From a virus (taxonomy: Duplodnaviria > Caudoviricetes): a stretch of DNA of 59,520 nucleotides. The notes beneath the pieces were generated by a model, which was not told where the DNA came from, searched no databases, and saw only the letters and a list, made by a program, of their open reading frames with translations. How positions within the stretch are numbered: the stretch's first letter is position 1; each line of letters starts with the position of its first letter. Where the stretch lies: the IMG/VR virus record IMGVR_UViG_3300030389_001291, positions 1 through 59,520 of that record; one strand, given 5' to 3'. Below, piece after piece: positions 1-59,520 of this stretch. The translations under genes were made by a program, and so were the position numbers.

Positions 1-98
1 AAATCAGAATTTTAACCTTAACTGTCCTTGGAGGGACAATTTATTATGCAAAATAATCATAATAAAAAAACGGGGTCTCCAGTTTCTACTGTAGTTTC
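1..98. repeat. Terminal overlap (identical to 59422-59519); circular or terminally redundant assembly
   Basis: 98-nt exact match between the contig start and end. The end copy reads into the same gene start. Confidence 0.95.
23..38 (+). promoter_or_regulatory. RBS hairpin with UUGGAG loop (early-gene type)
   Basis: TGTCC-TTGGAG-GGACA, followed by ATG at 46. Confidence 0.8.
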
Positions 99-828
99 TG
101 ATGAAACGAAACTTTGGTTAGAAAACTTAGAGACTAAATATGGTATTGGTGTTGGTAGACAACTTTTTTATGTCTTAGCAGACATTATTCAATCTGAAAA
201 AGATTTAGAAAAGTTGGTAGTCAAAGGATTACTTAAAGAGCATGAAAGCAAAGGGAAACTTTTGCAAGATATGGCTAATGAACTTGGATTAAATTCTAAT
301 TCTAAGCCAGTTATTAGTGCTAATGTTGTTGATGTTTTTACTAAAAAAACTAAACCAATAAACAAGACTATTAAGAAAGTCTTAAAGACTAATTCTGATA
401 TCAATACTAAAATGAAATCCGCTATGCAAGATTGCGTTAGTAAAAATCAATCGAATGAATTTGAGATTGATTGGACTAGCCTAGGCAAATATAGATATTC
501 TGATTTAGATATTTTAGGAATGTCATTGAAAGGATATTCTGTATTAAAAGAAGATAATCTTTTCTGTGGATTTAAAAGTGGTATGTTTGCTACTCTTCAC
601 AACCAAGCGTTGGCATTGTGGAGGGATGAGGAAAAGCAACCTACGATTAAAGAAATTGTTAGATTGCAACCACGATATACCAAGACTGGAGAACTTAGGA
701 ATTTGTGTATTCAGTCTATCGCCAAGAGATTATTTAAGGCTATTGTTCACTTTGGAACTGCGGAAGAGAAACAGTTGTTATTTGGAACTTCTGAAATCTA
801 TCCTAAGCCAAGGAAGAAAAAAGCCTAG
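46..828 (+). CDS. Hypothetical early protein (260 aa)
   Basis: ORF 28..828 with the start moved to ATG 46, downstream of the GGAGG SD. No family recognised. Confidence 0.8.
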   Translation: MQNNHNKKTGSPVSTVVSDETKLWLENLETKYGIGVGRQLFYVLADIIQSEKDLEKLVVKGLLKEHESKGKLLQDMANELGLNSNSKPVISANVVDVFTKKTKPINKTIKKVLKTNSDINTKMKSAMQDCVSKNQSNEFEIDWTSLGKYRYSDLDILGMSLKGYSVLKEDNLFCGFKSGMFATLHNQALALWRDEEKQPTIKEIVRLQPRYTKTGELRNLCIQSIAKRLFKAIVHFGTAEEKQLLFGTSEIYPKPRKKKA

Positions 829-977
829 AAAATAATAGACTGGTAAATATTTTATCATCTGATTCGGAGATGGTAATTTTTTGAGCTGATTTAAGAGGGG
901 GGTTTTTTGGGGTATCTTATGCCCTTACCCTCTTCTTAAATTTGCAATAGGCGAAGTCTCACGAAGTCAATTTTTGC

Positions 978-1038
978 AAAACTGTATAGAAAATGCGTAT
1001 TTTCTACTGATGATTGCCAAAAGGCATGAAACAGTTTT
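978..1038 (+). ncRNA. Hammerhead ribozyme, type III (HHR6), GUA cleavage after 986
   Basis: AAAACTG-TA/TAGAAAAT-gcgt-ATTTTCTA-CTGATGA-t-TGCC-aaaa-GGCA-t-GAAA-CAGTTTT. All three stems pair around the CUGAUGA/GAAA core. Confidence 0.9.
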
Positions 1039-1050
1039 ATTAATTTTAAC

Positions 1051-1066
1051 TGCCCTTGGAGGGGTA
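1051..1066 (+). promoter_or_regulatory. RBS hairpin with UUGGAG loop
   Basis: TGCCC-TTGGAG-GGGTA, with ATG at 1073. Confidence 0.8.
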
Positions 1067-1072
1067 ATTATT

Positions 1073-1393
1073 ATGAAAAATGAAAAAGAATATGTTTATG
1101 ACATTGAGGAATATTCCCAAGATGTTAGGCATTATCAAATTACATCTAATGTAAAACTTACTTATGATGAAGTTAGGAACTCTTATCAAGAAAGTGATGC
1201 TTATAATAGAGTGAAAGTCTTTAGAGGTTTTAAAAATAGTTGTAATAATTTATCAAAACTTATTGACTGGTCTAATGATAGATTTACAAATCATCAAATA
1301 GACAAACAAATCAAAGTCTATGGTGTTTTTCAAGGCACAAAGTATGGCGATGATTGTCAAGTTGATATAACTGGAGAATTTGAAAATGACTAA
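1073..1393 (+). CDS. Hypothetical early protein (106 aa)
   Basis: ORF 974..1393. The likely start is ATG 1073 after the SD, because the upstream part of the ORF is the ribozyme. Confidence 0.75.
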   Translation: MKNEKEYVYDIEEYSQDVRHYQITSNVKLTYDEVRNSYQESDAYNRVKVFRGFKNSCNNLSKLIDWSNDRFTNHQIDKQIKVYGVFQGTKYGDDCQVDITGEFEND

Positions 1394-1652
1394 TAGGGAA
1401 TTGTTAGAATTTACTTTGAAAGTAAACATAGGAACTTGCAACGAAATCTATACGAAGATTGATAGGCAACTAGAAGAGAAATCAGATATTGATATGGCTC
1501 TAGTTAAATATTTTAATACTTTGGTTTCGATTAATCACAAAGTGCAAGATGTTTTATACAAAGAAAGGGCGGATATGAATTTACCTTTTCCAAAACATCT
1601 TGGATTTACAAGTGATAATCAAATAATAGAAGTTGAAGTGCAAGATATATAA
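1386..1652 (+). CDS. Hypothetical protein
   Basis: ORF overlapping the previous stop, with a GGAG SD upstream of ATG 1386. Confidence 0.7.
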   Translation: MTNRELLEFTLKVNIGTCNEIYTKIDRQLEEKSDIDMALVKYFNTLVSINHKVQDVLYKERADMNLPFPKHLGFTSDNQIIEVEVQDI

Positions 1653-1659
1653 ATAAATT

Positions 1660-1704
1660 AAGGCGGGATGCTACTGTAAAAGGTGGTGTCCCGCCTTTTT
1701 TTTT
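1660..1704 (+). terminator. Rho-independent terminator ending the early operon
   Basis: AAGGCGGGATGCTAC...GTGGTGTCCCGCCTT followed by a long T run. Confidence 0.85.
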
Positions 1705-1861
1705 GGTCTAAAAAAAGAGAATATGGTGGAGCTATCGCAGGTGCTAATAAAAAATATTTACTGGTATATTGTTTTTTCTGGTGTTGCGTGGTGTCAAATT
1801 TGAGGACATGAACACATGATTCAATATGCTATAAATTATATATATTTACTGGTTTTTTGGC

Positions 1862-1893
1862 TGTGGATAAGTCTGTGGAAAAGTTGTGTATAA
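1862..1893 (-). promoter_or_regulatory. Three tandem DnaA boxes
   Basis: TGTGGATAA (1862), TGTGGAAAA (1874) and TGTGTATAA (1885) are reverse complements of TTATNCACA with 0, 1 and 0 mismatches. Confidence 0.7.
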
Positions 1894-1896
1894 CTC

Positions 1897-1925
1897 TTGC
1901 AATATGCTATCTTTTATATTATATT
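1897..1925 (+). promoter_or_regulatory. Sigma70-type promoter for the small RNA
   Basis: TTGCAA-17 nt-TATATT. Confidence 0.6.
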
Positions 1926-1931
1926 GTGATT

Positions 1932-2018
1932 ACCAACATGAAATATAGAATGTAAGTTCATTTACTATATTACCTCCAAGGTAGGGAGGCAGTCGAAAAG
2001 ACTGCTTCCCTTTTTTTT
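1932..2018 (+). ncRNA. Putative ~87-nt small RNA with an anti-SD loop (CCUCCAAG)
   Basis: Has its own promoter, three hairpins and a strong terminator (1984-2018). It has no translatable ORF on this strand, and 1973-1980 is the reverse complement of the CTTGGAGG motif. Confidence 0.6.
1984..2018 (+). terminator. Rho-independent terminator
   Basis: GGGAGGCAGTC-gaaaa-GACTGCTTCCC-T8. Confidence 0.9.
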
Positions 2019-2251
2019 GTCTTTAAGTGATAGTCTAGTGATAGTTGTCCTTATAGTTGCAAACTACACACCTGTCAGTTCCATCAAAAAAATTTACTGG
2101 TAAATATTTTTTTTTAGCTAGAACCTTCTAGCTCCTTCGGTAAAACAATAGACTGGTAAATATTTATATAAAATCCTACGGCTGTGTTGTACAACCTGTG
2201 GTGCAAATAATACAGCAGTAGGGTAAATGTTCCATGTAGAACAATATGTAT

Positions 2252-2280
2252 TTCACTTTGATAGCATTTTGCATTATAAT
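2252..2280 (+). promoter_or_regulatory. Sigma70-type promoter (near-duplicate at 37482-37510)
   Basis: TTCACT-TTGATAGCATTTTGCAT-TATAAT, with ATG only 8 nt downstream. Confidence 0.7.
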
Positions 2281-2288
2281 AGTAGCTT

Positions 2289-2603
2289 ATGTATGCGGTA
2301 ATAAGACACACATATCACTTAGATATACCCGAGCCAAGTAATGTTCACTCAACTAAATCTAGTGCTAAATGGCGACATTTCGTATGGATATTTGAGACTG
2401 AACTAAACGCTCTTGCTTTTGCCATATCTCTTTTAGATGACCCTTTGATTATGTCTAACGAATGGTTAATCGAAAGTGCTATCAAGCAATTAGAAGAAAA
2501 TAGGTATTATCAAGTAGGTAGGGAAAGTGTTGCTATTGCAGAAGTGCAAGACAGTCCGCAGATAATTTATAAGGATGATAACCATGAAAAGTCTATTCAT
2601 TAG
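2289..2603 (+). CDS. Hypothetical protein (probably a leaderless transcript)
   Basis: 104-aa ORF immediately after the promoter, with no SD. Confidence 0.7.
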   Translation: MYAVIRHTYHLDIPEPSNVHSTKSSAKWRHFVWIFETELNALAFAISLLDDPLIMSNEWLIESAIKQLEENRYYQVGRESVAIAEVQDSPQIIYKDDNHEKSIH

Positions 2604-2847
2604 ATGTTCAGAAGAAACCTATGAATTGGCACATTCTCTAGCTAAGAAAGAAAGTCGCTCACTCAACAAACAAATTATTCATATGATACATAGTTTGGCA
2701 GATGAAAAAGGACTTAGTGTAGAAGAAGATACTGCTGAACAAGAGGGTAAAGCTATATTTAGCGGAACTATCAATAGCGATAACTACGATACTAAACTTG
2801 GTTTGCGAGGGATTGCTGAAACAAGGAAACAGGATTTTTCTGATTAA
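2584..2847 (+). CDS. Arc-like ribbon-helix-helix DNA-binding regulator
   Basis: N-terminus KSLFIRCSEETYELAHSLAKKESRSLNKQIIHMI fits the Arc/Mnt pattern (beta strand, helix, RSLN helix). Confidence 0.75.
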   Translation: MKSLFIRCSEETYELAHSLAKKESRSLNKQIIHMIHSLADEKGLSVEEDTAEQEGKAIFSGTINSDNYDTKLGLRGIAETRKQDFSD

Positions 2848-3340
2848 GATACCAGTATGTTAGTAGTGCATTAGAACATTCTTGCATTACTAACTCCTTG
2901 GTTTTGTTAATTTTAGTAGGATTATCTACCATTATTCGCCAAAAAATCTTCTCTCTCTCATGCCCACACTCACTCACTATTCTTTTTTGAACTCTCGATA
3001 ACATAACCGCCCTTGGCAAAGGCTTAAAAAAACTATGACTGGTAAATATTTCTTTCCCATCTCCAGAACTGTGTGGAAAAACTCCGCTTTTTGATATTAA
3101 TTCCAAGTAGCGATTACATACATTATGTTGTTGTGCTGTTAGTTTGTTATCTAAATAAGATTTATCTATGATGTGTTGGTCGAACACGATTGCTCTTCCA
3201 ACCTTGCTTTTACCAATTCTAGTTATTGCAACTTGGTTTCGTAGATGTAAATAAGGACTGCCTAAATCATTAATCTGTAATGTTTCAGAACTCCCAGTCA
3301 AAGTTATCATCAACTTCTTCAATTTCTGCGTATCTCCCAT
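2792..3340 (-). CDS. Hypothetical protein
   Basis: 182-aa ORF downstream of the helicase. Start is uncertain. Confidence 0.65.
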   Translation of the reverse strand: MGDTQKLKKLMITLTGSSETLQINDLGSPYLHLRNQVAITRIGKSKVGRAIVFDQHIIDKSYLDNKLTAQQHNVCNRYLELISKSGVFPHSSGDGKEIFTSHSFFKPLPRAVMLSRVQKRIVSECGHEREKIFWRIMVDNPTKINKTKELVMQECSNALLTYWYLNQKNPVSLFQQSLANQV

Positions 3341-5054
3341 TTACTGGATTAAAGGACATATTAACACTTCCTAACTTACCTTGCCAACCCCATCTAGCTT
3401 TCCAGTTATGTATCTCAACTCCCTCTTCTCCTCTATAAACAGTCAATCCAGTATCAGCTTTACTAAACCAAGCATAAGATTTAGCTACATCAACACCAGT
3501 ACAAACATTCTTTTTGCCATCCCTAATGAAAGGCTTTGTAGGATGTGCGACAAAGAACACCAATACATCATGTTGCTTTGCGAATAACTGCACTTTTGTT
3601 AGCATTTCGCTGACCATATCAGTTTCTAACCCAGTATGTTCAGTATGTATAAAGTTAAATGGGTCTATGACTAATACTCTTATGCCATATCTCATAACTG
3701 CACTTGCTCCCTTTTCTAAGATAGCTTCTATTGTTGGCAACCCGCCATCTTGATAGTCTTGAAATAGTATGTGTTCTCTTATCCAAGTCTCCGCAAAGTC
3801 TTTCTCTTCTTGGGTCATTCTTATATTAGTACCCTCAAAGAATGGCTTACCTACAAGGATTTGAGACAACTGAACTGCATGAAGCTGAACTGGTTTTTCA
3901 AAAGAACAGAAACAAGTTTTCCACCCGTTGTTCCTTGCAACATTAACCACTAATTGGTCTATGAAAGCTGACTTACCATCCCCCGCATGACCAGTACACA
4001 CAACTAAATTGCCTGTAGATAAAGTAAATATCTCATCAACACTTGCATATCCTGTAGATACACCGCTTGGCATACCTTTATCATATAAACTTTGAAACTC
4101 ATCTGCATAATGGTCTAGGTTATTTAAACCATGTAAAGGTATTGGCTCGGCATTTAGCACGACATCTCTTAGCTTTTCTGCTCCATGTTTTAATAGAACA
4201 TCATTAGCATCTTTACAATCTAGGTTATCTACTCTATAACATCTAGCTTTATTTAATCTTCTAGCTAATTCATCTGCTAGTATGTTTCCGTTTTCATCTG
4301 CATCTGTACAAAGAATAATCCTTTCAACATTCTCAAACTTATCCCTATCATTCCATACATACTTAAATCTACCATCTTCGCTTGGGTCTATCTTGTTATC
4401 AGTAATCTTGTTTGGAGCTCCATTGGGAACAGAATAGCAATCTACATTCATCACACCCTCAAAAGCTGTTTTGATAGCTAGTGTGTCCATTTCTCCCTCG
4501 GTTATGATGATTGTGCTTTTTAATGTTGGCAATTTGCTATCATAAACCTGTTGACCCCACAACTTTTGAGCGTTCCCATCCCACCAAAAACTCTTGCTTC
4601 CATTTGCACTTCTATACTTAACTGCTTCTACCTCTCCATCGCTAACGAAGGAAAAACCTATGACTGGTTTATATTTTTTTTCCGTCAGGATGCACCCTGC
4701 TGTCTCCGAGGCTGTAATACTTATACCTCTTTCCTGCAACCAATCACTAGCTTTACCATTAGATATATTTTCTGGAACTTCTACTGGTTTTTTTACTTCT
4801 TGTTTTACTACTTTCATTTTAAAATCCTCTCTCCTTGAAACTAAACCATTGATACCGCAATGATGACAATGATATATAACCTTATCAGCTTCTATGTTTA
4901 CTGATAAAGGCTTGTCTTGTTTGTTTTTACTTCTTTGGTTTTGGCATACATGACAAGATATTTTATGTTGACCAAGTTTCATACCGCTTGTCCTTGGCTG
5001 ATTATTTACATGACTTAAAAAATCTCTTTTATCCATTTCACTATTGACATACAT
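3285..5054 (-). CDS. Bifunctional DNA primase-helicase (T7 gp4/Twinkle-like)
   Basis: Zn ribbon CxxC...CHHC, TOPRIM (ITEGEMD, DxD, KDAND), Walker A GHAGDGKS, VIDP and VAHP helicase motifs. Confidence 0.93.
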   Translation of the reverse strand: MYVNSEMDKRDFLSHVNNQPRTSGMKLGQHKISCHVCQNQRSKNKQDKPLSVNIEADKVIYHCHHCGINGLVSRREDFKMKVVKQEVKKPVEVPENISNGKASDWLQERGISITASETAGCILTEKKYKPVIGFSFVSDGEVEAVKYRSANGSKSFWWDGNAQKLWGQQVYDSKLPTLKSTIIITEGEMDTLAIKTAFEGVMNVDCYSVPNGAPNKITDNKIDPSEDGRFKYVWNDRDKFENVERIILCTDADENGNILADELARRLNKARCYRVDNLDCKDANDVLLKHGAEKLRDVVLNAEPIPLHGLNNLDHYADEFQSLYDKGMPSGVSTGYASVDEIFTLSTGNLVVCTGHAGDGKSAFIDQLVVNVARNNGWKTCFCSFEKPVQLHAVQLSQILVGKPFFEGTNIRMTQEEKDFAETWIREHILFQDYQDGGLPTIEAILEKGASAVMRYGIRVLVIDPFNFIHTEHTGLETDMVSEMLTKVQLFAKQHDVLVFFVAHPTKPFIRDGKKNVCTGVDVAKSYAWFSKADTGLTVYRGEEGVEIHNWKARWGWQGKLGSVNMSFNPVNGRYAEIEEVDDNFDWEF

Positions 5055-5126
5055 CTCTTACCTCCTATAGTATGTATATACTTACTATGTAGTAGATACT
5101 ACTTAATATTAAAATATAGTAAGTAT

Positions 5127-5420
5127 CTACCTACTATATATACCAAAATACTCATCAACCATATCGCAGACATCTTCTGCAAGTCTTTTCTTAGATAGTA
5201 TTGGATAAGTATTTAACTCCTTTATTGCATTGAAAATGCCATCAGAATTGATGTCATTACGCTTACACAAATTGGAAAAATCATCAGACATAAAGTATAA
5301 TAAGGCTTCACTAGAAATTTTTGGATGCTTACTAGCTACATCTCTTACTGCTTGTTTGACTACTAAACCATCTAAAGTTTTTTGGTCTGTATCTGAATTT
5401 ATGTAGTCAGTCTGTTGCAT
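5127..5420 (-). CDS. Hypothetical protein (probably leaderless)
   Basis: 97-aa ORF. A leftward -10 box ends 6 nt from its ATG. Confidence 0.7.
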   Translation of the reverse strand: MQQTDYINSDTDQKTLDGLVVKQAVRDVASKHPKISSEALLYFMSDDFSNLCKRNDINSDGIFNAIKELNTYPILSKKRLAEDVCDMVDEYFGIYSR

Positions 5421-5426
5421 AAAAAT

Positions 5427-5470
5427 ATATTACAATAAACTCTTGACATTATCAACACATCATCTACACT
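5427..5470. promoter_or_regulatory. Overlapping divergent sigma70 promoters
   Basis: Rightward TTGACA(5443)-16 nt-TACACT(5465). Leftward TTGATA(5455)-17 nt-TAATAT(5432). Confidence 0.65.
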
Positions 5471-5476
5471 TATATA

Positions 5477-5805
5477 TGACATCAACTGAATACAAGTTCA
5501 AACAACTTTATTTATAGTGATGAATTTGTAGATGTCAATGCAAAGTATAGGGATAACTTGGAATGTATTACGCCAAGGGTTCGTTGATAATACACGCTTT
5601 GCACAGTAAGGTTAGCGGAAAAGTGGATAGCTATTAAAGTATAAATCCAGTTTGAGAAAAACGCTCATATGAACAACGCCTTACTAGACTGATTTTTCCT
5701 CATGTGCGAGGGTGTTTCAATGTCGATAAATAACAAAACACAGCATTGCGGGTCAGCTTTTTGCTAGTTTTACAATTCCCAAACCAAAAAAAACTAGCAT
5801 TTTTT
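5477..5805 (+). ncRNA. Structured non-coding leader or ncRNA of unknown class
   Basis: About 330 nt without an ORF of 60 aa or more, with consecutive self-closing helical domains, a likely pseudoknot and a terminal hairpin plus U run. Confidence 0.5.
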
Positions 5806-5815
5806 AGGAAAGCAT

Positions 5816-5977
5816 ATGACAACATTAGATGAAAAAGAAATACTTCTACTACAAATCTTGTTAGACAAAATCACACCACAACAGTTAGCACATATAAGTA
5901 GTATGCTTAATGTAGATGCTAACTACATAAAAGGCTTATCAGCTAAATTGAATTTTTTACCAAAAGGAGGACAATAA
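5816..5977 (+). CDS. Small hypothetical protein (53 aa)
   Basis: AGGA SD and an open frame MTTLDEKE...GGQ that abuts the next ATG. Below the ORF-track cutoff. Confidence 0.55.
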   Translation: MTTLDEKEILLLQILLDKITPQQLAHISSMLNVDANYIKGLSAKLNFLPKGGQ

Positions 5978-6220
5978 ATGCAATTTAAAATAGAAGATGG
6001 CATACCTGTACCAAAAGGAGTAGGAAAGCCTAGAAAGTATGATTTACCTTTGGAGGACATGAACAAGGGTCAGACTATAAAAGTCCCTCTAGCGAAGTCT
6101 AAGATAGCTTCTGAGGTAAAGATAATTAGAAACTACTGTTTAAGGTTTACACACAAAAACCCTAGTTATAAATTTACTGTTAGGCAATTAGAAGATGGAG
6201 TAGGTATATGGAGATTGTAA
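5978..6220 (+). CDS. Small phage protein, possibly DNA-binding
   Basis: FKIEDGIPVP...RKYDLP...GVGIWR pattern common in phages, with a strong AGGAGG SD. Confidence 0.7.
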   Translation: MQFKIEDGIPVPKGVGKPRKYDLPLEDMNKGQTIKVPLAKSKIASEVKIIRNYCLRFTHKNPSYKFTVRQLEDGVGIWRL

Positions 6221-6228
6221 AAAGTCAA

Positions 6229-6381
6229 ATGCAAACTTTAGAACAGCGATTAAAAGAAGCAAAGAATATACTAAAAGAAAGTAAAGAAATGGTAAAGCAA
6301 ATGCAAGACACAGTTTTCTGTATGGAAGTAGATATAGCTAGACTAAAAGAAAAGATAAAAGGAAGTGAAGTACACCAATAA
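6229..6381 (+). CDS. Small coiled-coil hypothetical protein (50 aa)
   Basis: Open frame that fills the gap between neighbours. Confidence 0.45.
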   Translation: MQTLEQRLKEAKNILKESKEMVKQMQDTVFCMEVDIARLKEKIKGSEVHQ

Positions 6382-7252
6382 ACACAATGTACCGCAAGAG
6401 ATAATCAATGCGGTACATAATGATAGCTACAGTAGGGGTAAAGCTACCATATCTGCTACTGGTCTATTACAACCACCAAGGATTAGATTGTTGGCACAAG
6501 AACATTACGAAGAATTAACTATAGATATATCAGATGAGATATGGAAATTGTTAGGTCAATCAGTCCACACTATATTAGAAAGAGCCAACGAGGAGAACGA
6601 GGACACTATTACAGAACAAAGAATGTATGCAATAGTAAAAGATTGGACAATAAGCGGTCAGACAGACAGCATAGATATTAAAAACAACATATTAAAAGAT
6701 TACAAGATAACTTCTGCTTGGTCTATCGTGTCTGCTTTGCAAGATGGCAAGAAAGATTGGGAACAACAGCTTAATATATATGCGTATCTGTACAAGCAAA
6801 ACACAGGAAAAACTATTGACCAGTTAAATATTATTGCGATAGCGAGAGACTGGAACAGAAATCAGTACTTGCGTAGTGGTGGGGATTACCCGCCATCCCC
6901 AATCACAGTTTTAAACATAGATTTATGGAGCGATGAAGAGCAACAAGCCTTTATCGAAGAAAGAGTTTCAATCCATCAAGAAGCAGAAGTGCAGTATCTC
7001 ATCAATGATGAGTTGCCTTTGTGTACTGATGAAGAAAGGTGGAGAAGAAAAGATACTTATAGAGTGGAAAAGAAAGGTAGAAAGACTGCTGTTAGAGTGC
7101 TTGATACTAGAGAAGAAGCTGATGAGTATATAGGTGGTCATAAAGATAGTAAGTTGCTGAAAGTCGTAGAAGCCAAAGGCGAGTGCGTTAGATGTGCTAA
7201 CTATTGTGATGTGGCTGAATTTTGTAATCAATATAACGAGGAAAGCAAATGA
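6365..7252 (+). CDS. PD-(D/E)XK exonuclease (Cas4/RecB-like)
   Basis: ISATGL, GQSVH, SGQTD...DYK and QQLNIY motifs, plus a C-terminal Cys cluster. Confidence 0.8.
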   Translation: MKYTNKHNVPQEIINAVHNDSYSRGKATISATGLLQPPRIRLLAQEHYEELTIDISDEIWKLLGQSVHTILERANEENEDTITEQRMYAIVKDWTISGQTDSIDIKNNILKDYKITSAWSIVSALQDGKKDWEQQLNIYAYLYKQNTGKTIDQLNIIAIARDWNRNQYLRSGGDYPPSPITVLNIDLWSDEEQQAFIEERVSIHQEAEVQYLINDELPLCTDEERWRRKDTYRVEKKGRKTAVRVLDTREEADEYIGGHKDSKLLKVVEAKGECVRCANYCDVAEFCNQYNEESK

Positions 7253-7602
7253 ATATTGAAGTAAAAAAAGCTATTGAGGTTATCGAAAATGCTTTGATTT
7301 TTTATGCAGAAGAGGGTATATCTTCTGATAAAAAAGCACAAAAAGAATTAGATGATGCTTGGAATATAGTGAAAGAAAAAAAGAATTATGGATATGGTTA
7401 TGATGATAGCAATTCTATAGTTATTATTTGGGAAATAGATGATATAAAAAACATTAGACCCGATTTGACTGATGATGAGTGCATGGAAGTTTTAGATTAT
7501 GCAGAAAGAAAACATGATGCAACATTGGGTATTACTTACGATACTTTAGAGTGGCATTGTGATTATCTGTTTCCAGTAAAGGAGGAAGCAAATAATGGCT
7601 GA
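7249..7602 (+). CDS. Hypothetical protein
   Basis: 117-aa acidic ORF coupled to its neighbours. Confidence 0.7.
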   Translation: MNIEVKKAIEVIENALIFYAEEGISSDKKAQKELDDAWNIVKEKKNYGYGYDDSNSIVIIWEIDDIKNIRPDLTDDECMEVLDYAERKHDATLGITYDTLEWHCDYLFPVKEEANNG

Positions 7603-7936
7603 ACTGAAACTAAAACCAATTAAAAAGAAGATGATACTGAAAATAGATTTAATCTATTGGCTAACAGAAGAATGGGATAGAAGAGATGTTATTAATTTAG
7701 GTATTGGCACAAAGAAAGGTATTGAATGGGAAATATTTTCGTGTATAGGAGATTGGCTACCTATTTATTACATACATAACTGGGAAGAAGTTAAACCTAT
7801 TTTAGATGAACAAACAGAACAAGGTATGCCTTTAGGAGATTATGCTGAAAAAGAGTATGAGTTAATGTGGCAACACGAAGATAACCCTAAATATGAATGG
7901 GACTATGAATTTTATTATGGAGAAAGCGATGAGTAA
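7595..7936 (+). CDS. Hypothetical protein
   Basis: 113-aa ORF with an AGGAGG SD. Confidence 0.7.
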   Translation: MAELKLKPIKKKMILKIDLIYWLTEEWDRRDVINLGIGTKKGIEWEIFSCIGDWLPIYYIHNWEEVKPILDEQTEQGMPLGDYAEKEYELMWQHEDNPKYEWDYEFYYGESDE

Positions 7937-8639
7937 AGAACTTACATATAAAGAAGTATGGGACAACCTATCTAAGATAGATTGTTCTGATAAAATAGAA
8001 AAGAAGATGAATTTATCTTATCTATCTTGGGCGTGGGCGTGGGGTGTTCTACAAGAACATTATCCACAGGCACAATACTTATTCTATCAAGGCGAGGGCG
8101 ATGTGCCTTATGTCAAATACCCCGATGGTACAGCAGAAGTTAGATGTAGAGTATCTATAGATAACTTAAATAGAGAAATGACACTAAGTGTTATGGACTA
8201 CAAGAACAATGCAGTACAAAACCCAAATTCAAGACAAGTTAATGATACTAAGATGCGATGCTTGGTTAAGTGTTTAGCCATGTATGGTCTTGGTCATTAT
8301 ATCTATGCAGGAGAAGATGTGCCTAGTGCAGATAAAGAGCCTGTTAAGAAAAAACCTATTACTGAGTTAAAGAATGTTGTAGAAGAAACATCTAAACCAG
8401 TAGAAAAACCAACAGAAGATGTTGAAGCAGATGCAGGTTATGGCACGGAAGCGTGGGCGGAGTTATATACTAAGAGTTTCTTAGACTTAGCAAAACTCAA
8501 CAAAACCAAAGAAGCTATGACATCTTACTATAAAACTAACACTAAAGACTTAGCAACATTAAGGGATAACTTTCCCAAGATGAAAGAGGATTTAGATGCA
8601 GAACTTAAACAAATCGTAGCAAACCTAAAGGAGGAATAA
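7929..8639 (+). CDS. Sak3/DUF1071-type single-strand annealing protein
   Basis: LSYLSWAWAW and RCLVKCLAMYGLGHYIYAGED motifs. Confidence 0.85.
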   Translation: MSKELTYKEVWDNLSKIDCSDKIEKKMNLSYLSWAWAWGVLQEHYPQAQYLFYQGEGDVPYVKYPDGTAEVRCRVSIDNLNREMTLSVMDYKNNAVQNPNSRQVNDTKMRCLVKCLAMYGLGHYIYAGEDVPSADKEPVKKKPITELKNVVEETSKPVEKPTEDVEADAGYGTEAWAELYTKSFLDLAKLNKTKEAMTSYYKTNTKDLATLRDNFPKMKEDLDAELKQIVANLKEE

Positions 8640-8641
8640 TT

Positions 8642-8953
8642 ATGTACGATAACAAAAACCAAAGTGATGGAGCAATCTACACTAATAACTACAAACAGAA
8701 TGACAAACAACCCGATTGGACTGGAAAGGTAGAGATTAGTAGAGATATGTTAAAAGAATTAGTTAGTATTGTTAAAGAGGGCGGTACTGGAGAACTAAGA
8801 GTAGCTTTGTGGAATAGAACTTCTAAGAATGGCAACGAATACAAGTATGCTAGATTAGACATTCCACAAAAGAAAGAAGAGCCTAAAGAAGAGCCAGTAG
8901 AGGACAAAGCAGATGATGTTGAAACCTTTACTGATGATGACATTCCATTTTGA
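8642..8953 (+). CDS. ssb: Single-stranded DNA-binding protein
   Basis: KQPDWTG and VALW motifs, an acidic DDDIPF tail, and position after the annealase. Confidence 0.75.
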   Translation: MYDNKNQSDGAIYTNNYKQNDKQPDWTGKVEISRDMLKELVSIVKEGGTGELRVALWNRTSKNGNEYKYARLDIPQKKEEPKEEPVEDKADDVETFTDDDIPF

Positions 8954-8965
8954 GGAGGTAAAGAT

Positions 8966-9115
8966 ATGTCTGATGCGTTTAGAAAAGCATTACAAGATGC
9001 TATGAAAAAAGTTAAAAAGCTAGACTTGGAGGTAGCTTTAATAAAAGAAATAGAACAAAAACAAAAATTTATGAGAGGTAAAGATGAGCAAGGGAAAAGT
9101 AGAATACAAAAATAG
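8966..9115 (+). CDS. Small hypothetical protein (49 aa)
   Basis: Strong GAGGAGGT SD and an open frame. Confidence 0.55.
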   Translation: MSDAFRKALQDAMKKVKKLDLEVALIKEIEQKQKFMRGKDEQGKSRIQK

Positions 9116-9344
9116 CTGTAATAAATATACTTACGGCAAAGACTTCGTTGTAGAGATTGAAGAAAATATTGACGAGTATATATTTTTTGAGTTCATGTCT
9201 GCGTACAGGACTTTGATGGAACAAATCAAAAAAGTAGATACTGGTTTTGGAACTACAGCACATGAAAATCTAATGGACTATTTGTTTATGAAGATTGAAG
9301 ATGAAAGAAACGAACACTTTAAAAACAAGATGGGGGTTGAATAA
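9084..9344 (+). CDS. Hypothetical protein
   Basis: 86-aa ORF with a GAGG SD. Confidence 0.65.
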   Translation: MSKGKVEYKNSCNKYTYGKDFVVEIEENIDEYIFFEFMSAYRTLMEQIKKVDTGFGTTAHENLMDYLFMKIEDERNEHFKNKMGVE

Positions 9345-9487
9345 TGAGTAAGTTTAAAAAAGAATGGAAATTATTTAGACAAGAATTTAAGCGACAAGCG
9401 GATGCAAGTTTTATGTTTAGACTTAATTGGTATGTGCTAAAACCAATAGCAGTAATTCTAGTTTTAATAGCATTTAGTATTTTATAG
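9344..9487 (+). CDS. Small membrane protein (47 aa)
   Basis: TAATG-coupled start and a hydrophobic C-terminus. Confidence 0.5.
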   Translation: MSKFKKEWKLFRQEFKRQADASFMFRLNWYVLKPIAVILVLIAFSIL

Positions 9488-9503
9488 GAGGTTAAAATAA
9501 ATT

Positions 9504-9737
9504 ATGTTTATAAATCCTAAAACACAACAAGAAGCAGACTTGTTATATAAAAAGTTATCACATGAAATGTCAGATGAAATTATCTATCAAGATGGAGAAG
9601 CAACAGAAACACAAGCCAAGAATACATATTTGTATTGGTTAGATAAAGCCAAACAAATAGAAAGATTAGGCTTTAAACCTACTATTGATAGTGATGTTTT
9701 TTTTCCTAAAGGTCATGTTCCTAAAGGTTGGAATTAG
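9504..9737 (+). CDS. Hypothetical protein
   Basis: 77-aa ORF with an AGGAGGT SD. Confidence 0.7.
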   Translation: MFINPKTQQEADLLYKKLSHEMSDEIIYQDGEATETQAKNTYLYWLDKAKQIERLGFKPTIDSDVFFPKGHVPKGWN

Positions 9738-9739
9738 AT

Positions 9740-9838
9740 ATGAGCAAAATAGACAGAAGAAGAATACCTAAACATCTTAGACATTTATCCGATAAGGTAT
9801 TAAAAGCATTGTTTTATTTATTTAGAGGGAGTTTGTAA
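9740..9838 (+). CDS. Small basic peptide (32 aa)
   Basis: Open frame that exactly fills the gap between two genes. Confidence 0.45.
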   Translation: MSKIDRRRIPKHLRHLSDKVLKALFYLFRGSL

Positions 9839-10177
9839 ATGGATGAACAGATAGAGAGTTGGCAGAATAAGATAAGGGATTTAGCTCCTTTAATGCAGAA
9901 AGCTGAATACGAACTGTTAAAATCACAAGCAGATGAGAAAAGAGTAATAGCCTTATGTAAGGCTGTTGCTCTATCTGAGGGCATTAAAACTGCAAGTGGT
10001 CAAGATAACTACGCAGAAAATCAAGATGAGGTTTATCAATCTAGGTTAGCTATTGCAGTTGCCAAAGGTCAATTAAGTGCTATCAAAGTAGAACTAAAAT
10101 CATTAGAAGTTGGGTTTGAAGAATGGAGAACTAAGATGGTTAATGCTAGAGAAGAAAGAAAGAGGTATGGAGCATGA
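9839..10177 (+). CDS. Helical hypothetical protein (possibly UvsY-like mediator)
   Basis: 112-aa all-helical ORF in the recombination cluster. The function is a guess. Confidence 0.6.
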   Translation: MDEQIESWQNKIRDLAPLMQKAEYELLKSQADEKRVIALCKAVALSEGIKTASGQDNYAENQDEVYQSRLAIAVAKGQLSAIKVELKSLEVGFEEWRTKMVNAREERKRYGA

Positions 10178-10258
10178 CAAAAGGTAGCAAACAAAGACCA
10201 TACGACAAAGATAAGTATAACGAAAACTTTGAAAAGATATTTGGGAAAAAGAAAAATA

Positions 10259-10564
10259 ATGTCCATAAAGGGAAGAAAACCAACAAAGAAAGAAGTTGAA
10301 CACATGAACAAGGTAAGCCAATTAGGTTGCATTGTTTGTAGGAATACTAATGGATTTATAACACCTGCTGAAATACACCACATAGAAGGTAAAACAAAGG
10401 CTAATTCACATTTTAAAGTATTACCTCTTTGCTTTGAACATCATCGTAAAGGCAATAGATTTAGACCTATAAGCAGACATCCATATAAGAAAAGATTTGA
10501 AGATGCTTACGGAACAGAAGAAGAGTTATTAGAACAAGTTAATAAGTTGTTAGATGAAGATTGA
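10259..10564 (+). CDS. Ref/DUF968-like HNH nuclease
   Basis: GCIVC...PAEIHH...VLPLCFEHHR...FEDAYGTEEELL. Confidence 0.75.
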   Translation: MSIKGRKPTKKEVEHMNKVSQLGCIVCRNTNGFITPAEIHHIEGKTKANSHFKVLPLCFEHHRKGNRFRPISRHPYKKRFEDAYGTEEELLEQVNKLLDED

Positions 10565-10940
10565 CTTGCCTTTAGAGGTTTACTACACCAAGAACAAAAA
10601 GTTTATTCTTAACTTAAATAACTATCGCAACGCTCATTACAGAACACTAGCAAGTGCCAAGAAGATTTATGCAGACAATTTGGTTGATAGGATTAGTCAT
10701 CCTAAATACGAAGAGCCAGTTGTATTAACTTATACCTATTATGCAAAGAGTAAAAGGAGATTAGATGTGAGTAATCCTTGTTCTATTATTGACAAGTTTA
10801 CTTGCGATGCTTTAGTTAAAGCGGGAATTTTAGAAGATGATAGTAGTAAACAGATTAAAAAAGTTGTTTACAAATATGGTGGGATTGAAAAAGAAAATCC
10901 TAGATGTGAATTGGTGATAAAAAAATTGACTCGTAAATAA
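10554..10940 (+). CDS. rusA: RusA-like Holliday junction resolvase
   Basis: RRLDVSN...DKFTCDAL...GILEDDS catalytic pattern. Confidence 0.8.
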   Translation: MKIDLPLEVYYTKNKKFILNLNNYRNAHYRTLASAKKIYADNLVDRISHPKYEEPVVLTYTYYAKSKRRLDVSNPCSIIDKFTCDALVKAGILEDDSSKQIKKVVYKYGGIEKENPRCELVIKKLTRK

Positions 10941-11011
10941 TATTTTTTTGCAGCCTGAACCAGCAGCGATAAAAATATTTACCAGTCAATGGTTTCTTGG
11001 GAGGGAAACAG

Positions 11012-11395
11012 ATGTTAAAAAATATGCTACAAGAAAAGTTGGATAAACGAAAAAGAAAGTGGTGGAATTGGCACAAAAAAAACCCACAAGTTTGGGATAA
11101 GTTTGAGCAATACACACTAGAGGCTATCAATAGTGGTAGGAAAAAGTACTCGCATTGGGCGATAATCAATCGTATTCGTTGGCACAATGAGATAGAAACT
11201 AGAGGTGGAGACTTTAAGATAAGTAATGACTACATCTGTTTCTATGCCCGTTTATTCCACGCTAGACATCCACAATACAAAGACTTCTTTACATTAAAAC
11301 CATTAAAAGAAGAAAAGGATATGGCTATGTTAGAAAGTACCCATGTGAGTAATGGGAATGTTCGCTCTCTTTCTCAATTCAGGAACCATAGCTAA
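11012..11395 (+). CDS. Conserved hypothetical phage protein
   Basis: ORF 10997..11395 with ATG 11012 after a GGGAGG SD. Confidence 0.7.
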   Translation: MLKNMLQEKLDKRKRKWWNWHKKNPQVWDKFEQYTLEAINSGRKKYSHWAIINRIRWHNEIETRGGDFKISNDYICFYARLFHARHPQYKDFFTLKPLKEEKDMAMLESTHVSNGNVRSLSQFRNHS

Positions 11396-14300
11396 TCGCC
11401 TATCTCTTTCTAATTCAAGCCTTTCAAGAGCATCCTGCTTCGCTGTGAGAGACATATTTTTGTTTTGAAGTATTTTATCTCTTCTCTCTCTCCATTTAGC
11501 AAGATACCTTTCCATCTTTCTAACTTGATTTTTAACATTTAACACACCTTGCATACTGTTCCTGTATGCGTAGTATTCATCCATTCTACCTGCTTTTTTA
11601 AGACTGTTAAGAGTTTGTGTCATTCCATCTACTTCATTTCTTAACTCATAGAATTGTTGTTGTAATCCACCTGCTTTGTCTGTATTCATTAACACTCGGT
11701 TAAACAAAGGTATTCTATTTAAACTTACATTACTAGGTAGTATATCTTCTCCTGTTGCTCCTCTTGATGCTACATCTATAACGCTTAATACATGACCTCC
11801 TAATGTTCCTGTATAACCTCTAATAAAATGTTCTGCTTTAGCAGGTGAAATATTTAAAAATTCTGCTATTTCTTTAACTAAATAATTGGTAGTCGGTCTT
11901 GCTTGTAATCCTGGAGCTTTCTTTTGTTGATAGTAGGGAACAATTTCTTGTCCAGTATATGAGTTTCTATTGTATATTACTTCTAATAAAGGTTTTATTA
12001 GTTGAGGCGTATCTATACTTAAAGAAGTTTTTAATCCTCTACGAGTACTTGTTATAAGTTCTTGTCCTGATTTTTTAGAAAAAGCATCATCTCCTAAAGT
12101 AAAATCAAATAATCTTTCTGGAACAGTCTTAAATAAAAATCCTACTTCAAATGGCACAGGAATTTTAACTGCATAATCTTTAAATATTGGTAGTACCCAG
12201 TTATCATCTCTAACTTCTCTTTTAAGATTTTTATATTCATCATCATCATGCATCATCATGTAATAAGCAAAAGTTATTGCTATTAAGATACCAGCATTTG
12301 TAGCCATATTAATTTGTATTCTTCTTTTTACATCATTGATAGTCTCATTCTTACCTAATTTTTCTACTGCTGAATATTGACCTGTACTACTTCTCCATAA
12401 AACATCAAGACCTTGTACTCTTGCATTTAAGAAAGGTATTGCTGCAGTAATAAATCTAAATGCTGGATTAGCACCTCTTCTACCAAAGTTAATTATTTCT
12501 AATGCTTGAAATGCTGCTTCTGATTGTGCCTGTGCTTCTGTAGCTCCTTCTTCTTTTAATTTTTTATATACTGCGTTATATACTGCTAAACGAGTTGCAC
12601 CATCAGATTTGGTAGTTAAATTACCAAGTCCATCCCATAACATAAAGAAAGCTTTTTTAGCAGACATTCCATTTTCATTGGTTAAGCCTGATAGTCGCAT
12701 ATTTCTTTTTAAATATCTTTTGATACTACCTTCATCATTTTGAAAATCATAACCACCTATCACACCAAATTTTTCTAATTCAGCCATATCTTTACCCATA
12801 GATTTAAAAGTATCTATGATAGGTGTATAGTTTGCTCCTGATGTAACCATAGTAGATAGACTATCTCTAAGTAGGTTTACTGCAATAAATCCTGGGTCTC
12901 TAGTAACTGTATCTCTTAGTAAAGAAGATGCTCCTCCAAATATATTTGTTAATACTCCAGTTGGAGTTCCACCTACTTCTTTAAATACATTGAAAGCTTC
13001 TATATTTTCTACTTCATAGTAATTTTTTTGCCCGTTATTAAATACAGCTACAACATCTAAATTATTTTTTATTTTAGGATTTTTAGATATTTCTACAGGA
13101 CTTATTGGTCTTGCTGTACCATATATCTGCATATCTCTAATTAACTTAGCTGTACCATCATTTTTCATTGCAGCAGTTAATATAGCTAATGAATTTCTTG
13201 ATATAGCTTCAATTACATCTACATCTATTTGTTCTTTAGAGCCTTCTATTTTTATACTTAATGGATTGTTAGGCAATGAACCACTAGCTATATTTGGACC
13301 AGCTACAGTATCATCTGTCATTTTTCTGTAGAAAGGATAATAGTCTGAGTTTTCTTTCCAAATTTGAGCAGTACCTCTTGTTTCTATTTGTTTGTCGGCA
13401 CTTAATTCTTTATTTAAAACATTAACCTTATTCATTAATTCTTCATAAGATAACTGTATTAAATCATTCTCATTTTCTTTTGTTATTGCAGATATATCTT
13501 CTGCTAGTTCAGATATGTTTCTTGTTTTACTTAATAAGCCTTTAGCAACTGCAAAGTCTATTAATCTATTATTCCATCTTTGATAGTTTTGATATGCTTC
13601 AACAACTACTGGATAATTAGATTGTATTTTTCTAATATCATTTAAGTTTTTTTCTGTTATTGGTGTTTCAATTTTTCTACCAGATTTATCAAAACCTTGT
13701 TTTCTTTTTAATAAAGCATAGTATTTAAATATACTTTCTAAGTCTGTTTCTGTGCTATATAAAGGTGCTAATATTTGCATTAATCCACCTGTACCAGTAT
13801 CACCTTCAATAAAAGGATTATATCTAGTACTAATACTTAATGGGACTGTATTTACTAATGATAAAGCACCATCTACTGTATCAGTAACATAACCTGTATT
13901 TAACATACCTTGGAATATACCTCTTGCTCTATCCATTAATCTAATAGCAGCCATAGTAGATGTATCAGCAGTATTATTTAATCTTCTTACTTGTTCATTT
14001 TCTTCAGACATTTTTATAATAGCTTTTTGAGCTTTATCTGCTTTGTCTATTATTTGCTCACGCATATTGTTATAAAAATATTGAAGCTTTCCAGAAATAT
14101 TATCTTTAGCTACATCTATAAATCTATAACCCATAGAGTTTTTAGGAGTAGTTCTACTACCTGTACTATTAATACCTTCAACTATAGATGGGTCAACACC
14201 ATCAAGATTTTTTAAGAAAGTAGGAATATCATCTGGAGGCAATGCACCTTCATCTTCTATAAACTCTTTAGCAGCTTCTAAGGCTGTGTCTGAAGCATTT

Positions 14301-17300
14301 AAATTGTAAACAGGTATTCCGCCTCTAGCTGTATTATTAACTGTTTCTATAACTTCTTCTAAAGCTTTATTTGGAGTTTTATTATCTCTTCTACCTCTAC
14401 TAAATAAAGGCACATCATTAATTAAACTAGCTTGTCTATCTTTAGTTGCAGGAGAATATTGATATGTTGGTTTGATGCCACGAAGGTCAGCAAGAACTTC
14501 TGCTTCTTCTTGAAATCCATTATATTCAAATATAGCATCGGCTAATAATTCTTCTGTTGTTTGTTCTCCTTGATATTTATAGAAATCTCCTTTTGCATCT
14601 GCTTCTTCTATTGCTGCATCTAATTCTTCTTGGGACATGATTCCTGAACCAGCCATATCACTTTCAAATTCTGTAATAAAATCTGATTCCATAGCTTTTA
14701 ATAACATAGGCACATAACCTTTTACTTTATTCATAGGAACTTCATATCTAAGTATTTCAGGATTCCATGTTGCACCTTGACTTTGTGCTTTTGTAAATAA
14801 ATTACGACTTATTTTTAATGCTTGTCTGCTATCTAATGTTGTACTTGCAAATAAATCTTGTGGAAGTTGTCCATAGTTTTTAATTTTTTCGCCTTCAGGA
14901 ATATTTAAAGCTCTAAATAAAACTAAATTACCTTTTTTATTTGTAAATTTTTCTAAAAACTTTTTACTAGCTTTTAATAAAGGTCTATTATTTTTACCTT
15001 TAAATGCATCAACTATAGCCATTTTAAGTGGTCCTGGATTATCTCTAGTACCGCTTATTCTACTTTTTATTAATTGGTCTAATATTGCACCAGTTTCAAA
15101 ACGATTATTACTTGCCCAATTAAAAGGAACTTCAATATCTTCTGGTATTAAATTAGTTCTACTAAATGTAGGTAACTCAAATCCTGTATCTTCTCCAAAA
15201 TATACTCTATCAATAAATTCTTTTGCTTCATATAATGAATTTGTTTGGTCCTCAAAAATATCAAATTTACTAAGTGCTTCTAATGCAGTTAAACCTTCTG
15301 GAATTTTTGCAAATTTCCAAGCTGGTCCAGGTAATTCACTATATCTTCCTGTTTCTTCAATAACAAAACCTCTATATTCATAAGCACCAGGTACTATAGT
15401 TCCATCTAAATTTTTAATTTTTTTAGCTGGTCCAGGTTTATATGCTCTACTAAATGTAGGTAAATCTCCAGCTTTTAAATCAGCTATTTTTTGTCTTTGA
15501 TTTTTTATTTCTCTTTCTAATCTTTTAGCACTAGAATCTGTCATAGTGCCTCTTTCTGCATCTAGCTGTGCTTGTTTAAACTCTATACTTGATTCTAAAT
15601 TAGATATTGTTCTTTTTCTTTTTTCTCTATCAAAATAAGCTTGGTCTGCTTCTCTACTAAAAGTAGGTATATCATCTACGGGTTTTATTCTTGGAAAATA
15701 ACCCCATCGTGCCCAACCATTATTACCATCCCAACGAATATCACCTGCTCTTAATTTGTAAGTATGCACCTTTGATGGAGTTACATCAGGCATATCAAAC
15801 ATATCTATAATTCTATCTATCGCTTCAAAGTTTTTTTCTTGTTGTAAATTAACAACTCCTTCTGCTCTTCTTCTAGCTTTATCTGCTTCTCTTATTTCTT
15901 TTCTTGTAATTTTAGATTCATCAACAAGATATTGTGCATCACTTAAAAATGGAGTTATTAAATCTCCTTCTCTCAAATCTCTTGATGGTGCAGCTTGATA
16001 TACAGTTATTTCTGCATTTGGATTATCTTTTATCTCTATAAGTTTATTTATAAACTCACGCTCTTCTTGTTGTTGTATTTCTGTTCTAGCAGTACTAAAT
16101 ATTCTTAAATTGTTATAATCTACATCAGCACCAAAAGTAGAATAACCTTCAGGAGTAAATTCTTCACTAGGCATTTCATTTAAATCATGTGCAGGTGGAC
16201 CATATTGTGCAGGTACATAATCAGCTACATGACCAGATGTTTCATCTCTAGGTCCTCTTTTTGAAAATAAAGGTGTATCTAAATAATCATCTTCTACTTC
16301 ATCTAATACTTTGCCTATTGTTGGTGGTGGTCCTTTATCTAAAAGTTTAGTTGTTCTTATTTTACCTCTAGTTCTTTTACCAATTCTACCAGCTTCAATT
16401 TCTTCAAATATTTGATTTGCATTATCAAATCCAGATATACGCAATGATTCACCAAGTTCAGCAAAAAATTCAATAATTTTATTAAATATACCTTCTGCTC
16501 TTTCTGGTAAAGGAGACTCAACTTTTCTATTTCTATACATTTCTGCAATAGCTTCTTCTGTATAAAACTCATTAATTTCAGCAGGACTACGAAATATAGG
16601 TGCTTTAGTAGGAGTTGGTTGTTGTTCTTCTGCAATAGTAGGTTCATTAATTCTTTTAGCTCTATCAAAATAAGTTTCTTTTTTATCAAAAGCTATTTTA
16701 TCTACAGATTTTGGAACTCTAACTTTTTTAACTTGTTTTCTTAAATAGTCATATTCTTTTTCATTAATTAAATCTTTTTCTCTTAGAGCATGGATTAATT
16801 CATGGTCTAATATTTCATTTAATTTTCTTTGTATATCAGCATCTGTTGATGTGCCATTAGGATTAACAGCATTTAAAGATATAAATATAATATCTGTCTG
16901 TCTATCATATTCTGCCTTTACAGTTTTATCTCTACCTACAAATCTAATACTACCATCTGCTGTTTGTTCTAAAGCACCTGTAGATAATATTTCATCACTA
17001 ACAATAACACCTGTTTCTTTTAATCCTACTTTTGCTAATCTTTGTCTTAACTCTTGTGCAAATTTATTTATTCTTCCTTTTTCTACAGCTTCAGCAAAAT
17101 CTATAGTTCTTTTTGCTTCTTCTACAGGAGGTAGTTGTTGAGATTCTTTATTGTTTTGTTCTTGTTCTAATTGTGCTATTGCTTCTGAAGATAATTTACC
17201 TTCAGTAACAAGTCTATTAACAAATTCTTCTGTAGTTTCATTAAAAGCATCTGCTCTTCTATCTATTTTTTCTTGGAAATTATCTGCAATTTTATATTGA

Positions 17301-19306
17301 TTGCCTTTAACTTTTTCTGCTCTACCACTATAAACTAAATCTTCAAAGAATTGTGGGTCTTTTATACCTATCATTTTAAGACTTTGTTTATTAAATAAAG
17401 CTTTACTATTTTTTAAATTAGATACTGTTTCTGACACATCTTGTGCAGAATAAATTCTAGGCTGTAAATTTGGAAAATCTATTTTAGTATTAAATCTAGG
17501 TAATGATTGTATTCTAGCTAATAACAATTCTTTTTGAGGTTTAGTCATCTTTGCAAAAGAAGATGTACCAGTTAATCTTTTTGCTGCATATTGAAATGCA
17601 GCATCATTTACATCAATATTTATATTTTTTGAATTACCTATTTCTTTTAATCTTTTTATTGTTACATTAGTTTTATTGTTGTTTTCTATAACGGAAGGAT
17701 ATTTAGAATTTTTTGCAACTTGTTGAGACATATCTGTTATAAAAGTATTAAAGTCTTTTGCAGATAAAAGTTGTTTAACTTCTGTAAGTGTATAACTTTC
17801 TTTTAATGGTAGTTTTTTATATTTTTTATTTTTGCCTAACAATACATTTTGCATTGCTTGTACATTTTTTAAAGATGAATCATAGGGCACAATCTCTTTA
17901 AGACTAGCAGTAGTAGTATCTGTGTCCATAACTGTTTGTGCTAGTTCATAAGCAGAAGAACTTTTATTTAAACCTAATATATATAAATCATTATCTAATA
18001 TTTGTTTTTGTAAATTAACTTCAAAATCTTTTAACAGTTGTTCTTTTTTATTTATAGCATCAACTTCTTTATTAAAAGTATCAACTTCACCTAGATTATT
18101 ATCTATAAGGCTAAATGTATTATTTTGATTTTTTCTTATTTGTAATTGAGGAGGTGTAGAGGTTTCTACAGGTTTGGGAACATTATCTAATAATGGAAGG
18201 AGTAATGTTTCTTGAACATTAATATCTTGTGTTGGGTCGGCTATATCTATAACACCTTGTTGTTGTGCTATATCAAATGTTTTAGTTCTTAATAAGTCTT
18301 GTTTTTTCTTTTCTGCTCGTTTTTCTTGTTCTGCTCTATATTCTGATGCTATACCTCTTCTACCGCCATATCCTTGTATAACAGTATTTAATAAACCACC
18401 AGCAAAACCACCTACAGTAAAGTCATCAAATAGACTTTCTCCTATAGGAAGTTCATCGCTATAAAAACCTCTAGCATTTAAATCTTGTAATAGTCCTGCT
18501 GTACTTTCTTGAAGTCCTTCTTGAACAAAACCTGCTGTAAAGTTTTTAGCATGAGCAAATATTTTTTGAGATGTTGTTGCATCTCTTAATGCACTTTTAG
18601 GTATACTTCTAAAAAAATTAAATATAGGTAAAGCTTCTGTTGCACCAATAACAGATGATGTTAATGTACTTAAATTTTCAGCAAAGAATCCTGGTTTTTC
18701 TTCTCCATATACTTCTTCTGCTATATCCATCATATCTGCATTTTGAGACATATAAACAGATGAACCTAAACCTGCTGGATATAAAAATGGTTTTGATGTT
18801 AAAAATTTTGCATTAAAGTTTAAAGGATTTACTTTACCAAAACCTTTTGTACCAGGTTTAAATACTGGCATATATTTAGTACTTTTACCTCTTGATGCAG
18901 CACCTAATGCAACAAAAGGTATTAATGAGCCTACTGCTTGACCAGCTTTAGTACTAAAAGCATCTGCATATCTAGGGTCTCTATATCCTGCAATATTTTG
19001 AGCTATTCTTTCTTCTGTAGCTTTCATTTTATCTGCAAGTCTAACTAATGGACCTTCGCCTAATGAATCTTGTGCTAGTGCTTCAATAGGACCTCTTAAT
19101 CCCATAAGAGTAGTTTGTGCTATACCTCTAGGAACACTTTTTAGTGCTTCTATACTTTGTCCTATGAATGTGCCTTCTGTATATTCTTTTGCTACATCAG
19201 GACCATATTCAGGTATTTGTGATAATGCATAACCAACTTCTGCTCTAAGATTAGGGTCATCAGGAATGTATATTTCTCTTCCATCTGGTAAAGTAAAAGT
19301 TTTCAT
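11330..19306 (-). CDS. Large polyvalent internal virion (ejection) protein with a HExxH peptidase-like module, ART-like modules and an LPD38-like C-terminus
   Basis: 2658 aa and last gene of the late operon. Contains HELIH, FRAL/ASTT/EAEVL and C-terminal RDDNWVLP...KIPVPFEVG. Confidence 0.75.
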   Translation of the reverse strand: MKTFTLPDGREIYIPDDPNLRAEVGYALSQIPEYGPDVAKEYTEGTFIGQSIEALKSVPRGIAQTTLMGLRGPIEALAQDSLGEGPLVRLADKMKATEERIAQNIAGYRDPRYADAFSTKAGQAVGSLIPFVALGAASRGKSTKYMPVFKPGTKGFGKVNPLNFNAKFLTSKPFLYPAGLGSSVYMSQNADMMDIAEEVYGEEKPGFFAENLSTLTSSVIGATEALPIFNFFRSIPKSALRDATTSQKIFAHAKNFTAGFVQEGLQESTAGLLQDLNARGFYSDELPIGESLFDDFTVGGFAGGLLNTVIQGYGGRRGIASEYRAEQEKRAEKKKQDLLRTKTFDIAQQQGVIDIADPTQDINVQETLLLPLLDNVPKPVETSTPPQLQIRKNQNNTFSLIDNNLGEVDTFNKEVDAINKKEQLLKDFEVNLQKQILDNDLYILGLNKSSSAYELAQTVMDTDTTTASLKEIVPYDSSLKNVQAMQNVLLGKNKKYKKLPLKESYTLTEVKQLLSAKDFNTFITDMSQQVAKNSKYPSVIENNNKTNVTIKRLKEIGNSKNINIDVNDAAFQYAAKRLTGTSSFAKMTKPQKELLLARIQSLPRFNTKIDFPNLQPRIYSAQDVSETVSNLKNSKALFNKQSLKMIGIKDPQFFEDLVYSGRAEKVKGNQYKIADNFQEKIDRRADAFNETTEEFVNRLVTEGKLSSEAIAQLEQEQNNKESQQLPPVEEAKRTIDFAEAVEKGRINKFAQELRQRLAKVGLKETGVIVSDEILSTGALEQTADGSIRFVGRDKTVKAEYDRQTDIIFISLNAVNPNGTSTDADIQRKLNEILDHELIHALREKDLINEKEYDYLRKQVKKVRVPKSVDKIAFDKKETYFDRAKRINEPTIAEEQQPTPTKAPIFRSPAEINEFYTEEAIAEMYRNRKVESPLPERAEGIFNKIIEFFAELGESLRISGFDNANQIFEEIEAGRIGKRTRGKIRTTKLLDKGPPPTIGKVLDEVEDDYLDTPLFSKRGPRDETSGHVADYVPAQYGPPAHDLNEMPSEEFTPEGYSTFGADVDYNNLRIFSTARTEIQQQEEREFINKLIEIKDNPNAEITVYQAAPSRDLREGDLITPFLSDAQYLVDESKITRKEIREADKARRRAEGVVNLQQEKNFEAIDRIIDMFDMPDVTPSKVHTYKLRAGDIRWDGNNGWARWGYFPRIKPVDDIPTFSREADQAYFDREKRKRTISNLESSIEFKQAQLDAERGTMTDSSAKRLEREIKNQRQKIADLKAGDLPTFSRAYKPGPAKKIKNLDGTIVPGAYEYRGFVIEETGRYSELPGPAWKFAKIPEGLTALEALSKFDIFEDQTNSLYEAKEFIDRVYFGEDTGFELPTFSRTNLIPEDIEVPFNWASNNRFETGAILDQLIKSRISGTRDNPGPLKMAIVDAFKGKNNRPLLKASKKFLEKFTNKKGNLVLFRALNIPEGEKIKNYGQLPQDLFASTTLDSRQALKISRNLFTKAQSQGATWNPEILRYEVPMNKVKGYVPMLLKAMESDFITEFESDMAGSGIMSQEELDAAIEEADAKGDFYKYQGEQTTEELLADAIFEYNGFQEEAEVLADLRGIKPTYQYSPATKDRQASLINDVPLFSRGRRDNKTPNKALEEVIETVNNTARGGIPVYNLNASDTALEAAKEFIEDEGALPPDDIPTFLKNLDGVDPSIVEGINSTGSRTTPKNSMGYRFIDVAKDNISGKLQYFYNNMREQIIDKADKAQKAIIKMSEENEQVRRLNNTADTSTMAAIRLMDRARGIFQGMLNTGYVTDTVDGALSLVNTVPLSISTRYNPFIEGDTGTGGLMQILAPLYSTETDLESIFKYYALLKRKQGFDKSGRKIETPITEKNLNDIRKIQSNYPVVVEAYQNYQRWNNRLIDFAVAKGLLSKTRNISELAEDISAITKENENDLIQLSYEELMNKVNVLNKELSADKQIETRGTAQIWKENSDYYPFYRKMTDDTVAGPNIASGSLPNNPLSIKIEGSKEQIDVDVIEAISRNSLAILTAAMKNDGTAKLIRDMQIYGTARPISPVEISKNPKIKNNLDVVAVFNNGQKNYYEVENIEAFNVFKEVGGTPTGVLTNIFGGASSLLRDTVTRDPGFIAVNLLRDSLSTMVTSGANYTPIIDTFKSMGKDMAELEKFGVIGGYDFQNDEGSIKRYLKRNMRLSGLTNENGMSAKKAFFMLWDGLGNLTTKSDGATRLAVYNAVYKKLKEEGATEAQAQSEAAFQALEIINFGRRGANPAFRFITAAIPFLNARVQGLDVLWRSSTGQYSAVEKLGKNETINDVKRRIQINMATNAGILIAITFAYYMMMHDDDEYKNLKREVRDDNWVLPIFKDYAVKIPVPFEVGFLFKTVPERLFDFTLGDDAFSKKSGQELITSTRRGLKTSLSIDTPQLIKPLLEVIYNRNSYTGQEIVPYYQQKKAPGLQARPTTNYLVKEIAEFLNISPAKAEHFIRGYTGTLGGHVLSVIDVASRGATGEDILPSNVSLNRIPLFNRVLMNTDKAGGLQQQFYELRNEVDGMTQTLNSLKKAGRMDEYYAYRNSMQGVLNVKNQVRKMERYLAKWRERRDKILQNKNMSLTAKQDALERLELERDRRLAMVPELRKRANIPITHMGTF

Positions 19307-19308
19307 AT

Positions 19309-21390
19309 TTAAGCTAATCTTCTATCTACAGCGTCTTGTCCATATGCTTTTACTACATAATTATAAGCATCATTACCTATTGGTCTGCCATCACTACTTG
19401 TTATTGATTTAAGTGTATTTATATCTCCTCCTGAATTTAACCATTTATCAACATTACCAGGTCCTAAATTATAAGCTAAAGTACCAAGAAAAACATCGCC
19501 ATTATATTTATCTACCATTGCATAAAAATATTCTTCACCAACTCTTATTTTTTCTTCAACAGAATTATTTTTAGCAGGTTCAATACCATAACCAGGGTCA
19601 TCAAGAGTGCTAGGTAAAACTTGCATTGGACCTGTAGCTCCTGTAGTGCTATTTACAACATCTCTACCACTACTTTCTATTCTAATTATATTATCTATAA
19701 GAGGGTCTCCAGTAAGAAATTCAGTACTAGCATAACCTTCATCATTTGGATTTGGTGTTAATTTATCTTTTTTTTTATCTCTTGTACTTAAATAATTTTC
19801 AAGAAGTTTAGAACCTACACTAAGAAAAGGATATTTTACAGAAAAAGTTTTTTCTATTGCACCTGATATACCTTTTGATTCTGTATCTGGTGTATCTGAT
19901 TTTTTAACAGTTAGTGATTCAATTAATTTAGCAGGGTCAGGACCTTCAATACCATATAAAGTATTTATTTGTTGTACAACAGCATTTTGTGCTTGAATTA
20001 ATTGTTTATATCTTTCTGATTCTGTATCAGTTTCATTTTCTATAGCTTTAGAAATAGCATTTAATCTGGTATATAACATTTGTTCTTGTTGACCAGTTAA
20101 TACTTTTTCTTTATATCTTCTTTCTTGTATATCACCAGCTAATGCAGTAATGCCAGACCCTAATTCGCTCATATTTCTAGCACCCATAATAATACCGCCT
20201 AGTTTAGCTAAGTCTAATGGGTCTATGCCTGACTTTTTTTCAGGTGGTGGTGGTTTATCACCTCCACCAAAATCACCTAAATCTGGTGTTTTTTCATCAT
20301 CTTGCAAAGCATAATATCCTGTTGTTAATCCTGCAGCACCTAAACCACCATATAAAAATTTAGCTAATCTTGGATTTCTACTTAAAAAATTACCACCAAT
20401 TACTGCTAAAGGTCCTCCTCCTGATGGAACTAAACTTGTACTTGAACTTATAGGAATTAAATTTGTTCCTGTAGTTGGTATATTTGGTTTAGGTAAATTA
20501 GAACCACCTGGTTTAGGTAATATTTTAGGCACATCATCAGTAAAATCTATAACATCATCAGCAACTTTGCTACCTCTTAAACCTTTGATACTTTGAATTG
20601 TACCTTGTACTCCTCTTATAGCACCTCTTCCAGCTAAACCAAAAGCTCCAGCTAAAGGTATATAGTTTAAATAATCCATTGGTTCATCTGTCATTCTAGC
20701 TAGTGTAGGTCTTTCAGCATCTGGTCTTGGGTCTCCAAAAAAGAATTGTGTACCACCTTCTATAAATTTATCAAAAGCACTAGGTTCTTTTGCTGCATCT
20801 ATTGCAGCTTGTAAATCTTCTGGTAATTTTGTTGGTGATAATAATACATCTGAGATTGAAGAACCTAGTGGTATCGAAGGTTCTGTCAATAAACGAGTAC
20901 TTGCATCAGGGTATAAATTTAACAAATAACTTTTTCTTCTTTCATCATTTGCTAAATTAATTTGTTCTATAATTTCTTTATCAGATAAATTTACAATATC
21001 AATTCCTAAAGCATTAGCTTCTGCAATTTGTTGTCTTGTTAAACCACCAGATTGATAACCAGTTCTACCACCACTAGCCATTATTTGCATAGGAGAGGGC
21101 GGAGCCATGTTCTCCGTGCCACCTAGTTGGAAAGCATTTAGTGTACCAGGTGGTTGAGCCATAGCTCCTAAACCTTGACTACCAGAAAATTCAGCTACTA
21201 ATTCTTCAGCAACTGTAGTTTCTGGTTTTGGTTGTTGAGCAGCATACATTTTTTCCATTTGTGTACGCCTTTGTATTTCACTTAATACTAAAAAAGATGG
21301 ATAACTAGCATTAGGGTCTTGCGACATTTGTATAAGTTGTTCTTTAGGAACAAACTCTAACTCTTCTGCTGCTCTAACTAAATTTGACAT
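19309..21390 (-). CDS. Internal virion protein with a C-terminal lytic transglycosylase (SLT)
   Basis: IIRIESSG, GATGPMQVLPST and AYNLGPGNV motifs. Confidence 0.85.
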   Translation of the reverse strand: MSNLVRAAEELEFVPKEQLIQMSQDPNASYPSFLVLSEIQRRTQMEKMYAAQQPKPETTVAEELVAEFSGSQGLGAMAQPPGTLNAFQLGGTENMAPPSPMQIMASGGRTGYQSGGLTRQQIAEANALGIDIVNLSDKEIIEQINLANDERRKSYLLNLYPDASTRLLTEPSIPLGSSISDVLLSPTKLPEDLQAAIDAAKEPSAFDKFIEGGTQFFFGDPRPDAERPTLARMTDEPMDYLNYIPLAGAFGLAGRGAIRGVQGTIQSIKGLRGSKVADDVIDFTDDVPKILPKPGGSNLPKPNIPTTGTNLIPISSSTSLVPSGGGPLAVIGGNFLSRNPRLAKFLYGGLGAAGLTTGYYALQDDEKTPDLGDFGGGDKPPPPEKKSGIDPLDLAKLGGIIMGARNMSELGSGITALAGDIQERRYKEKVLTGQQEQMLYTRLNAISKAIENETDTESERYKQLIQAQNAVVQQINTLYGIEGPDPAKLIESLTVKKSDTPDTESKGISGAIEKTFSVKYPFLSVGSKLLENYLSTRDKKKDKLTPNPNDEGYASTEFLTGDPLIDNIIRIESSGRDVVNSTTGATGPMQVLPSTLDDPGYGIEPAKNNSVEEKIRVGEEYFYAMVDKYNGDVFLGTLAYNLGPGNVDKWLNSGGDINTLKSITSSDGRPIGNDAYNYVVKAYGQDAVDRRLA

Positions 21391-22574
21391 TAACTTAAAC
21401 CTCTATATAGACCTAAACCACTTAATCCAGCACCGACTGCTGTTTGAAATAATCCTGGTTGTTGTTGATATGTGCTTATATTTTGTTCAGGCTGTACAGG
21501 TATTCCTTGTAATAATCCACCTAAAAAACCTAATTGTTGTTGACCATAACCTTGTTGTCTTAAAAAATCTTGATAACCCATATCTAAAGCTGCTTGTTGC
21601 ATTGCTCTTTGTTGTTGACCTATACCACCTAATGCTGCAATTCTTTCTCTTACATCGGATTGTATATCTCCACCAACATTTCTTAGAGCATCTATAGATG
21701 CTAGACCAAATCTTTGAGACATATCATAAGCTGATTGGTCAAATTTTTCTTGTGCTTGTCTAGCAGCTTCTTCTTGTTGTTGTGCTGTTAAACCAAGTTT
21801 TGCTGCTTGTTGTCTTGCTGATTCAGCAGCTAGGTATCTTTGTGTTTGTAATTGTGTTTCTCTTTGCCTACTTTGTTCTTCAGCCATATATTGTTGTAAA
21901 TTTAACTTTTGTCCAGTTAATTGTGCTTGTCTTTCTGCTGCTAATTGTTGTTGTGCTGATTGATAAGCACCTAAACTACCTTTTGTTTGTATATCGCTTA
22001 ATTGTTGTGCTAAATTACGCTCTCTTTCTGCTTGTATGATACCTTCACGATAACCACCTAAACCACCAACTCTTGTTGCTGCATCTGATGATTTATCACC
22101 CATCATTTCAGAAGCTCTTATAGCTTCTCTTTTTGCTATATCTGTAACATTTTGTTGATAAGGATTCATAAATCTATTGATATTAGATTCAAAATCTAAT
22201 GTATCAAATCTTGGTCCAAAATTTCTTGATTGATAACCTTGTCCTATCATTCCTGCTTGATAACCAGGGTCAAACATACCAGCTTGATAACCAGAACCAT
22301 ATGGTCCACCCATCATTATTGCTCTATTAGATGCTATTTGATATTCTGGAGGTGTACCTGCTTGGGCATAACCTCTAGTCATACCCTGTGATGTTAACTC
22401 ATCAGGAGAAAAATAAGCTATTCTTTCTCCACCATATGGTGTATATGGTTGATTAGATTCAGCTTCTCCTCTTTGTAAAAGTCTCTCAAAATATGGTTGT
22501 ACATATTCTGGTAAATTACTTTGAGTTACTTTTGTTTCAGTTGGTGCTGGTGTACTTTTACTTCTTCCGCCCAT
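21390..22574 (-). CDS. Internal virion / DNA ejection protein
   Basis: Gln/Gly/Ala-rich helical protein in the podoviral ejection cluster. Confidence 0.7.
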   Translation of the reverse strand: MGGRSKSTPAPTETKVTQSNLPEYVQPYFERLLQRGEAESNQPYTPYGGERIAYFSPDELTSQGMTRGYAQAGTPPEYQIASNRAIMMGGPYGSGYQAGMFDPGYQAGMIGQGYQSRNFGPRFDTLDFESNINRFMNPYQQNVTDIAKREAIRASEMMGDKSSDAATRVGGLGGYREGIIQAERERNLAQQLSDIQTKGSLGAYQSAQQQLAAERQAQLTGQKLNLQQYMAEEQSRQRETQLQTQRYLAAESARQQAAKLGLTAQQQEEAARQAQEKFDQSAYDMSQRFGLASIDALRNVGGDIQSDVRERIAALGGIGQQQRAMQQAALDMGYQDFLRQQGYGQQQLGFLGGLLQGIPVQPEQNISTYQQQPGLFQTAVGAGLSGLGLYRGLS

Positions 22575-23053
22575 TATTCATTCTCCTTAAACTCATATTC
22601 AAAAAATATTGCTGTTTTTTCCCAACCTTGTCTATCTTTTATCCAGTTCCAAAAACCTGGTCTGCCTATACCTTCAATACCAACACATTCATTACTTTTT
22701 GCCCATTTATTAATAACTTCAAGACCTCTATCAATCCATTCGTTCATTTTTTTACCGCCTATATGGTCTATATTTAACATTTTTTTACCAGTAGGATATA
22801 TAGCTATTTGAGTTATTGCACATCCAAATATGTCTAATGTTTCTTTATCAAAGATAATCCATAAAGAAGCTTTTTGATTTAAACAATCATAAAATATATC
22901 TTGTGGTAAAGCTCTTCCATTAGAGCGTTTACAAGATTTTTGTAAATGTTTTTCACAATCTTCCCATACTAAAGTTAATTTATCGCTTGGTACAAGAGAT
23001 ATATCAAAATCATTTTCTATTTCTAGTTTTAATTTTTCTGCTACTTCATTCAT
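22574..23053 (-). CDS. Virion-assembly protein (acyltransferase-like fold)
   Basis: IGGKKMNEW...IEGIGRPGF pattern, positioned before the ejection genes. Confidence 0.6.
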   Translation of the reverse strand: MNEVAEKLKLEIENDFDISLVPSDKLTLVWEDCEKHLQKSCKRSNGRALPQDIFYDCLNQKASLWIIFDKETLDIFGCAITQIAIYPTGKKMLNIDHIGGKKMNEWIDRGLEVINKWAKSNECVGIEGIGRPGFWNWIKDRQGWEKTAIFFEYEFKENE

Positions 23054-25251
23054 GCTGGTAATACCTTATCTACTTCTATAGGTTCTGCTTGTGTTGTACC
23101 ACCAGTTTTAGCCATTCTAACTCTATCTAACATACCATCTAGTTGTTTAGAACCTGCATCAGAACTGCCATCTCCTAACATTGATACAACATCTGCAGGA
23201 ATAATATATTCATCTTGTGATACAGCAGCAGCAGTTCTATCTGCTCCTATTGACATAGATAAATCATCAGCCATACCACTATTACCACGACCTGTTATAA
23301 GTCCCTCAGTTTGGGCATTAGGATTATTTGCAGCTTCTTTTAATATACTGTCTCTTAACATTCTAAATTGGTCTGTACCATATTTATTAACAAATATCAT
23401 AATAATATCTTCATTATCAGATTCGCCTAAAATAAATCTTATAGTTTCTTGTACTATTGGGTCTTGCATCATATCAGTTGGACCACCTGCATCAAACTTA
23501 TCAGTTTTAGCTGCAATTTTTTCTACACCTTCTTTACCTTTAGGTCCAGAATCATACATAGCTTTTAATCCTTCAGGTAGTTTATCTACTTCTACATTAG
23601 TATCTCCACCACCTGAAAACATAGGTGCACCAAACATAGGCATACTACCCATAGGTTTAAATCCTGTTGGCGGTGTCATGGGTGTATTAAATGGTGCTGC
23701 TGGTGAGGGTGGTGTAAATACAGGTCCTCTCTCATTAAATGTAGGACTGCTACCTGGAAATACTCTAACTGGGTCAGGCATTGGTTTATTTATTTCACCA
23801 CCTGGTCCACCTATAGACATAAAGTTATCTCTAGGATTAGTAGTATTTATTTTTGTAAAATCAGGTATTGTTACATCTGCACCACCTTCAATAGGTAAGG
23901 TTATTGTTGGTTCAGGTGTTATTGGTGGATTTACAGGTCCAGTTGCTACAGGTCCAGGAGTAATAAAATTATCTGGTGGTGCAATAGGTTGTTCTATTTT
24001 AGTTCTACCTTTACGACCTATATTATCATCAATAGGAGGAACTATAGGTCCATCTGGAGGTGGTAAATCACCACCATCACTAGGAGGGGGAACATCACTA
24101 GGAGGTGGTGTATTTACAGGGGGGTTAAAAGGTTGTGGAAAAAATGATGGTATAGGTTGTGTATTAAATCTTGCATATGGATTATACATACCACTTGTTT
24201 GAGGATTGCCATAAAAACTTTGATAACTTGAAGTTTGCATAAATGGATTACCAAATCCTCCAAATCTAGGTGTAAATGGTCTAAAACCTCTACCTCCCAT
24301 AAATGGTGGTTGTACAGGCATAGGTGGTCTGAATCCACCATAATTTAACATAGGAGGTAGTGCTTCTGTATTTTGTGGTTGACTTATATTACTAGCATAT
24401 CTTGTTAGATATGTTGTTGGGTCATCTCCTTGAAAATAACGAAATTCAGGAGAAAAACCTGGCATAAAACCAGATGGTATAGGTCTAGCTCTTCTTGCCA
24501 TAAATTGTAAACTACCATCAGAACTTGGATTAAAATCATTAGTTTGTCTTGGGTCGTAGTAAACATTTTGACCTCTTCTATATCCTGTTTTACCGCCATC
24601 TGCAAAACTTGTACTACCACCTGAAGCTATTGGTATTTGTTCAGGATAATTTTCATACATTTTTCTTTTACGCTCTTCTTCATCTAATTGAAGTTGAGCC
24701 ATTTCTCTTTCAAATTGTTCTTGTGATGCCATTACTCCTTGTGTTCCTGCACTAACTCCTGCTACTATTCCACTTGGAGTCATTGCTGCATCAGCTAAAG
24801 TTTTAACTCCTATATCAAATTTATTTGTACCACCTCCTGGAGTTTGAGTAAATATATCTTTCATTGATGCAAAAGCTGATTGGTCTACAGGTGCACCTGT
24901 ACCACCTGCTGCTGTACCTAAAGCTTTTGTACCCATACCTGCTGTAAGACCTGATAGTAATGCTTTACTTCCAGAACCACCTGTTTGTGCATATGTAGCT
25001 AAACCTGCTCCTATACCTGCCATAGCTGCTGCTGATAAACCTGTTCCAGCTAAAATAGCAGGTGCTATTGCTGCACCTAATACTGGTGCTAAGAAAGGTA
25101 AGAAAGCTTCAGGTTGTCCTGTTTGAGGATTAACTGTTATTGGCATAGCTTGTGCTAAACCTTTAACTTCTGCAGGATTTACATGGAGAAGCATAGAATC
25201 TCCAAAACGACCTTGTGCTGCTACATTCTGAGTTTGTTGTTTTATATCCAT
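23050..25251 (-). CDS. Pro/Gly-rich virion protein
   Basis: 733 aa. N-terminal GRFGDSMLLHVNP...NPQTGQPEAF and C-terminal EYIIPADVVSMLGDGSSDAG segments flank a low-complexity centre. Confidence 0.7.
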   Translation of the reverse strand: MDIKQQTQNVAAQGRFGDSMLLHVNPAEVKGLAQAMPITVNPQTGQPEAFLPFLAPVLGAAIAPAILAGTGLSAAAMAGIGAGLATYAQTGGSGSKALLSGLTAGMGTKALGTAAGGTGAPVDQSAFASMKDIFTQTPGGGTNKFDIGVKTLADAAMTPSGIVAGVSAGTQGVMASQEQFEREMAQLQLDEEERKRKMYENYPEQIPIASGGSTSFADGGKTGYRRGQNVYYDPRQTNDFNPSSDGSLQFMARRARPIPSGFMPGFSPEFRYFQGDDPTTYLTRYASNISQPQNTEALPPMLNYGGFRPPMPVQPPFMGGRGFRPFTPRFGGFGNPFMQTSSYQSFYGNPQTSGMYNPYARFNTQPIPSFFPQPFNPPVNTPPPSDVPPPSDGGDLPPPDGPIVPPIDDNIGRKGRTKIEQPIAPPDNFITPGPVATGPVNPPITPEPTITLPIEGGADVTIPDFTKINTTNPRDNFMSIGGPGGEINKPMPDPVRVFPGSSPTFNERGPVFTPPSPAAPFNTPMTPPTGFKPMGSMPMFGAPMFSGGGDTNVEVDKLPEGLKAMYDSGPKGKEGVEKIAAKTDKFDAGGPTDMMQDPIVQETIRFILGESDNEDIIMIFVNKYGTDQFRMLRDSILKEAANNPNAQTEGLITGRGNSGMADDLSMSIGADRTAAAVSQDEYIIPADVVSMLGDGSSDAGSKQLDGMLDRVRMAKTGGTTQAEPIEVDKVLPA

Positions 25252-25259
25252 AAGTTTCC

Positions 25260-27038
25260 TTATTTATTTAATTTTTTTTGTACTAATTTTGTTAAACCAC
25301 CAGACTTAAAAAAAAATGATACTGGTTTTATTTCTCCTGATTCAGGTATTAGTTCACCTGGTCCTTCAGGATTACCATATAATTCTATATTTTTTAATGC
25401 TTCTTCTTTTTTTATTGTATCTTGATAACCTTGTTTAACATCAAAAAAATATTTTTGTGGTTTTTTAATAATACTTTGTCCAGTTTTTTTAAGTTTATTT
25501 TCAAATTCATTAATTTGTTGTATTGCTTCATCTAAAGTTATTTTTTGTTCTGCAGCAAATACACCAAGTTGATATGGGTCTTGATAAAAAATTGTATTAC
25601 TAAATTTTGGTGATTCTGTAAAACCTTGCGTAGAATCTGCTAAGGAAGCACCTGCTGCAATCATACCTAATTGATGTGCTGTTAAAGGAGGATATTTTTC
25701 TCCAGTTATACTAGCAGTTCTTCGTTTAGTCATGCTAGTAGTTTTTGGTTTAAAATTTGTTAATAATTTAGCAACTTTACCTGTTGCATAACCTACTTTA
25801 CCACCATTTGCTTTTTCTTGTATTGGTATACTATAAATTGGTCTTGAATAATCTACTGGTTCTATACCTGTTAAATTAAAATATTTAGCTACATTAGGAT
25901 TTTCAGATATTAATTTTAATATTCCTGGACTCATTTTATATGAAAACTCTTTATCATCTATAGTTTCATATACAGGTCTATCGTATATAAGTTTACCTCC
26001 CTCTTCTATAGCTGGAGTTCCTGCTTGTGCTAATTCTTTTAATCTTTGTTCATTAAAAAAATCTTCTGTTATATCTACTCTCTCACCTGCTGGATTTATA
26101 TATCCTAGTGGAGAACCTTCTCCTGCTCCAAAATATGTATATCCAGGAGTTACTGGAGTATCTCGACCTTCCATTACTACTGGAGCAACATCTGTTCTTA
26201 CTGGTTCTTGTGTATATTCTTCTCTACCAGTTACAACTCTTTGTCCAATAAGTTCATTAATCCTATCTCTAGTATAATCTACAACTAGAGGAGACTTTGT
26301 ATCTGCTAAAGCATCTACTATTTGTTGTTTATCATAACCAAAAGAAGCTAATAATCTTACTATATTTTCTGCTTTTGTTTGCATAGCACCTGGTTCTTCA
26401 TCACGACCAGATGTTGCAAATATTTCTTTAGGCATATCTTTAAATTGAGGGTCTATAGAACCTAATATATTGTATATATCTTGCCTTCCTGGAAAAGCAT
26501 CTACTATATATCCTTGTTCACTAAATTTTAATGGATTAGATGTATCTCTTACAATTCTTGATAAATCATTAGGTGCACTTTGACTAAGTATATTATTAAT
26601 GTTTTTAGTTGCTTCATCTTTTGATATGTTGCCATCTAATAAATTTTTATAAGTATTTGTTATATCACCAATATTATCAGACAAATACCTAGAATGTATG
26701 TTTACAGATTTACTTTTTGGAAAATCGTCAAACATATCTCCACGACCTATTTTATTTAATATAGGATTATTCTTTGCTAAATATAATGCTTCTTCTATAG
26801 CTTTTATATCTTTACTATTATATCTTGTTGCAAATTCTGGTCGTCTTAACTTAGCTCTAAAGTTATAAGGATTATTGTAACCAGCAGTTTCTAGGTAATC
26901 ATTAATTAAAAAATTATCACTAGAAGCACCAAACATTTTTTTTGTATATGTTTTTTCTATTTTATCTTGTGGTGTCAATAAAAATTCTGTAAATTCTTGA
27001 ATTTCTTTAGCAATATCTACTTTTTTTTCTTTTGCCAT
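25260..27038 (-). CDS. Hypothetical protein, probably virion-associated
   Basis: 592-aa ORF in the late operon. Confidence 0.7.
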   Translation of the reverse strand: MAKEKKVDIAKEIQEFTEFLLTPQDKIEKTYTKKMFGASSDNFLINDYLETAGYNNPYNFRAKLRRPEFATRYNSKDIKAIEEALYLAKNNPILNKIGRGDMFDDFPKSKSVNIHSRYLSDNIGDITNTYKNLLDGNISKDEATKNINNILSQSAPNDLSRIVRDTSNPLKFSEQGYIVDAFPGRQDIYNILGSIDPQFKDMPKEIFATSGRDEEPGAMQTKAENIVRLLASFGYDKQQIVDALADTKSPLVVDYTRDRINELIGQRVVTGREEYTQEPVRTDVAPVVMEGRDTPVTPGYTYFGAGEGSPLGYINPAGERVDITEDFFNEQRLKELAQAGTPAIEEGGKLIYDRPVYETIDDKEFSYKMSPGILKLISENPNVAKYFNLTGIEPVDYSRPIYSIPIQEKANGGKVGYATGKVAKLLTNFKPKTTSMTKRRTASITGEKYPPLTAHQLGMIAAGASLADSTQGFTESPKFSNTIFYQDPYQLGVFAAEQKITLDEAIQQINEFENKLKKTGQSIIKKPQKYFFDVKQGYQDTIKKEEALKNIELYGNPEGPGELIPESGEIKPVSFFFKSGGLTKLVQKKLNK

Positions 27039-27379
27039 TATCTATCTTCCTCTTTTGTTTCACAGCCAAACATATTAAAACTCATGTCAACTGCACTTGT
27101 ATAAACTTTTACTACATCTGTTTGATTTAATGTAATTCCTAAAACTATTGCTAATGAATCATTAGCTGCTACTGATTTATCATAATAAAGAAATTGTTTA
27201 TCATCAGCAGATGCTCCTGCTACATGAACACTTAATCTAAATGTTATTGCAGAACCTGTTCTATTTGCTGCAACTATAGAACTAACTGTTGTTTGTGTCA
27301 TATCTGGCACAGTATAAAGTGTAGTTGTTGTTGTTGCTGCTGGGTCAACTTGACCTAAAACTTTTAAATTATCAGCCAT
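27038..27379 (-). CDS. Small beta-rich structural protein
   Basis: 113-aa Thr/Val-rich ORF in the tail cluster. Confidence 0.65.
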   Translation of the reverse strand: MADNLKVLGQVDPAATTTTTLYTVPDMTQTTVSSIVAANRTGSAITFRLSVHVAGASADDKQFLYYDKSVAANDSLAIVLGITLNQTDVVKVYTSAVDMSFNMFGCETKEEDR

Positions 27380-27575
27380 GCTTCATTCCCATTAATAAAA
27401 ATTGATGTCTTTTTATAGCTTTACTTGAATTAACATCTTGTAATCTACTTAACCTATCTATTTCAATAGCTAAATCTTGTAATGCTTGTTCTACAATTCT
27501 TCTAGTAACTGCTTCAGTATTAGGGTCATATTCTAATTCTGGTATTGGTAATGCTACAGTTTTAGAATGTGCCAT
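27372..27575 (-). CDS. Hypothetical tail-associated protein
   Basis: 67-aa ORF coupled to its neighbours. Confidence 0.6.
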   Translation of the reverse strand: MAHSKTVALPIPELEYDPNTEAVTRRIVEQALQDLAIEIDRLSRLQDVNSSKAIKRHQFLLMGMKHG

Positions 27576-29425
27576 TATCTTTTACCATCAGGTCTTATAT
27601 CTAATCTTAAATCACCAAGTCTCCAACCATAATCATTTGATGAATTAGATACTCTTATTGCACATTGTCTACTTCTAGCTCTTGTATTTGTAAATGTAGA
27701 AGCTGGTGTTACTGATACAGTAGATAAAGTAGATAAATCTTCTAAAGGATAGTTTCTACCTTTTATTGTTATAGTTACACTATCAGCAGTAGATTGTTGG
27801 TCTCTAAATTGTATATCAGGTATTATTTTATTTACTGCTATAAATTTATCTCCATTTGGGTCTAAATCAAAATCACTAGATTCTATAAAAGCTGTAAAAT
27901 CACTACCATCGTCTCCATGACCTATCTCATGTGCATAAATATAGTTATTATTACTTGTACTACTATTTTTACTTGCTGCTATTGGATTAGTTAGTATTAA
28001 TGCTTCATCCCAAGCAGTTCTTACAAAATTATCTGATGTTGTGCCAATAGACCAAACATTTTCTAAATAATTAAACATTACATATCTATCTATTTCATTA
28101 CTATCTTTTGATGGATAAAACCACATTATTTCATTAGCACTATCATTTACTGCACCAAATATTTTAAATGCTTGTCCTAAATTTAAATCACTTAAAACAT
28201 AATCTAAGACTGTGCATGGTAATCTTTGTGCAGAACCTGAATATACATAGAATCCTCCATTATCCATAAAATAAACTCTATTATTAGCATTTACTGCTGC
28301 ATTTGGAGATATTAAAGAAGGACCATGTGCTACTTCATTAAATGAAAAAACAAAAGGTGCTCCAACAAATCTCATAGAAACTATTCCGACATCTGTCCAA
28401 ATAAGTATTTCTTGTCTTGTTTGTAAAGCTCCAATTATTGAAGAACCCATTGATAGTTGAACTCCACCTGCTTGATTAATAGCTGTAGGTGTCCAATCTG
28501 TAATACTTTCTTTATCAGAAAATCTTACTAATAAAGGGTCTAGTGTAGAAGAGCCTATAGGATTACATCCAAAAACTATAGCGTGTTTATCTACATCAGA
28601 TACCATAACTTGTAAAGCTGTAGTAGGAACATCACTAGCTCCTGCTAAACTTGTAGCATTTACAGCTCTTGTGCTTGTACCAGATGATTCATCCCAAAAA
28701 AATATACCTCCAGCTCTAGGATTAAATACAGCATCATCTCCAAAATTGTCTATAGACCATAATCTTAACTGATTTGTAAAAGATAATGATGTAGATGAAC
28801 CCCATGTCCCTGAACCCCAAGTACCAGCACCCCAACCTGTAGATTGTACATATGAATCTAAACCAGAATTTAATTGATATACTGCATCTGCTGCAGAACC
28901 ACCATTACCAGTATCACTTGAATTTGCTGTTGCAGTAGCTGTAAAAGTAAAAGTATTTACACTTGGAACACTATCTATTTGATACTCTTGATTTAAAACA
29001 CTAGCAGTTATATTTCCTCCTAAACTTACTGCTTCACTTATAGTTACAAAATCTCCTGCTACAGCTCCATGATTGCTATCTGTTGCTGTTATAGTAGTAG
29101 AGCCATTTGTAGCTGCAAAAGTTATACCATTAGTTGTTGTAGCTCTAATAGGTGTTATATCAGCATATTCATTACCTTCTAATACATATAGTTTTTGATG
29201 TGTACCAAGAGTAATATAATTAGAACCATCTGAAGATTTATATGTATATATTTTTCTGCCTGTACCAATAAAACTATCTGTGCTTTGTTTTTGCCAACCA
29301 CCTATTCTTTCAGGTCTGCCTTTACGAAATCTAACTTTATCTGCATCAAACCAACCGCCCTCATTACTATAATTAGTACCTTCTTTATTTATTCCTGGTT
29401 TAAATACATACTTTGCTAATGGCAT
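27575..29425 (-). CDS. Tail nozzle / DNA-stabilisation protein (P22 gp10-like)
   Basis: 616-aa beta-rich protein. Size, position and the C-terminal WRLGDLRLDIRPDGKR fit this class. Confidence 0.7.
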   Translation of the reverse strand: MPLAKYVFKPGINKEGTNYSNEGGWFDADKVRFRKGRPERIGGWQKQSTDSFIGTGRKIYTYKSSDGSNYITLGTHQKLYVLEGNEYADITPIRATTTNGITFAATNGSTTITATDSNHGAVAGDFVTISEAVSLGGNITASVLNQEYQIDSVPSVNTFTFTATATANSSDTGNGGSAADAVYQLNSGLDSYVQSTGWGAGTWGSGTWGSSTSLSFTNQLRLWSIDNFGDDAVFNPRAGGIFFWDESSGTSTRAVNATSLAGASDVPTTALQVMVSDVDKHAIVFGCNPIGSSTLDPLLVRFSDKESITDWTPTAINQAGGVQLSMGSSIIGALQTRQEILIWTDVGIVSMRFVGAPFVFSFNEVAHGPSLISPNAAVNANNRVYFMDNGGFYVYSGSAQRLPCTVLDYVLSDLNLGQAFKIFGAVNDSANEIMWFYPSKDSNEIDRYVMFNYLENVWSIGTTSDNFVRTAWDEALILTNPIAASKNSSTSNNNYIYAHEIGHGDDGSDFTAFIESSDFDLDPNGDKFIAVNKIIPDIQFRDQQSTADSVTITIKGRNYPLEDLSTLSTVSVTPASTFTNTRARSRQCAIRVSNSSNDYGWRLGDLRLDIRPDGKR

Positions 29426-29427
29426 CG

Positions 29428-29871
29428 TTATACCTCATGCCATTCTTTGCCTTCAAATAATAAGGCTTCTGCTTCTCTTCTTCTTATTAAACCTTGCAAT
29501 ACTTTACCACCTGCTTTATTCCATCTTTTTATTTGTGCAGGAACTCCTTCATAATCTTTATTATTTAATACTTTTAACAAAGTAGAGTTTTTTAAGTTAG
29601 TTGGTCCAAGATTAAATGTCCATGATATAAGAGCATCAAATTGATTTTGTTCTAAATCTACCTCAACTAAATTATTTACAGCTTCTTCAAATACATCAAC
29701 ATCTTCAAGTAATAACATATCTGCTCTTTCTTGTGATATTTTCATACCTTCTTCTACATTATTAGTACTTCCATATCCTATAGTCCATACACCTGCTGCA
29801 CATTTATACGCTTCAAGTTTACAACCTTCAAACTTTTTAATTAAGGATAAACCTTCTTGTGATATTTCCAT
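29428..29871 (-). CDS. Endolysin, GH24 lysozyme
   Basis: IKKFEG...AYKCAAGVWTIGYG, QFDALISWTFNLG and GLIRRREAE. Start at ATG 29871 after an AGGAG SD. Confidence 0.92.
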   Translation of the reverse strand: MEISQEGLSLIKKFEGCKLEAYKCAAGVWTIGYGSTNNVEEGMKISQERADMLLLEDVDVFEEAVNNLVEVDLEQNQFDALISWTFNLGPTNLKNSTLLKVLNNKDYEGVPAQIKRWNKAGGKVLQGLIRRREAEALLFEGKEWHEV

Positions 29872-29872
29872 A

Positions 29873-30352
29873 TTACTCTCCTTTATCGTTGGTATGAGAT
29901 GCTCCGAAATAAAACGAAATAATTGCACTAGCAAGTCCTCCTAAATAACCTAACACTAAATTTATAAGTGCTTCGCTATTCTGTTCTGGTGGTTGTAATG
30001 TTACTAAAAATATATAACCAAGAAATCCACCTATAGTAAATAATCCTATAATACGAGCAGTCCAGTCTTTACTAAACATACTTCTTGCGTGTTGTTTTTC
30101 TTGTGCTTCAAGTTTAAAAACATCCACATCTAATTCTTTCATTTGTACTTCAAACTCTTGTTCAGCTTTTTTGAGCTCAATCATTTGTTCTGGTGTTGCA
30201 TTTTGTACTGCTTTTTCTACAGATTTTTGGTCTGCTGGACAACCTAATACTTCTGCAATTTTTCCTAAAGCCATATTACCCATAGGTCCAGCTATTGCTG
30301 TTCCAAGTGTAGGAGCTACAGCTCCAACTATATTTTTTAATAATGCTTTCAT
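29873..30352 (-). CDS. Putative holin
   Basis: Two C-terminal transmembrane segments ending FYFGAS, directly upstream of the lysozyme. Confidence 0.65.
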   Translation of the reverse strand: MKALLKNIVGAVAPTLGTAIAGPMGNMALGKIAEVLGCPADQKSVEKAVQNATPEQMIELKKAEQEFEVQMKELDVDVFKLEAQEKQHARSMFSKDWTARIIGLFTIGGFLGYIFLVTLQPPEQNSEALINLVLGYLGGLASAIISFYFGASHTNDKGE

Positions 30353-30360
30353 ATTATTCC

Positions 30361-32115
30361 TTAATTAATTGTATATATTTGTATTGGTTCTTTTTTACCT
30401 TTTACACATATATTTTTTAGTTTCTCTAATATTATTTCAGAACTAAAATTTTCAGTCTTAATAGTATTATATCCAATAATTATATCTTTACCGACTTCTT
30501 TTGTAGAACTTTCTAATCTTGCTGCTAGATTAACTGCATCACCAATAGCGGTATAATCAAATCTAGTTTCGCTACCCATATTACCTACAACAGCATATCC
30601 AGTATTTACTCCTATACCAATTTCTACACCAAGATTAGCTTTTTTAATATTTTCTTGTATTTCATTTGCACATAAAACTGCTACGCTTTCGTGATTAATT
30701 AAATCTATTGGAGCATTAAATATTGCCATCATGGCATCACCTATATATTTATCAACCATACCCCCGTACTTTTTAACTGCATCAGCTTGTATGGTTAAAG
30801 CTTTATTCATAATTTTAGTTACTTCTTCTGGTTCTAGTTTTTCTGACATAGCAGTAAAACCTCTAACATCTGTAAATAAAAAAGTGCAATATCTACGCTC
30901 TCCACCTAGTACTAAAGATTCAGGATTATCTTGTAGTTTTTTAACTTGTCTTGGGTCAAGATAATGTTCAAATTGTTTTTTAATTTGTTGTCTTAATTTG
31001 TATTGTTCTCTAAATCTTAAATAAAATCCTATAGATGCAGTAATAAATTGTGAAATCAAAGTCCAACTAACATCTATTAACAATCCACGCTGTATTAGAT
31101 AATGTCCAAAAAATATTGTTGAAAAAAATAATAGACTGGTAAATACTATTCCTCTCGTTATTCCAAAAATATTTACACATAACCAAGTCAAAGCTACTGT
31201 TATCACTAAAATTAATATTTCAACAGCTAATGCCCAATCAGGTATATAAGGACTATTTTCTATTAATATGCTTTCTGCTAATGCTGTTTGTATTTTATGT
31301 GGTTCTAATAAACCAACTGGTGTAGCAATTTGTGGCATAACACCATTTGCAGTAACACCTATAAAAACAAACTTACCATTAACATTCATCTCTTGTAAGT
31401 CTGTTTGTGGTGTATCAACCCAACTAATCCACTTGCGACCAAGACTATCTGTTTTAACTGGTGGTATTCCTTGTATTGATATTTCTTCTATACCATTATC
31501 ATTAGTTTTTATAATGTAAGTTTTAACATTTAATAAAGATTTATATACTTGTGTTCCAAAACTAGGAATCCATTCATTATTTGGTGTTCTTACTAAAAGA
31601 GGTATTCTTCTTACAAGTTGGTCTATATCGGTGGGAGCAATGGCTAAACCCTGCAATGTATTATCTGATAAGATGTTCAGGTTTTCCTTAACTCCCGTAG
31701 ATACTATACCACCAATATCATTACCAAGTACAACAGTTCCTGGTGATTGTGGATAAACACCTTTACCATCTTCAAACATAGCTATAACAGATGGTGCATA
31801 ACCTAAAGACCTTGCAAAGCTTTCATCACCACCCATTCTATCTGGTTGTGGAAAAGATATAACCCAACCTACACCTAAAGCACCTTTGCCTATAATATCT
31901 AGTTGTATTTCAGCTAATCTTTGTCTAGGTAATGGATAACCACCTTCTCGTTCTACATCTTCTTCTGTTATATTAAGTATTACAAAGTTACCTGAAGCTT
32001 CTGGAGTTTTAATAAAAGCATCAAAAATTTTTAGTTTTAATATTTCTGTGGGCGTACTTTCAAATAATAGAGGCAATACTAATAATATAATTATTGGAAA
32101 TATTAATTTTTTCAT
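30361..32115 (-). CDS. CHASE2-domain class III adenylate cyclase
   Basis: N-terminal TM, extracytoplasmic domain (YPLPR, DQLVRRIPL), 3 TMs, then FTDVRGFT, DKYIGDA and DYTAIGDAVNLAARLE. The K/D specifiers indicate ATP. Confidence 0.9.
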   Translation of the reverse strand: MKKLIFPIIILLVLPLLFESTPTEILKLKIFDAFIKTPEASGNFVILNITEEDVEREGGYPLPRQRLAEIQLDIIGKGALGVGWVISFPQPDRMGGDESFARSLGYAPSVIAMFEDGKGVYPQSPGTVVLGNDIGGIVSTGVKENLNILSDNTLQGLAIAPTDIDQLVRRIPLLVRTPNNEWIPSFGTQVYKSLLNVKTYIIKTNDNGIEEISIQGIPPVKTDSLGRKWISWVDTPQTDLQEMNVNGKFVFIGVTANGVMPQIATPVGLLEPHKIQTALAESILIENSPYIPDWALAVEILILVITVALTWLCVNIFGITRGIVFTSLLFFSTIFFGHYLIQRGLLIDVSWTLISQFITASIGFYLRFREQYKLRQQIKKQFEHYLDPRQVKKLQDNPESLVLGGERRYCTFLFTDVRGFTAMSEKLEPEEVTKIMNKALTIQADAVKKYGGMVDKYIGDAMMAIFNAPIDLINHESVAVLCANEIQENIKKANLGVEIGIGVNTGYAVVGNMGSETRFDYTAIGDAVNLAARLESSTKEVGKDIIIGYNTIKTENFSSEIILEKLKNICVKGKKEPIQIYTIN

Positions 32116-33254
32116 TAATCACTTTGCCTTATAGTTATTATAGAATCTCCACCACCATTAATTTTTACTATATTTGATATACCATCTTGTATAAAAATAA
32201 CTGTATATGAGCCATTTGTATCAATATTTAATTGTACACTTTCACTTATACTTCTTTGTAATTTAATTACATCACCTTGTATTAGTGTAGTTATTTGTGT
32301 ATCAGGGTCTTTACCTAATAAAGTGCCAGTTATTTGAGTTGATGTTGCTTCAGCTAATTGGTCCTCTTCTTCTTGTATATCTAATTCATCAAGCACATTT
32401 AATAAATCTTCAAGAAAATTAACATCAAGATAATTTATATCTAATTCTGTAAATTCTAAACTATCATCTTTTAAATAATCTTCTGCAAGATAATCTATAT
32501 CTAAATCATTAAAATCTAATACACTATCTGTTTGTGAAGTTATGTTTTCTTCTTCTATTACATCTTCTTCTTTAGGTGGTGTAACAATTAACATATTGTC
32601 AATAATGTCTAAAGATAAATCTAATATAACAGGCTTAGTTGGAGCAGACTCAAATACACTTACTGTAGTTGCTTCATAAGGTTTATTTAATATAACAGTA
32701 CCCATTGCTGTAACTACCTCTATTTCGCCACTAGAAAGTCCTAGAGCATCAGGTAGCAAAATTATAAGGCTACGCCCTAGTTCATCAACTGTAGCTGTAA
32801 AATCAGTTCCTCGTATAGCTATATTTGCTGTAGGTGTTTTTAATTCTATATTTTGTTTATCTATACGATTTAAATTGCCTGTAATAAATCTAGCTGTTCC
32901 AAGACCAAAAGTAAGAGCCATTTTTGCTTTTGATGGGTCTGGGTCATAAATATACTCATCAATTACTAATTGTGAATGTTCTGTTAGTTTTACAGTTGAG
33001 TCATCAAGAAATGTTATTGCCATTCTGCCATTAGTAGTAATAGCTTCATCATTACTTTGTATAGCAAATTTTAAATCTGCTTCATAAGATTTATCTCTTA
33101 CTATTTGGGCATTACCATTTAGTTCAGATATATCTCCAATATCAACAGCTTGTGCTTGTACCTTGGTCGTTTTGAACAACGCACACAGTACCACTATTGC
33201 CAACAGATGTAATTTTAAGCCAATCTGCAACCAATGTTGAACCTTGTGTAACAT
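32115..33254 (-). CDS. FecR-domain exported protein
   Basis: Signal-like stretch, AITFLDDSTVKLTEHS and LKTPTANIAIRGTDF. Start is uncertain. Confidence 0.8.
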   Translation of the reverse strand: MLHKVQHWLQIGLKLHLLAIVVLCALFKTTKVQAQAVDIGDISELNGNAQIVRDKSYEADLKFAIQSNDEAITTNGRMAITFLDDSTVKLTEHSQLVIDEYIYDPDPSKAKMALTFGLGTARFITGNLNRIDKQNIELKTPTANIAIRGTDFTATVDELGRSLIILLPDALGLSSGEIEVVTAMGTVILNKPYEATTVSVFESAPTKPVILDLSLDIIDNMLIVTPPKEEDVIEEENITSQTDSVLDFNDLDIDYLAEDYLKDDSLEFTELDINYLDVNFLEDLLNVLDELDIQEEEDQLAEATSTQITGTLLGKDPDTQITTLIQGDVIKLQRSISESVQLNIDTNGSYTVIFIQDGISNIVKINGGGDSIITIRQSD

Positions 33255-33858
33255 TAAATGTTCTGCTGTTTCCTGTTTGGTCAAGATAGAAATATCCACC
33301 TGCATATCCGCTTCCTGTAAAGTTTACTGTGTTGCTATCTCCATCTACATCTACATAGTTGGTTGCACCATCATAATTAATATCAAAATCAAATGTATTG
33401 CTATCGCCTTGTATTATCCAATCTAAATCTAATGTAGCTGCTAGTGCAGATGTACCTGTATCTAAAGTAAAAGTATTAGAATTACCTGTTGTATCTACAT
33501 TGTAATTAGAACTATCAATACCATAAGTATCTGTTGGGTCGCCTTGAATTGTAAATGTATTACTATCTCCATCAAATTCAAAAAATCCTGTAATACTATC
33601 TCCAAAAATATCTCCAAGAAATTTATTACTATTACCTATTTGATTAATATCTAAAGTAAGATTTAAACCATCTAGGTCTAATGCTGTTAATGTTCCTGCT
33701 ACAGAATTTAATCCGCCTATAATATTAGAATTACCTAATTGTTCTAAATCTATATTTGCTGTTGCACCAGATTGGTCAACATATATTTCATTATCAGCCC
33801 CGTATATTGGCAATGCACTCAGCATCACAATCAAGCTGATTAATTTTAGTTTCATCAT
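33142..33858 (-). CDS. Curlin-like exported beta-solenoid protein
   Basis: Signal peptide and about 8 repeats of Q/x-x-G-(N/D)-S-N-x-F, adjacent to csgG. Confidence 0.65.
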   Translation of the reverse strand: MMKLKLISLIVMLSALPIYGADNEIYVDQSGATANIDLEQLGNSNIIGGLNSVAGTLTALDLDGLNLTLDINQIGNSNKFLGDIFGDSITGFFEFDGDSNTFTIQGDPTDTYGIDSSNYNVDTTGNSNTFTLDTGTSALAATLDLDWIIQGDSNTFDFDINYDGATNYVDVDGDSNTVNFTGSGYAGGYFYLDQTGNSRTFNVTQGSTLVADWLKITSVGNSGTVCVVQNDQGTSTSC

Positions 33859-34648
33859 ATTTCCAATAACCTCTCTCAATTCCTGTGTAAATTATATTTA
33901 AAATACCTGTTTCTACTGCTTTTTGTAAAGCTATAGAAACACTTTCATTTTCTGCAATACCACCTTCAACTTCTACTAATTCTGTTCCAGCTTCAATAAA
34001 ACGAAAAATGTCTTGCGATATATTTGTAGAGACAATACTTTTAGATACTAAAGTTTCTATTAATACTTCTCCAGTAGATACTGAAACTAACCTTAATGAT
34101 ATAGTTACTGTATCTTCTCTATATTGTTTGCTAGTACCTATTCCTAAATATCTAGCACCTAATCCTCCAGATTTAAGATTAGCTTCATAGCTAATTACTC
34201 CACCTTCAATGATTAGTCCAGCAAATAATAAGGGTTGCATCTTATTATCTTCTTTAAACTCTTGTCTTGTACTTCTTATTAGCTGTCTTTCTTTGGTTAA
34301 ATTATCTAAACCAACTCTTTCAACAACTGTAAAAAATTCTCCATTTGCTGCGTGTTTTAATGCTCTAATTAAAAAAGCTTCTGGAGCTTGTGTTATAGCT
34401 GTACTAAATAAAGCAAAAGAACTATTACTTTTTCTTTGTCCTGTTAAATCTCTAAAGCTATTTGGATATACAGCTATAGAAGGTTTTACTTTTGCAGGAG
34501 ATAAATTTTTAAGTTCTTCTGATTGTAAATCTAATATTGCACTAGATTCAATATTTTTTGTTAATGCTAAATCTTTGTTTTCATTTAATACAGCACAGCT
34601 AGAAAGTAAAATTACCGACAGGCAAAGAAATCGTTGTAATATTTCCAT
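33794..34648 (-). CDS. csgG: Curli secretion channel CsgG
   Basis: Lipobox LLSSC, FRDLTGQRK, FSTAITQ, VVERVGLDNLTKERQLIRSTR and GARYLGIG. Confidence 0.9.
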   Translation of the reverse strand: MEILQRFLCLSVILLSSCAVLNENKDLALTKNIESSAILDLQSEELKNLSPAKVKPSIAVYPNSFRDLTGQRKSNSSFALFSTAITQAPEAFLIRALKHAANGEFFTVVERVGLDNLTKERQLIRSTRQEFKEDNKMQPLLFAGLIIEGGVISYEANLKSGGLGARYLGIGTSKQYREDTVTISLRLVSVSTGEVLIETLVSKSIVSTNISQDIFRFIEAGTELVEVEGGIAENESVSIALQKAVETGILNIIYTGIERGYWKYDETKINQLDCDAECIANIRG

Positions 34649-35099
34649 CTTGGTCCGTTATAGTTAGTGTTATTATCCCATCAACAACTTTGTATGTAAT
34701 TGTATTTCCCTCTAATGTTAGAGTACCTTCTGTGCTTGGTGTTTCACCAAATAAATTTTCTACAAGTTGTCTTGATAGTTGTGCATAAATTCTTGATTCT
34801 AAATTTCTTATAAATCTAGCTAATGTTGTATTTTCTTTATCTCTTTCTATTTGTTCCTGTAAAGCTTTTATTTCAGCTCTAAGTGCTTCTTTACGATTAA
34901 ACTCTTGATTTTCTATTGTAAGATAATGTGCTGATGTTCCTACTCCACTAAAACTAGGATTTTTAAATTTAAAAACTATTTCATCAGCTTTTATATTTAT
35001 AGCTAAAATACCAAAAAATAAAATTAAACCTATAAATAAAAGACCTATAGTAATTCTATATTTTTCTACTTCGTGTTTATCAATCTTTTCTTTGGTCAT
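34599..35099 (-). CDS. csgF: Curli assembly component CsgF
   Basis: FKFKNPSFSG and FIRNLESRIYAQLSRQL motifs, directly upstream of csgG. Confidence 0.8.
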   Translation of the reverse strand: MTKEKIDKHEVEKYRITIGLLFIGLILFFGILAINIKADEIVFKFKNPSFSGVGTSAHYLTIENQEFNRKEALRAEIKALQEQIERDKENTTLARFIRNLESRIYAQLSRQLVENLFGETPSTEGTLTLEGNTITYKVVDGIITLTITDQDGNITTISLPVGNFTF

Positions 35100-35430
35100 C
35101 TCTATCCGCCTTAGCAATTTTATTGCTATCTATAAGTTGTGGTACTCCTAATATAGTTTTAACTAAAGTATCTTGTCGTATTATTTCATTATCTAAACTA
35201 CGCACTCTATCTATTAATGCTACTAATATTCCATGTTGTGAATCAAGTTTTGTGCCTAGTCTTTCTTCTAATGCTGCTATTTGACTTTCAACTTTTTCAT
35301 CAACAGTATCTAATTTAGTTTCCATACCATCAACAATACGCATTATAAGTTTATAAATGAACCAACCAAGACCAAGAGCTGCTGCAATAGGAAAACCAAC
35401 TTCTTGTATTAAAGTAACAGCTGATTCCAT
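35080..35430 (-). CDS. Membrane-anchored coiled-coil protein
   Basis: N-terminal TM (VGFPIAAALGLGWFI) followed by a coiled coil. Confidence 0.65.
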   Translation of the reverse strand: MESAVTLIQEVGFPIAAALGLGWFIYKLIMRIVDGMETKLDTVDEKVESQIAALEERLGTKLDSQHGILVALIDRVRSLDNEIIRQDTLVKTILGVPQLIDSNKIAKADRDDQRKD

Positions 35431-35810
35431 TAAAAATCACCCCAAACTTTTTTCTTTTTTCCTCCATCATATTCTACAGCATGACCTTCTGTTATTAATA
35501 CTTGACACATATCTCTACCATCTTCTGTATAAGGTATGCCTAAGATACGACCATATTTACCTTTACCTAAAGATTTAACTTTTATTTTTCCTATGCAAAG
35601 TTCTTTTAATCTTTCTTTTGCAGCAAGACCAAGTTTCTTTTCTGCTAAATCTCTAGTTCTACTTTCTGGTGTATCAATGCCTGATAATCTAATACGCTGT
35701 TTATGTAGCTTTACATCAAAGCCTAAATCAAGACAACAATCAAATGTATCTCCATCTACAACTCTTTCTAATGTAGCATTATAAACAAATGCATCTGGTG
35801 ATTTAGCCAT
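35430..35810 (-). CDS. Thermonuclease (SNase-like)
   Basis: RVVDGDT, RLSGIDTPE and GKYGRILG. Confidence 0.88.
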   Translation of the reverse strand: MAKSPDAFVYNATLERVVDGDTFDCCLDLGFDVKLHKQRIRLSGIDTPESRTRDLAEKKLGLAAKERLKELCIGKIKVKSLGKGKYGRILGIPYTEDGRDMCQVLITEGHAVEYDGGKKKKVWGDF

Positions 35811-36052
35811 TATCTTTTTTTTCCTTTATGCAAACCATGTTTTGCGTGTTGTTTACCTGCTCTTGTAGCTGCTCTTTTTTTTCTATTAGCTGCTGCAAGT
35901 TTTCTTCTTCCTTTTGGTGTAGATTTTAATCTATCTATTTGTGCTTTTGGAGCATATACTTCACCTGTCTCAGATGATTTCTTGCCACTAGGAGTAGTCC
36001 ATTTTTGACTTGTCCATCTTTTTAAACTTTTTTGAGATTTTTTTAATGGCAT
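35810..36052 (-). CDS. Small basic hypothetical protein
   Basis: 80-aa Lys/Arg-rich ORF coupled to its neighbours. Confidence 0.65.
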   Translation of the reverse strand: MPLKKSQKSLKRWTSQKWTTPSGKKSSETGEVYAPKAQIDRLKSTPKGRRKLAAANRKKRAATRAGKQHAKHGLHKGKKR

Positions 36053-36738
36053 TAATCTTCCTTATTATTATCATTATATAAATTATCAAATACTTGATTA
36101 ACATCTAAAGTATAATCTAAATCAGATTTACTATAATGAATATGTTGTGAGGGTTTAAAATCTGGAGCACCTTCTCCTAGTTCAAATTGTGCAGGTCTTG
36201 TAACTCTAACTCTATTATTTGGTAAAGCTACTATATTACCTGTCCATTTACCTGCATCTAATAATTCAATTACATGATTTTGTTTATGTTGTGCAGGGTC
36301 ATCAGATGTATCAGACTTTGTATAATCTACAGTAAAATAATATTTTGCAGGATAAAATTTACCATCTATTTTTGCTAACCAAGGACATGGAGTACAATTT
36401 TCTAAAACATATACACTATGTGTACGAGATGCACAATCCCAAGGTTGAGCCTCCCATACTTCCATAGGTTCTGCCCATTCTTCAAAAGGAGTATCACCTA
36501 CAAGAGCTGTAATCGGCATCCTTGCCCACATTGCTCCACCATGAACATTTGGTTCATCTGTATCGTAAGTTTCTGCACCTGTAAAAATTACTTGAAAAGA
36601 TAAACATCTTTTTGGAATTGTTGTAACTCCAATAACCATAGCGTGTAAAAATTCACCATGATATTTTTCGTGATTGTGTGTATATTCTTTTCTAACCCAA
36701 CACTTAAAATAAGGTATGCTACTTTGTAAATAAGCCAT
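36052..36738 (-). CDS. Conserved hypothetical phage protein
   Basis: 228-aa globular ORF (GGAMWARMPITAL, ALPNNRVR). Confidence 0.75.
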   Translation of the reverse strand: MAYLQSSIPYFKCWVRKEYTHNHEKYHGEFLHAMVIGVTTIPKRCLSFQVIFTGAETYDTDEPNVHGGAMWARMPITALVGDTPFEEWAEPMEVWEAQPWDCASRTHSVYVLENCTPCPWLAKIDGKFYPAKYYFTVDYTKSDTSDDPAQHKQNHVIELLDAGKWTGNIVALPNNRVRVTRPAQFELGEGAPDFKPSQHIHYSKSDLDYTLDVNQVFDNLYNDNNKED

Positions 36739-36921
36739 TTACTTATATCCACCACCTGCTTTTTTATAAGCTTTTGCTAACATCTGTGCTTTCCTTGCTG
36801 ACCATTGTCCAGGTCTGCCACCTTTACCACCAGCTTTTATTCTATTAAATATACGCTTACGCATACCTGGTTTAGTATAATTACCAGCTTTATTTACTGT
36901 TGATTTTTTTGCTCTACCCAT
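36739..36921 (-). CDS. Small basic hypothetical protein
   Basis: Starts MGRAKK and contains GQWSARKAQMLAKAYK. Confidence 0.65.
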   Translation of the reverse strand: MGRAKKSTVNKAGNYTKPGMRKRIFNRIKAGGKGGRPGQWSARKAQMLAKAYKKAGGGYK

Positions 36922-37103
36922 TATATAAACCTCGCTAAAAATACTACACCAACAATAAAAGGATAAACTGCCCAAATCATATTATCTAATTTATCAAATC
37001 TTTTAGAGCCATCTTCTAAGCGTTTATCTATACTTTTATATATAGCTGCACATTCTTTTTCATGTGATTCTATGGCATTTAAAGCATCTTTAATTGTTGT
37101 CAT
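36921..37103 (-). CDS. Small protein with a C-terminal TM segment
   Basis: 60 aa, coiled coil followed by a hydrophobic tail. Confidence 0.6.
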   Translation of the reverse strand: MTTIKDALNAIESHEKECAAIYKSIDKRLEDGSKRFDKLDNMIWAVYPFIVGVVFLARFI

Positions 37104-37264
37104 TATTTATCTTTGGCTTTGCCTATATTTAAAGCACACCAGTCAATTACACGATAAATGTAACTAAACCAATGGTCATCTTTTGGAGTAGGTGTTATTG
37201 CTGCTATAACTGAAGCTATAGATATAATTGCAGTTATCCATACTAATATATTAAGTATTGTCAT
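37103..37264 (-). CDS. Small membrane protein (53 aa)
   Basis: MTILNILVWITAIISIASVIAAITPTPKDD...ALNIGKAKDK with a GGGAG SD. Below the ORF-track cutoff. Confidence 0.6.
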   Translation of the reverse strand: MTILNILVWITAIISIASVIAAITPTPKDDHWFSYIYRVIDWCALNIGKAKDK

Positions 37265-37457
37265 TTTTTGTTTCTCCCTCTTTAGAGTTATTATTTATTT
37301 TAGCTGTTTCTTCAGCATAAAGATTAGTAAATACAGATAAACCTGCTTTTACTTGGTCTATTTGAAAATTTAAAGTAGCTAATTTTTGATTTAAATCGTC
37401 AATTTGAGCTTGACAATATTTCTGTTCATTTGTTAATTCTATTTCTTTTTTTGACAT
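37251..37457 (-). CDS. Small coiled-coil protein
   Basis: 68-aa ORF behind the promoter at 37482-37510. Confidence 0.6.
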   Translation of the reverse strand: MSKKEIELTNEQKYCQAQIDDLNQKLATLNFQIDQVKAGLSVFTNLYAEETAKINNNSKEGETKNDNT

Positions 37458-37481
37458 AATTAATCCTATAAATAAGTATTA

Positions 37482-37510
37482 ATTATAATGCAATTTGCTA
37501 TCAAAGTGAA
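37482..37510 (-). promoter_or_regulatory. Sigma70-type promoter driving the curli/cyclase/lysis/ejection block
   Basis: TTCACT-TTGATAGCAAATTGCAT-TATAAT, 27/29 identical to 2252-2280. Confidence 0.7.
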
Positions 37511-37515
37511 ATCTA

Positions 37516-37791
37516 TTAATTAGCTGCTATATATGCTTTACCTGTAGTAATAGCATTTGTGCAATCAGTTTTTTTACTACTTGATGACCCTTTAACATTA
37601 GGTGTATCGTCATCACTATCAACAGGTGCGTATTCTAAAATAGTTTCTAAATGGTCAACATTTCTTTGCACCATTTCATTTATTTCAGTTTGTGTCATAC
37701 CTTCAACATTCCAACTGCCGCCATTTACGCCATTAATTAAATTAACGCTATCCATAGCGTGGTTTAAACATTCTGTTACTGTTTGTGCCAT
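37516..37791 (-). CDS. Tail-fibre-associated small protein
   Basis: 91-aa ORF directly after the fibre gene. Confidence 0.6.
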   Translation of the reverse strand: MAQTVTECLNHAMDSVNLINGVNGGSWNVEGMTQTEINEMVQRNVDHLETILEYAPVDSDDDTPNVKGSSSSKKTDCTNAITTGKAYIAAN

Positions 37792-37792
37792 T

Positions 37793-40525
37793 TTATTCTC
37801 CTTGGTTTAATTTAGCTTTTAATTCTTCTACTTGTGTAGAAAGTTCTTGTACTGCTTTAATTAATGGAAATACAAACATACTTTCACTAATCATTTGCAT
37901 ACCATCTTTTTCTTCAGACCAACCAGAAAACTCATCAATACCAAGTTTATCAAGAACTAATTTAACTTCTTGTGCGACTAAACCATGTTGTAAATCTTCT
38001 GTGTTTCTTTCTGAATGTTCACATCTAAGTTCTTCTGGTACATCTTCTTGTTTTTTCCAGTTGTATGTAACTGTTCTTAACTGATTTATAAAATCTAAAC
38101 CTAAACTATTATCTTCTATATTTTCTTTAAGTCTTTCATCTGAACTGTGTGTCCATGTAGCATTAGAACCCCATGTATTAGTAATAAATGTACTACCACT
38201 ACCAATTTTAATTGTGTTACCTGCTGTAGCACTTAAAGATGTGCCGAATGTAAATCTACTACCAGCATCGCCAGTATCAACATCATTACTAAAACCTACA
38301 GATACATTACTACTTCCTGTTGTTAATGAATCATAATTATTATGCCCAATTAAAGTATTGTTAGCACCAGTTGTAACATTCATTCCTGCCCTATGACCCA
38401 TAGCTACATTATTGCCTGATGTAGTCAAATCCTCTAAACACTCAAACCCAATAGCAATATTTGAATCACCTGTAGTACATGAAAGTAAAGAATTAGAGCC
38501 AATAGCTACATTACCACCACCTGATGTTGTTAATGCACTCATAGCTGCATAGCCTAAAGCTGTATTACTGCCACTTGTTGTACAGGCATCAAGAGCAAAA
38601 GTACCAACTGCTACATTTTGAGTTCCTGTAGTGTTTGATAATAAAGAGTTAAACCCAACTGCTACATTGTTATTTGCTGTGGTGTTTGCATTTAAGGCTT
38701 GTGAACCTAAAGCTGTATTTTGAGCTCCTGTTGTAGTTAAATCAAGAGCATGATAACCAACAGCAGTATTATTATTTGCTGTGGTATTTGCAGATAAAGC
38801 TCCTTTTCCAACTGCGGTATTTTGTGTACCTGTTGTATTTAATGTAAGAGCAACAAGACCTATAGCAGTATTATTACTTGCTGTTGTGTTGGCTTCTAAT
38901 GCTTTTTGCCCTACTGCTACATTTTGTTCTCCAGTCGTATTAGCTGCCATACAATCCATTCCAACAGCAACATTATTTTGACCTGTAGTATTCGCATTTA
39001 ATGCTGTTGAACCAACAGCCACATTTTGAGTACCTGTAGTATTTGCTTCTAAACATTTAAAACCAAGTGCTGTATTTTCATTAGCAGTTGTATTAGCTTC
39101 TAAGGCATCTTTACCTATTGCAGTATTAGATGTACCTGTAGTATTTGCACTAAGTGCTTTATAACCTACTGCTGTATTGTCTCCAGCAGTCGTGTTTGCA
39201 TCTAAAGATTTATCGCCAATAGCTGTATTTCCAGCACCAGTAGTATTTACCAGTAAAGCGTTGTACCCAACTGCTGTATTGTTATCAGCAGTTGTATTAG
39301 CATTAAGTGCTTGTGAACCTATACCTGTATTATATTGACCTGTTGTTGTTTGTTCTAACGCAGTAAAACCTACTGCTGTGTTATGGTTAGCATCATCATT
39401 ATTTTGTGTATCTAAAGCAAAGTAACCTACAGCTGTTGACCTGCTTCCTGTATCTTCTGCGTTAAGAGCATTATATCCAATAGCAACATTGAAATCACCA
39501 GTAGTGATTGCAGCACCAGCATTAGAGCCTATGGCAACATTTCTAGTTCCACCACTTGCTATTGATGCACCAGCACCATCACCTAATCTTACATTGTTAC
39601 TTCCAGGTGTGCTTGTAATAATTTGACCAACAAAAGTAGCATTACCCCCTTCTGACATATCAAGAGTAAGAGCAGTTATTTCACTAGAACCATCAATTCC
39701 ATTGAACATAATATCTTTATCTGCTACAGGTGCTAGTATTAAAAGATTATTGCTATTATCTACAAACCTGCCCCATTCTGTACCAGCGTGTTTTAATCTT
39801 ATATCTGCACCATCAGTATCAAGAATAATATCTCCACCAGCATCTATTGTAAAATCACCTGCATCCGAAATAGTAGAGCCATCAATGGTTATATCATCTA
39901 CTGTAAGTGTTGTAAGAGTTCCAAGACTTGTAATATTTGGTTGTGCTGCTGTACCAAGTGTTCCTATAATACTTTGTGCAAATGTTACTTGCCCACCATC
40001 AGCTATAGTCATGGCATCATCTCCATCAGTATATTCTATAAGAGGAGTTTGAATGGAAGAACTGGTTTCAATGATACCACTTGTTTGTAAATTTAATGCA
40101 GCAAAAGCATCTATAACTGCTGCTCCTGAACCTGCTCCATCAGAATAAACTACTCTAGTTTTACCAGAAGGTATTGTTACATTAGAACCACTACCTTGTG
40201 ATATATTTATTGATTGAGAACCTGATGTTGCATTTTCTATAATCCATACTTTAGATACAGTATTAGGTGCAATAGTAAGTGTTCTTGTAGCAGATAAACT
40301 ACCAGATGAAGTAACTTTTAAATAAAGACTTCTTACTGGGTCTGTTGCTCCATCAGCTATAGTAGTTGTTACATCAGCATCAGAACTAAAAGATGCTTCT
40401 GTGCCATAACTAAAAGCTTCTGCAATTAGTTCTAAATTTGTATTTGTAGTATCACCCCATGTTCCACTAGCATCGCCAGTAGCCATTTCGTTTAATCTTA
40501 AATCATTTACATATGAACTTGCCAT
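37793..40525 (-). CDS. Tail fibre with beta-roll repeats and a C-terminal intramolecular chaperone (peptidase S74)
   Basis: More than 20 NTAVGxxAL repeats, an SDERLKENI autocleavage motif, HGLVAQEV and a terminal coiled coil. Confidence 0.88.
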   Translation of the reverse strand: MASSYVNDLRLNEMATGDASGTWGDTTNTNLELIAEAFSYGTEASFSSDADVTTTIADGATDPVRSLYLKVTSSGSLSATRTLTIAPNTVSKVWIIENATSGSQSINISQGSGSNVTIPSGKTRVVYSDGAGSGAAVIDAFAALNLQTSGIIETSSSIQTPLIEYTDGDDAMTIADGGQVTFAQSIIGTLGTAAQPNITSLGTLTTLTVDDITIDGSTISDAGDFTIDAGGDIILDTDGADIRLKHAGTEWGRFVDNSNNLLILAPVADKDIMFNGIDGSSEITALTLDMSEGGNATFVGQIITSTPGSNNVRLGDGAGASIASGGTRNVAIGSNAGAAITTGDFNVAIGYNALNAEDTGSRSTAVGYFALDTQNNDDANHNTAVGFTALEQTTTGQYNTGIGSQALNANTTADNNTAVGYNALLVNTTGAGNTAIGDKSLDANTTAGDNTAVGYKALSANTTGTSNTAIGKDALEANTTANENTALGFKCLEANTTGTQNVAVGSTALNANTTGQNNVAVGMDCMAANTTGEQNVAVGQKALEANTTASNNTAIGLVALTLNTTGTQNTAVGKGALSANTTANNNTAVGYHALDLTTTGAQNTALGSQALNANTTANNNVAVGFNSLLSNTTGTQNVAVGTFALDACTTSGSNTALGYAAMSALTTSGGGNVAIGSNSLLSCTTGDSNIAIGFECLEDLTTSGNNVAMGHRAGMNVTTGANNTLIGHNNYDSLTTGSSNVSVGFSNDVDTGDAGSRFTFGTSLSATAGNTIKIGSGSTFITNTWGSNATWTHSSDERLKENIEDNSLGLDFINQLRTVTYNWKKQEDVPEELRCEHSERNTEDLQHGLVAQEVKLVLDKLGIDEFSGWSEEKDGMQMISESMFVFPLIKAVQELSTQVEELKAKLNQGE

Positions 40526-40544
40526 AATTTTTCCCTTTTATTAA

Positions 40545-41240
40545 TTAAGCTACTTCACTCCAATCTGGAGTTTGTGAAGTAGAAACTTCTGAATAACTTG
40601 CTGTTTGTGTAGTTGATATATCTTGATAGTCTGGTATTTGTGTATCATTAATAATAGTCCAGATATTAACACCTTGTATTTGACCAGTACCAAATACTCC
40701 TGTTATATCAACAACTGATTTAGTTATTACTGTTTCATTACCTAGTGTTGTTGTACCTACTAAACCAGTAACTGATAATATATTAACACTTATTGTACTA
40801 ACTGTTCCTAATGAACTTGTAGCACTTAAACCTGTAAGAGATACAGTAGCTCCTGCAGAAACTGATTCATCACCAAGTGTTCCTACTGAAGCAGAACCAG
40901 ATACGCCTGTTACTGCAGCACCTGCTGTAATAGCATTACCAAGTGCTGATGTACCTGCTAATCCTGTTGTAGATGTATTTGCACTTGCTGCAACTGTTTC
41001 ACTACCTAAAGCTGATGTACCTACATTTCCTGTAACAGATATATTAGCTACACCAATAACAGTTTCGCTACCAAGTGCTGATGTTGCACTTACTCCAGTT
41101 ACACTAACTAAAGCTTTTGCTATTACTGTTTCGTTACCAAGTGCAGTAGTTCCTGAAACTCCAGTAACAACAACTGGTATAGGTTCACCCCAAGTAAGTT
41201 GTCCCCAGGTCCCTCGACCCCAACCAGTTATATTAGCCAT
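40545..41240 (-). CDS. Structural protein (Thr/Ser/Gly repeats)
   Basis: WGRGTWG start and about 24-aa VTGVSATSALGxE repeats. Confidence 0.7.
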   Translation of the reverse strand: MANITGWGRGTWGQLTWGEPIPVVVTGVSGTTALGNETVIAKALVSVTGVSATSALGSETVIGVANISVTGNVGTSALGSETVAASANTSTTGLAGTSALGNAITAGAAVTGVSGSASVGTLGDESVSAGATVSLTGLSATSSLGTVSTISVNILSVTGLVGTTTLGNETVITKSVVDITGVFGTGQIQGVNIWTIINDTQIPDYQDISTTQTASYSEVSTSQTPDWSEVA

Positions 41241-41246
41241 AGGCTA

Positions 41247-41678
41247 CTAAGCTATTCTTATAATAGCATTTGAAGCATCTGCTGTAGGAAACTGTATAGT
41301 AAAATCTCCTGCTGTTGATGTTTTATCGCCACCAAAAGCTAATACAGCAACTGCTGGGTCTCCTGAAGCACTATCATTAAATATTAAAGCTCCATTAGCA
41401 GTTATAGTAGCTGTACTAAATGTTAAATCTGCAAAGTCTGTTAAAGCAGTTGTGCCTGAAGTTGATGGGTCAACTCTAGTTAAAGTACCGCCTTTAGCTG
41501 AATAACCTGTACCACTAACTTCATTAGAAGTAGTATATGCAGTAGTAGAAGCATCTAATGATGCTGAACTTGTATATAGTGCTAATTGAAAAGTACTACC
41601 ACCACTATTTTTAAAATTATGTACACCTTCTAATAATTCTTTTTTAAATGAAGTACACATTGCTTGTGAAATTGCCAT
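41247..41678 (-). CDS. Conserved virion structural protein
   Basis: MAISQAMCTSFKKELL...FQLALYTS pattern. Confidence 0.7.
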   Translation of the reverse strand: MAISQAMCTSFKKELLEGVHNFKNSGGSTFQLALYTSSASLDASTTAYTTSNEVSGTGYSAKGGTLTRVDPSTSGTTALTDFADLTFSTATITANGALIFNDSASGDPAVAVLAFGGDKTSTAGDFTIQFPTADASNAIIRIA

Positions 41679-41968
41679 TAAAGTCTCCTTATAATATCAG
41701 CCATATCTTTATGACCTTGTTTTTGTAATAATCCTGCTACAGTAGCTCTATCACTAGCTATAGCTTGTTTTAAATATAAAAGTACAACTTGTGTCATACT
41801 ATCTTTAAATGCTTGTGCTTGTGCTTTAACCATAGGGTCAGCATTATCACTAATAGATATTAGTCTATCTATAATTCTTTCAGTCCAATATTCAGGACTT
41901 AAACCTTTGTTATTAGTAGTTTTAACATTTATATCACCAACATTACTTGTTATATCTACACTAAACAT
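41678..41968 (-). CDS. Hypothetical protein
   Basis: 96-aa coupled ORF. Confidence 0.65.
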   Translation of the reverse strand: MFSVDITSNVGDINVKTTNNKGLSPEYWTERIIDRLISISDNADPMVKAQAQAFKDSMTQVVLLYLKQAIASDRATVAGLLQKQGHKDMADIIRRL

Positions 41969-42609
41969 TATGTTACCTGTTGTCTTACAGGACCAGTCCT
42001 ATAATTATCTTTAGTATTTTTACCTTCGGCAAATACTTTTAACCTTGCTATAGCTTCTTGAAACCTTTTATCATAGTTAGCCATAACATCAGCTTCTCCT
42101 TTCATAAAAGTATATGCTTCAACTAATGAGCCATATAATAAACAATCTGGTGCATTTGTACCTAAATAACTTGTACCATCACTACTTGTTGTAATAGATG
42201 TTGGTCTATATTCATAATGTAGTTCTGCTGTAAAATTTGCATTAGGTGTTGGTGCTACAATAAAACTATCTTCATCAAATCTAGCATAATATTTAGGAAC
42301 ACCAGTTGTAGAACTATTAGGATATGCTTCTCTTATAAAAGCTACATCTTTAAATAATAAATATTCGTAACCACTATTATCTACTGCTAATGAATGTGAA
42401 GATAAAAAGTCTGTAGGTGTTGATAAATACTGATTGCCAGATGTTAAAGTACCTGTAACATTTTTTCTAAATACTGGTAATGATACAAGTTTTTGTATTC
42501 TATCTTCTGTATTAACAATAAATTCATCTAAATTATTTACAAAAGTAGTTTCTGTATTATTAGTATAGTCTTGTATTGCTGTTTTTAATGTTGTAAATGT
42601 CCAAGCCAT
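41968..42609 (-). CDS. Head-tail adaptor-like protein
   Basis: LKTAIQDY, GVPKYYA, APTP and LLYGSLVEAY pattern. Confidence 0.7.
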   Translation of the reverse strand: MAWTFTTLKTAIQDYTNNTETTFVNNLDEFIVNTEDRIQKLVSLPVFRKNVTGTLTSGNQYLSTPTDFLSSHSLAVDNSGYEYLLFKDVAFIREAYPNSSTTGVPKYYARFDEDSFIVAPTPNANFTAELHYEYRPTSITTSSDGTSYLGTNAPDCLLYGSLVEAYTFMKGEADVMANYDKRFQEAIARLKVFAEGKNTKDNYRTGPVRQQVT

Positions 42610-42923
42610 TATTCTGTACTCACTTTAACTGTTCCTATTTTTGTTCTTAAAACTAAACCTGTACCTGCTACAGGGTCAAAACCATAATATTCAGTAGATG
42701 ATTTTTTACCTCTATCAGGTCTTGGATTATATAACGCTTGATTATCTGATGTATCTATCTCACCAATCTTTAATTGTGGATGGTCTATATCAAAACAATC
42801 ATCACAAACTCTTAATCCATTACGAATACCATCTTCTATTTCATATCTTAAATCTTTTAACTTATAGGTAAATCCACATCTATCACAATCACCTAAAGCT
42901 TTTTTTCCAACAGCGTAACTCAT
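42609..42923 (-). CDS. Zn-finger hypothetical protein
   Basis: CDRCGF...CDDCFD. Confidence 0.7.
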   Translation of the reverse strand: MSYAVGKKALGDCDRCGFTYKLKDLRYEIEDGIRNGLRVCDDCFDIDHPQLKIGEIDTSDNQALYNPRPDRGKKSSTEYYGFDPVAGTGLVLRTKIGTVKVSTE

Positions 42924-43615
42924 CTATAAACATTCATATCAGGAACAAATTTTACAGGTGCTTTTTCTCTATCAGCATCACTAACATCATTCCAAAGTTC
43001 ATCATATCTTTGTTTAATTATACCTATTCTATTTTGTGCTTCAGGTATTTTATTAGCTAAATTAAAAGCTAAAGCATATGTAAGGCATGGTAAATATCTA
43101 CTAGGTACATCTGCATTATTACTTGCTACATTACCTGCATCTTCTATTCTTTGAATATAGTCATAAACTAAAGTATATGTTTCTGCAGAATCAGGTGTTG
43201 CCCATAGCACTATACTATTAGAACTTGTACCTTTATCTACAAAAAATTGTGTTGGTTTAGATTGTAATAATTTACTAGCTTGATGATTATATTCTGTTCT
43301 TGATATTCTATTTAATCTTTGGTCAAATTGATTATCTGTATCACCTGCATCAGTTCTTATAAAAGCATCTACAACTTCTAAAGCACTAGATTCTAAAGTA
43401 TATGTATTTGTACCAGCAGTTAGTGTTTGTGTAGCTTGTTCTATTTTCCAAAGATTTAAACCTTTATTTTGCCACTCTAAAAAAATAAGATTAAGAGCTC
43501 TTTTAGCTCCTTTATAATCATAACCAGAACGCATTTCACTACCACATATATCATAGGCTTCTTCCATAATATCGCCTAAATCTAATGTAAATGTTGTTGT
43601 TCCACTTGTTGCCAT
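42920..43615 (-). CDS. Head-tail adaptor / tail tubular-like protein
   Basis: ALNLIFLEWQNKGLNLW and YLPCLTYALA, positioned after the head genes. Confidence 0.7.
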   Translation of the reverse strand: MATSGTTTFTLDLGDIMEEAYDICGSEMRSGYDYKGAKRALNLIFLEWQNKGLNLWKIEQATQTLTAGTNTYTLESSALEVVDAFIRTDAGDTDNQFDQRLNRISRTEYNHQASKLLQSKPTQFFVDKGTSSNSIVLWATPDSAETYTLVYDYIQRIEDAGNVASNNADVPSRYLPCLTYALAFNLANKIPEAQNRIGIIKQRYDELWNDVSDADREKAPVKFVPDMNVYR

Positions 43616-43902
43616 TATTTACCTTTCTTTTTTCTAATTGCTTCTTTACCTTTTTTAGCTATAGCTGCTTGTTTAGTTTTACCCGCAACTTTAGCTCTTT
43701 GTTCTAATACAGTTAATATTTGTATTTTACGAGCAAAAGGTTTATTTATTCTTTTAACTTTTGCTACAGTTGCTCTAGCATCTGCTGGAGTTTTAAATTT
43801 AATACTAACTGTATCTTTTGGATTTTCATCAGTATATAACCTACGACCTGAGCCTTTAGGTTTTTTACCTGTTCCTACTTTAGGGTCTCTACGCTTTCTC
43901 AA
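43615..43902 (-). CDS. Small basic protein
   Basis: GTGKKPKGSGRRLYTDENPKDTV. Confidence 0.7.
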   Translation of the reverse strand: MRKRRDPKVGTGKKPKGSGRRLYTDENPKDTVSIKFKTPADARATVAKVKRINKPFARKIQILTVLEQRAKVAGKTKQAAIAKKGKEAIRKKKGK

Positions 43903-44193
43903 TTAACACTTCCACCTTCTACGAGCTTGTCTAATTCTTGAATTAGGGTCGTTTCTAGTTTTAGCTGAACTGCGTTTAAGTTGTCCTAAAGACCTTGCAC
44001 AGTAAGACTTTCTGCGTTTTGCAGCCTTACTACCTTTTTTTACTTTACCTGTTACTGCTGTTTTTAACTTAGAACCAGGATTTAAACGCCTATAAGCTTT
44101 TACACCAGCTTTAGTCATACCAGCACCAGATTTAGTAGAACGAAAGTTCTTTTTATTTCTAGGAGGCATTTTAGCCTGTTTTCTCATAGGCAT
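43903..44193 (-). CDS. Small basic protein
   Basis: NPGSKLKTAVTG...RRKSYCARS...ARRRWKC. Confidence 0.7.
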   Translation of the reverse strand: MPMRKQAKMPPRNKKNFRSTKSGAGMTKAGVKAYRRLNPGSKLKTAVTGKVKKGSKAAKRRKSYCARSLGQLKRSSAKTRNDPNSRIRQARRRWKC

Positions 44194-44202
44194 AATTATA
44201 AG

Positions 44203-44598
44203 TTAAGACTTACCGCCTTTAGCATAGCTTTTAGTTTTCATGGTTCTTTTACCACCACGCATACCACCTTTAGTTTTCATGGTTCTTTTACCACCACGCA
44301 TACCACCTTTAGTTTTTATCATGCGTTTTGTGTTTTTACCACCTCGCATACCACCTTTGGTTTTCATGGTTCTTTTACCACCAGCCATACCACCTTTGGT
44401 TGTCATAGGTCTTTTACCCATTTCAACTTTTTTACCTGCAGCATAACCTTTGTTTTCTATAGGTTTGTCATTAGTCATTCTAGTATTCATACCCATACTA
44501 AACATTCTTTTGACATATTGTTTATTAGATTCAGCTCCGATTTCAGTTGTTTTTGGTCGTCTGCCTCCAGCCATACCACCTTTTGGTTTTATTTTCAT
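44203..44598 (-). CDS. Basic repeat protein (KRTMKTKGGMRGG)n
   Basis: 131 aa with 13-aa repeats. Confidence 0.7.
   Translation of the reverse strand: MKIKPKGGMAGGRRPKTTEIGAESNKQYVKRMFSMGMNTRMTNDKPIENKGYAAGKKVEMGKRPMTTKGGMAGGKRTMKTKGGMRGGKNTKRMIKTKGGMRGGKRTMKTKGGMRGGKRTMKTKSYAKGGKS
44230..44420. repeat. Coding tandem repeat, ~39-bp unit
   Basis: TTTTCATGGTTCTTTTACCACCACGCATACCACCTTTAG-like units, 4-5 imperfect copies. Confidence 0.8.
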
Positions 44599-44609
44599 AA
44601 TTAATTACC

Positions 44610-44915
44610 TTATTTAGATGCAGCTTTTTTAGGTCGCCCCTTTTTTTTAGCTGCGGGTTTTTTAGTTGTTTTCTTTTTTGGTTTTTTACCACCAACATAA
44701 GCTTCATTTACATCAGGAGTTGATGGGTCATCAGCTACATAATGACCTTTGTCATTTCTAGCTCTAACACCATTCATCTCATCACATTTGCGTTGTGCAT
44801 CTGCTAAATCTGGGTCTGGACCAAATATTGGTCTCCATATACCATCATCTGAAGATTCTAAAACTTTATATTGTGGTGGAAATTCACCTGTTTCTGATAT
44901 TATATAATTTGCCAT
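44610..44915 (-). CDS. Hypothetical protein with a basic tail
   Basis: ADDPSTPDVNEAY followed by a KKKGRPKK tail. Confidence 0.7.
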   Translation of the reverse strand: MANYIISETGEFPPQYKVLESSDDGIWRPIFGPDPDLADAQRKCDEMNGVRARNDKGHYVADDPSTPDVNEAYVGGKKPKKKTTKKPAAKKKGRPKKAASK

Positions 44916-44927
44916 AATAAATCCTAA

Positions 44928-45335
44928 TTAATCAGAATATACTTTAACCATCTCTAAAACGATAGAATAAGTATCTCCTGAAGAGTGTCCTTTAGTAGTA
45001 AACAAAATATCTCCTGTTTTACCACTACCTGCATTATTTGGTAAACCACCAAAGTCTTTAAAGTCCATATGTCCATTACTACTTTCAGCAAGTTCCATTA
45101 AAAGAACATTACTTGTAGCGTCTAAAAATAATTGAACAGACATACCTACAATAGCATGGCTAATTCGCATTACTCTAACTTCAGAACAAGCTGTACCTGC
45201 TGAGTTAGAAGCCAAGGCAGATACATCTACCTTGGCTACTGCTGATTCTCCTGTGCCATCGCTGACATTGGTAAATTTCATAACGCAATTTCTTTCACCA
45301 TCTATTATGGTTTGTGTTGTTACTGCATCAGCCAT
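44928..45335 (-). CDS. Structural protein
   Basis: 135-aa beta-rich ORF after the capsid genes, with an AGGAG SD. Confidence 0.7.
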   Translation of the reverse strand: MADAVTTQTIIDGERNCVMKFTNVSDGTGESAVAKVDVSALASNSAGTACSEVRVMRISHAIVGMSVQLFLDATSNVLLMELAESSNGHMDFKDFGGLPNNAGSGKTGDILFTTKGHSSGDTYSIVLEMVKVYSD

Positions 45336-45348
45336 AATTTATCTCCTA

Positions 45349-45855
45349 TTAAGCATCAGCAAATGGAGTTACTAAAGTGCCTGAACCTAAAATGATTCCT
45401 TCTACAGCGTATTTAGCACTACCCATTGCAGTTACCTTAATAATACTACCTGCTAATCCACCTTTAGTTGAGCCATTTAATGTAATAACATCATTAGATG
45501 CACCAGAAATAAATGTTTTACCTGTAGCATCATCAACTCCTGTATATAAACCACCTACAAATTTATCTGTACCATCTGTAAGTATATCCATATCAGTAGC
45601 TGCTGTTTCTACTACAAAAAAGAAAGATGCACCTAAATTATTTGTTTGATTTGGGTCTCCATCTTCACCTGGAGCTGTTGCTACTATGCTAGGTAAAGTA
45701 AACTTACCATCAGCATCATTACAAGTTAATATTTTTCCTGCGTGTGCTGCAACAGTAAGTGTAGTATCTGCTGTTAAGCTAACTACATTTGCATTACCTG
45801 CTGATATAAATCCTGCTAATGACTTAACTGGACCTGAAAATGTTGTTTTTGCCAT
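45349..45855 (-). CDS. Minor head / decoration-like protein
   Basis: MAKTTFSGPVKS N-terminus, follows the major capsid gene. Confidence 0.65.
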   Translation of the reverse strand: MAKTTFSGPVKSLAGFISAGNANVVSLTADTTLTVAAHAGKILTCNDADGKFTLPSIVATAPGEDGDPNQTNNLGASFFFVVETAATDMDILTDGTDKFVGGLYTGVDDATGKTFISGASNDVITLNGSTKGGLAGSIIKVTAMGSAKYAVEGIILGSGTLVTPFADA

Positions 45856-45949
45856 AATTTTCTCCTCGAAAATAAGTTCTATCGTCTTGGCTTGTCTGCT
45901 AGGTCAGTCTATAGAACAATTAAAAATCCTAGATATTAATAATATAACA

Positions 45950-45978
45950 TAAAAAAAAGGGGAGCGTGTGCTCCCCTT
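45950..45978 (-). terminator. Terminator after the major capsid gene
   Basis: AAGGGGAGC-gtgt-GCTCCCCTT hairpin with a T run on the minus strand. Confidence 0.85.
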
Positions 45979-45986
45979 AACAGTTC

Positions 45987-46901
45987 TTACGAACTACCTG
46001 GTGAACCAAAGATACCTAGTGGGTCAGATACACCGAAAGAATATCTTTCTCTCGCTTTATATCTAACATTACCAGTATCGAAGTCTCCATCCATAGTAGT
46101 AGTCATAGGAGCTCTAACAAAATGCTTCATTCCATCTGGAACATCTGTTGTGATAAAGAAAGCATTTGTATCAGTTAAATAATGATTAACTGAATAACCT
46201 TCTGGTATCACACCATTAGTTTTTACTGCATTTATGTCATTGTCAGCAGTTCCTACTCTATAATCACTTTGTAACAATCTAGTTGCTACAAACTGTAAAT
46301 CACTAGGAATAATAAGCTTTCTAGCTTTTGCTGCAATTTTTAGACCTCTTTCATCAGTCCATTTGCCAATTTGAATGATTGCATCTTCTAAAGATGTTTC
46401 ATTTAAATCTGCACCTGTTGATGGTCTATTACTATTGGTACTGCCGTTTACAAGCGGATGAGCTGTGCTAAATAAAGCGACACCATCACCAGAAGAAAAA
46501 GTAGTTGAGAATCCATTATTTAATGGAAACGCTGCTTTTACTTGCTTTGTATAAGACATAGCTCTAGCTAATGCTTTAGTATATCTAGCTGATACTGATA
46601 CATAGAGGTTATCCTCCATAGCTTCTTCAGTAATACTAAATCCTAAACCAATAGTTTCGTGAGTATATCTTGCGACAAAAGATTCTTGTGCTGTATCGTA
46701 AACGATAGCAGAACCTTCATCTTTGACTGGAGCTGCTCCAAAACCAGATAACTTTAACTCTTCTTCGAAACTTCTTTCTGAGTTTTCAGTTACATAGATT
46801 TCTTCATGCTCGTTCTCATAACGATTATATTCTTCTCCGAATAATGCGTTAAGACCAGGTAAGAGTTGTTTTAACTCGTTAGCTCTTGAAATAGCTGCCA
46901 T
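45987..46901 (-). CDS. Major capsid protein
   Basis: 304 aa with LLPGLNALFG, FSITEEAMEDNLY and FDTGNVRYKARERYSFG, followed by a terminator. Confidence 0.88.
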   Translation of the reverse strand: MAAISRANELKQLLPGLNALFGEEYNRYENEHEEIYVTENSERSFEEELKLSGFGAAPVKDEGSAIVYDTAQESFVARYTHETIGLGFSITEEAMEDNLYVSVSARYTKALARAMSYTKQVKAAFPLNNGFSTTFSSGDGVALFSTAHPLVNGSTNSNRPSTGADLNETSLEDAIIQIGKWTDERGLKIAAKARKLIIPSDLQFVATRLLQSDYRVGTADNDINAVKTNGVIPEGYSVNHYLTDTNAFFITTDVPDGMKHFVRAPMTTTMDGDFDTGNVRYKARERYSFGVSDPLGIFGSPGSS

Positions 46902-46913
46902 AATTTATCTCCC

Positions 46914-47501
46914 TTAACCTATACCTGTTGTATTTAACAACTGGTGTCCGACATTAAACATTACTAATACATCTGTGAAAGAATCACCAACTGCACTATC
47001 TGGTCCATCAACAAAGTCAACGATTTTTAAAGGTAGTGTGTTAGTGGTTGCTACAGTAGATATATCAACCGAATTTTTGCTAGTACCTATCGATGTACTT
47101 CCTGCAGTTTGCACAACAGCACAGTTCTTACCAAGGTCATCTTGGTCGGCTGCACCATCACATTGCATTTGCATAAGTATAAATGGGTCAGTAGCAACAT
47201 AAGCTACAATATCATCTGCAGCAGTTGATGCTGGATAATATTGATTTGGCGTAAATTGGTTTGTATTTGGGTCTGTGTAAGCACAACCAAGGAACACACC
47301 AATAGGTGTTAAAGCTGTTGTACCAGTATCTTTTTGGATAGTGGTATTAGGGTTATCATCACCCCACTTTACGAAATCGCCATAAAATATGGATGTACCA
47401 TACGCATTTTTAATTTTGTAATGTGTAACTTTTCCTTGATAGGGACTTCCAACTACAGTACCAACTGGTCTGGCTCCATGTGGAGCTGCACTTGATGCCA
47501 T
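46914..47501 (-). CDS. Capsid decoration/cement-like protein
   Basis: 195-aa beta-rich ORF immediately upstream of the capsid gene. Confidence 0.65.
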   Translation of the reverse strand: MASSAAPHGARPVGTVVGSPYQGKVTHYKIKNAYGTSIFYGDFVKWGDDNPNTTIQKDTGTTALTPIGVFLGCAYTDPNTNQFTPNQYYPASTAADDIVAYVATDPFILMQMQCDGAADQDDLGKNCAVVQTAGSTSIGTSKNSVDISTVATTNTLPLKIVDFVDGPDSAVGDSFTDVLVMFNVGHQLLNTTGIG

Positions 47502-47539
47502 AATTTTCTCCTAAAAAAAAATATTAATATATCAAGATA

Positions 47540-48043
47540 CTATGAATCTTTACCAAATGTTGTTCGTGATTTTCTTTCAAAAACTTGTTTGGTAGCCATT
47601 CTTGAATCTTGGTCCTTAAAATAAGTGTTATCGACAGATTCCATTTGAGATTGTGCTAATTCCGAAAAATATTCATCTCTAGCTTTCGCTTTTTCTTCTG
47701 GCATCTTACATAACAGTTGTCCACCAATTTCAACATTACCTTTCTTTGACCATTCAGAATTGTGGTCCATCATATGAATTTGAAGTTCTGGGTGGTCCTC
47801 TAATCTACAAGGTTGCCATCCTTCCCTCAATTTTCTTGATACATTAGGATTATCAGTTTGACCTAAAAGGCTAGTTCTAATATACCTAAAGACCCATCCT
47901 TCTTGTGGTGTTGGATTTGGTAAGTTTGATGGATTTTCCCAACTTTGTACTCGTTGAGCAGCCTCTCGGCTTTCTATTTCCCTAGGGGTACGCTCTACTG
48001 ACTCTTCAGTATTTTCAAGTTCTTTATTATCTTGTTCAGACAT
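47540..48043 (-). CDS. Head-module hypothetical protein
   Basis: GWVFRYIRTS...NVSRKLREGW...GGQLLCK. Confidence 0.7.
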   Translation of the reverse strand: MSEQDNKELENTEESVERTPREIESREAAQRVQSWENPSNLPNPTPQEGWVFRYIRTSLLGQTDNPNVSRKLREGWQPCRLEDHPELQIHMMDHNSEWSKKGNVEIGGQLLCKMPEEKAKARDEYFSELAQSQMESVDNTYFKDQDSRMATKQVFERKSRTTFGKDS

Positions 48044-48044
48044 T

Positions 48045-49082
48045 TTAAGACTCCTTTAATAATTGATTTGCATACTGCTCAGGCGTTATATTAAGTCGCT
48101 TTGCGAGAGCAACTTGGCTTTGAGTCAGATGTATTTTGCGAGGAGGTTTACCGCTATTCCTCGTTGCGGGTGCTACAGGATTTACTACCTGCTTTCTAGG
48201 TGTTTCTACAACTGGTTCTGCTTCCGCAGTTTGTTGTGTAACACCAAAGAAATTTGGAAATTGTTTTCTCATACCTGCATCAACTTCAGAATAATATTTC
48301 TGACTATCTTTTGCAGGGTCGATACCATTAGCTTGTAAAGATTGGTCTATATACATAGCATATGATGTCATTTCTTTGTGTATTGGTTCAGTACCCATAA
48401 ACCATGGATTTTTTTGCGACCAAGCATCCATATCTGGGTCTAAAGGTTGTGGTTGTGATTGTACTTGTGGTTGCACAGGTTGTTGCTTTACAAAATTAGA
48501 TGCAACATTTTGTTGTAGCTGTTCTGCATAATTAGCTGATTGTTGTTCTGCTAATGTAGCATTTGCTATTTCAGCTTGTGCTTCTGCCATTGCATCAGCA
48601 TTTCCATCTTCATAAGCTTTTTTATATTTTTCTTGTGCGTTATGTTTTGCCCATTGTGCATTATGTAATGCTTGTTGATTTAATACATCTCCACCTTGGT
48701 CAACTATATTTTGTAATTTTTTATTTTCACTAATTAAAGTTTTTAATACTCTAGTAGCTTCTTGTGATTCTCTTAAAGCAGCTTCTTTAGCTCTTCTTTC
48801 TTCGTGATATTCATATTTTATTTTATTAATTCTATCACCAGCAGCTTTACTATAATCTGCTATTTCTTTATCTAAAGTTTCATCATCAACAGGTTGTTCT
48901 TTAGTTTCAACTTTAGGTGCTCTTCTATCTTCTTCAGGTCTTTCATCAATAACTTCTACTTCAATATCTTTTGGAGAAGAAGTATTAATTTCACTTGCTA
49001 CACCAAAAAATTTATCTTCTGATGTTTGTTCTGATACAGGTTCTGCGTTTGTATCTATTACTTGTTCTATACTTTCACTCAT
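48045..49082 (-). CDS. Scaffolding protein
   Basis: Acidic coiled coil with NPWF and C-terminal LTQSQVALAKRLNITPEQYA. Confidence 0.7.
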   Translation of the reverse strand: MSESIEQVIDTNAEPVSEQTSEDKFFGVASEINTSSPKDIEVEVIDERPEEDRRAPKVETKEQPVDDETLDKEIADYSKAAGDRINKIKYEYHEERRAKEAALRESQEATRVLKTLISENKKLQNIVDQGGDVLNQQALHNAQWAKHNAQEKYKKAYEDGNADAMAEAQAEIANATLAEQQSANYAEQLQQNVASNFVKQQPVQPQVQSQPQPLDPDMDAWSQKNPWFMGTEPIHKEMTSYAMYIDQSLQANGIDPAKDSQKYYSEVDAGMRKQFPNFFGVTQQTAEAEPVVETPRKQVVNPVAPATRNSGKPPRKIHLTQSQVALAKRLNITPEQYANQLLKES

Positions 49083-49483
49083 GCTCTAACTACTCCTGTT
49101 GGGTCATCGACTACTGCTTCCACAGTATCATCGTTAATTAAACGAAACTCTTTACCATACATTTTCATTCTAGTACCTGAATAAGCTCTAAATATTACCC
49201 AATCACCTTCTTTACACCAAGGTCCAGTTGGAAATCTTTTTTTATCAACATATGCTTCTTTACCTAATTTTAAAACATAACCACAAATATTTGATGTTTC
49301 TTCATCAACTCTAGTCTGACTAGCTTTTATAATGCCACCATCTGTAGTTTCTTTAGCTTCAGGCATAGCAATAAGTATTTTCCATCCTTTAGGCATTGGT
49401 AGTTGGCTTTTAACCTCAGCAGTAGGCTCAGGTTTTTTAACGCTTTCTGGTTTTGGGATATTTACTTTTTTATCTTTATCCAT
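49079..49483 (-). CDS. groES: GroES-like co-chaperonin
   Basis: PKGWKILI, TDGGII, CKEGDWVIF..YSGT and RLINDD. Confidence 0.85.
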   Translation of the reverse strand: MDKDKKVNIPKPESVKKPEPTAEVKSQLPMPKGWKILIAMPEAKETTDGGIIKASQTRVDEETSNICGYVLKLGKEAYVDKKRFPTGPWCKEGDWVIFRAYSGTRMKMYGKEFRLINDDTVEAVVDDPTGVVRA

Positions 49484-49511
49484 ATTTTGCACGACATAAG
49501 GTGTCGAGTTC

Positions 49512-49715
49512 CTATTCTTTTAAGTGTTGTTCTTTCCAATCAAGAACTTCACGCTCCGCAAGAGCTAATCCTTCTATAACTCCTGTCAATTTTTTATATT
49601 CAGAAAAGTCTTTACAACTTCCTGTTGAGATATGGTCTGAACATTCATGCATCATATCTCTTAATTTTTTAATTAAAAAGGTAGATAGTGATTGCTCATT
49701 AATATCATTACTCAT
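49512..49715 (-). CDS. Hypothetical protein
   Basis: 67-aa ORF between the portal and GroES genes. Confidence 0.65.
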   Translation of the reverse strand: MSNDINEQSLSTFLIKKLRDMMHECSDHISTGSCKDFSEYKKLTGVIEGLALAEREVLDWKEQHLKE

Positions 49716-52179
49716 TCAATTTGCTATCTTCTACTATATTTTTAGCAATGTCAATACCTGTTTTATAATCATCTAATACTTTTTGTTCTGCTCTTTCTTC
49801 TCTATCTAGCAAATCACTAGCAATTTGCTGTCCTATTTTTAAACCGCTTGACTCTTGTTGAGCTTCAATTCTTTTTTCTTCAAGCTCTTTATTGTTCATT
49901 GCTTTAACAGTATCTAGTTGTATCTTAGCTTGACCTTCTTGTGTTTTTCTTTGAACTTCAGCTTCTTTAATAGCAACTTCTCTTTCTTTCATTTGTATTA
50001 ATGGGTCTTGCTGTTGCTGTTGTATTCTTTGTTGTTCTGCTTGTGCAGCATTAGTAGTTGCTACCCTTTGAGCAGCCTCAGCAATAAGTGTAGATAATCT
50101 TTTCTCTACATCTGCTGGTAGTGGTTCACCTACTGGAGGTAACTCTACACCCATTTCTCTTTCAACTTGGTCTCTAAACTGTAATGATAAATGTTGCATA
50201 ATGTAATCAGAACCAGCACTTTGTATAACTTGTGCATTAGGACTTTGTTGTACTTTTGCTTGTATATTTGGGTCTTGTTGTGCAGCCGCTAATGTATTGA
50301 TATGAGCTTCATGGTCTTGGAACTCATATGCTTTTACAGGCTTACCATTAATAATATTTTGTACTGCAGTAACTGGGTCAACTGGTGGTACTTCATCTTG
50401 TGGAGGCACAATAGTTTCTGCATCTTTAATTCCTAATACTTCAAGCATTTGTCTATGTAATTGACCTAAATCATATAGTTGTGGTGCTTGTTGTGCTAAT
50501 TGCATAGCTGCTTGATACTGCATAATTCTTTGTGCCATAGTTGCAGCATTTGGGTCTGATACAGGTAATACATCTACTCTAGCATCAAAATCTTGTAATT
50601 TAATTTGTTGTCCTTCTTCTACTTCATATGGATAAGCAGGAGTTGTAAAATCTGTTATTACACCAACTAATATTTCAAACTCTCTTTTCATAGAAGAATG
50701 TAATCTAGCTTGTACTGCTGACATTACTTTCATGTTTCTTTCTAGTAATGCTAGTGTAGTGCCTACGGGTGCTTGACTATTCATGTCTGCTGTTTTCATA
50801 TCTGCAATACTTGCAAACCTTTTACCTTCCTCTACTATATTACCTAATAAAGAAAATAATGTTCCTGAAGGCTCTTTATAAGGTAAGAAAGTAATATTAT
50901 CTCTTATAGCACCACCTGGCACATCTACATCTCTAAACTCTCCAGGCATAATGGGACTATCGTCTCCTTTTATACGCAATCCTCTAGCTTTTAAACCACC
51001 AGGTAAATTACTTAAAGTACCTGCATCTACTAATTGTCTAAGTATAGATGTAGCTGATTTTGCTAATCCACCAATCATATGTATTAATCCAAAGCCATAA
51101 AAACCTAGTCCTGGTAGATATTGATAGTGAACAAAGTGCATCCTTCTTAATTTAGCAGGGTCATCTTCATAATAGTTTCTTCTAATACTAAGAATAATTC
51201 CAGAAGGATGGTCTATAGTTACAACATAAGGTAATGCTATCCCTGTGTCTTGACCACTTGCATCTTTATCTTCAAAACCTTTTAAATCTAAATCAACCTG
51301 CATTTCTAAGATAGTATGTCTTGTATCATAGCTATAGCTTTCTGATTCACCAGTCATCTCATTATATTTTTTAGTAATATCAGAAGATGTTGGTGTTGCA
51401 TCTGGTAATTCTATATTTCTATAAAATCCATTGACTTGCATCTTTCTAATATCATTAGATGACTTTTTCATTACATGAGTAGCTCTTTCACAAGTTTCTA
51501 AATCACTTGCACCATAATTAACCACAACATCTTCAGCAGGTACAAATATACCGCTTGGTCTATTTAATGTTGGGTCAAAATAAACTTTTCTAAACGCTGA
51601 ACCTGCAAGTGGTAGAGAAAATAACATTTTTTCTGTTTCACTTCTGTATTCAGTCATTTCGTAAGTTAAAAGATAATTAAGATAATCTTGTACTCTTTGA
51701 CTTTGTTTTTCTTTAGCAGAATCAATACTACCAACTATTTTAGTTCTTACTGGACCTGAAGCAGGAAATATTTCAGATATAGCTTGTGATTGAAACTTTA
51801 CTACAGCTTCACTTAACATAGGATGAAATACACCACAAGCTCCATTCCAAGGAGTAGTTCTTTCTTCTATCTTTAAACCTAGTTGGTCTAAGCCTTTTAC
51901 ATAGGTTTCTTCCCATTCTGACCTAGAATCTTTATCTGCTTGAAATGCACTTATTAACTCATTACCTATAGAATTTAATTCATCTTCATCTATAAAATCT
52001 ACTAAGTTAGAGTTAAAATCAGCATTATTCATTTGTGATGAACTTGGGTCAAAGTCAATAATCATGCCACCATCATCAGTTTCAGTAGTTTCTATCTCTA
52101 CATCTAAACCTGATTCTGGTTCCATTTCTACTAGACCATCTATTGGCGTAGCAGGTTCGTATTGTTTTTCTATAGCCAA
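49708..52179 (-). CDS. Portal protein
   Basis: 823 aa, follows TerL, with a P22-like Gln-rich C-terminal barrel. Confidence 0.88.
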   Translation of the reverse strand: MAIEKQYEPATPIDGLVEMEPESGLDVEIETTETDDGGMIIDFDPSSSQMNNADFNSNLVDFIDEDELNSIGNELISAFQADKDSRSEWEETYVKGLDQLGLKIEERTTPWNGACGVFHPMLSEAVVKFQSQAISEIFPASGPVRTKIVGSIDSAKEKQSQRVQDYLNYLLTYEMTEYRSETEKMLFSLPLAGSAFRKVYFDPTLNRPSGIFVPAEDVVVNYGASDLETCERATHVMKKSSNDIRKMQVNGFYRNIELPDATPTSSDITKKYNEMTGESESYSYDTRHTILEMQVDLDLKGFEDKDASGQDTGIALPYVVTIDHPSGIILSIRRNYYEDDPAKLRRMHFVHYQYLPGLGFYGFGLIHMIGGLAKSATSILRQLVDAGTLSNLPGGLKARGLRIKGDDSPIMPGEFRDVDVPGGAIRDNITFLPYKEPSGTLFSLLGNIVEEGKRFASIADMKTADMNSQAPVGTTLALLERNMKVMSAVQARLHSSMKREFEILVGVITDFTTPAYPYEVEEGQQIKLQDFDARVDVLPVSDPNAATMAQRIMQYQAAMQLAQQAPQLYDLGQLHRQMLEVLGIKDAETIVPPQDEVPPVDPVTAVQNIINGKPVKAYEFQDHEAHINTLAAAQQDPNIQAKVQQSPNAQVIQSAGSDYIMQHLSLQFRDQVEREMGVELPPVGEPLPADVEKRLSTLIAEAAQRVATTNAAQAEQQRIQQQQQDPLIQMKEREVAIKEAEVQRKTQEGQAKIQLDTVKAMNNKELEEKRIEAQQESSGLKIGQQIASDLLDREERAEQKVLDDYKTGIDIAKNIVEDSKLNE

Positions 52180-52188
52180 TTTTATCTC

Positions 52189-53685
52189 CTAGTAATAATC
52201 TGCTGTTCTATTGTGTTCTAGTGGCTCATCTTCTTCATCTGAATCAAGAGGAACAAAACCACCTTGCCTAAATCTTAATAATGCTTGTGTACTGCTATCA
52301 ACTAAATCATCATGTTCCATATTAGGAAATCCAGCAAACTCTTCTATAACTTCTTCTGCCCATCTAGTTGCAGGTGCCCAAATAACTCCTGAAGCAAATA
52401 GGTCTGATACAGCGTTTACTCTTGATATTTTGTCATTACCACGACTAGGTGTATATTCTTGTACAGGAATACCAGTTGCCCTTAATTCAAATATAAGAGG
52501 CATACCTGCTGCTTTAGCTTCTACAATAAAAGCATCAGGCTTATAAGCATTGTATTTTTCTAAAGCTGTTTTCTTTAAATCTGGGAACTCTAAACGCTCT
52601 TTATAAGCATCTAGTAGTATTAGTTGTGGAGCAACAAGTCCTTCATCATTCTCTTTATAAAACACTCCCCATGTGGTACAAGCTGAATAGTCAGCTCTTT
52701 GTGTTTTAAGAAAGGCTGTGTCCCATGATTGAATAATAAACTCACAATCTGGGGGATTTATACCATCCCATGTTTTCCACCATTCTCGTTTAACAAGAGC
52801 ACTTTCTTCAGAAGTAGGGTCTTGTTGATACTGAGCCATCCACTTAGAATTAGGCAGTTCAGCTCTTAAAGCTTCTAATTCTTCTATTTTCCAAAAAGCA
52901 CTCCATAAAGGCTTTCCAGAAGGTAATATTGCAGGTAGCTCTATAACTTCCCATTGGTCGGCTCCGCCACGCTTTATACTAGCATCTACAACTTGTCCAG
53001 TTAGGTCTTTATTGTGCCATCTTGTCATTACTACAACGATTGCACCATTAGGCTGTAAACGCTGTCTAGGACCAGATGTGTACCATTCGTAGGTACGATT
53101 AAATACATTGATGTCTGCTGAAGCTCCTTCTTGTTCTGAGTGCGGGTCATCGATGATAAGCAAGTCTGCACCTTTACCAGTAACAGCACCACCTACACCA
53201 ATCGCAAAATATTCACCGCCTTTGTTCGTATTCCAACGACCCGCAGCTTTAGAATCCGACTGCAAACTAACATTGGGGAATATACGCTTAAAATCTTTGC
53301 TTCCCACAAGGTTTCTAACCTTTCTACCAAAGCCTACAGCTAGTTCTGCAGTATGTGCGGTTTGAATTATCTTCTTTTCTGGCTTACTTCCTAAAAACCA
53401 AGCAGGTAAAAGATAAGATGCGAACTCGGATTTAGTGTGTCGAGGTGGCATATTGATAATTAAACGCTTTAAATCGCCATTAGCAACACGCTCAAAGGCA
53501 TCAGCCATGATTTTATGATGCGGACCCTCTATAAAAGCACTCCACATCTCCTTAACAAAGTGCATATAGTCGTCTGCACACCTCTCACGAGCCTTTGCTT
53601 CCTCTAATTCATCCAATAAACCTAGTAACTCTCTCTTTTCATCTAAAGAAAGGTTCTGTACTTGGCTTAATATTTGGTTATTCAT
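52189..53685 (-). CDS. terL: Terminase large subunit
   Basis: NMPPRHTKS, LIIDDP, MTRW, QSWDTA and HDDLVDS motifs. Confidence 0.95.
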   Translation of the reverse strand: MNNQILSQVQNLSLDEKRELLGLLDELEEAKARERCADDYMHFVKEMWSAFIEGPHHKIMADAFERVANGDLKRLIINMPPRHTKSEFASYLLPAWFLGSKPEKKIIQTAHTAELAVGFGRKVRNLVGSKDFKRIFPNVSLQSDSKAAGRWNTNKGGEYFAIGVGGAVTGKGADLLIIDDPHSEQEGASADINVFNRTYEWYTSGPRQRLQPNGAIVVVMTRWHNKDLTGQVVDASIKRGGADQWEVIELPAILPSGKPLWSAFWKIEELEALRAELPNSKWMAQYQQDPTSEESALVKREWWKTWDGINPPDCEFIIQSWDTAFLKTQRADYSACTTWGVFYKENDEGLVAPQLILLDAYKERLEFPDLKKTALEKYNAYKPDAFIVEAKAAGMPLIFELRATGIPVQEYTPSRGNDKISRVNAVSDLFASGVIWAPATRWAEEVIEEFAGFPNMEHDDLVDSSTQALLRFRQGGFVPLDSDEEDEPLEHNRTADYY

Positions 53686-53918
53686 ACATCTCCTATACTA
53701 GATAGTAAGTAAATACCTTCTAAAATTAAAAACTTACTAAATATCCACCACTTAGTGGCATTTAGCAAGTAAATACTTTACAAGTAGGTACTTACTGGAT
53801 GTAAATCACGCTAGATTTTAACATAATTGCACATCTTCACATAAAAAACAACTATTTTTGCAAAATAATATGGGGGTTTTAGGGTCCCTTGGCTGTTTTC
53901 TACAAAAATTCTAATAAT

Positions 53919-53947
53919 ATCTTACAAAAAACGCTATCAAAATGCAA
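53919..53947 (-). promoter_or_regulatory. Promoter upstream of terL
   Basis: TTGCAT-17 nt (containing TTTGATAGC)-TAAGAT. Confidence 0.55.
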
Positions 53948-54068
53948 TATATAGGGGGGGGTACATAAAAATAGGTAATATCCTGTGCAAATCACTATGT
54001 ATATATGGTAGTCAGGTAGCGTGTTGCAAAAAAAGGGGGGTGGGGTCTATTAATAGTGGGAAATCACA

Positions 54069-54137
54069 ACACAACATCTAGTGTTTTTTTGATCCATCTG
54101 GAATACAACATCTTGTGTTTCATCCTATATATAGTGC
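54069..54137. promoter_or_regulatory. Three NrdR-box-like sites
   Basis: ACACAACATCTAGTGT, ATACAACATCTTGTGT and ATCCTATATATAGTGC, compared with the consensus acaCwAtATaTwGtgt. Confidence 0.5.
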
Positions 54138-54147
54138 ATCCCAAAAT

Positions 54148-54180
54148 CACACAGCACACAGCACACACACAGCACACATA
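54148..54180. repeat. Short CACACAG simple repeat
   Basis: cacacagcacacagcacacacacagcacaca. Confidence 0.7.
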
Positions 54181-54211
54181 ATGCACGATTAGATAGTTGG
54201 TTGTTGGTTGT

Positions 54212-54691
54212 CTATTGTTTGTTAAGTAATGCTTCTATTCGCTCTTCAATATCTCGCTCGACTTCATCACTTGTTCTCGCTTCTTTGGTCTCAACTACAT
54301 CACTAAATAACGATACGCTCTTACCCAGTAATTCCAATGCTCGAACTCTTGATGCATCGCTATCCGCTTCTTTGCTTTCTCTATATAACTGCTCGATAAC
54401 ATAGTTTCTTGTTCTGAGCGATGTAGCAACTGATGACTGCTCTTTTCTTTGGATAGCCTTTTGTATGCTTAGTGCTATCTTAGGGTTAGCGACTAAACGA
54501 CTTGCTTCGACTTCTACCCATTTTGGTATCTTCCCAGTCTTGGTTAATTCAACATCATAAACCTTTGCATATGCTTCTTTATAACTACCTAACTTTCCCT
54601 TGATAATTTCATCCACAAACTGGCGTTGCTTAATCGTTAAATCTTTATCTTGTTTTACTACTTTTAATTTTGGTTTCTCTTCTTTGCTCAT
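54212..54691 (-). CDS. terS: Terminase small subunit
   Basis: LTIKQRQFV..EAYAKVY..EASRL.ANPKI HTH and RVRALELLGK. Confidence 0.8.
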   Translation of the reverse strand: MSKEEKPKLKVVKQDKDLTIKQRQFVDEIIKGKLGSYKEAYAKVYDVELTKTGKIPKWVEVEASRLVANPKIALSIQKAIQRKEQSSVATSLRTRNYVIEQLYRESKEADSDASRVRALELLGKSVSLFSDVVETKEARTSDEVERDIEERIEALLNKQ

Positions 54692-54778
54692 ACTGAAATC
54701 TTATCTCATGTATGGAGAAAATATAATGCTCACAAAACGATAGCAAAAATAGTGAACTGGTAAATAATTAATATGGTG

Positions 54779-54807
54779 TTGAATATGATGTTTACATCGC
54801 TTATACT
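54779..54807 (+). promoter_or_regulatory. Sigma70 promoter of the early operon
   Basis: TTGAAT-17 nt-TATACT with AT-rich upstream sequence. Confidence 0.7.
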
Positions 54808-54813
54808 GTTCTC

Positions 54814-55126
54814 AACAAAGACCAAAACGATTATGTCTCTAAACTGTAGCCAACCACCCGCAAGGGTCTCGAAAGAGGTAAGGTTGAAACCTAAGTCCTA
54901 GGATTAAGAGGTTAAACTTAATCAGACTTATTGGAAAGAAAAGGTTAGTCCAGTCCAATAATGAATTCGCTTCAAGGTAGCTAGTGGGAAACAATAGGAT
55001 AGTTAAAGTCGTGATGACTTCAGCGAGACCCCCAAGACCAAAAGGAAATTATCTTTTTGCCATTGATACAAAAATTGATATGGACTTACTTAAAGATTTA
55101 TAACTTTTGGGACTGCTCCAACAGTC
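54814..55126 (+). ncRNA. Structured ~310-nt leader RNA released by HHR1
   Basis: GNRA-capped hairpins (ACCC-GCAA-GGGT, CTC-GAAA-GAG) in a junction, several 7-8 bp helices, and no SD-linked ORF. Confidence 0.6.
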
Positions 55127-55184
55127 TATGAATTGACATACTGAAGAGCATCCTATTTTGGGATGCAAGAAACTGACCTTGGAG
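55116..55184 (+). ncRNA. Hammerhead ribozyme, type III (HHR1), GUC cleavage after 55126; core has an AA insertion
   Basis: CAG-TC/TATG-aattga-CATA-CTGAAGA-GCATCC..GGATGC-aa-GAAA-CTG. Stem III can be extended by CTCCAA/TTGGAG. Confidence 0.7.
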
Positions 55185-55188
55185 GGTC
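55175..55188 (+). promoter_or_regulatory. RBS hairpin with UUGGAG loop
   Basis: GACC-TTGGAG-GGTC, with ATG at 55197. Confidence 0.8.
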
Positions 55189-55196
55189 TTAGAATT

Positions 55197-55484
55197 ATGG
55201 AAAAAAATAAAGAACAAATAATATTTTTTATTGACCATATAAATACTTTTAGCGATATAGAAAAAGAACTTCATCTAACTGGAGCAAAATATATCTCAAT
55301 GGAACATTCAAAAAGATATGAATGTTTAAAAGTGAAATTTGAAGTTGATGATTATCATCAAAGAAATAAATTAATTAAACTTGCCTTAGAACACGACATT
55401 GATACTAAGATAATTTTTGATGATAGATTTACTCTTAACCAAATTCACGAAAAAGTATTTGATAGATATATCAGAACTTATTAA
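55197..55484 (+). CDS. Hypothetical early protein (95 aa)
   Basis: ORF 55158..55484 with the start reassigned to the ATG after the SD. Confidence 0.75.
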   Translation: MEKNKEQIIFFIDHINTFSDIEKELHLTGAKYISMEHSKRYECLKVKFEVDDYHQRNKLIKLALEHDIDTKIIFDDRFTLNQIHEKVFDRYIRTY

Positions 55485-55544
55485 ACCGACTGATGAGCCA
55501 ATGAAATTTTGGCGAAACTAGATAAGAAATTATCTAGTCTTGGT
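55485..55544 (+). ncRNA. Hammerhead ribozyme, type I (HHR2), GUC cleavage after 55539
   Basis: ACCGA-CTGATGA-GCCAA..TTGGC-GAAA-CTAGATAA-gaaa-TTATCTAG-TC/TTGGT, with a fully canonical core. Confidence 0.93.
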
Positions 55545-55576
55545 GTTAGCAATTTGCTAACAAATATTAAACTTAA

Positions 55577-55592
55577 AATTCTTGGAGGAATT
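55577..55592 (+). promoter_or_regulatory. RBS hairpin with UUGGAG loop
   Basis: AATTC-TTGGAG-GAATT, with ATG at 55597. Confidence 0.75.
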
Positions 55593-55596
55593 AATT

Positions 55597-56667
55597 ATGT
55601 TTAAACCTAGTGAAGCAAAAAAATCATGCCTACATATTTTGAAAGGAAGTAATATTCCATTCTTAATTGGTGGTACTGGTGTTGGTAAATCCGCTATCGT
55701 TAAAGAGATTGCGGAAGAACTTGCGAATGGTAGAACTTTAACTGATAACATCAATCCAAAAAAAGATGAATTTGGTTTTATCTCTTTTAGATTGGGATTA
55801 GTTGAAAGTATTGATTTAGGCGGACTGCCACACATTGATGAAGAAACTGGTATTCAGAAAAAAGCAATGTTGGGTAATTTGCCAAGAGGTGGCGAGGGTC
55901 TATTTTTCTTGGATGAATTTGCACAAGCTCATTCATCAGTCCAAGCAACGATAGGTCAATTACTCGACCCAAAAGGAAAAAACGAAGAGCGAAAAATTGG
56001 CGAATATGTTTTTCCTAGTGGGTGGAAAATTGTCCTAGCGGGTAATAGACATACTGATAGAAGTGGAGCAAATAAAATTCTTAGGCATTGCCAAGATAGA
56101 ACTACTGCAATTCAGTTTACTCACGATGTAAACGACTGGTTAGACTGGGCTGATAGCAACGATGTTGACTTGAATGTCCAAGGTTTAATTAGATTTATGC
56201 CACAACTACTTTGGGACTTCGACCCAAAATCTAATGACCCACAACCAAGTCCAAGAAGTTGGGTAAGGTTAAGCGATACACTAAAAACTAACCCGCCTAA
56301 AGAGTTGAGACAAAAACTCTTCGAGGGCGATGTTGGTCAAGAGTGTGCCATTGAATTGATGAATTTTATTTCACTTCAAAATGATGTGCCAAACATATCA
56401 AAAATATGTAAAGGCGATGAAGTAGAATTGATTGATGAAGCGGGTCTTTGTTATGCGACTACGATTGCTCTAACTACAGCGATTGCACAAGCGGATGACA
56501 AAAACATATATGACTACTTTGAAAATGCTTTAAATTATGTGAAGCAATTTTCGACTGTAGAATTTTCTATATTCTTTGTTAGAAAAATTACTGGACTTAG
56601 AAACGAACTCAAAGAGTGCGATGTATATTCTAAATTCAAAGTTGATAACCAAGATTTAGAAATCTAA
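55597..56667 (+). CDS. MoxR-like AAA+ ATPase
   Basis: Walker A GGTGVGKS, Walker B LFFLDE, LAGNR and PSPRSW. Confidence 0.88.
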   Translation: MFKPSEAKKSCLHILKGSNIPFLIGGTGVGKSAIVKEIAEELANGRTLTDNINPKKDEFGFISFRLGLVESIDLGGLPHIDEETGIQKKAMLGNLPRGGEGLFFLDEFAQAHSSVQATIGQLLDPKGKNEERKIGEYVFPSGWKIVLAGNRHTDRSGANKILRHCQDRTTAIQFTHDVNDWLDWADSNDVDLNVQGLIRFMPQLLWDFDPKSNDPQPSPRSWVRLSDTLKTNPPKELRQKLFEGDVGQECAIELMNFISLQNDVPNISKICKGDEVELIDEAGLCYATTIALTTAIAQADDKNIYDYFENALNYVKQFSTVEFSIFFVRKITGLRNELKECDVYSKFKVDNQDLEI

Positions 56668-56724
56668 ATTTACATGGCGAGTTAAGGAATATTTATTATT
56701 TACTGGTAAATATTCCTTTCCCGC

Positions 56725-56785
56725 TAATTCTAATATCAAGATGTGTGTCTTGGCTGATGATTAGGAAACTATGAAATTAGAATTA
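56725..56785 (+). ncRNA. Hammerhead ribozyme, type III (HHR3), AUA cleavage after 56735
   Basis: TAATTCTAA-TA/TCAAGAT-gtgt-GTCTTGG-CTGATGA-t-TAG-gaaa-CTA-t-GAAA-TTAGAATTA. Confidence 0.88.
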
Positions 56786-56798
56786 TTAATCATAAACC

Positions 56799-56812
56799 GA
56801 CCTTGGAGGGTC
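56799..56812 (+). promoter_or_regulatory. RBS hairpin with UUGGAG loop
   Basis: GACC-TTGGAG-GGTC, with ATG at 56820. Confidence 0.8.
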
Positions 56813-56819
56813 AAGTATT

Positions 56820-57785
56820 ATGAAAAAAGATAATGTAAATACTCTATCTGAAAATGCTACTTTGGTGCGACTTACAACGAAGCATCCAAGCGGTATTAAA
56901 TCAGATAAGAATTTAAAAGAGGGTTTAGCAATAGACCAAAATGCACATGAAAATTCGCTTCATGTCGCTAAGTATATTTTTGGTAAAGAAACGAATAAAT
57001 ATTTTCGTAGAATTATCAATCAGTTTAGGAATAATTATTTTTATCCTTTAACTGTTCCTTGGGATGATAATACTAGCGACTACGAGGGAAAAGTTTTAAG
57101 CGGGTGGAGATTATGTCCTAACCAAGAACTGGATAACCTTGTTGATAAAGTGAATGAAGCTAAGGCGGATTTTGATAAAGAAGTTAAACAATTTCTTGAT
57201 AGCTACGATAATTTAATCGAGCAAAATAAATACGCTCTTGGTAATGCATTTAAGTTGTCTGATTATCCTACTAAAGAAGAGATTGAGCATAAGTTTAAAT
57301 TTGATTTTGAACTTGGCACAGTCCCACAATTTAGTAGCAACGATATTCGTATTGGTGTATCTGAAAAACTTCGCAAGAAGATTGAGAATGATGCATTAAA
57401 AAGGGCAACCAAAAATGTAGAAGCGATAACTAGAACAACAGTCGAAACTCTTTTGGAAAGTGTTGAGCATTTAGCTGACAAGCTAAAATCATACGACCCA
57501 AAAACTAAAGGTGGAGGTTTCTTTAAGAAATCATCATTCGATAAGTTGAGACAATTTTTAGATACGCTCCCAAGTATCAATTCTGACATTCTAGGGAATG
57601 ACAAAAAGATAACGGAAGCACATCAAAATTTAGTTAGCGTTTTTGCAAAAATTAATGATGTCGATGCTCTTCGCGAAGATGATGATTACACAGCCAACAA
57701 AAGAAAACAGTTGGCTGATGATTTAACTTCGAGTGTCGATGATTTAAAAGGCGGATTTTTAGATAATATGTATTCTAAAAAGTAG
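56820..57785 (+). CDS. DUF3150-like helical protein of the AAA/vWA module
   Basis: 321 aa with TVPW..GWRLCP and FKLSDYP, located between the ATPase and vWA genes. Family assignment is tentative. Confidence 0.65.
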   Translation: MKKDNVNTLSENATLVRLTTKHPSGIKSDKNLKEGLAIDQNAHENSLHVAKYIFGKETNKYFRRIINQFRNNYFYPLTVPWDDNTSDYEGKVLSGWRLCPNQELDNLVDKVNEAKADFDKEVKQFLDSYDNLIEQNKYALGNAFKLSDYPTKEEIEHKFKFDFELGTVPQFSSNDIRIGVSEKLRKKIENDALKRATKNVEAITRTTVETLLESVEHLADKLKSYDPKTKGGGFFKKSSFDKLRQFLDTLPSINSDILGNDKKITEAHQNLVSVFAKINDVDALREDDDYTANKRKQLADDLTSSVDDLKGGFLDNMYSKK

Positions 57786-57837
57786 TCTGATGAGTTGCGG
57801 GGAAAAAACTATTTACCAGTAAATATTTTTTCTTCGC

Positions 57838-57892
57838 TTCTGTCTTAGGATGTAGTCCTAACTGATGATGACTGAAAACAGTCGAAACAGAA
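57838..57892 (+). ncRNA. Hammerhead ribozyme, type III (HHR4), GUC cleavage after 57844
   Basis: TTCTG-TC/TTAGGA-tgtag-TCCTAA-CTGATGA-t-GACTG-aaaa-CAGTC-GAAA-CAGAA. Confidence 0.9.
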
Positions 57893-57904
57893 ACTCATAA
57901 ATAA

Positions 57905-57920
57905 AATTCTTGGAGGGATT
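57905..57920 (+). promoter_or_regulatory. RBS hairpin with UUGGAG loop
   Basis: AATTC-TTGGAG-GGATT, with ATG at 57925. Confidence 0.75.
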
Positions 57921-57924
57921 AATT

Positions 57925-59310
57925 ATGATGAATAGTGAAGAGCGAATAATAAAAGCTAGAGCAAAACTTATGAAAGGTAATGTTGGAATGGCAACCATGT
58001 TATTAAAACTTACTTTGATTGAGAACAATGAGCGATGCCAAACAATGGCTACTGACGGCGTTAATATTTATTGGAATGATGAATTTGTTAAATCAATAAC
58101 AGATGAGGAAATCCAAGCGGTATTGGTACACGAAGCTAGTCATGTTATTTGGGAACATCCGCTTAGAAAAGGAAATCGAAATCACGAACTTTGGAACATA
58201 GCTACTGACTATGTAATTAACTCTTGGATAGCATACGATTTACATATGCAATTACCCGAGGAGGGATTACTTGATAGGAAGTATCACGGACAAAGTGCGG
58301 AGCAAGTTTATAGAACTTTATCGAATGATGAAGATGCTTTAAACGATGCTCTTGAAGATTTAAAATCAAAATCTGATAATGGCGATTCTGATTCTGATTC
58401 TGATTCTGATTCTCAAAATGGTACTGGCGATTCTGATTCTGATTCAGATTCAGATTCAGATTCAAATTCTGATTCTGATTCTAGTTCTGACTCAAACGAT
58501 ACTGCTAATGGAAATGGTAAAGGCAAGTCTCTTGAAGAGAAACTTGCTGATGTTCAATTACCAAGTGGCGAAGTATGGATGCCAACGAATGATGAGGGCA
58601 AAGAATTATCTCCTAGTGAAATGGCTGACTTACAAGAACAGTTGCAAAGAACTATTGCCATGGCTGACAAATTGGAAGGTATGAGCGATGAGGGATGCGG
58701 TGGTTTTGGCGATGCCATGAAACAACTTAATGAAAGTTATGTTGACTGGGTAGATGTGATGCGAGACTTATTGCAAAGTGCTATTGCTACCAACCCCACA
58801 TGGACAAGATTGAATAAAAGACATTCTTGGAGGGGGATTAACTTGCCAAGCAAAGACAAAGAGCCACAAGGTGGCGAACTTGCGATTGCTATAGATACAA
58901 GCGGAAGCGTATGCCAAGAGGAACTCAATGTTTTTGCTACTGAAATCAATGCCATTGCAGAAGATTGCGGTATCAATAAAATTAGAGTTTGCTATTGCGA
59001 TACTACTGTCCGCAAAAATTCTAAAGGCGAATGGTGGGATGAGTACGACTTAGATTGTGAAGAGTTGGAACTCGTTGCCCGTGGTGGCGGTGGAACTAAT
59101 TTTGACCCGCCTTTTAACTTATTCAATGACTATACTGATAATACGGATGAAGTGATAGCGTTTATCTACTTTACGGATGCTTACGGATATTGTTCTGAAG
59201 AAGTTGAGCCTAATGTCCCAGTAATATGGGCGTTAAGTGGCGGAGAAAATTACTATAGCGATGAACTCCCTTTTGGCGAAAAAGTTGCTATCGATTTCTC
59301 TAGGTTTTAA
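57925..59310 (+). CDS. Metallopeptidase-vWA protein (DUF2201-like)
   Basis: TMATDG, HEASH (HExxH), WNIATDYVIN, an acidic linker, MIDAS DTSGS, GGGTNF and FTD. Confidence 0.88.
   Translation: MMNSEERIIKARAKLMKGNVGMATMLLKLTLIENNERCQTMATDGVNIYWNDEFVKSITDEEIQAVLVHEASHVIWEHPLRKGNRNHELWNIATDYVINSWIAYDLHMQLPEEGLLDRKYHGQSAEQVYRTLSNDEDALNDALEDLKSKSDNGDSDSDSDSDSQNGTGDSDSDSDSDSDSNSDSDSSSDSNDTANGNGKGKSLEEKLADVQLPSGEVWMPTNDEGKELSPSEMADLQEQLQRTIAMADKLEGMSDEGCGGFGDAMKQLNESYVDWVDVMRDLLQSAIATNPTWTRLNKRHSWRGINLPSKDKEPQGGELAIAIDTSGSVCQEELNVFATEINAIAEDCGINKIRVCYCDTTVRKNSKGEWWDEYDLDCEELELVARGGGGTNFDPPFNLFNDYTDNTDEVIAFIYFTDAYGYCSEEVEPNVPVIWALSGGENYYSDELPFGEKVAIDFSRF
58384..58492 (+). repeat. Coding GATTCT/GATTCA hexamer repeat (Asp-Ser linker)
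   Basis: Tandem DS codons within the vWA gene. Confidence 0.85.
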
Positions 59311-59375
59311 TCGCAAATTGGTGTGGGGGAAAAATTATTTACCAGTAAATATTTTTTCTCCCCTCCGTATCGAAT

Positions 59376-59430
59376 TTCTGATATCAAGATGTGTGTCTTG
59401 GCTGATGATTGCAAAAGCATGAAATCAGAA
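59376..59430 (+). ncRNA. Hammerhead ribozyme, type III (HHR5), AUA cleavage after 59383
   Basis: TTCTGA-TA/TCAAGAT-gtgt-GTCTTGG-CTGATGA-t-TGC-aaaa-GCA-t-GAAA-TCAGAA. Stem I is identical to HHR3, while stems II and III co-vary. Confidence 0.88.
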
Positions 59431-59519
59431 TTTTAACCTTAACTGTCCTTGGAGGGACAATTTATTATGCAAAATAATCATAATAAAAAAACGGGGTCTC
59501 CAGTTTCTACTGTAGTTTC
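59422..59519. repeat. Terminal overlap (copy of 1-98)
   Basis: Exact match to the contig start. Confidence 0.95.
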
Positions 59520-59520
59520 A

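Follow-up and report, generated by a model that had tools for sequence, protein, structure and literature searches.

Genome organization and the early operon

The window, by which we mean the whole stretch of DNA analyzed here, is 59,520 nucleotides long and represents a complete-looking virus of 59,520 bp with 33% G+C (IMG/VR record IMGVR_UViG_3300030389_001291). Its two ends repeat each other, 98 of 99 nt being identical. The unique genome therefore amounts to about 59.4 kb, and the copies of the ribosome binding site (RBS) octamer CTTGGAGG at 27 and 59448 are one and the same site. The early operon lies on the plus strand, starting at about 55,180, running across the window ends, and finishing at 1652, ahead of a terminator at 1660-1697. 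Its products are a MoxR-like AAA ATPase, a DUF3150 protein, a DUF2201 metallopeptidase/VWA-like protein, and several proteins without a family match. Downstream of the operon, a primase-helicase is encoded on the minus strand, and after it the plus strand carries recombination genes for an exonuclease, a Sak-like annealing protein, SSB, and RusA. The structural genes are encoded on the minus strand. No integrase was seen among the 30 ORFs scanned, and no tRNA genes were found in the phage.

Positions 1650-2350 had no DNA match in cultured phages, and the closest primase match, at 33% identity, was to Synechococcus and Planktothrix phages. When bacterial genomes were searched for a host with the ATPase alignment, only distant AAA ATPases with 25 to 30% identity were returned.

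Hammerhead-like ribozyme cores are a recurrent feature of the early operon. The core pattern (CTGANGA...GAAAC) was matched seven times, against 0.58 matches expected, and five of the seven precede early genes (Table 1). Rfam models gave scores below their gathering scores for a Hammerhead_3 at 57837-57893 (32.4 bits versus 48.5), in which the core CUGAUGA...GAAAC is intact, and for a RAGATH-1 hammerhead at 55452-55544 (27.5 bits versus 56.3).

Two side observations concern the noncoding DNA. A G+C-richer leader of about 330 to 380 nt (54810-55140, plus strand) lies before the first early gene. It had no Rfam match at E values up to 1 and is preceded by a promoter-like TTGAAT-17-TATACT near 54779-54807, read by eye. 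The motif ACTGGTAAATA occurs in 11 exact copies and 3 copies with one mismatch, against 2.9 expected, at 839, 2096, 2152, 3038, 31135, 54756, and 56702 on the plus strand and at 10976, 39244, 57810, and 59336 on the minus strand. Many of the copies are intergenic, and in relatives the motif is kept in the form ...AGACTGGTAAATATTT, so that a role as a promoter or an operator of the phage is possible.

A predicted small RNA beyond the early-operon terminator

Starting about 200 nt past the early-operon terminator, we found a short unit with its own promoter. The preliminary description of this DNA had placed a TTGCAA-17-TATATT promoter, an ~87-nt unit, and a strong terminator after the early operon, and all three were found again at 1897-2018 on the plus strand. 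The promoter match taken alone is weak and not significant, as a scan of the window gave 34 sites versus 26.1 in shuffled sequences. The sequence 1932-2018 folds into three hairpins with a free energy of -29.9 kcal/mol (z score of -5.89), and none of 200 shuffles folded as well. The middle hairpin had been described as UACC-UCCAA-GGUA; the minimum-energy fold has ACCU/AGGU with a 3-nt loop instead, and the form described earlier persists as an equivalent weak alternative. Rfam gave no match at gathering score in the whole window and none at E values up to 5 in positions 1-3000, which include 1932-2018, and the Rfam C4 covariance model did not match the unit.

Table 1. Coordinates of the small RNA unit, its predicted target sites, and neighboring features in the window
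Feature	Positions	Strand	Evidence or remark
Early-operon terminator, upstream of the sRNA unit	1660-1705	+	Terminator scan
Three DnaA-box-like 9-mers, TTATCCACA, TTTTCCACA, and TTATACACA, in one orientation	1862-1893	-	Motif
sRNA promoter, TTGCAA-17-TATATT	1897-1925	+	9/12 consensus positions, sigma-70-like
Predicted sRNA, ~87 nt	1932-2018	+	Start inferred from the -10 hexamer
5′ hairpin of the sRNA; sequence and length vary among relatives	1942-1971	+	Folds
Seed ACCUCCAAG; CCUCCA invariant in the family	1972-1980	+	Alignment and accessibility
Intrinsic terminator: 12-bp stem (1983-2011) including one G-U pair, then U8	1983-2019	+	Terminator scan
Target RBS hairpin, early gene 1 (95 aa), 10-nt match	55178-55185	+	Motif, fold
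Target RBS hairpin, MoxR-like AAA ATPase gene, 8-nt match	55581-55588	+	Motif, fold
Target RBS hairpin, DUF3150 gene, 10-nt match	56802-56809	+	Motif, fold
Target RBS hairpin, DUF2201 metallopeptidase/VWA-like gene, 8-nt match	57909-57916	+	Motif, fold
Target RBS, in-frame internal TTG start in the DUF2201 gene, 8-nt match	58826-58833	+	Motif, fold
Target RBS hairpin, 260-aa early gene, 9-nt match	27-34 (= 59448-59455)	+	Motif, fold
Target RBS hairpin, 106-aa early gene, 9-nt match	1055-1062	+	Motif, fold
Hammerhead-like cores, just 5′ of early RBS hairpins	55141-55173, 55490-55518, 56754-56769, 57862-57894, 1007-1032	+	Core pattern

Repeats surround the unit on both sides. Upstream are three DnaA-box-like sites, one exact (1862-1870) and two with one mismatch each (1874-1882 and 1885-1893), spaced 11 to 12 nt apart, and the trio ends 3 nt before the -35 hexamer. 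DnaA boxes are kept in 33 of the 40 relatives carrying the unit. In the other seven (L018-L020, L022, L031, L038, and L042), other direct repeats, such as CCACAACATCTTGTG, take the place of the trio, and these relatives retain the sRNA together with the core of its promoter. The preliminary description had suggested that the three boxes abutting the promoter could link the unit to replication state; the three boxes are present, but the DnaA link is not universal, the boxes being replaced in seven relatives.

The -35 hexamer itself sits in a 13-bp near-palindrome, TTGCA-N3-TGCAA (1897-1909), which is perfect in several of the relatives L012, L017, L021, L022, L034, and L041. Further copies in the window are no more frequent than expected by chance. 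The element looks like an operator to which a dimeric protein could bind. The near-palindrome and the lineage-differing upstream repeats together suggest that the sRNA promoter is regulated. Directly 3′ of the sRNA terminator is a tandem GTGATAGT repeat (2027-2045), with GATAGTC repeats in relatives, which could be iterons or a protein-binding site. TGATAGT is mildly enriched in the window.

Conservation of the unit in related viruses

We collected relatives by a primase search, which gave 43 viral loci with 60 to 100% protein identity. The sRNA unit occupied the same position in 40 of the 43 loci; of the three not counted, L037 and L040 stop short of this position and L030 is an ambiguous case. 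An ATPase-anchored search, for which 235 ATPase relatives were reported, was evaluated with a strict pattern, and 29 of 80 loci yielded candidates for the unit, with new seed variants. BLAST with the sRNA returned only the contig behind L002/L045 and promoter fragments, and an exact 19-nt seed-plus-terminator pattern likewise matched only that near-identical contig. Since sequence similarity goes no further than this, the family was recovered by synteny.

The order of elements is shared among the relatives: upstream repeats, a promoter of the form TTGCA(A/T)-17-TATATT or TATAGT, a variable 5′ hairpin, the block (A/U)CCUCCA, a small second hairpin, a terminator with a U tail, and GATAGTC repeats. 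In most of them, DNA conservation stops at about 1925, the promoter end, and resumes near 2140-2250; the promoter hexamers persist, and the transcribed part has diverged. Within this divergent part, 22 of 22 aligned sequences share an unchanged CCTCCA, the only other invariant letters being part of the T tail.

The same layout was predicted in 29 unique sequences, and CCUCCA was predicted to be single stranded in all of them. In 29 of 29 sequences, the seed had a higher probability of being unpaired than the remainder of the molecule, with family medians of 0.87 and 0.39, respectively; in the window itself the seed value is 0.60, that is, partly paired. An alignment of 22 diverse members (MAFFT/RNAalifold) showed compensatory double changes in 10 of 10 consensus terminator pairs. 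This alignment recovers the terminator helix only, and hairpin 2 rests on single-sequence folds. The terminator contains many G-U/U-G pairs, which the opposite strand would read as A-C mismatches. When the plus strand and its reverse complement were both folded, the plus strand gave the better fold in 20 of 20 unique members of the family.

Complementarity of the seed to the early ribosome binding sites

The octamer CTTGGAGG is present in 10 copies in the window, against 0.86 expected, a number reached by none of 100 shuffles. ACCTCCA shows no enrichment in the window. The sole minus-strand copy of the octamer is at 1973-1980, where the plus strand reads CCTCCAAG inside the predicted sRNA. With the end duplicate removed, the plus strand has eight unique copies, of which seven are RBSs of the early operon and one is intragenic (9025). 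From base composition, the chance of the 8-mer falling in that ~45-nt stretch of the sRNA is about 2e-4. The preliminary description had reported CCTCCAAG as the perfect reverse complement of the octamer at six early RBSs. The complementarity is as reported, and the number of sites is seven rather than six. Its statement that the match extends to 9 nt at four sites also agrees with our count, the contiguous matches being 10, 8, 10, 8, 8, 9, and 9 nt, hence at least 9 nt in four of seven.

One of the seven is an internal site: CTTGGAGGG at 58826-58845, within the gene at 57928-59310, would give a separate 155-aa C-terminal protein, and L023 has an equivalent.

The match separates early sites from those of middle genes. 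Contiguous complementarity to the sRNA is 8 to 10 nt at all seven early RBSs versus 5 to 8 nt at six middle-gene sites. Each early site in the window is predicted to form a 6-bp hairpin with a 4-nt loop holding part of GGAGG. Cofolding with the sRNA brings a predicted net gain of -8.0 to -10.7 kcal/mol at the seven early sites and -2.7 to -8.6 kcal/mol at the six middle sites, the sole overlap being the middle gene with its site at 8630, which at -8.6 kcal/mol lies within the early range. Scanning the whole genome for duplexes with the 5′ two-thirds of the sRNA proved unspecific, with early sites ranking 5th, 8th, and 18th among AU-rich chance duplexes. The middle gene starting near 11019 has a hairpin RBS, GTTTCTTGGGAGGGAAAC (10990-11010, plus strand), that resembles the early ones with an extra G and has a 5-nt seed match.

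Co-variation of seed and target flanks

We compared sites across 15 representative genomes, which gave 118 early and 40 middle sites. A match of at least 8 nt to the sRNA of the same genome was found at 71 of 118 early sites but at only 2 of 40 middle sites. GGAGG is preceded by T at 94 of the 118 early sites versus 9 of the 40 middle sites; at 25 of these 40 it is preceded by A. The mean match to the own sRNA was 7.75 nt versus 7.06 ± 0.15 nt when sRNAs were shuffled among genomes, and 1 in 100,000 shuffles reached 7.75; such permutation tests ignore shared ancestry, and only about four to five independent flank switches are visible. The same comparison at orthologous sites gave 8.72 versus 7.61 for the ATPase gene (value reached by a fraction of 4e-5 of the shuffles) and 8.29 versus 7.43 for the DUF3150 gene (fraction of 0.003), and was not significant for the DUF2201 gene (fraction of 0.22).

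Several matched pairs of flanks can be read directly from the sequences. In the group of the window, CCUCCAAG is paired with CUUGGAGG. In L010-L015, CCUCCAAAA is paired with (C)UUUGGAGG, and at least three orthologous sites have changed in parallel. CCUCCAA is found with UUGGAGG, L021-L029 pair CCUCCAU with AUGGAGG, and L026, L029, and L033 pair AGACCUCC with GGAGGUCU. Further pairs are a seed AAG with CUU versus AAA with UUU; L038 has UCCUCC paired with GGAGGA in seven of eight sites; and in L087 and L092 the seed reads CACCUCC, with an 11-nt match.

There are exceptions. In L017, L043, and L096 the seed has AU versus UU in most sites, leaving a 7-nt match only. The own sRNA ranks 12th of 15 in L041 and 8th in L016 and L043. 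In the first three sequence groups, GGAGG is followed by a G or an A that is mismatched with the opposing A of the sRNA. We therefore regard the 7-nt pair ACCUCCA/UGGAGGU as the robust core, with extensions to 8 to 11 nt usual but not universal. With these limits (L017/L043/L096, L041, and the DUF2201 gene excepted), the co-variation between sRNA and RBS flanks that the preliminary description had suggested looking for in related phages is present. Its central proposal, a plus-strand sRNA gene with an anti-Shine-Dalgarno (anti-SD) element aimed at early RBSs, is likewise supported by the comparison: the predicted element is conserved, co-varies with its sites, and discriminates early from middle genes.

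Weighing the explanations

We consider it fairly probable that 1932-2018 encodes a trans-acting anti-SD sRNA that represses translation of the early genes, and that it would probably switch off the early genes of the phage itself together. One competitor is a general mimic of the 16S rRNA tail, which would soak up host and phage SD sequences alike and so shut off the host, or would serve as a decoy for a factor that recognizes the rRNA 3′ end. In favor of a mimic, the invariant ACCUCC equals the conserved anti-SD core (PMC10783764), and L087 and L092 read CACCUCC. The invariant A after CCUCC and the phage-specific flanks, however, fit the early sites, 94 of 118 of which have a U in front of GGAGG, rather than the canonical A-rich flank of middle genes, and we hold general mimicry to be improbable. 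The sRNA might also pair with the early sites yet act positively or structurally, protecting the 5′ regions of cleaved mRNAs or modulating hammerhead cleavage. The location of the sites directly downstream of hammerhead-like cores would suit such a role, as would the fact that each site already hides part of its SD in a 6-bp hairpin. Pairing of an sRNA over an SD, though, normally blocks 30S binding, and it is the SD itself that would be covered here; moreover, the seed has no complementarity to the ribozyme cores as far as these were inspected. A positive or structural role thus seems unlikely to us.

Two further readings assign the locus another purpose altogether. The transcript could be part of a replication origin, as a primer or through transcriptional activation, with the CCUCCA block serving some other end. 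The unit does lie between the DnaA-box trio and the conserved GATAGTC repeats and ACTGGTAAATA motifs, in a 600-nt noncoding stretch that adjoins replication genes (primase-helicase). An origin leaves unexplained the invariant exposed anti-SD block, its match to early RBSs, and the co-variation; the seven relatives with replaced DnaA boxes keep the sRNA, and the strong terminator ends the RNA before the repeats are reached. We give this explanation little credence as a substitute for regulation, although an origin location and a regulatory role of the unit can coexist. Alternatively, the motif could be one more RBS hairpin, on the minus strand, that drives a 15-aa ORF (1961-1914), with flanks shared through common site constraints; the preliminary description had named such a role for a translated ORF as one of the observations that would overturn its proposal. 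The minus strand indeed reads UACC-UUGGA-GGUA followed by an ATG 11 nt on, a spacing equal to that of two early genes, a start codon follows GGAGG by 3 to 15 nt in 16 of 20 unique relatives, and L003, L007, and L008 share a peptide start, MKVAF/MKVAL. The threat was not borne out, because the ORF lengths vary (15, 22, 4, 6, 18, 11, 5, 2, 36+, and 40+ aa) and no peptide is conserved. No start codon is present in 4 of 20 unique sequences (L023, L028, L026, and L029), L004, L006, and L009 break the MKVAF frame, and a base-composition estimate puts the chance of a start codon in a 13-position AT-rich stretch at about 46%. A terminator with a T tail, G-U pairs, and a promoter that is conserved are all signs of a plus-strand gene, and a small ORF gives no reason for flanks common to early sites only. 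Considering the plus-strand folding, the G-U pairs and compensatory changes of the terminator, the accessibility of the seed, and the unconserved ORF, which ranges from 0 to 40+ aa, we rejected the minus-strand ORF as a general explanation and regard it as very unlikely.

Proposed mechanism of anti-Shine-Dalgarno repression

In the repression model that we prefer, host RNA polymerase would transcribe the sRNA from its own promoter, and the intrinsic terminator would end it. The functional core would be the exposed ACCUCCA(A/U), which resembles the anti-SD tail of 16S rRNA. In a typical bacterial 16S rRNA 3′ end, a U directly follows CCUCC. The seed has an A there, facing the T of the early sites, so it looks like an anti-SD with one changed letter. 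It would pair over 7 to 11 nt with the U-GGAGG RBS of every separately initiated early cistron, each of these RBSs being a small predicted hairpin just downstream of a hammerhead-like element. We propose that pairing hides the SD from ribosomes and turns down all early proteins together, and that middle genes, with A-GGAGG, and late genes, mostly without GGAGG, escape the sRNA. If the hammerheads cut, each cistron would become a separate mRNA in need of its own site, and a shared mark would let one RNA reach all of them. The comparison establishes the sequence features, how they are conserved, the predicted accessibility of the seed, the complementarity, and the co-variation; production of the RNA, repression rather than activation by pairing, and the time of action are our inferences from these.

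The preliminary description had envisaged loop-loop kissing between the sRNA and the RBS hairpins. This part did not hold up, as such a geometry is not conserved: 15 of 20 unique relatives have the seed in a single-stranded linker rather than in a loop, and the target loops are predicted to have only 4 nt. In most relatives, the predicted folds place the nucleotides that follow CCUCCA in the 5′ arm of hairpin 2, so longer pairing would require hairpin 2 to open. An exposed toehold followed by hairpin opening is the more likely pairing route according to these models. An early-to-middle switch appears likelier than lysogenic immunity, solely because no integrase was seen among the scanned ORFs.

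A broader version of the model may be entertained, and we regard it as tentative and rather doubtful. The sRNA would read a one-letter early mark, U versus A before GGAGG, and silence all ribozyme-released early cistrons while sparing middle, late, and host messages; the co-diversifying flanks would then be specificity classes that could exclude superinfecting relatives of the same class, as an RNA-based exclusion code.

Comparison with known systems and significance

The c4 RNA is cut out of the transcript of its own target, and phage P1 is temperate. The predicted sRNA differs in having its own promoter beyond the operon terminator and no match to the Rfam C4 family, and in this phage the scan of 30 ORFs showed no integrase. 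According to the accessible text of PMC12197685, c4 RNA of phages P1 and P7 pairs around the RBS of the phage's own mRNA and blocks translation, and related phages differ in specificity through minor substitutions in the pairing nucleotides that are mirrored in the target. Set against that account, the predicted sRNA is similar in being phage encoded and RBS directed and in having specificity variants between related phages, but c4 as described there targets one mRNA (ant), while one seed here fits seven operon sites. With no Rfam match and its own promoter outside the target operon, the predicted sRNA would be functionally like c4 yet lies outside the c4 family.

In phage T4, RegA is a repressor with a role in the shut-off of early mRNAs. 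The T4 RegB endoribonuclease inactivates early mRNAs through a GGAG SD, as stated in the available portions of PMC1702504 and PMC3014915. The predicted sRNA would be like RegB/RegA in logic, with early mRNAs inactivated together via a GGAG SD; RegB and RegA are, however, proteins, RegB cleaves rather than pairs, and there is no sequence relation.

On the host side, Firmicutes have the C-rich sRNAs RsaE/RoxS and RNAIII, which act in trans and pair an exposed C-rich motif with the G-rich SD of several mRNAs; these are host encoded, have CCC/UCCC loops, and act on metabolic or virulence targets. The predicted sRNA would share with them the anti-SD pairing to several mRNAs and differ in being phage encoded, and it has no Rfam match.

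Multiple hammerhead ribozymes have been found to flank genes in polycistronic RNAs of phages and prophages (PMC3088659, accessible text). As in the prophages described there, the intergenic regions of the target operon carry hammerhead-like cores; the predicted sRNA itself is not a ribozyme. A linked anti-SD sRNA is not described together with phage hammerheads in the accessible text of PMC3088659, and a limited literature search found no published description of a phage sRNA aimed at all RBSs of an early operon.

Few regulatory RNAs encoded by phages are known, most of them in model phages, whereas here a whole family emerges from uncultured phages by comparison alone. The family follows a clear and testable rule, one invariant 6- to 7-nt seed and a matched set of RBSs, and its natural compensatory variants amount to a ready mutant series; the seed/site pairs could serve as orthogonal translational switches. 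If the proposed function is true, the sRNA would be an RNA-only counterpart of the protein-based early shut-off of T4, and these phages would mark a temporal class of genes by the flank of the SD, linked to operons cut by ribozymes.

Follow-up and report, generated by a model that had tools for sequence, protein, structure and literature searches.

The window, as we call the whole stretch of DNA analyzed, is the complete record of an uncultivated virus, 59,520 bases long, in which bases 1–98 repeat the record end. As the record is circularly permuted, the operon that begins at about position 55,100 leaves the end of the window and resumes at position 1. On the plus strand, a conserved non-coding region (54700–55110) is followed by the element HHR1 (55111–55188), gene 1, HHR2, an AAA ATPase gene, HHR3, the gene of a DUF3150 protein, HHR4, the gene of a DUF2201 metallopeptidase/VWA protein, HHR5, gene 5 and HHR6, after which two further small genes and a terminator-like hairpin form the tail of the operon. 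The gene context with its AAA ATPase, DUF3150 and DUF2201 proteins resembles that of genes associated with hammerhead and twister ribozymes. Gene 1 differs among relatives though the HHR1 module upstream of it stays constant. A search of the phage collection for similar phage records gave no match at distant sensitivity. Elsewhere in this 59.5-kb phage genome, an ORF of 2,658 amino acids occupies 11330–19306 on the minus strand. Gene 1 and the hammerheads downstream of HHR1 are as follows.

55197–55484, plus strand: gene 1 of the operon, 95 amino acids, without a Pfam family; start ATG at 55197.
55485–55544, plus strand: HHR2, candidate type I hammerhead; RAGATH-1-hammerhead at 27.5 bits, below the gathering score of 56.3, the core being read from the sequence.
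56726–56784, plus strand: HHR3, type III hammerhead-like, with U/U at 10.1/11.1; recognized by eye, no Rfam match at E ≤ 10.
57837–57893, plus strand: HHR4, candidate type III hammerhead; Hammerhead_3 at 32.4 bits, E = 5.8e-4, below the gathering score of 48.5.
59372–59433, plus strand: HHR5, HHR3-like; recognized by eye, no Rfam match at E ≤ 10.
978–1038, plus strand: HHR6, HHR3-like, in the continuation of the operon past the record end; no Rfam match at E ≤ 10.

The bases of HHR1 can be assigned to the parts of a hammerhead and, alternatively, to two hairpins.

55111–55126, plus strand: P0, an alternative 5' hairpin GACUG-CUCCAA-CAGUC (GACUG 55111–55115, CUCCAA 55116–55121, CAGUC 55122–55126) read from the sequence; its 3' end is the predicted cleavage site.
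55116–55121, plus strand: anti-SD CUCCAA, which is the P0 loop in one fold and, in the other, the 5' side of the helix that extends stem III.
55122–55126, plus strand: stem III 5' strand CAG, then U16.1 and C17; cleavage is predicted after 55126 from the hammerhead consensus.
55127–55140, plus strand: stem I hairpin UAUG-AAUUGA-CAUA; all alignment cells paired.
55141–55147, plus strand: core CUGAAGA (C3–A9), invariant save N7 and partly fixed by the search pattern.
55148–55166, plus strand: stem II of 6 bp with its loop; 99.8% of alignment cells paired.
55167–55168, plus strand: AA inserted between C11.1 and G12; all 84 sequences have it, and the search pattern did not demand it.
55169–55175, plus strand: GAAA (G12–A15.1, 55169–55172) and the stem III 3' strand CUG (55173–55175), from sequence and alignment.
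55175–55188, plus strand: RBS hairpin GACC-UUGGAG-GGUC, whose loop holds the Shine-Dalgarno sequence (SD) UUGGAGG (55179–55185).

The core of stem III consists of CAG (55122–55124) paired with CUG (55173–55175) plus the A15.1–U16.1 pair; an ACC bulge (55176–55178) then precedes UUGGAG (55179–55184) and GGUC (55185–55188). The earlier note had described a short stem III that extends across the ACC bulge by pairing of CUCCAA with UUGGAG, the SD of gene 1, and had pointed out that the same bases could form two separate hairpins. Every base is as it claimed, and both hairpins, P0 and the RBS hairpin, exist in the sequence; the two extra A (55167–55168) between stem II and GAAA are absent from its description. 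The minimum free energy fold of the 95 nt from 55105 to 55199 is exactly the secondary structure of a hammerhead in which the SD is paired; its −29.4 kcal/mol compares with −18.3 ± 3.1 kcal/mol for shuffled sequences (z = −3.5), 1 of 200 of which folded as well. The bare word CTCCAA is not rare in the window (39 matches vs. 26.4 expected), and support for its role thus comes from its position and conservation and not from the word. Two further descriptions of the region were rejected: the 14-pair outer extension (GACU/GGUC) is present only in the window and its closest relatives and is lost where the stems of the RBS hairpin differ; and P0 is not the loop-closed stem III of a permuted hammerhead, as no GAAA lies 5' of it.

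We started the collection of the family from relatives of the AAA gene, which gave 26 viral loci, and aligned the HHR1 region in 24 of them. A family pattern fixing only AGUC, loop I and CUGA..GAG matched 116 viral stretches. Each match was trimmed to run from 22 nt 5' of the cleavage site through the start codon, an SD-like word and a start codon being required; the 94 longer unique strings were reduced to 83 unique ones after trimming, the rest being merged or dropped, and with the window 84 sequences were aligned. Many of the 84 are close relatives, and they represent about 10 independent lineages rather than 84. In prokaryote genomes, the family pattern gave seven matches, one of which (L161) has a complementary stem I; the others look like chance.

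Across the 84 sequences, 99.7% of the alignment cells in stems I and II and the base of stem III are paired, in comparison with 22–42% in slid controls, and the covariation score is 0.364 vs. 0.129 for shuffled data, with none of 500 shuffles reaching 0.364. Changes on both sides are found in three of the four stem I pairs and three of the six stem II pairs. The base of stem III is nearly invariant (99.2% of cells paired): the A15.1–U16.1 pair and the next one form in all 84 members, the following one in 82 and the fourth in 63. The type III hammerhead core, C3 U4 G5 A6 N7 G8 A9 ... G12 A13 A14, is complete and invariant in 84 of 84 sequences save for N7, where A, U, C or an insertion of two bases occurs. 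The search pattern fixed CUGA and GAG; the invariance of GAAA and of the inserted AA is independent of it. The pair at 16.1 and 15.1 is U–A throughout, position 17 is a non-G nucleotide (C17 being fixed by the pattern, as AGTC), and three helices with covariation surround the core, stem III being open, as expected of a type III hammerhead. As the search pattern included loop I (AAUURA), the conservation of this loop is uninformative on a tertiary contact between stems I and II. Rfam models gave no match over 55111–55188 at the gathering score or at E ≤ 10; for the whole operon there was no match at gathering scores, and at E ≤ 10 only HHR4 and HHR2 were matched, weakly. Because the core, GAAA and AA are invariant, the free position N7 varies and the stems covary, we consider HHR1 to show the marks of a selectively maintained hammerhead that departs from the consensus by its inserted AA.

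To quantify the pairing with the SD, we searched the 19 nt 5' of the base of stem III for complementarity to each member's own SD region, counting perfect Watson–Crick runs, as allowing G–U pairs gave spurious upstream matches. The conservation of this pairing in relatives had been named in the earlier note as a check that could refute its reading, and the pairing is kept: runs of at least five pairs are present in 61 of the 84 members (shuffled leaders: mean 9.4, maximum 18) and runs of at least six in 50 (mean 2.2, maximum 8). SD-like words in the same zone are rare (7/84). The wording of the helix is specific to clades, with CUCCAA:UUGGAG, UCCUCC:GGAGGA and UCCUCCU:AGGAGGA; as the core of the SD cannot vary, strict covariation is unavailable for this helix. 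The anti-SD abuts the 5' strand of stem III in most members, with a gap of 2–3 nt on the 5' side and a linker of 0–13 nt on the 3' side, and in some, e.g., L068 and L134, stem III and the SD helix form one continuous helix. In one clade of higher GC content, a hairpin of its own, clear of stem III, carries the anti-SD in its loop, and in several members CUCCAA stands opposite AUGGAG, giving five pairs and a mismatch. The anti-SD is absent from 23 of the 84 members, mostly of one clade, and the ribozyme is thus not dependent on it.

A P0-type hairpin ending exactly at the predicted cleavage site is found in 58 of the 84 members (shuffles: mean 9.1, maximum 20), and 57 of these 58 have CUCCAA, CCUCCA or CCUCC as the loop. 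The fifth pair of the hairpin is G–C in 27 members, A–U in 11, U–A in 5 and C–G in 10; a sixth pair is present in 10 members. The pair-5 nucleotide that also takes part in the hammerhead fold belongs there to the fourth pair of stem III, which forms in just 63 of the 84. The retention of P0 in 58 of 84 members and the four Watson–Crick types at its fifth pair argue that P0 itself is under selection. Its formation buries U16.1 and C17 and excludes stem III. For the second hairpin the test is weaker: 71 of the 84 members can place the SD in a hairpin loop, against a control mean of 45 and maximum of 57. The design with the SD in a hairpin loop precedes all six operon genes.

We computed nearest-neighbour energies on excised segments, with tertiary structure and the leader of about 300 nt left out; CUUUUGG of the leader is able to pair elsewhere. 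In the window, the hammerhead fold with its extensions is predicted at −21.7 kcal/mol and the fold with P0 and the RBS hairpin at −19.4 kcal/mol. After cleavage, the bound products are merely 4.4 kcal/mol better than the products folded separately into hairpins, so the two hairpins are predicted to pay for the release. In the 58 members with P0, the energy of the hammerhead-forced fold minus that of the P0-forced fold has a median of 0.0 and lies within 3 kcal/mol in 43. The predicted unpaired probability of the SD in the window rises from 0.00–0.33 before cleavage to 0.77–1.0 after it; for the SD core alone, the values are 0.33 and 1.0. In the family, the 61 members that have an anti-SD go from 0.30 to 0.70, with 44 gaining more than 0.2 and 1 falling, and the 23 that lack one go from 0.56 to 0.71. 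Two proposals of the earlier note, that the active fold hides the SD and that loss of the 5' fragment frees it, are thereby borne out at the level of prediction: the cleavage-competent fold pairs the SD, in agreement with the minimum free energy fold, and the predicted accessibility rises both in the window and in the family. Among the six operon hammerheads, the predicted masking is unique to HHR1 (0.00 to 0.77), the other five going from 0.57–0.79 to 0.75–0.82; HHR2 (0.71 to 0.78) and HHR3 (0.78 to 0.78) are unmasked from the outset.

Upstream of P0, the 427 bases before the predicted cleavage site (54700–55126) have counterparts in relatives at 67–98% identity and hold two candidate elements.

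54779–54807, plus strand: sigma-70-like promoter candidate TTGAAT-17-TATACT, the sole site of a scan over 54600–55300.
54815–55110, plus strand: conserved, probably structured leader RNA directly 5' of P0, without an Rfam family.

The promoter candidate alone is not significant, as shuffled sequences gave a mean of 2.6 sites; A-T-A-x-T of its second hexamer is conserved in all 12 aligned relatives. RNAalifold predicts leader helices with compensatory changes, among them CCAAAAG (55045–55051) with CUUUUGG (55104–55110), which has one G–C flip and ends right at P0. The strongly conserved blocks of the leader include CCAAAACGAUUAUG...GUAGCCAAC and CCAAAAGGAAAUUAUCUUUUUGCC, and the Rfam search of the leader gave no family match. 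In other clades, a related structured RNA directly adjoins the anti-SD hairpin P0. Given the conserved upstream region and the promoter-like site at 54779–54807, a 5' product of about 310 nt is more likely than the hairpin alone. Rather than releasing a hairpin of 16 nt, HHR1 would separate from the operon mRNA a structured leader, about 310 nt long, whose 3' end is P0. Another promoter, TTGATA-18-TATAAC directly 5' of P0, is less likely: it fails the rule of the scan, its TATAAC lies within the conserved helix with one compensatory flip, and the P0-abutting RNA of other clades has no such sequence.

Family members of several clades (L051, L054, L065, L102, L124 and others) have ...CGAAAC/U and 5–7 nt before the anti-SD hairpin, with CUGAUGA about 110 nt further 5'; these clades may carry a second ribozyme-like or structured RNA in tandem upstream of the hairpin. 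The Rfam search gave a single weak Hammerhead_3 match, elsewhere in L124. The word ACYRGTAAATA occurs 16 times in the window against 0.38 expected (positions 839, 1755, 1843, 2096, 2152, 3038, 10976, 31135, 39244, 54756, 56697–56712, 57810–57825 and 59336–59351). Three copies are full palindromes in long G/C-clamped hairpins closely 5' of HHR3, HHR4 and HHR5, and one copy lies closely 5' of the leader promoter; the word may be an operator or promoter motif, or the 3'-end hairpin of processed mRNAs.

The ribosome-binding sites (RBSs) of the operon resemble that of gene 1. TTGGAGG followed by 3–12 nt and ATG occurs eight times in the window (seven distinct sites), six of which are the operon RBSs; the UUGGAGG sites are at 28–48, 1056–1075, 55179–55199, 55582–55599, 56803–56822, 57910–57930 and 59449–59469, with one more at 1959–1979 on the minus strand. 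In all six operon RBSs, UUGGAGG lies in the loop of a short hairpin, and the hairpin stems covary. As to the hammerhead-like motifs, HHR3, HHR5 and HHR6 have a stem II of 3–4 bp flanked by U and U (10.1/11.1) and UA as the cleavage dinucleotide, and their stem II covaries among the copies, HHR3 having UAG/CUA and HHR5 UGC/GCA.

Our preferred reading, to which we give a probability of about 0.5, is that HHR1 is a conserved variant type III hammerhead placed between a structured leader RNA and gene 1 of an operon with six hammerheads, and that the fold able to cleave masks the SD, which a hairpin loop presents once cleavage has taken place. The analysis shows the sequence, its conservation and covariation and the predicted energetics, whereas catalytic activity, the start of transcription, the sequence of folding events and any influence on translation are inferences. 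Stem III would have only 3–4 pairs of its own and be closed by the helix of the anti-SD CUCCAA with the SD UUGGAG, which would hide the SD. P0, whose loop is the anti-SD and whose stem takes in the nucleotides of the cleavage site, and the RBS hairpin, whose loop carries the SD, would compete with this closing helix. Self-cleavage, predicted after C55126, would break the chain, the two hairpins would then repay most of the lost pairing, and the leader would be released. The resulting mRNA would carry a 5'-OH and a 5' stem-loop and show its SD in a hairpin loop, so that cleavage would be an irreversible conversion of an SD-masked precursor to a translatable mRNA. Several points weigh against such gating. 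The inserted AA beside G12 is foreign to the consensus core, and no Rfam hammerhead model matched HHR1 at E ≤ 10; fast constitutive cleavage would gate nothing beyond a short delay; and there are the 23 of 84 members without an anti-SD and the several in which CUCCAA faces AUGGAG.

Part of the same evidence can be read as a structural clamp only, in which the helix of anti-SD and SD serves to stabilize stem III, itself very short, by means of a sequence that does not change with the gene cassette. The function would then be processing, i.e., removal of the leader and a 5'-OH end, and any effect on translation incidental and brief. The unchanged module in front of a varying first gene fits this account, as do the three invariant pairs of stem III proper with a fourth in 63 of 84 members, and the other five hammerheads and the clade lacking the anti-SD are predicted to process without masking; plain processing of long phage transcripts was also proposed by Perreault et al. 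(2011; PMC3088659). A mere clamp leaves unexplained the strict retention of the competing P0, with its four pair types, and the placement of the anti-SD in the loop of a hairpin not overlapping stem III in the clade of L047, L122 and L129, and we regard it as unlikely. The near isoenergetic folds of the 58 P0 members would also suit a ribozyme that is itself conditional: P0 would be an off-state hiding U16.1 and C17, the SD would open it by pairing with its loop as a toehold, and an SD-bound 30S subunit or the state of the leader would decide on cleavage, so that translation or a signal gates cleavage and not the reverse. P0 is transcribed first, its 5' ACUG repeats the ACUG of the stem III 3' strand, and a conserved structured RNA adjoins it in several clades; the leader, however, has no Rfam family match. 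We hold this order of events to be rather improbable, and equally so its fuller form, a natural conditional ribozyme made of HHR1, P0 and the leader of about 300 nt, in which the leader state or an SD-bound ribosome picks the P0 fold (uncut) or the hammerhead fold (cut) and the anti-SD loop of the released leader touches the six UUGGAG loops of the operon.

The last element, suggested in the earlier note, can be considered on its own, with the released leader as a trans-acting anti-SD RNA whose P0 loop pairs with the six operon UUGGAG loops and tunes translation. All six operon RBSs are UUGGAGG, and TTGGAG is found in none of the 43 other long phage ORFs, which mostly use AGGAG-type sites. UUGGAG also tracks the loop: among the loci listed, the 10 distinct ones with a CUCCAA loop have UUGGAG at 39 of 41 operon RBSs, whereas the four with a UCCUCCG loop have it at none of 29, 22 being AUGGAG. 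This contrast spans just two clades and could go back to one event in evolution or to common ancestry; moreover, pairing with UCCUCCG does not account for the conserved A of AUGGAG, one leader would have to serve six targets and the pairing comprises just six base pairs. Shared descent of the RBS module would explain the operon-wide match to the P0 loop equally well, and action in trans appears a long shot. Finally, HHR1 might no longer cleave and serve as a structured translational operator, or the inverted words might be a DNA-level site, e.g., an operator. A non-cleaving HHR1 would be in keeping with the AA insertion in the core and the lack of an Rfam match; against it, the catalytic positions are all invariant, the stems covary and the free position N7 varies. 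A DNA-level site is at odds with an inverted repeat that is confined to the SD/anti-SD word while the flanking hairpin stems change independently. We find this last pair of explanations highly improbable.

The proposed masking of the SD in HHR1 before cleavage and its display afterwards can be set against known ribozymes. According to the available part of Perreault et al. (2011; PMC3088659), type III hammerheads are clustered between prophage genes and flank single genes, and in a halovirus the cleavage site of a hammerhead coincides with the mapped 5' end of a polycistronic transcript. HHR1 is like the prophage type III hammerheads described there in its core, its three-helix junction, its GUC site and the occurrence of several per operon; it is unlike them in the AA between stem II and G12, the 4-bp stem I with the conserved AAUURA loop, the SD closing stem III and the competing hairpin that covers the cleavage site. 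The same part of the article reports that some insertions in the hammerhead core are tolerated and some not; the AA insertion of HHR1 does not appear in it, and the terms "Shine" and "ribosome binding" are absent from its main text (PMC3088659). The RAGATH-1 hammerhead (RF03152) is weakly matched by the neighbouring HHR2 (27.5 bits) and not by HHR1. In the full-text literature, for which coverage was partial so that an earlier description is possible, we found no natural hammerhead that pairs with an SD. According to a 2019 review (PMC6765202), it is yet to be defined what purpose such ribozymes serve in bacteria and phages. Here, in more than 100 phage sequences, the closing helix of a ribozyme coincides with the RBS, and a covarying hairpin competes for the cleavage site. 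On these predictions, cutting probably uncovers the RBS of gene 1, which gives phage ribozymes a testable role and would replace a vague "processing" by a concrete mechanism open to mutation, cleavage coupled to the unmasking of translation.

The closest parallels are engineered. In twister switches, the SD is sequestered in a stem of a 5' UTR ribozyme and freed by cleavage, active ribozymes giving 5- to about 100-fold more reporter than inactive ones (PMC5052635), and a tobramycin hammerhead sensor is likewise described as an engineered ribozyme switch masking the RBS (PMC12192606). HHR1 would be like these switches, its SD being predicted to lie in a stem of a 5' UTR ribozyme and to be liberated from it by cleavage. 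The engineered switches are designed, usually with an aptamer, and have no product hairpins, whereas HHR1 is natural and has two conserved competitor hairpins. An engineered ribozyme switch that masks the RBS was reportedly made by Wieland and Hartig in 2008. RiboJ-type insulators consist of a hammerhead followed by a hairpin exposing the RBS, and the ribozyme removes the upstream leader; unlike the pairing predicted for HHR1, their RBS is not known to pair within the ribozyme. HHR1 would be a natural counterpart of hand-built synthetic-biology designs, a compact part that joins a ribozyme, a release hairpin and a hairpin displaying the RBS.

Follow-up and report, generated by a model that had tools for sequence, protein, structure and literature searches.

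The early RNA of bacteriophage T7 is cleaved by host RNase III at double-stranded sites, which leaves 5'-phosphate and 3'-OH ends. The locus described here resembles that system in that a transcript, putatively early, would be cut between cistrons to give mostly monocistronic mRNAs whose 3' ends retain a hairpin, but differs in that, under our proposal, the RNA cuts itself and yields 5'-OH and 2',3'-cyclic phosphate ends.

Self-cleaving RNAs in comparable positions are known from phages. Prophage genes, singly or in short blocks, often have multiple hammerhead ribozymes on their flanks (Perreault et al. 2011, PMC3088659), an observation repeated in a 2017 review (PMC6155905). The 2011 report describes arrays within prophage polycistrons of Clostridium scindens, Azorhizobium caulinodans and Agrobacterium tumefaciens, and in vitro cleavage was demonstrated for three-ribozyme arrays (PMC3088659). 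According to the same source, the HHphage ribozyme of haloviruses HF1/HF2 precedes the opening gene of a polycistronic early phage transcript, and a mapped 5' end lies near the cleavage site; it carries insertions near C3 and stem I and requires high Mg2+ (PMC3088659). RiboJ, a synthetic element engineered from a plant satellite ribozyme and placed after a promoter, combines a hammerhead with a 23-nt hairpin before the ribosome binding site (PMC7536230).

Here, we report an array of hammerheads in a 59,520-nt stretch of tailed-phage DNA (hereafter, the window). Like the prophage arrays, that of the window places several hammerheads of more than one type, all on the sense strand, between phage-derived genes, and natural U10.1-U11.1 and insertion variants occur in the prophage set as well (PMC3088659). 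In contrast to the arrays described in the text of that work, the window holds five canonical elements and one variant consecutively, one per gene, over ~6.4 kb. At least 45 related uncultivated phage contigs share this array, which accompanies a terS-divergent AAA/DUF3150/VWA operon and is combined with a 3' hairpin and a hairpin that presents the Shine-Dalgarno sequence. A preceding sequence-only reading of the window took such an ordered array to be undescribed; this claim to novelty fails because Perreault et al. already report gene-flanking prophage hammerheads, clustered phage examples having been in print since 2011 (PMC3088659; PMC6155905), and larger arrays may already be included in Figure 3 or the supplementary alignments of that work. 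The window array is a large, well-conserved case of an arrangement published in 2011 with the same interpretation (PMC3088659).

Results and discussion

A ribozyme-punctuated block of seven genes

The + strand block from ~54780 to 1700, which crosses the contig junction, appears to be a single tailed-phage operon, assuming that one transcript spans it. It would comprise a small ORF, a MoxR-like AAA+ ATPase, a DUF3150 protein, a DUF2201/VWA protein and three small ORFs, divergent from terS:

54779..54807, +, promoter-like site TTGAAT-17-TATACT (consensus scan, 9 of 12 matches; putative function)
55197..55484, +, gene 1, 95 aa, without family (ORF list and family searches)
55597..56667, +, gene 2, MoxR-like AAA+ ATPase (phrog_1297, E 1.2e-61; Pfam AAA_5)
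56820..57785, +, gene 3, DUF3150 protein (Pfam PF11348, E 7.1e-7)
57925..59310, +, gene 4, DUF2201_N metallopeptidase-like and VWA-like domains (Pfam PF13203, E 3.5e-31, and PF09967, E 1.7e-17; phrog_1314)
46..828, +, gene 5, 260 aa, without family (start repeated at 59467 in the terminal overlap)
1073..1652, +, genes 6 (1073-1393) and 7 (1386-1652), overlapping by 8 nt, ribozyme-free between
1660..1706, +, intrinsic terminator (16-bp stem with 8 G-C pairs, then a T run)

This gene layout, the promoter-like site, the terminator (1660-1697) and the fragment sizes given below agree with the sequence-only reading. Because the window ends overlap (59422-59519 equals 1-98), the 1024-nt piece that it had drawn across the circular junction is correct. 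Its description of the operon as early is a supposition. Aligned relatives have a -10-like TATAMTGT at the position matching the promoter-like site, and promoter-like sites in the operon region are not enriched over shuffles. The one strong terminator lies 3' of gene 7, with no comparable one inside the block.

Five canonical hammerheads precede genes 2-6

We searched the whole window with a descriptor that specifies CUGANGA, a stem II hairpin, GAA, the A15.1-U16.1 pair, H17, and stems I and III, and tolerates at most one extra nucleotide on either side of stem II. In its strict form, the descriptor matched five sites on the + strand and none on the - strand, among 20 and 24 CTGANGA sites, respectively; one match is type I and four are type III.

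55485..55544, +, hammerhead 2, type I, consensus core, cut after C55539 (descriptor; stems of 5/5/9 bp without insertions)
56725..56785, +, hammerhead 3, type III, U10.1-U11.1, cut after A56735 (descriptor; covariance model, 71.9 bits)
57838..57892, +, hammerhead 4, type III, extra U after A9, G10.1-C11.1 pair, cut after C57844 (descriptor; covariance model)
59376..59430, +, hammerhead 5, type III, U10.1-U11.1, cut after A59383 (descriptor; covariance model, 75.2 bits)
978..1038, +, hammerhead 6, type III, U10.1-U11.1, 8-bp stem I, cut after A986 (descriptor; covariance model, 59.9 bits)

Five of the six hammerheads proposed from sequence were thus recovered by the descriptor with the same coordinates and cut sites, one before each of genes 2-6; the first, at 55116-55184 before gene 1, is non-consensus and is treated separately as element 1. 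The relaxed descriptor gave six matches, whereas 60 dinucleotide shuffles averaged 0.15 and never exceeded 2; the sixth match is a weak one on the - strand inside the portal ORF (51488-51608; stem I of 3 bp, stem II of 2 bp). A covariance model run over the whole window with filters off picked out the four type III elements alone (47.6-75.2 bits), which match by construction because the model was built partly from them; the informative outcome is that no further window sequence matches, the next best score being 13.9 bits.

At gathering score, Rfam returned no match in the window, which we attribute to the U10.1-U11.1 mismatch in three elements and the extra U after A9 in one. With E-value thresholds, two full-length sub-threshold alignments emerged, to Hammerhead_3 (RF00008; 57837-57893, 32.4 bits, E 3.8e-4, gathering score 48.5) and RAGATH-1-hammerhead (RF03152; 55452-55544, 27.5 bits, E 0.16, gathering score 56.3), and the other four elements were absent from the output even then. 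U10.1-U11.1 is a documented natural variant with more activity than other mismatches (PMC3088659).

The minimum-energy fold is the hammerhead fold in three of the five canonical elements, namely 2 (z -4.61), 4 and 6 (z -3.15), and the centroid is so in a fourth, hammerhead 5. Three points count against the processing reading: hammerheads 3 and 5 have minimum-energy folds other than the hammerhead fold, a single element reaches Rfam E < 0.01, and in three ribozymes the closing pair is the weaker U-U and stem II is short (3-4 bp) and rich in A/U.

Conservation and covariation among relatives

As relatives, we took 45 viral contigs encoding a DUF3150 protein 70-99% identical to that of the window. 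Over their 380,575 nt, the descriptor gave 171 sense-strand matches against 2 antisense, with 3-7 per locus. A hammerhead lies directly before DUF3150 in 45/45 loci, and the other slots are mostly occupied. Across the window and the 45 loci, the covariance model yielded 130 matches at E <= 0.001, all on the + strand.

In the resulting alignment of 69 distinct rows, which is fitted to the model and hence favours structure, 91.3% of pairing cells are paired, compared with 64.0% in shuffles, and 15 of the 17 pairs are altered on both sides. The covariation score of 0.733 (shuffles, 0.214) was reached by 0/500 shuffles, and slid controls did not exceed 0.179; these controls and an independent MAFFT alignment (A2) agree with the pattern in the fitted alignment. 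Stem I is paired in 100% of cases with 6/6 pairs covarying, and A15.1-U16.1 is invariant (69/69). Conservation of loop I (AUGUGUAU) and of the A-rich loop II, alongside variable stems, is as expected for a tertiary contact. Selection on structure, as originally suggested, is therefore upheld: judged by these sequence patterns, the hammerheads before genes 2-6 are genuine sense-strand ribozymes.

One ribozyme per gene is not an obligatory rule. The DUF3150 and vWA genes abut without a hammerhead in two loci (L037 and L038). Among distant phages with the same terS-divergent operon (AAA 26-56% identical, GC 0.35-0.46), 2-5 hammerheads each were found, and some slots are empty; 25 of 79 retrieved loci were covered. 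The missing ribozymes indicate that these genes can be expressed without one. In another relative (L001), a type I rather than a type III hammerhead precedes DUF3150; that either type can fill one slot points to selection on cleavage at the slot and not on a particular sequence.

The leader and element 1

54816..55104, +, non-coding leader of ~300 nt, its 5' domain structured and conserved (no + strand ORF of 40 aa or more)
55111..55126, +, hairpin GACUG-CUCCAA-CAGUC (loop complementary to the Shine-Dalgarno UUGGAG)
55122..55175, +, element 1, three-way junction resembling a hammerhead, core non-consensus, putative cut after C55126 (alignment of relatives)
55175..55188, +, hairpin with the gene 1 Shine-Dalgarno UUGGAGG in its loop (sequence)

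The leader, alignable in 26 sources (22 distinct), retains 8 of the 12 predicted pairs of its 5' domain through two-sided changes; it has no Rfam match, and its single-sequence fold is not unusual (z -0.22). Element 1 is conserved and hammerhead-like but departs from the consensus. It occurs once in the window and once in 42/45 loci, never on the - strand. CUGAAGA, GAAA, GUC and stems I and II are present: both of these stems covary and are paired in 100% of relatives, and CUGA(A)NGA and GAAA are invariant, with N7 variable. What does not fit a hammerhead at 55116-55184 are two extra A residues between stem II and G12, invariant across relatives, and a stem III of 3-4 bp (three invariant pairs, the fourth retained in 19/30); Rfam hammerhead models gave no match, even in a 106-nt search.

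The 3' arm of the 55111-55126 hairpin doubles as the putative cleavage-site strand in element 1, and the element is predicted to compete with this upstream anti-Shine-Dalgarno hairpin. In 30 distinct aligned relatives, the hairpin loop is nearly invariant and the closing pair covaries (AU 11, GC 10, UA 3, unpaired 6, the unpaired rows being mostly shifted by the aligner). Under rough constraints, the two conformers are near iso-energetic, with a mean difference of 0.08 kcal/mol and the hammerhead form stabler in 13/30 relatives. The arms of the Shine-Dalgarno hairpin also covary among relatives (3/5 pairs altered on both sides). Element 1 probably descends from a canonical type III hammerhead and has a derived core; whether or not it cleaves itself is about equally likely. 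Like HHphage, it has a non-consensus core a few bases 5' of the first gene (PMC3088659); it differs in the AA before G12, with or without A6a, and in the anti-Shine-Dalgarno hairpin.

Junction hairpins and the division of the transcript

55545..55561, +, hairpin GUUAGCA-AUU-UGCUAAC (intergenic fold; six bases into the gene 2 mRNA past the predicted cut)
56684..56718, +, long hairpin with palindrome TATTTACTGGTAAATA (fold; 17 nt before the hammerhead 3 cut)
57797..57837, +, long hairpin with palindrome TATTTACCAGTAAATA (fold; ends 7 nt before the hammerhead 4 cut)
59325..59363, +, long hairpin with palindrome TATTTACCAGTAAATA (fold; ends 20 nt before the hammerhead 5 cut)
893..934, +, G+C-rich hairpin 3' of gene 5 (fold)

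The arrangement as a whole is best explained, with a fairly high degree of confidence, by one operon whose transcript cuts itself before genes 2-6 and thereby uncouples the cistrons; division into mostly single-gene mRNAs is probably the role of the array. Each ribozyme would fold during transcription and cleave 3' of H17, leaving a 2',3'-cyclic phosphate and a 5'-OH, with predicted pieces of about 313, 413, 1196, 1109, 1539, 1024 and 715 nt. The junction module would run from a 3' hairpin through the ribozyme to a Shine-Dalgarno hairpin: the upstream mRNA would terminate a few bases past a long stable hairpin, and, at the four type III elements, nearly the whole ribozyme would stay on the downstream mRNA as a structured, cap-like 5' end, followed by a short hairpin with the Shine-Dalgarno exposed in its loop. 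In support of this reading, 51/55 copies of TTTACNNGTAAA in relatives lie at most 80 nt upstream of a hammerhead. The motifs themselves, their strand bias and covariation, and the conservation of slots and loops are observed; we infer a single transcript over the block, cleavage in vivo, and effects on stability and translation; the 5'-OH ends might stabilize the mRNAs, depending on host RNases. By analogy with the RNase III sites of T7 early RNA and with synthetic RiboJ, such a module could uncouple the stability and translation of adjacent cistrons. RiboJ and this module share a type III-style hammerhead followed by a hairpin just 5' of the ribosome binding site, with upstream context removed from the 5' UTR, whereas the module here is natural, repeated within an operon, and holds the Shine-Dalgarno in the hairpin loop.

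The junction hairpins bear on another explanation, in which every gene is served by a separate promoter in or near the palindromic hairpin, and the hammerhead, acting as a natural RiboJ-type insulator, only removes a short 5' leader to let the Shine-Dalgarno hairpin fold undisturbed, no polycistronic RNA being divided. The 16-bp palindrome is conserved in sequence (9 matches versus 1.3 expected), with further copies beside the operon promoter and at 1755, 2091, 10924, 10976 and 39244, including other intergenic regions, and RiboJ offers a precedent for a hammerhead and hairpin before a ribosome binding site (PMC7536230). The palindrome could be a DNA-level regulation mark or mark internal starts. 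However, its central dinucleotide is flipped among same-facing copies (TG at 56697, CA at 57810 and 59336), a pattern more in keeping with a symmetric site or a simple hairpin than with a directional promoter; a sigma-70-like scan of the block gave 16 promoter matches against 20.4 expected; no phage RNA polymerase gene was found, the 2658-aa ORF being an LPD38 polyvalent protein; and in two relatives (L025 and L027) the palindrome caps stem III in a type I hammerhead and is therefore transcribed within the ribozyme. We consider separate promoters, and trimming without division, unlikely.

Division of a common transcript also has to be weighed against regulated or reversible ribozymes, that is, RtcB-type religation into circular or spliced gene-length RNAs, or cleavage tuned by ions, proteins or ribosome binding. 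The conserved non-consensus features (U-U closing pairs, the extra U, and the AA and variable A6a of element 1) and the closely balanced conformers of element 1 are compatible with this, and Perreault et al. raise both ligation or circularization and slower, possibly regulated variants; yet the spliced or circular products sought in that study were not detected (PMC3088659), nothing in the sequence requires ligation, and the cores of hammerheads 2 and 4 are consensus or near-consensus. Such behavior thus seems improbable. Finally, the motifs might be selfish or decaying passengers of gene cassettes without a present role in expression. Gene content among relatives does vary in ribozyme-bounded units, and the ribozyme class tracks its downstream gene, the class with an 8-bp stem I always preceding genes 6 and 7. 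Nevertheless, we regard this as highly implausible, given the invariant core nucleotides and covarying stems of the 69 distinct copies, the strand bias of 171 to 2, the refilling of slots by a different hammerhead type, and the conserved loops.

The phage contig and its divergent operon

The contig (59,520 nt, ~33% G+C) belongs to a tailed phage, an identity that rests on the genes for the small and large terminase subunits (TerS and TerL), portal, tail spike and primase/helicase. Most genes of the window lie on the - strand, including these, those for the virion proteins and a 2658-aa open reading frame (ORF) for an LPD38 polyvalent protein. The termini repeat exactly over 98 nt, positions 59422-59519 being identical to 1-98 and base 59520 differing from base 99; the window thus closes as a circle or is terminally redundant, and the repeat is probably an assembly overlap of such a genome. 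No tRNA genes were found in the window. A tblastn search of isolated phages with the AAA ATPase described below gave 788 records, none of which reached 60% identity, the best among the matches listed being at ~27-28%, and yielded no close cultured relative or host.

A block of genes on the + strand, divergent from terS, runs from ~54780 across the junction to ~1700.

Features of the + strand block
54779-54807, ahead of the block: sigma-70-like site, TTGAAT-17-TATACT
Gene 1, + strand: 95 aa, no family
Gene 2, + strand: MoxR-like AAA+ ATPase (phrog_1297, E 1.2e-61)
Gene 3, + strand: DUF3150
Gene 4, + strand: DUF2201_N and VWA-like domain
Gene 5, + strand: 260 aa
Genes 6 and 7, + strand: mutually overlapping
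1660-1706, after the block: strong terminator, 16-bp stem and T run

Within gene 4, a run of GATTCT/GATTCA repeats (58370-58500) encodes a Ser/Asp-rich linker that joins the DUF2201_N and VWA-like domains; this stretch is unalignable in many relatives, so that the protein matches as two pieces. The second + strand block of the window includes, at 7893-8639, the gene of a single-strand annealing protein of Sak type (PF06378, E 1.7e-44).

Hammerhead ribozymes before genes 2 to 6

Both strands of the whole window were scanned with a descriptor that covers type I and type III hammerheads and allows at most one extra base per side of stem II. Five matches, all on the + strand, were obtained with the strict form of the descriptor, and we number them by the operon gene directly downstream.

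Strict descriptor matches
55485-55544, + strand: hammerhead 2, type I
56725-56785, + strand: hammerhead 3, type III
57838-57892, + strand: hammerhead 4, type III
59376-59430, + strand: hammerhead 5, type III
978-1038, + strand: hammerhead 6, type III

Their coordinates and cut sites are identical to those proposed for genes 2-6 in a sequence-only reading of this DNA, which had claimed six hammerheads, one before each of the first six genes. Elements 2-6 stand as claimed; element 1 (55122-55175) has a non-consensus core and no hammerhead match in an Rfam search of 55095-55200, and is treated separately. A looser descriptor gave six matches, the extra one being the weak portal match described below, where 60 dinucleotide-preserving shuffles gave 0.15 on average and never more than 2.

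All five elements satisfy the core C3 U4 G5 A6 N7 G8 A9 ... G12 A13 A14, with the A15.1-U16.1 pair and an H17 that is not G. The Watson-Crick 10.1-11.1 pair, usually G-C, is present in element 2 and absent from elements 3, 5 and 6, in which a U-U closes stem II; in element 4, A9 is followed by an additional U, and stem II measures only 3-5 bp throughout elements 2-6. Among 69 distinct relatives, the 10.1-11.1 position is G-C in 14 and falls in the category 'other' in 53. Perreault et al. (PMC3088659) describe U10.1-U11.1 as a natural variant of active hammerheads, with activity above that of any other mismatch there, so that in elements 3, 5 and 6 it is a tolerated departure and not a reason for exclusion. 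These same features, namely the U-U, the extra U in element 4 and the short stems II, account for the scores in Rfam, the check proposed in the sequence-only reading: across the whole window nothing reached a gathering score, and two matches emerged by E-value, Hammerhead_3 at 57837-57893 (32.4 bits against a gathering score of 48.5, E 3.8e-4) and RAGATH-1-hammerhead at 55452-55544 (27.5 bits against 56.3, E 0.16). E-value scans of 54600-59520, 1-2500 and 55095-55200 gave no hammerhead match beyond these two.

Several other candidates were set aside. A weak descriptor match on the - strand inside the portal ORF (51488-51608), with homologous 121-nt matches in the related contigs L012 and L016, was judged to be due to chance, and a type II scan returned the hammerhead 5 core alone, in a spurious second parse. 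The sequence CTGATGAG at 57788-57795, directly after the gene 3 stop codon and upstream of the long hairpin, is followed by neither stem II nor GAAA and is therefore not a foldable hammerhead.

Conservation and covariation in related phages

A search with the DUF3150 protein retrieved 45 related viral contigs (70-99% identity). In these loci (380,575 nt), the descriptor identified 171 sense-strand and 2 antisense-strand hammerheads, 3-7 per locus, so that the same array, which the sequence-only reading had suggested seeking in related phages, is indeed present there. The slot directly before DUF3150 is occupied by a hammerhead in 45 of 45 loci, and the AAA, vWA, gene 5 and gene 6/7 units are usually preceded by one; the ribozymes bound the units by which gene content varies among the relatives. 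The type in a given slot can differ: L001, the contig whose DUF3150 protein is 99% identical to that of the window, has a type I hammerhead ahead of DUF3150, where the window has type III. Two weak-looking entries of the type I list, L006:9900-9984 and L007:4249-4343, were left out of the evidence.

A covariance model was built from 50 type III copies (alignment A2), the four of the window and 46 of the 72 distinct type III matches of the loci. Run over the whole window with filters off, it recovered the four known type III elements alone, at 47.6-75.2 bits, the next match scoring 13.9; over the window and the 45 loci its matches at E <= 0.001 numbered 130, none of them on the - strand. In the alignment of these matches (69 distinct rows), fitted to the model and hence biased toward its structure, 91.3% of cells are paired (64.0% in shuffles), both-sided changes occur in 15 of 17 pairs, and the covariation score of 0.733, compared with 0.214, was reached by none of 500 shuffles; a control in which the 3' partners were slid by 1-3 columns scored at most 0.179. 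The same compensations are visible by eye in an independent MAFFT alignment. Stem I pairs in 100% of these rows and covaries in all six of its pairs, A15.1-U16.1 is without variation in 69 of 69, and no change occurs in the columns of CUGA, GA and GAAA. The stems vary around a conserved loop I (AUGUGUAU) and a conserved A-rich loop II, the pattern that a loop-loop tertiary contact would predict. Judged from sequence, the five elements are very probably genuine hammerhead ribozymes under selection.

The pattern scan and the covariance model together added 64 copies in 79 other viral loci, of which gene mapping covered 25. In several phages of higher G+C and with AAA identity of only 26-56%, the same terS-divergent AAA/DUF3150/VWA operon contains 2-5 hammerheads; some junctions in these phages lack one.

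Composite junction modules

The junctions share a fixed order: stop codon, long hairpin, ribozyme, ~20 nt, a short hairpin with a UUGGAGG loop, and ATG. For each of genes 1-6, the Shine-Dalgarno sequence UUGGAGG is displayed by the loop of a short hairpin; the arms of these hairpins are gene-specific and covary in relatives. A perfect palindrome of 16 bp, TATTTACNNGTAAATA, is part of three of the long hairpins.

Junction features in the window
55175-55188: Shine-Dalgarno hairpin, gene 1
55577-55592: Shine-Dalgarno hairpin, gene 2
56799-56812: Shine-Dalgarno hairpin, gene 3
57905-57920: Shine-Dalgarno hairpin, gene 4
59444-59459: Shine-Dalgarno hairpin, gene 5
1051-1066: Shine-Dalgarno hairpin, gene 6
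56697-56712, 57810-57825, 59336-59351: palindrome, inside long hairpins before hammerheads
1755, 2091, 10924, 10976, 39244: palindrome elsewhere
54763-54773: palindrome half-site beside the operon promoter

With up to 2 mismatches, the palindrome has 9 matches in the window against 1.3 expected. Relatives contain 55 copies of its core, 51 of them no more than 80 nt ahead of a hammerhead, and in some type I ribozymes stem III is tipped by the palindrome. The orientation of the central dinucleotide of the palindrome differs from copy to copy. A dimeric DNA-binding protein may use the palindrome as an operator, or the sequence may act in RNA as a hairpin signal. That the junction hairpins serve as promoters for an N4-type virion RNA polymerase is unsupported, since LPD38 and phrog_18222 are the sole matches of the 2658-aa ORF.

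Cleavage at a type III element would leave the downstream mRNA starting with a nearly whole folded ribozyme, and the upstream mRNA would end 7-20 nt past a long hairpin (52 nt at the gene 5/6 junction); the fixed architecture predicts the protected end of each mRNA. The RNase III sites of phage T7 follow the same logic of ends. Among synthetic parts, RiboJ is described as a hammerhead followed by a hairpin ahead of the ribosome-binding site (PMC7536230), an order of ribozyme and hairpin whose logic is common to these junctions.

Probable processing of the operon transcript and earlier accounts

The five ribozymes sit between one promoter-like site and one terminator, and a single transcript is predicted to span them. 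Processing of this transcript into gene-length mRNAs is the best explanation of the arrangement and a probable one, in which we infer that the block is transcribed, that its RNA is cut in vivo and that expression is affected. As in clustered phage hammerheads generally, at least two sense-strand hammerheads flank genes in one putative transcription unit of phage origin.

The central idea of the sequence-only reading, an operon transcript cut gene by gene by its own hammerheads, is sound; it is not new, because Perreault et al. (2011; PMC3088659) had already given an account of clustered phage hammerheads, in which three tandem arrangements within ~2 kb transcripts were reported to show the expected cleavage in vitro, one of them also in vivo. 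Later reviews restate the point that clustered hammerheads flank phage genes and, in the passages concerned, regard what bacterial and phage hammerheads do in biology as still unanswered (PMC6765202, PMC6155905); published lists of ribozyme-associated gene classes also exist (PMC6765202, PMC5737381). The present locus extends a published phenomenon and opens no new one. Its additions to the 2011 account are a long and regular array that is deeply conserved in a clade of uncultivated phages and tied to one particular operon, a junction module of composite build, and the variant element 1 with its anti-Shine-Dalgarno hairpin. Within the open-access papers covered by our searches, we found no prior description of these particulars, of the array or of its AAA/vWA link; an earlier listing elsewhere is possible, and these marine phage ribozymes, or larger arrays, may be among those in Figure 3, Dataset S1 and the RNAMotif descriptors of Perreault et al.

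The clade provides an unusually clean natural test case, with five to seven ribozymes in an operon, dozens of compensated natural variants, and slots in which type I and type III substitute for each other. Should a host become available, each gene of the operon could offer its own test of the processing hypothesis.

Element 1, a variant at the start of the operon

Element 1 contains GUC, a 4-bp stem I, CUGAAGA, a 6-bp stem II and GAAAC, with a stem III of just 3-4 pairs. Two extra A residues separate stem II (C11.1) from G12, so that the junction between them is interrupted. There is one copy in the window and one in each of 42 of the 45 loci, always first after the leader and never on the - strand. 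In an alignment (A4) of 30 of the 31 distinct sequences, from which L006 was left out for a large loop II insertion, every copy pairs throughout stems I and II, both of which covary; in stem III three pairs are invariant and a fourth is kept in 19 copies, and the core letters and the AA insertion are invariant, N7 being free to vary. As counted from the alignment, 10 of the 30 copies have an extra A after A6, a change reported with low activity in the tests of Perreault et al. (PMC3088659).

In the distant locus L073, the first slot is occupied by a canonical type III hammerhead that has no AA insertion and that has the AAUUAA loop I and the GCAUCC start of stem II in common with element 1, which points to an origin of the latter from canonical hammerheads. 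Element 1 looks like a derived hammerhead; whether it would cleave itself is, from its sequence, about evenly balanced. With its AA insertion, this variant at the head of the operon could be informative on the retuning of a ribozyme core.

The 5' strand of stem III has a second partner, an upstream arm with which it forms a hairpin, and this alternative pairing covaries as well. The loop of the upstream hairpin, CUCCAA, is the exact complement of the Shine-Dalgarno sequence UUGGAG, itself in the loop of the next hairpin; covariation is uninformative for the putative kissing of the two loops because both are nearly invariant. The minimum-energy fold of element 1 in the window has a hammerhead shape, with a long stem III that engulfs the Shine-Dalgarno site (-29.6 kcal/mol, z -3.31). 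In relatives the two conformers have nearly the same mean stability (difference 0.08 kcal/mol), with the hammerhead form favoured in 13 of 30; these energies are rough, the constraint for the upstream hairpin being misplaced in some rows. These observations could be joined in a speculative and, in our estimate, improbable reading: element 1 would be a hammerhead-derived conformational switch, in which the cleavage-site strand and the CUCCAA loop alternate between a self-contained hairpin and an extended stem III paired to the UUGGAG of the first gene. Self-cleavage would thereby be coupled to the translation start of the first cistron and would release a structured ~300-nt leader RNA with a role of its own, and the other parts of the array would be mobile modules (3' hairpin, ribozyme and Shine-Dalgarno hairpin) that allow cassettes to be swapped among phages without disturbing expression.

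In more distant phages, canonical type III ribozymes with a G+C-rich hairpin ahead occupy the first slot after terS, as in L073 (5030-5190, - strand), L050, L068, L075, L110 and L122; in L050 and L110 the hairpin is followed by a U-rich run and is terminator-like.

The leader and the upstream region

Between the promoter-like site and element 1 lies a non-coding leader of ~300 nt (54816-55104) with a conserved structured 5' domain, predicted to consist of an AGAC...GUCU hairpin followed by a three-way domain with GNRA-type loops. Pairing is kept through both-sided changes in 8 of the 12 predicted pairs (17 relatives), and it is this comparative evidence that argues for the structure; folded as a single sequence, the leader is not unusual (z -0.22), and it has no match in Rfam. 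Other relatives have a different sequence at the same place. Between terS and the operon promoter, TAATGCTCACA (54724-54734) is invariant in all aligned relatives, in surroundings that vary.
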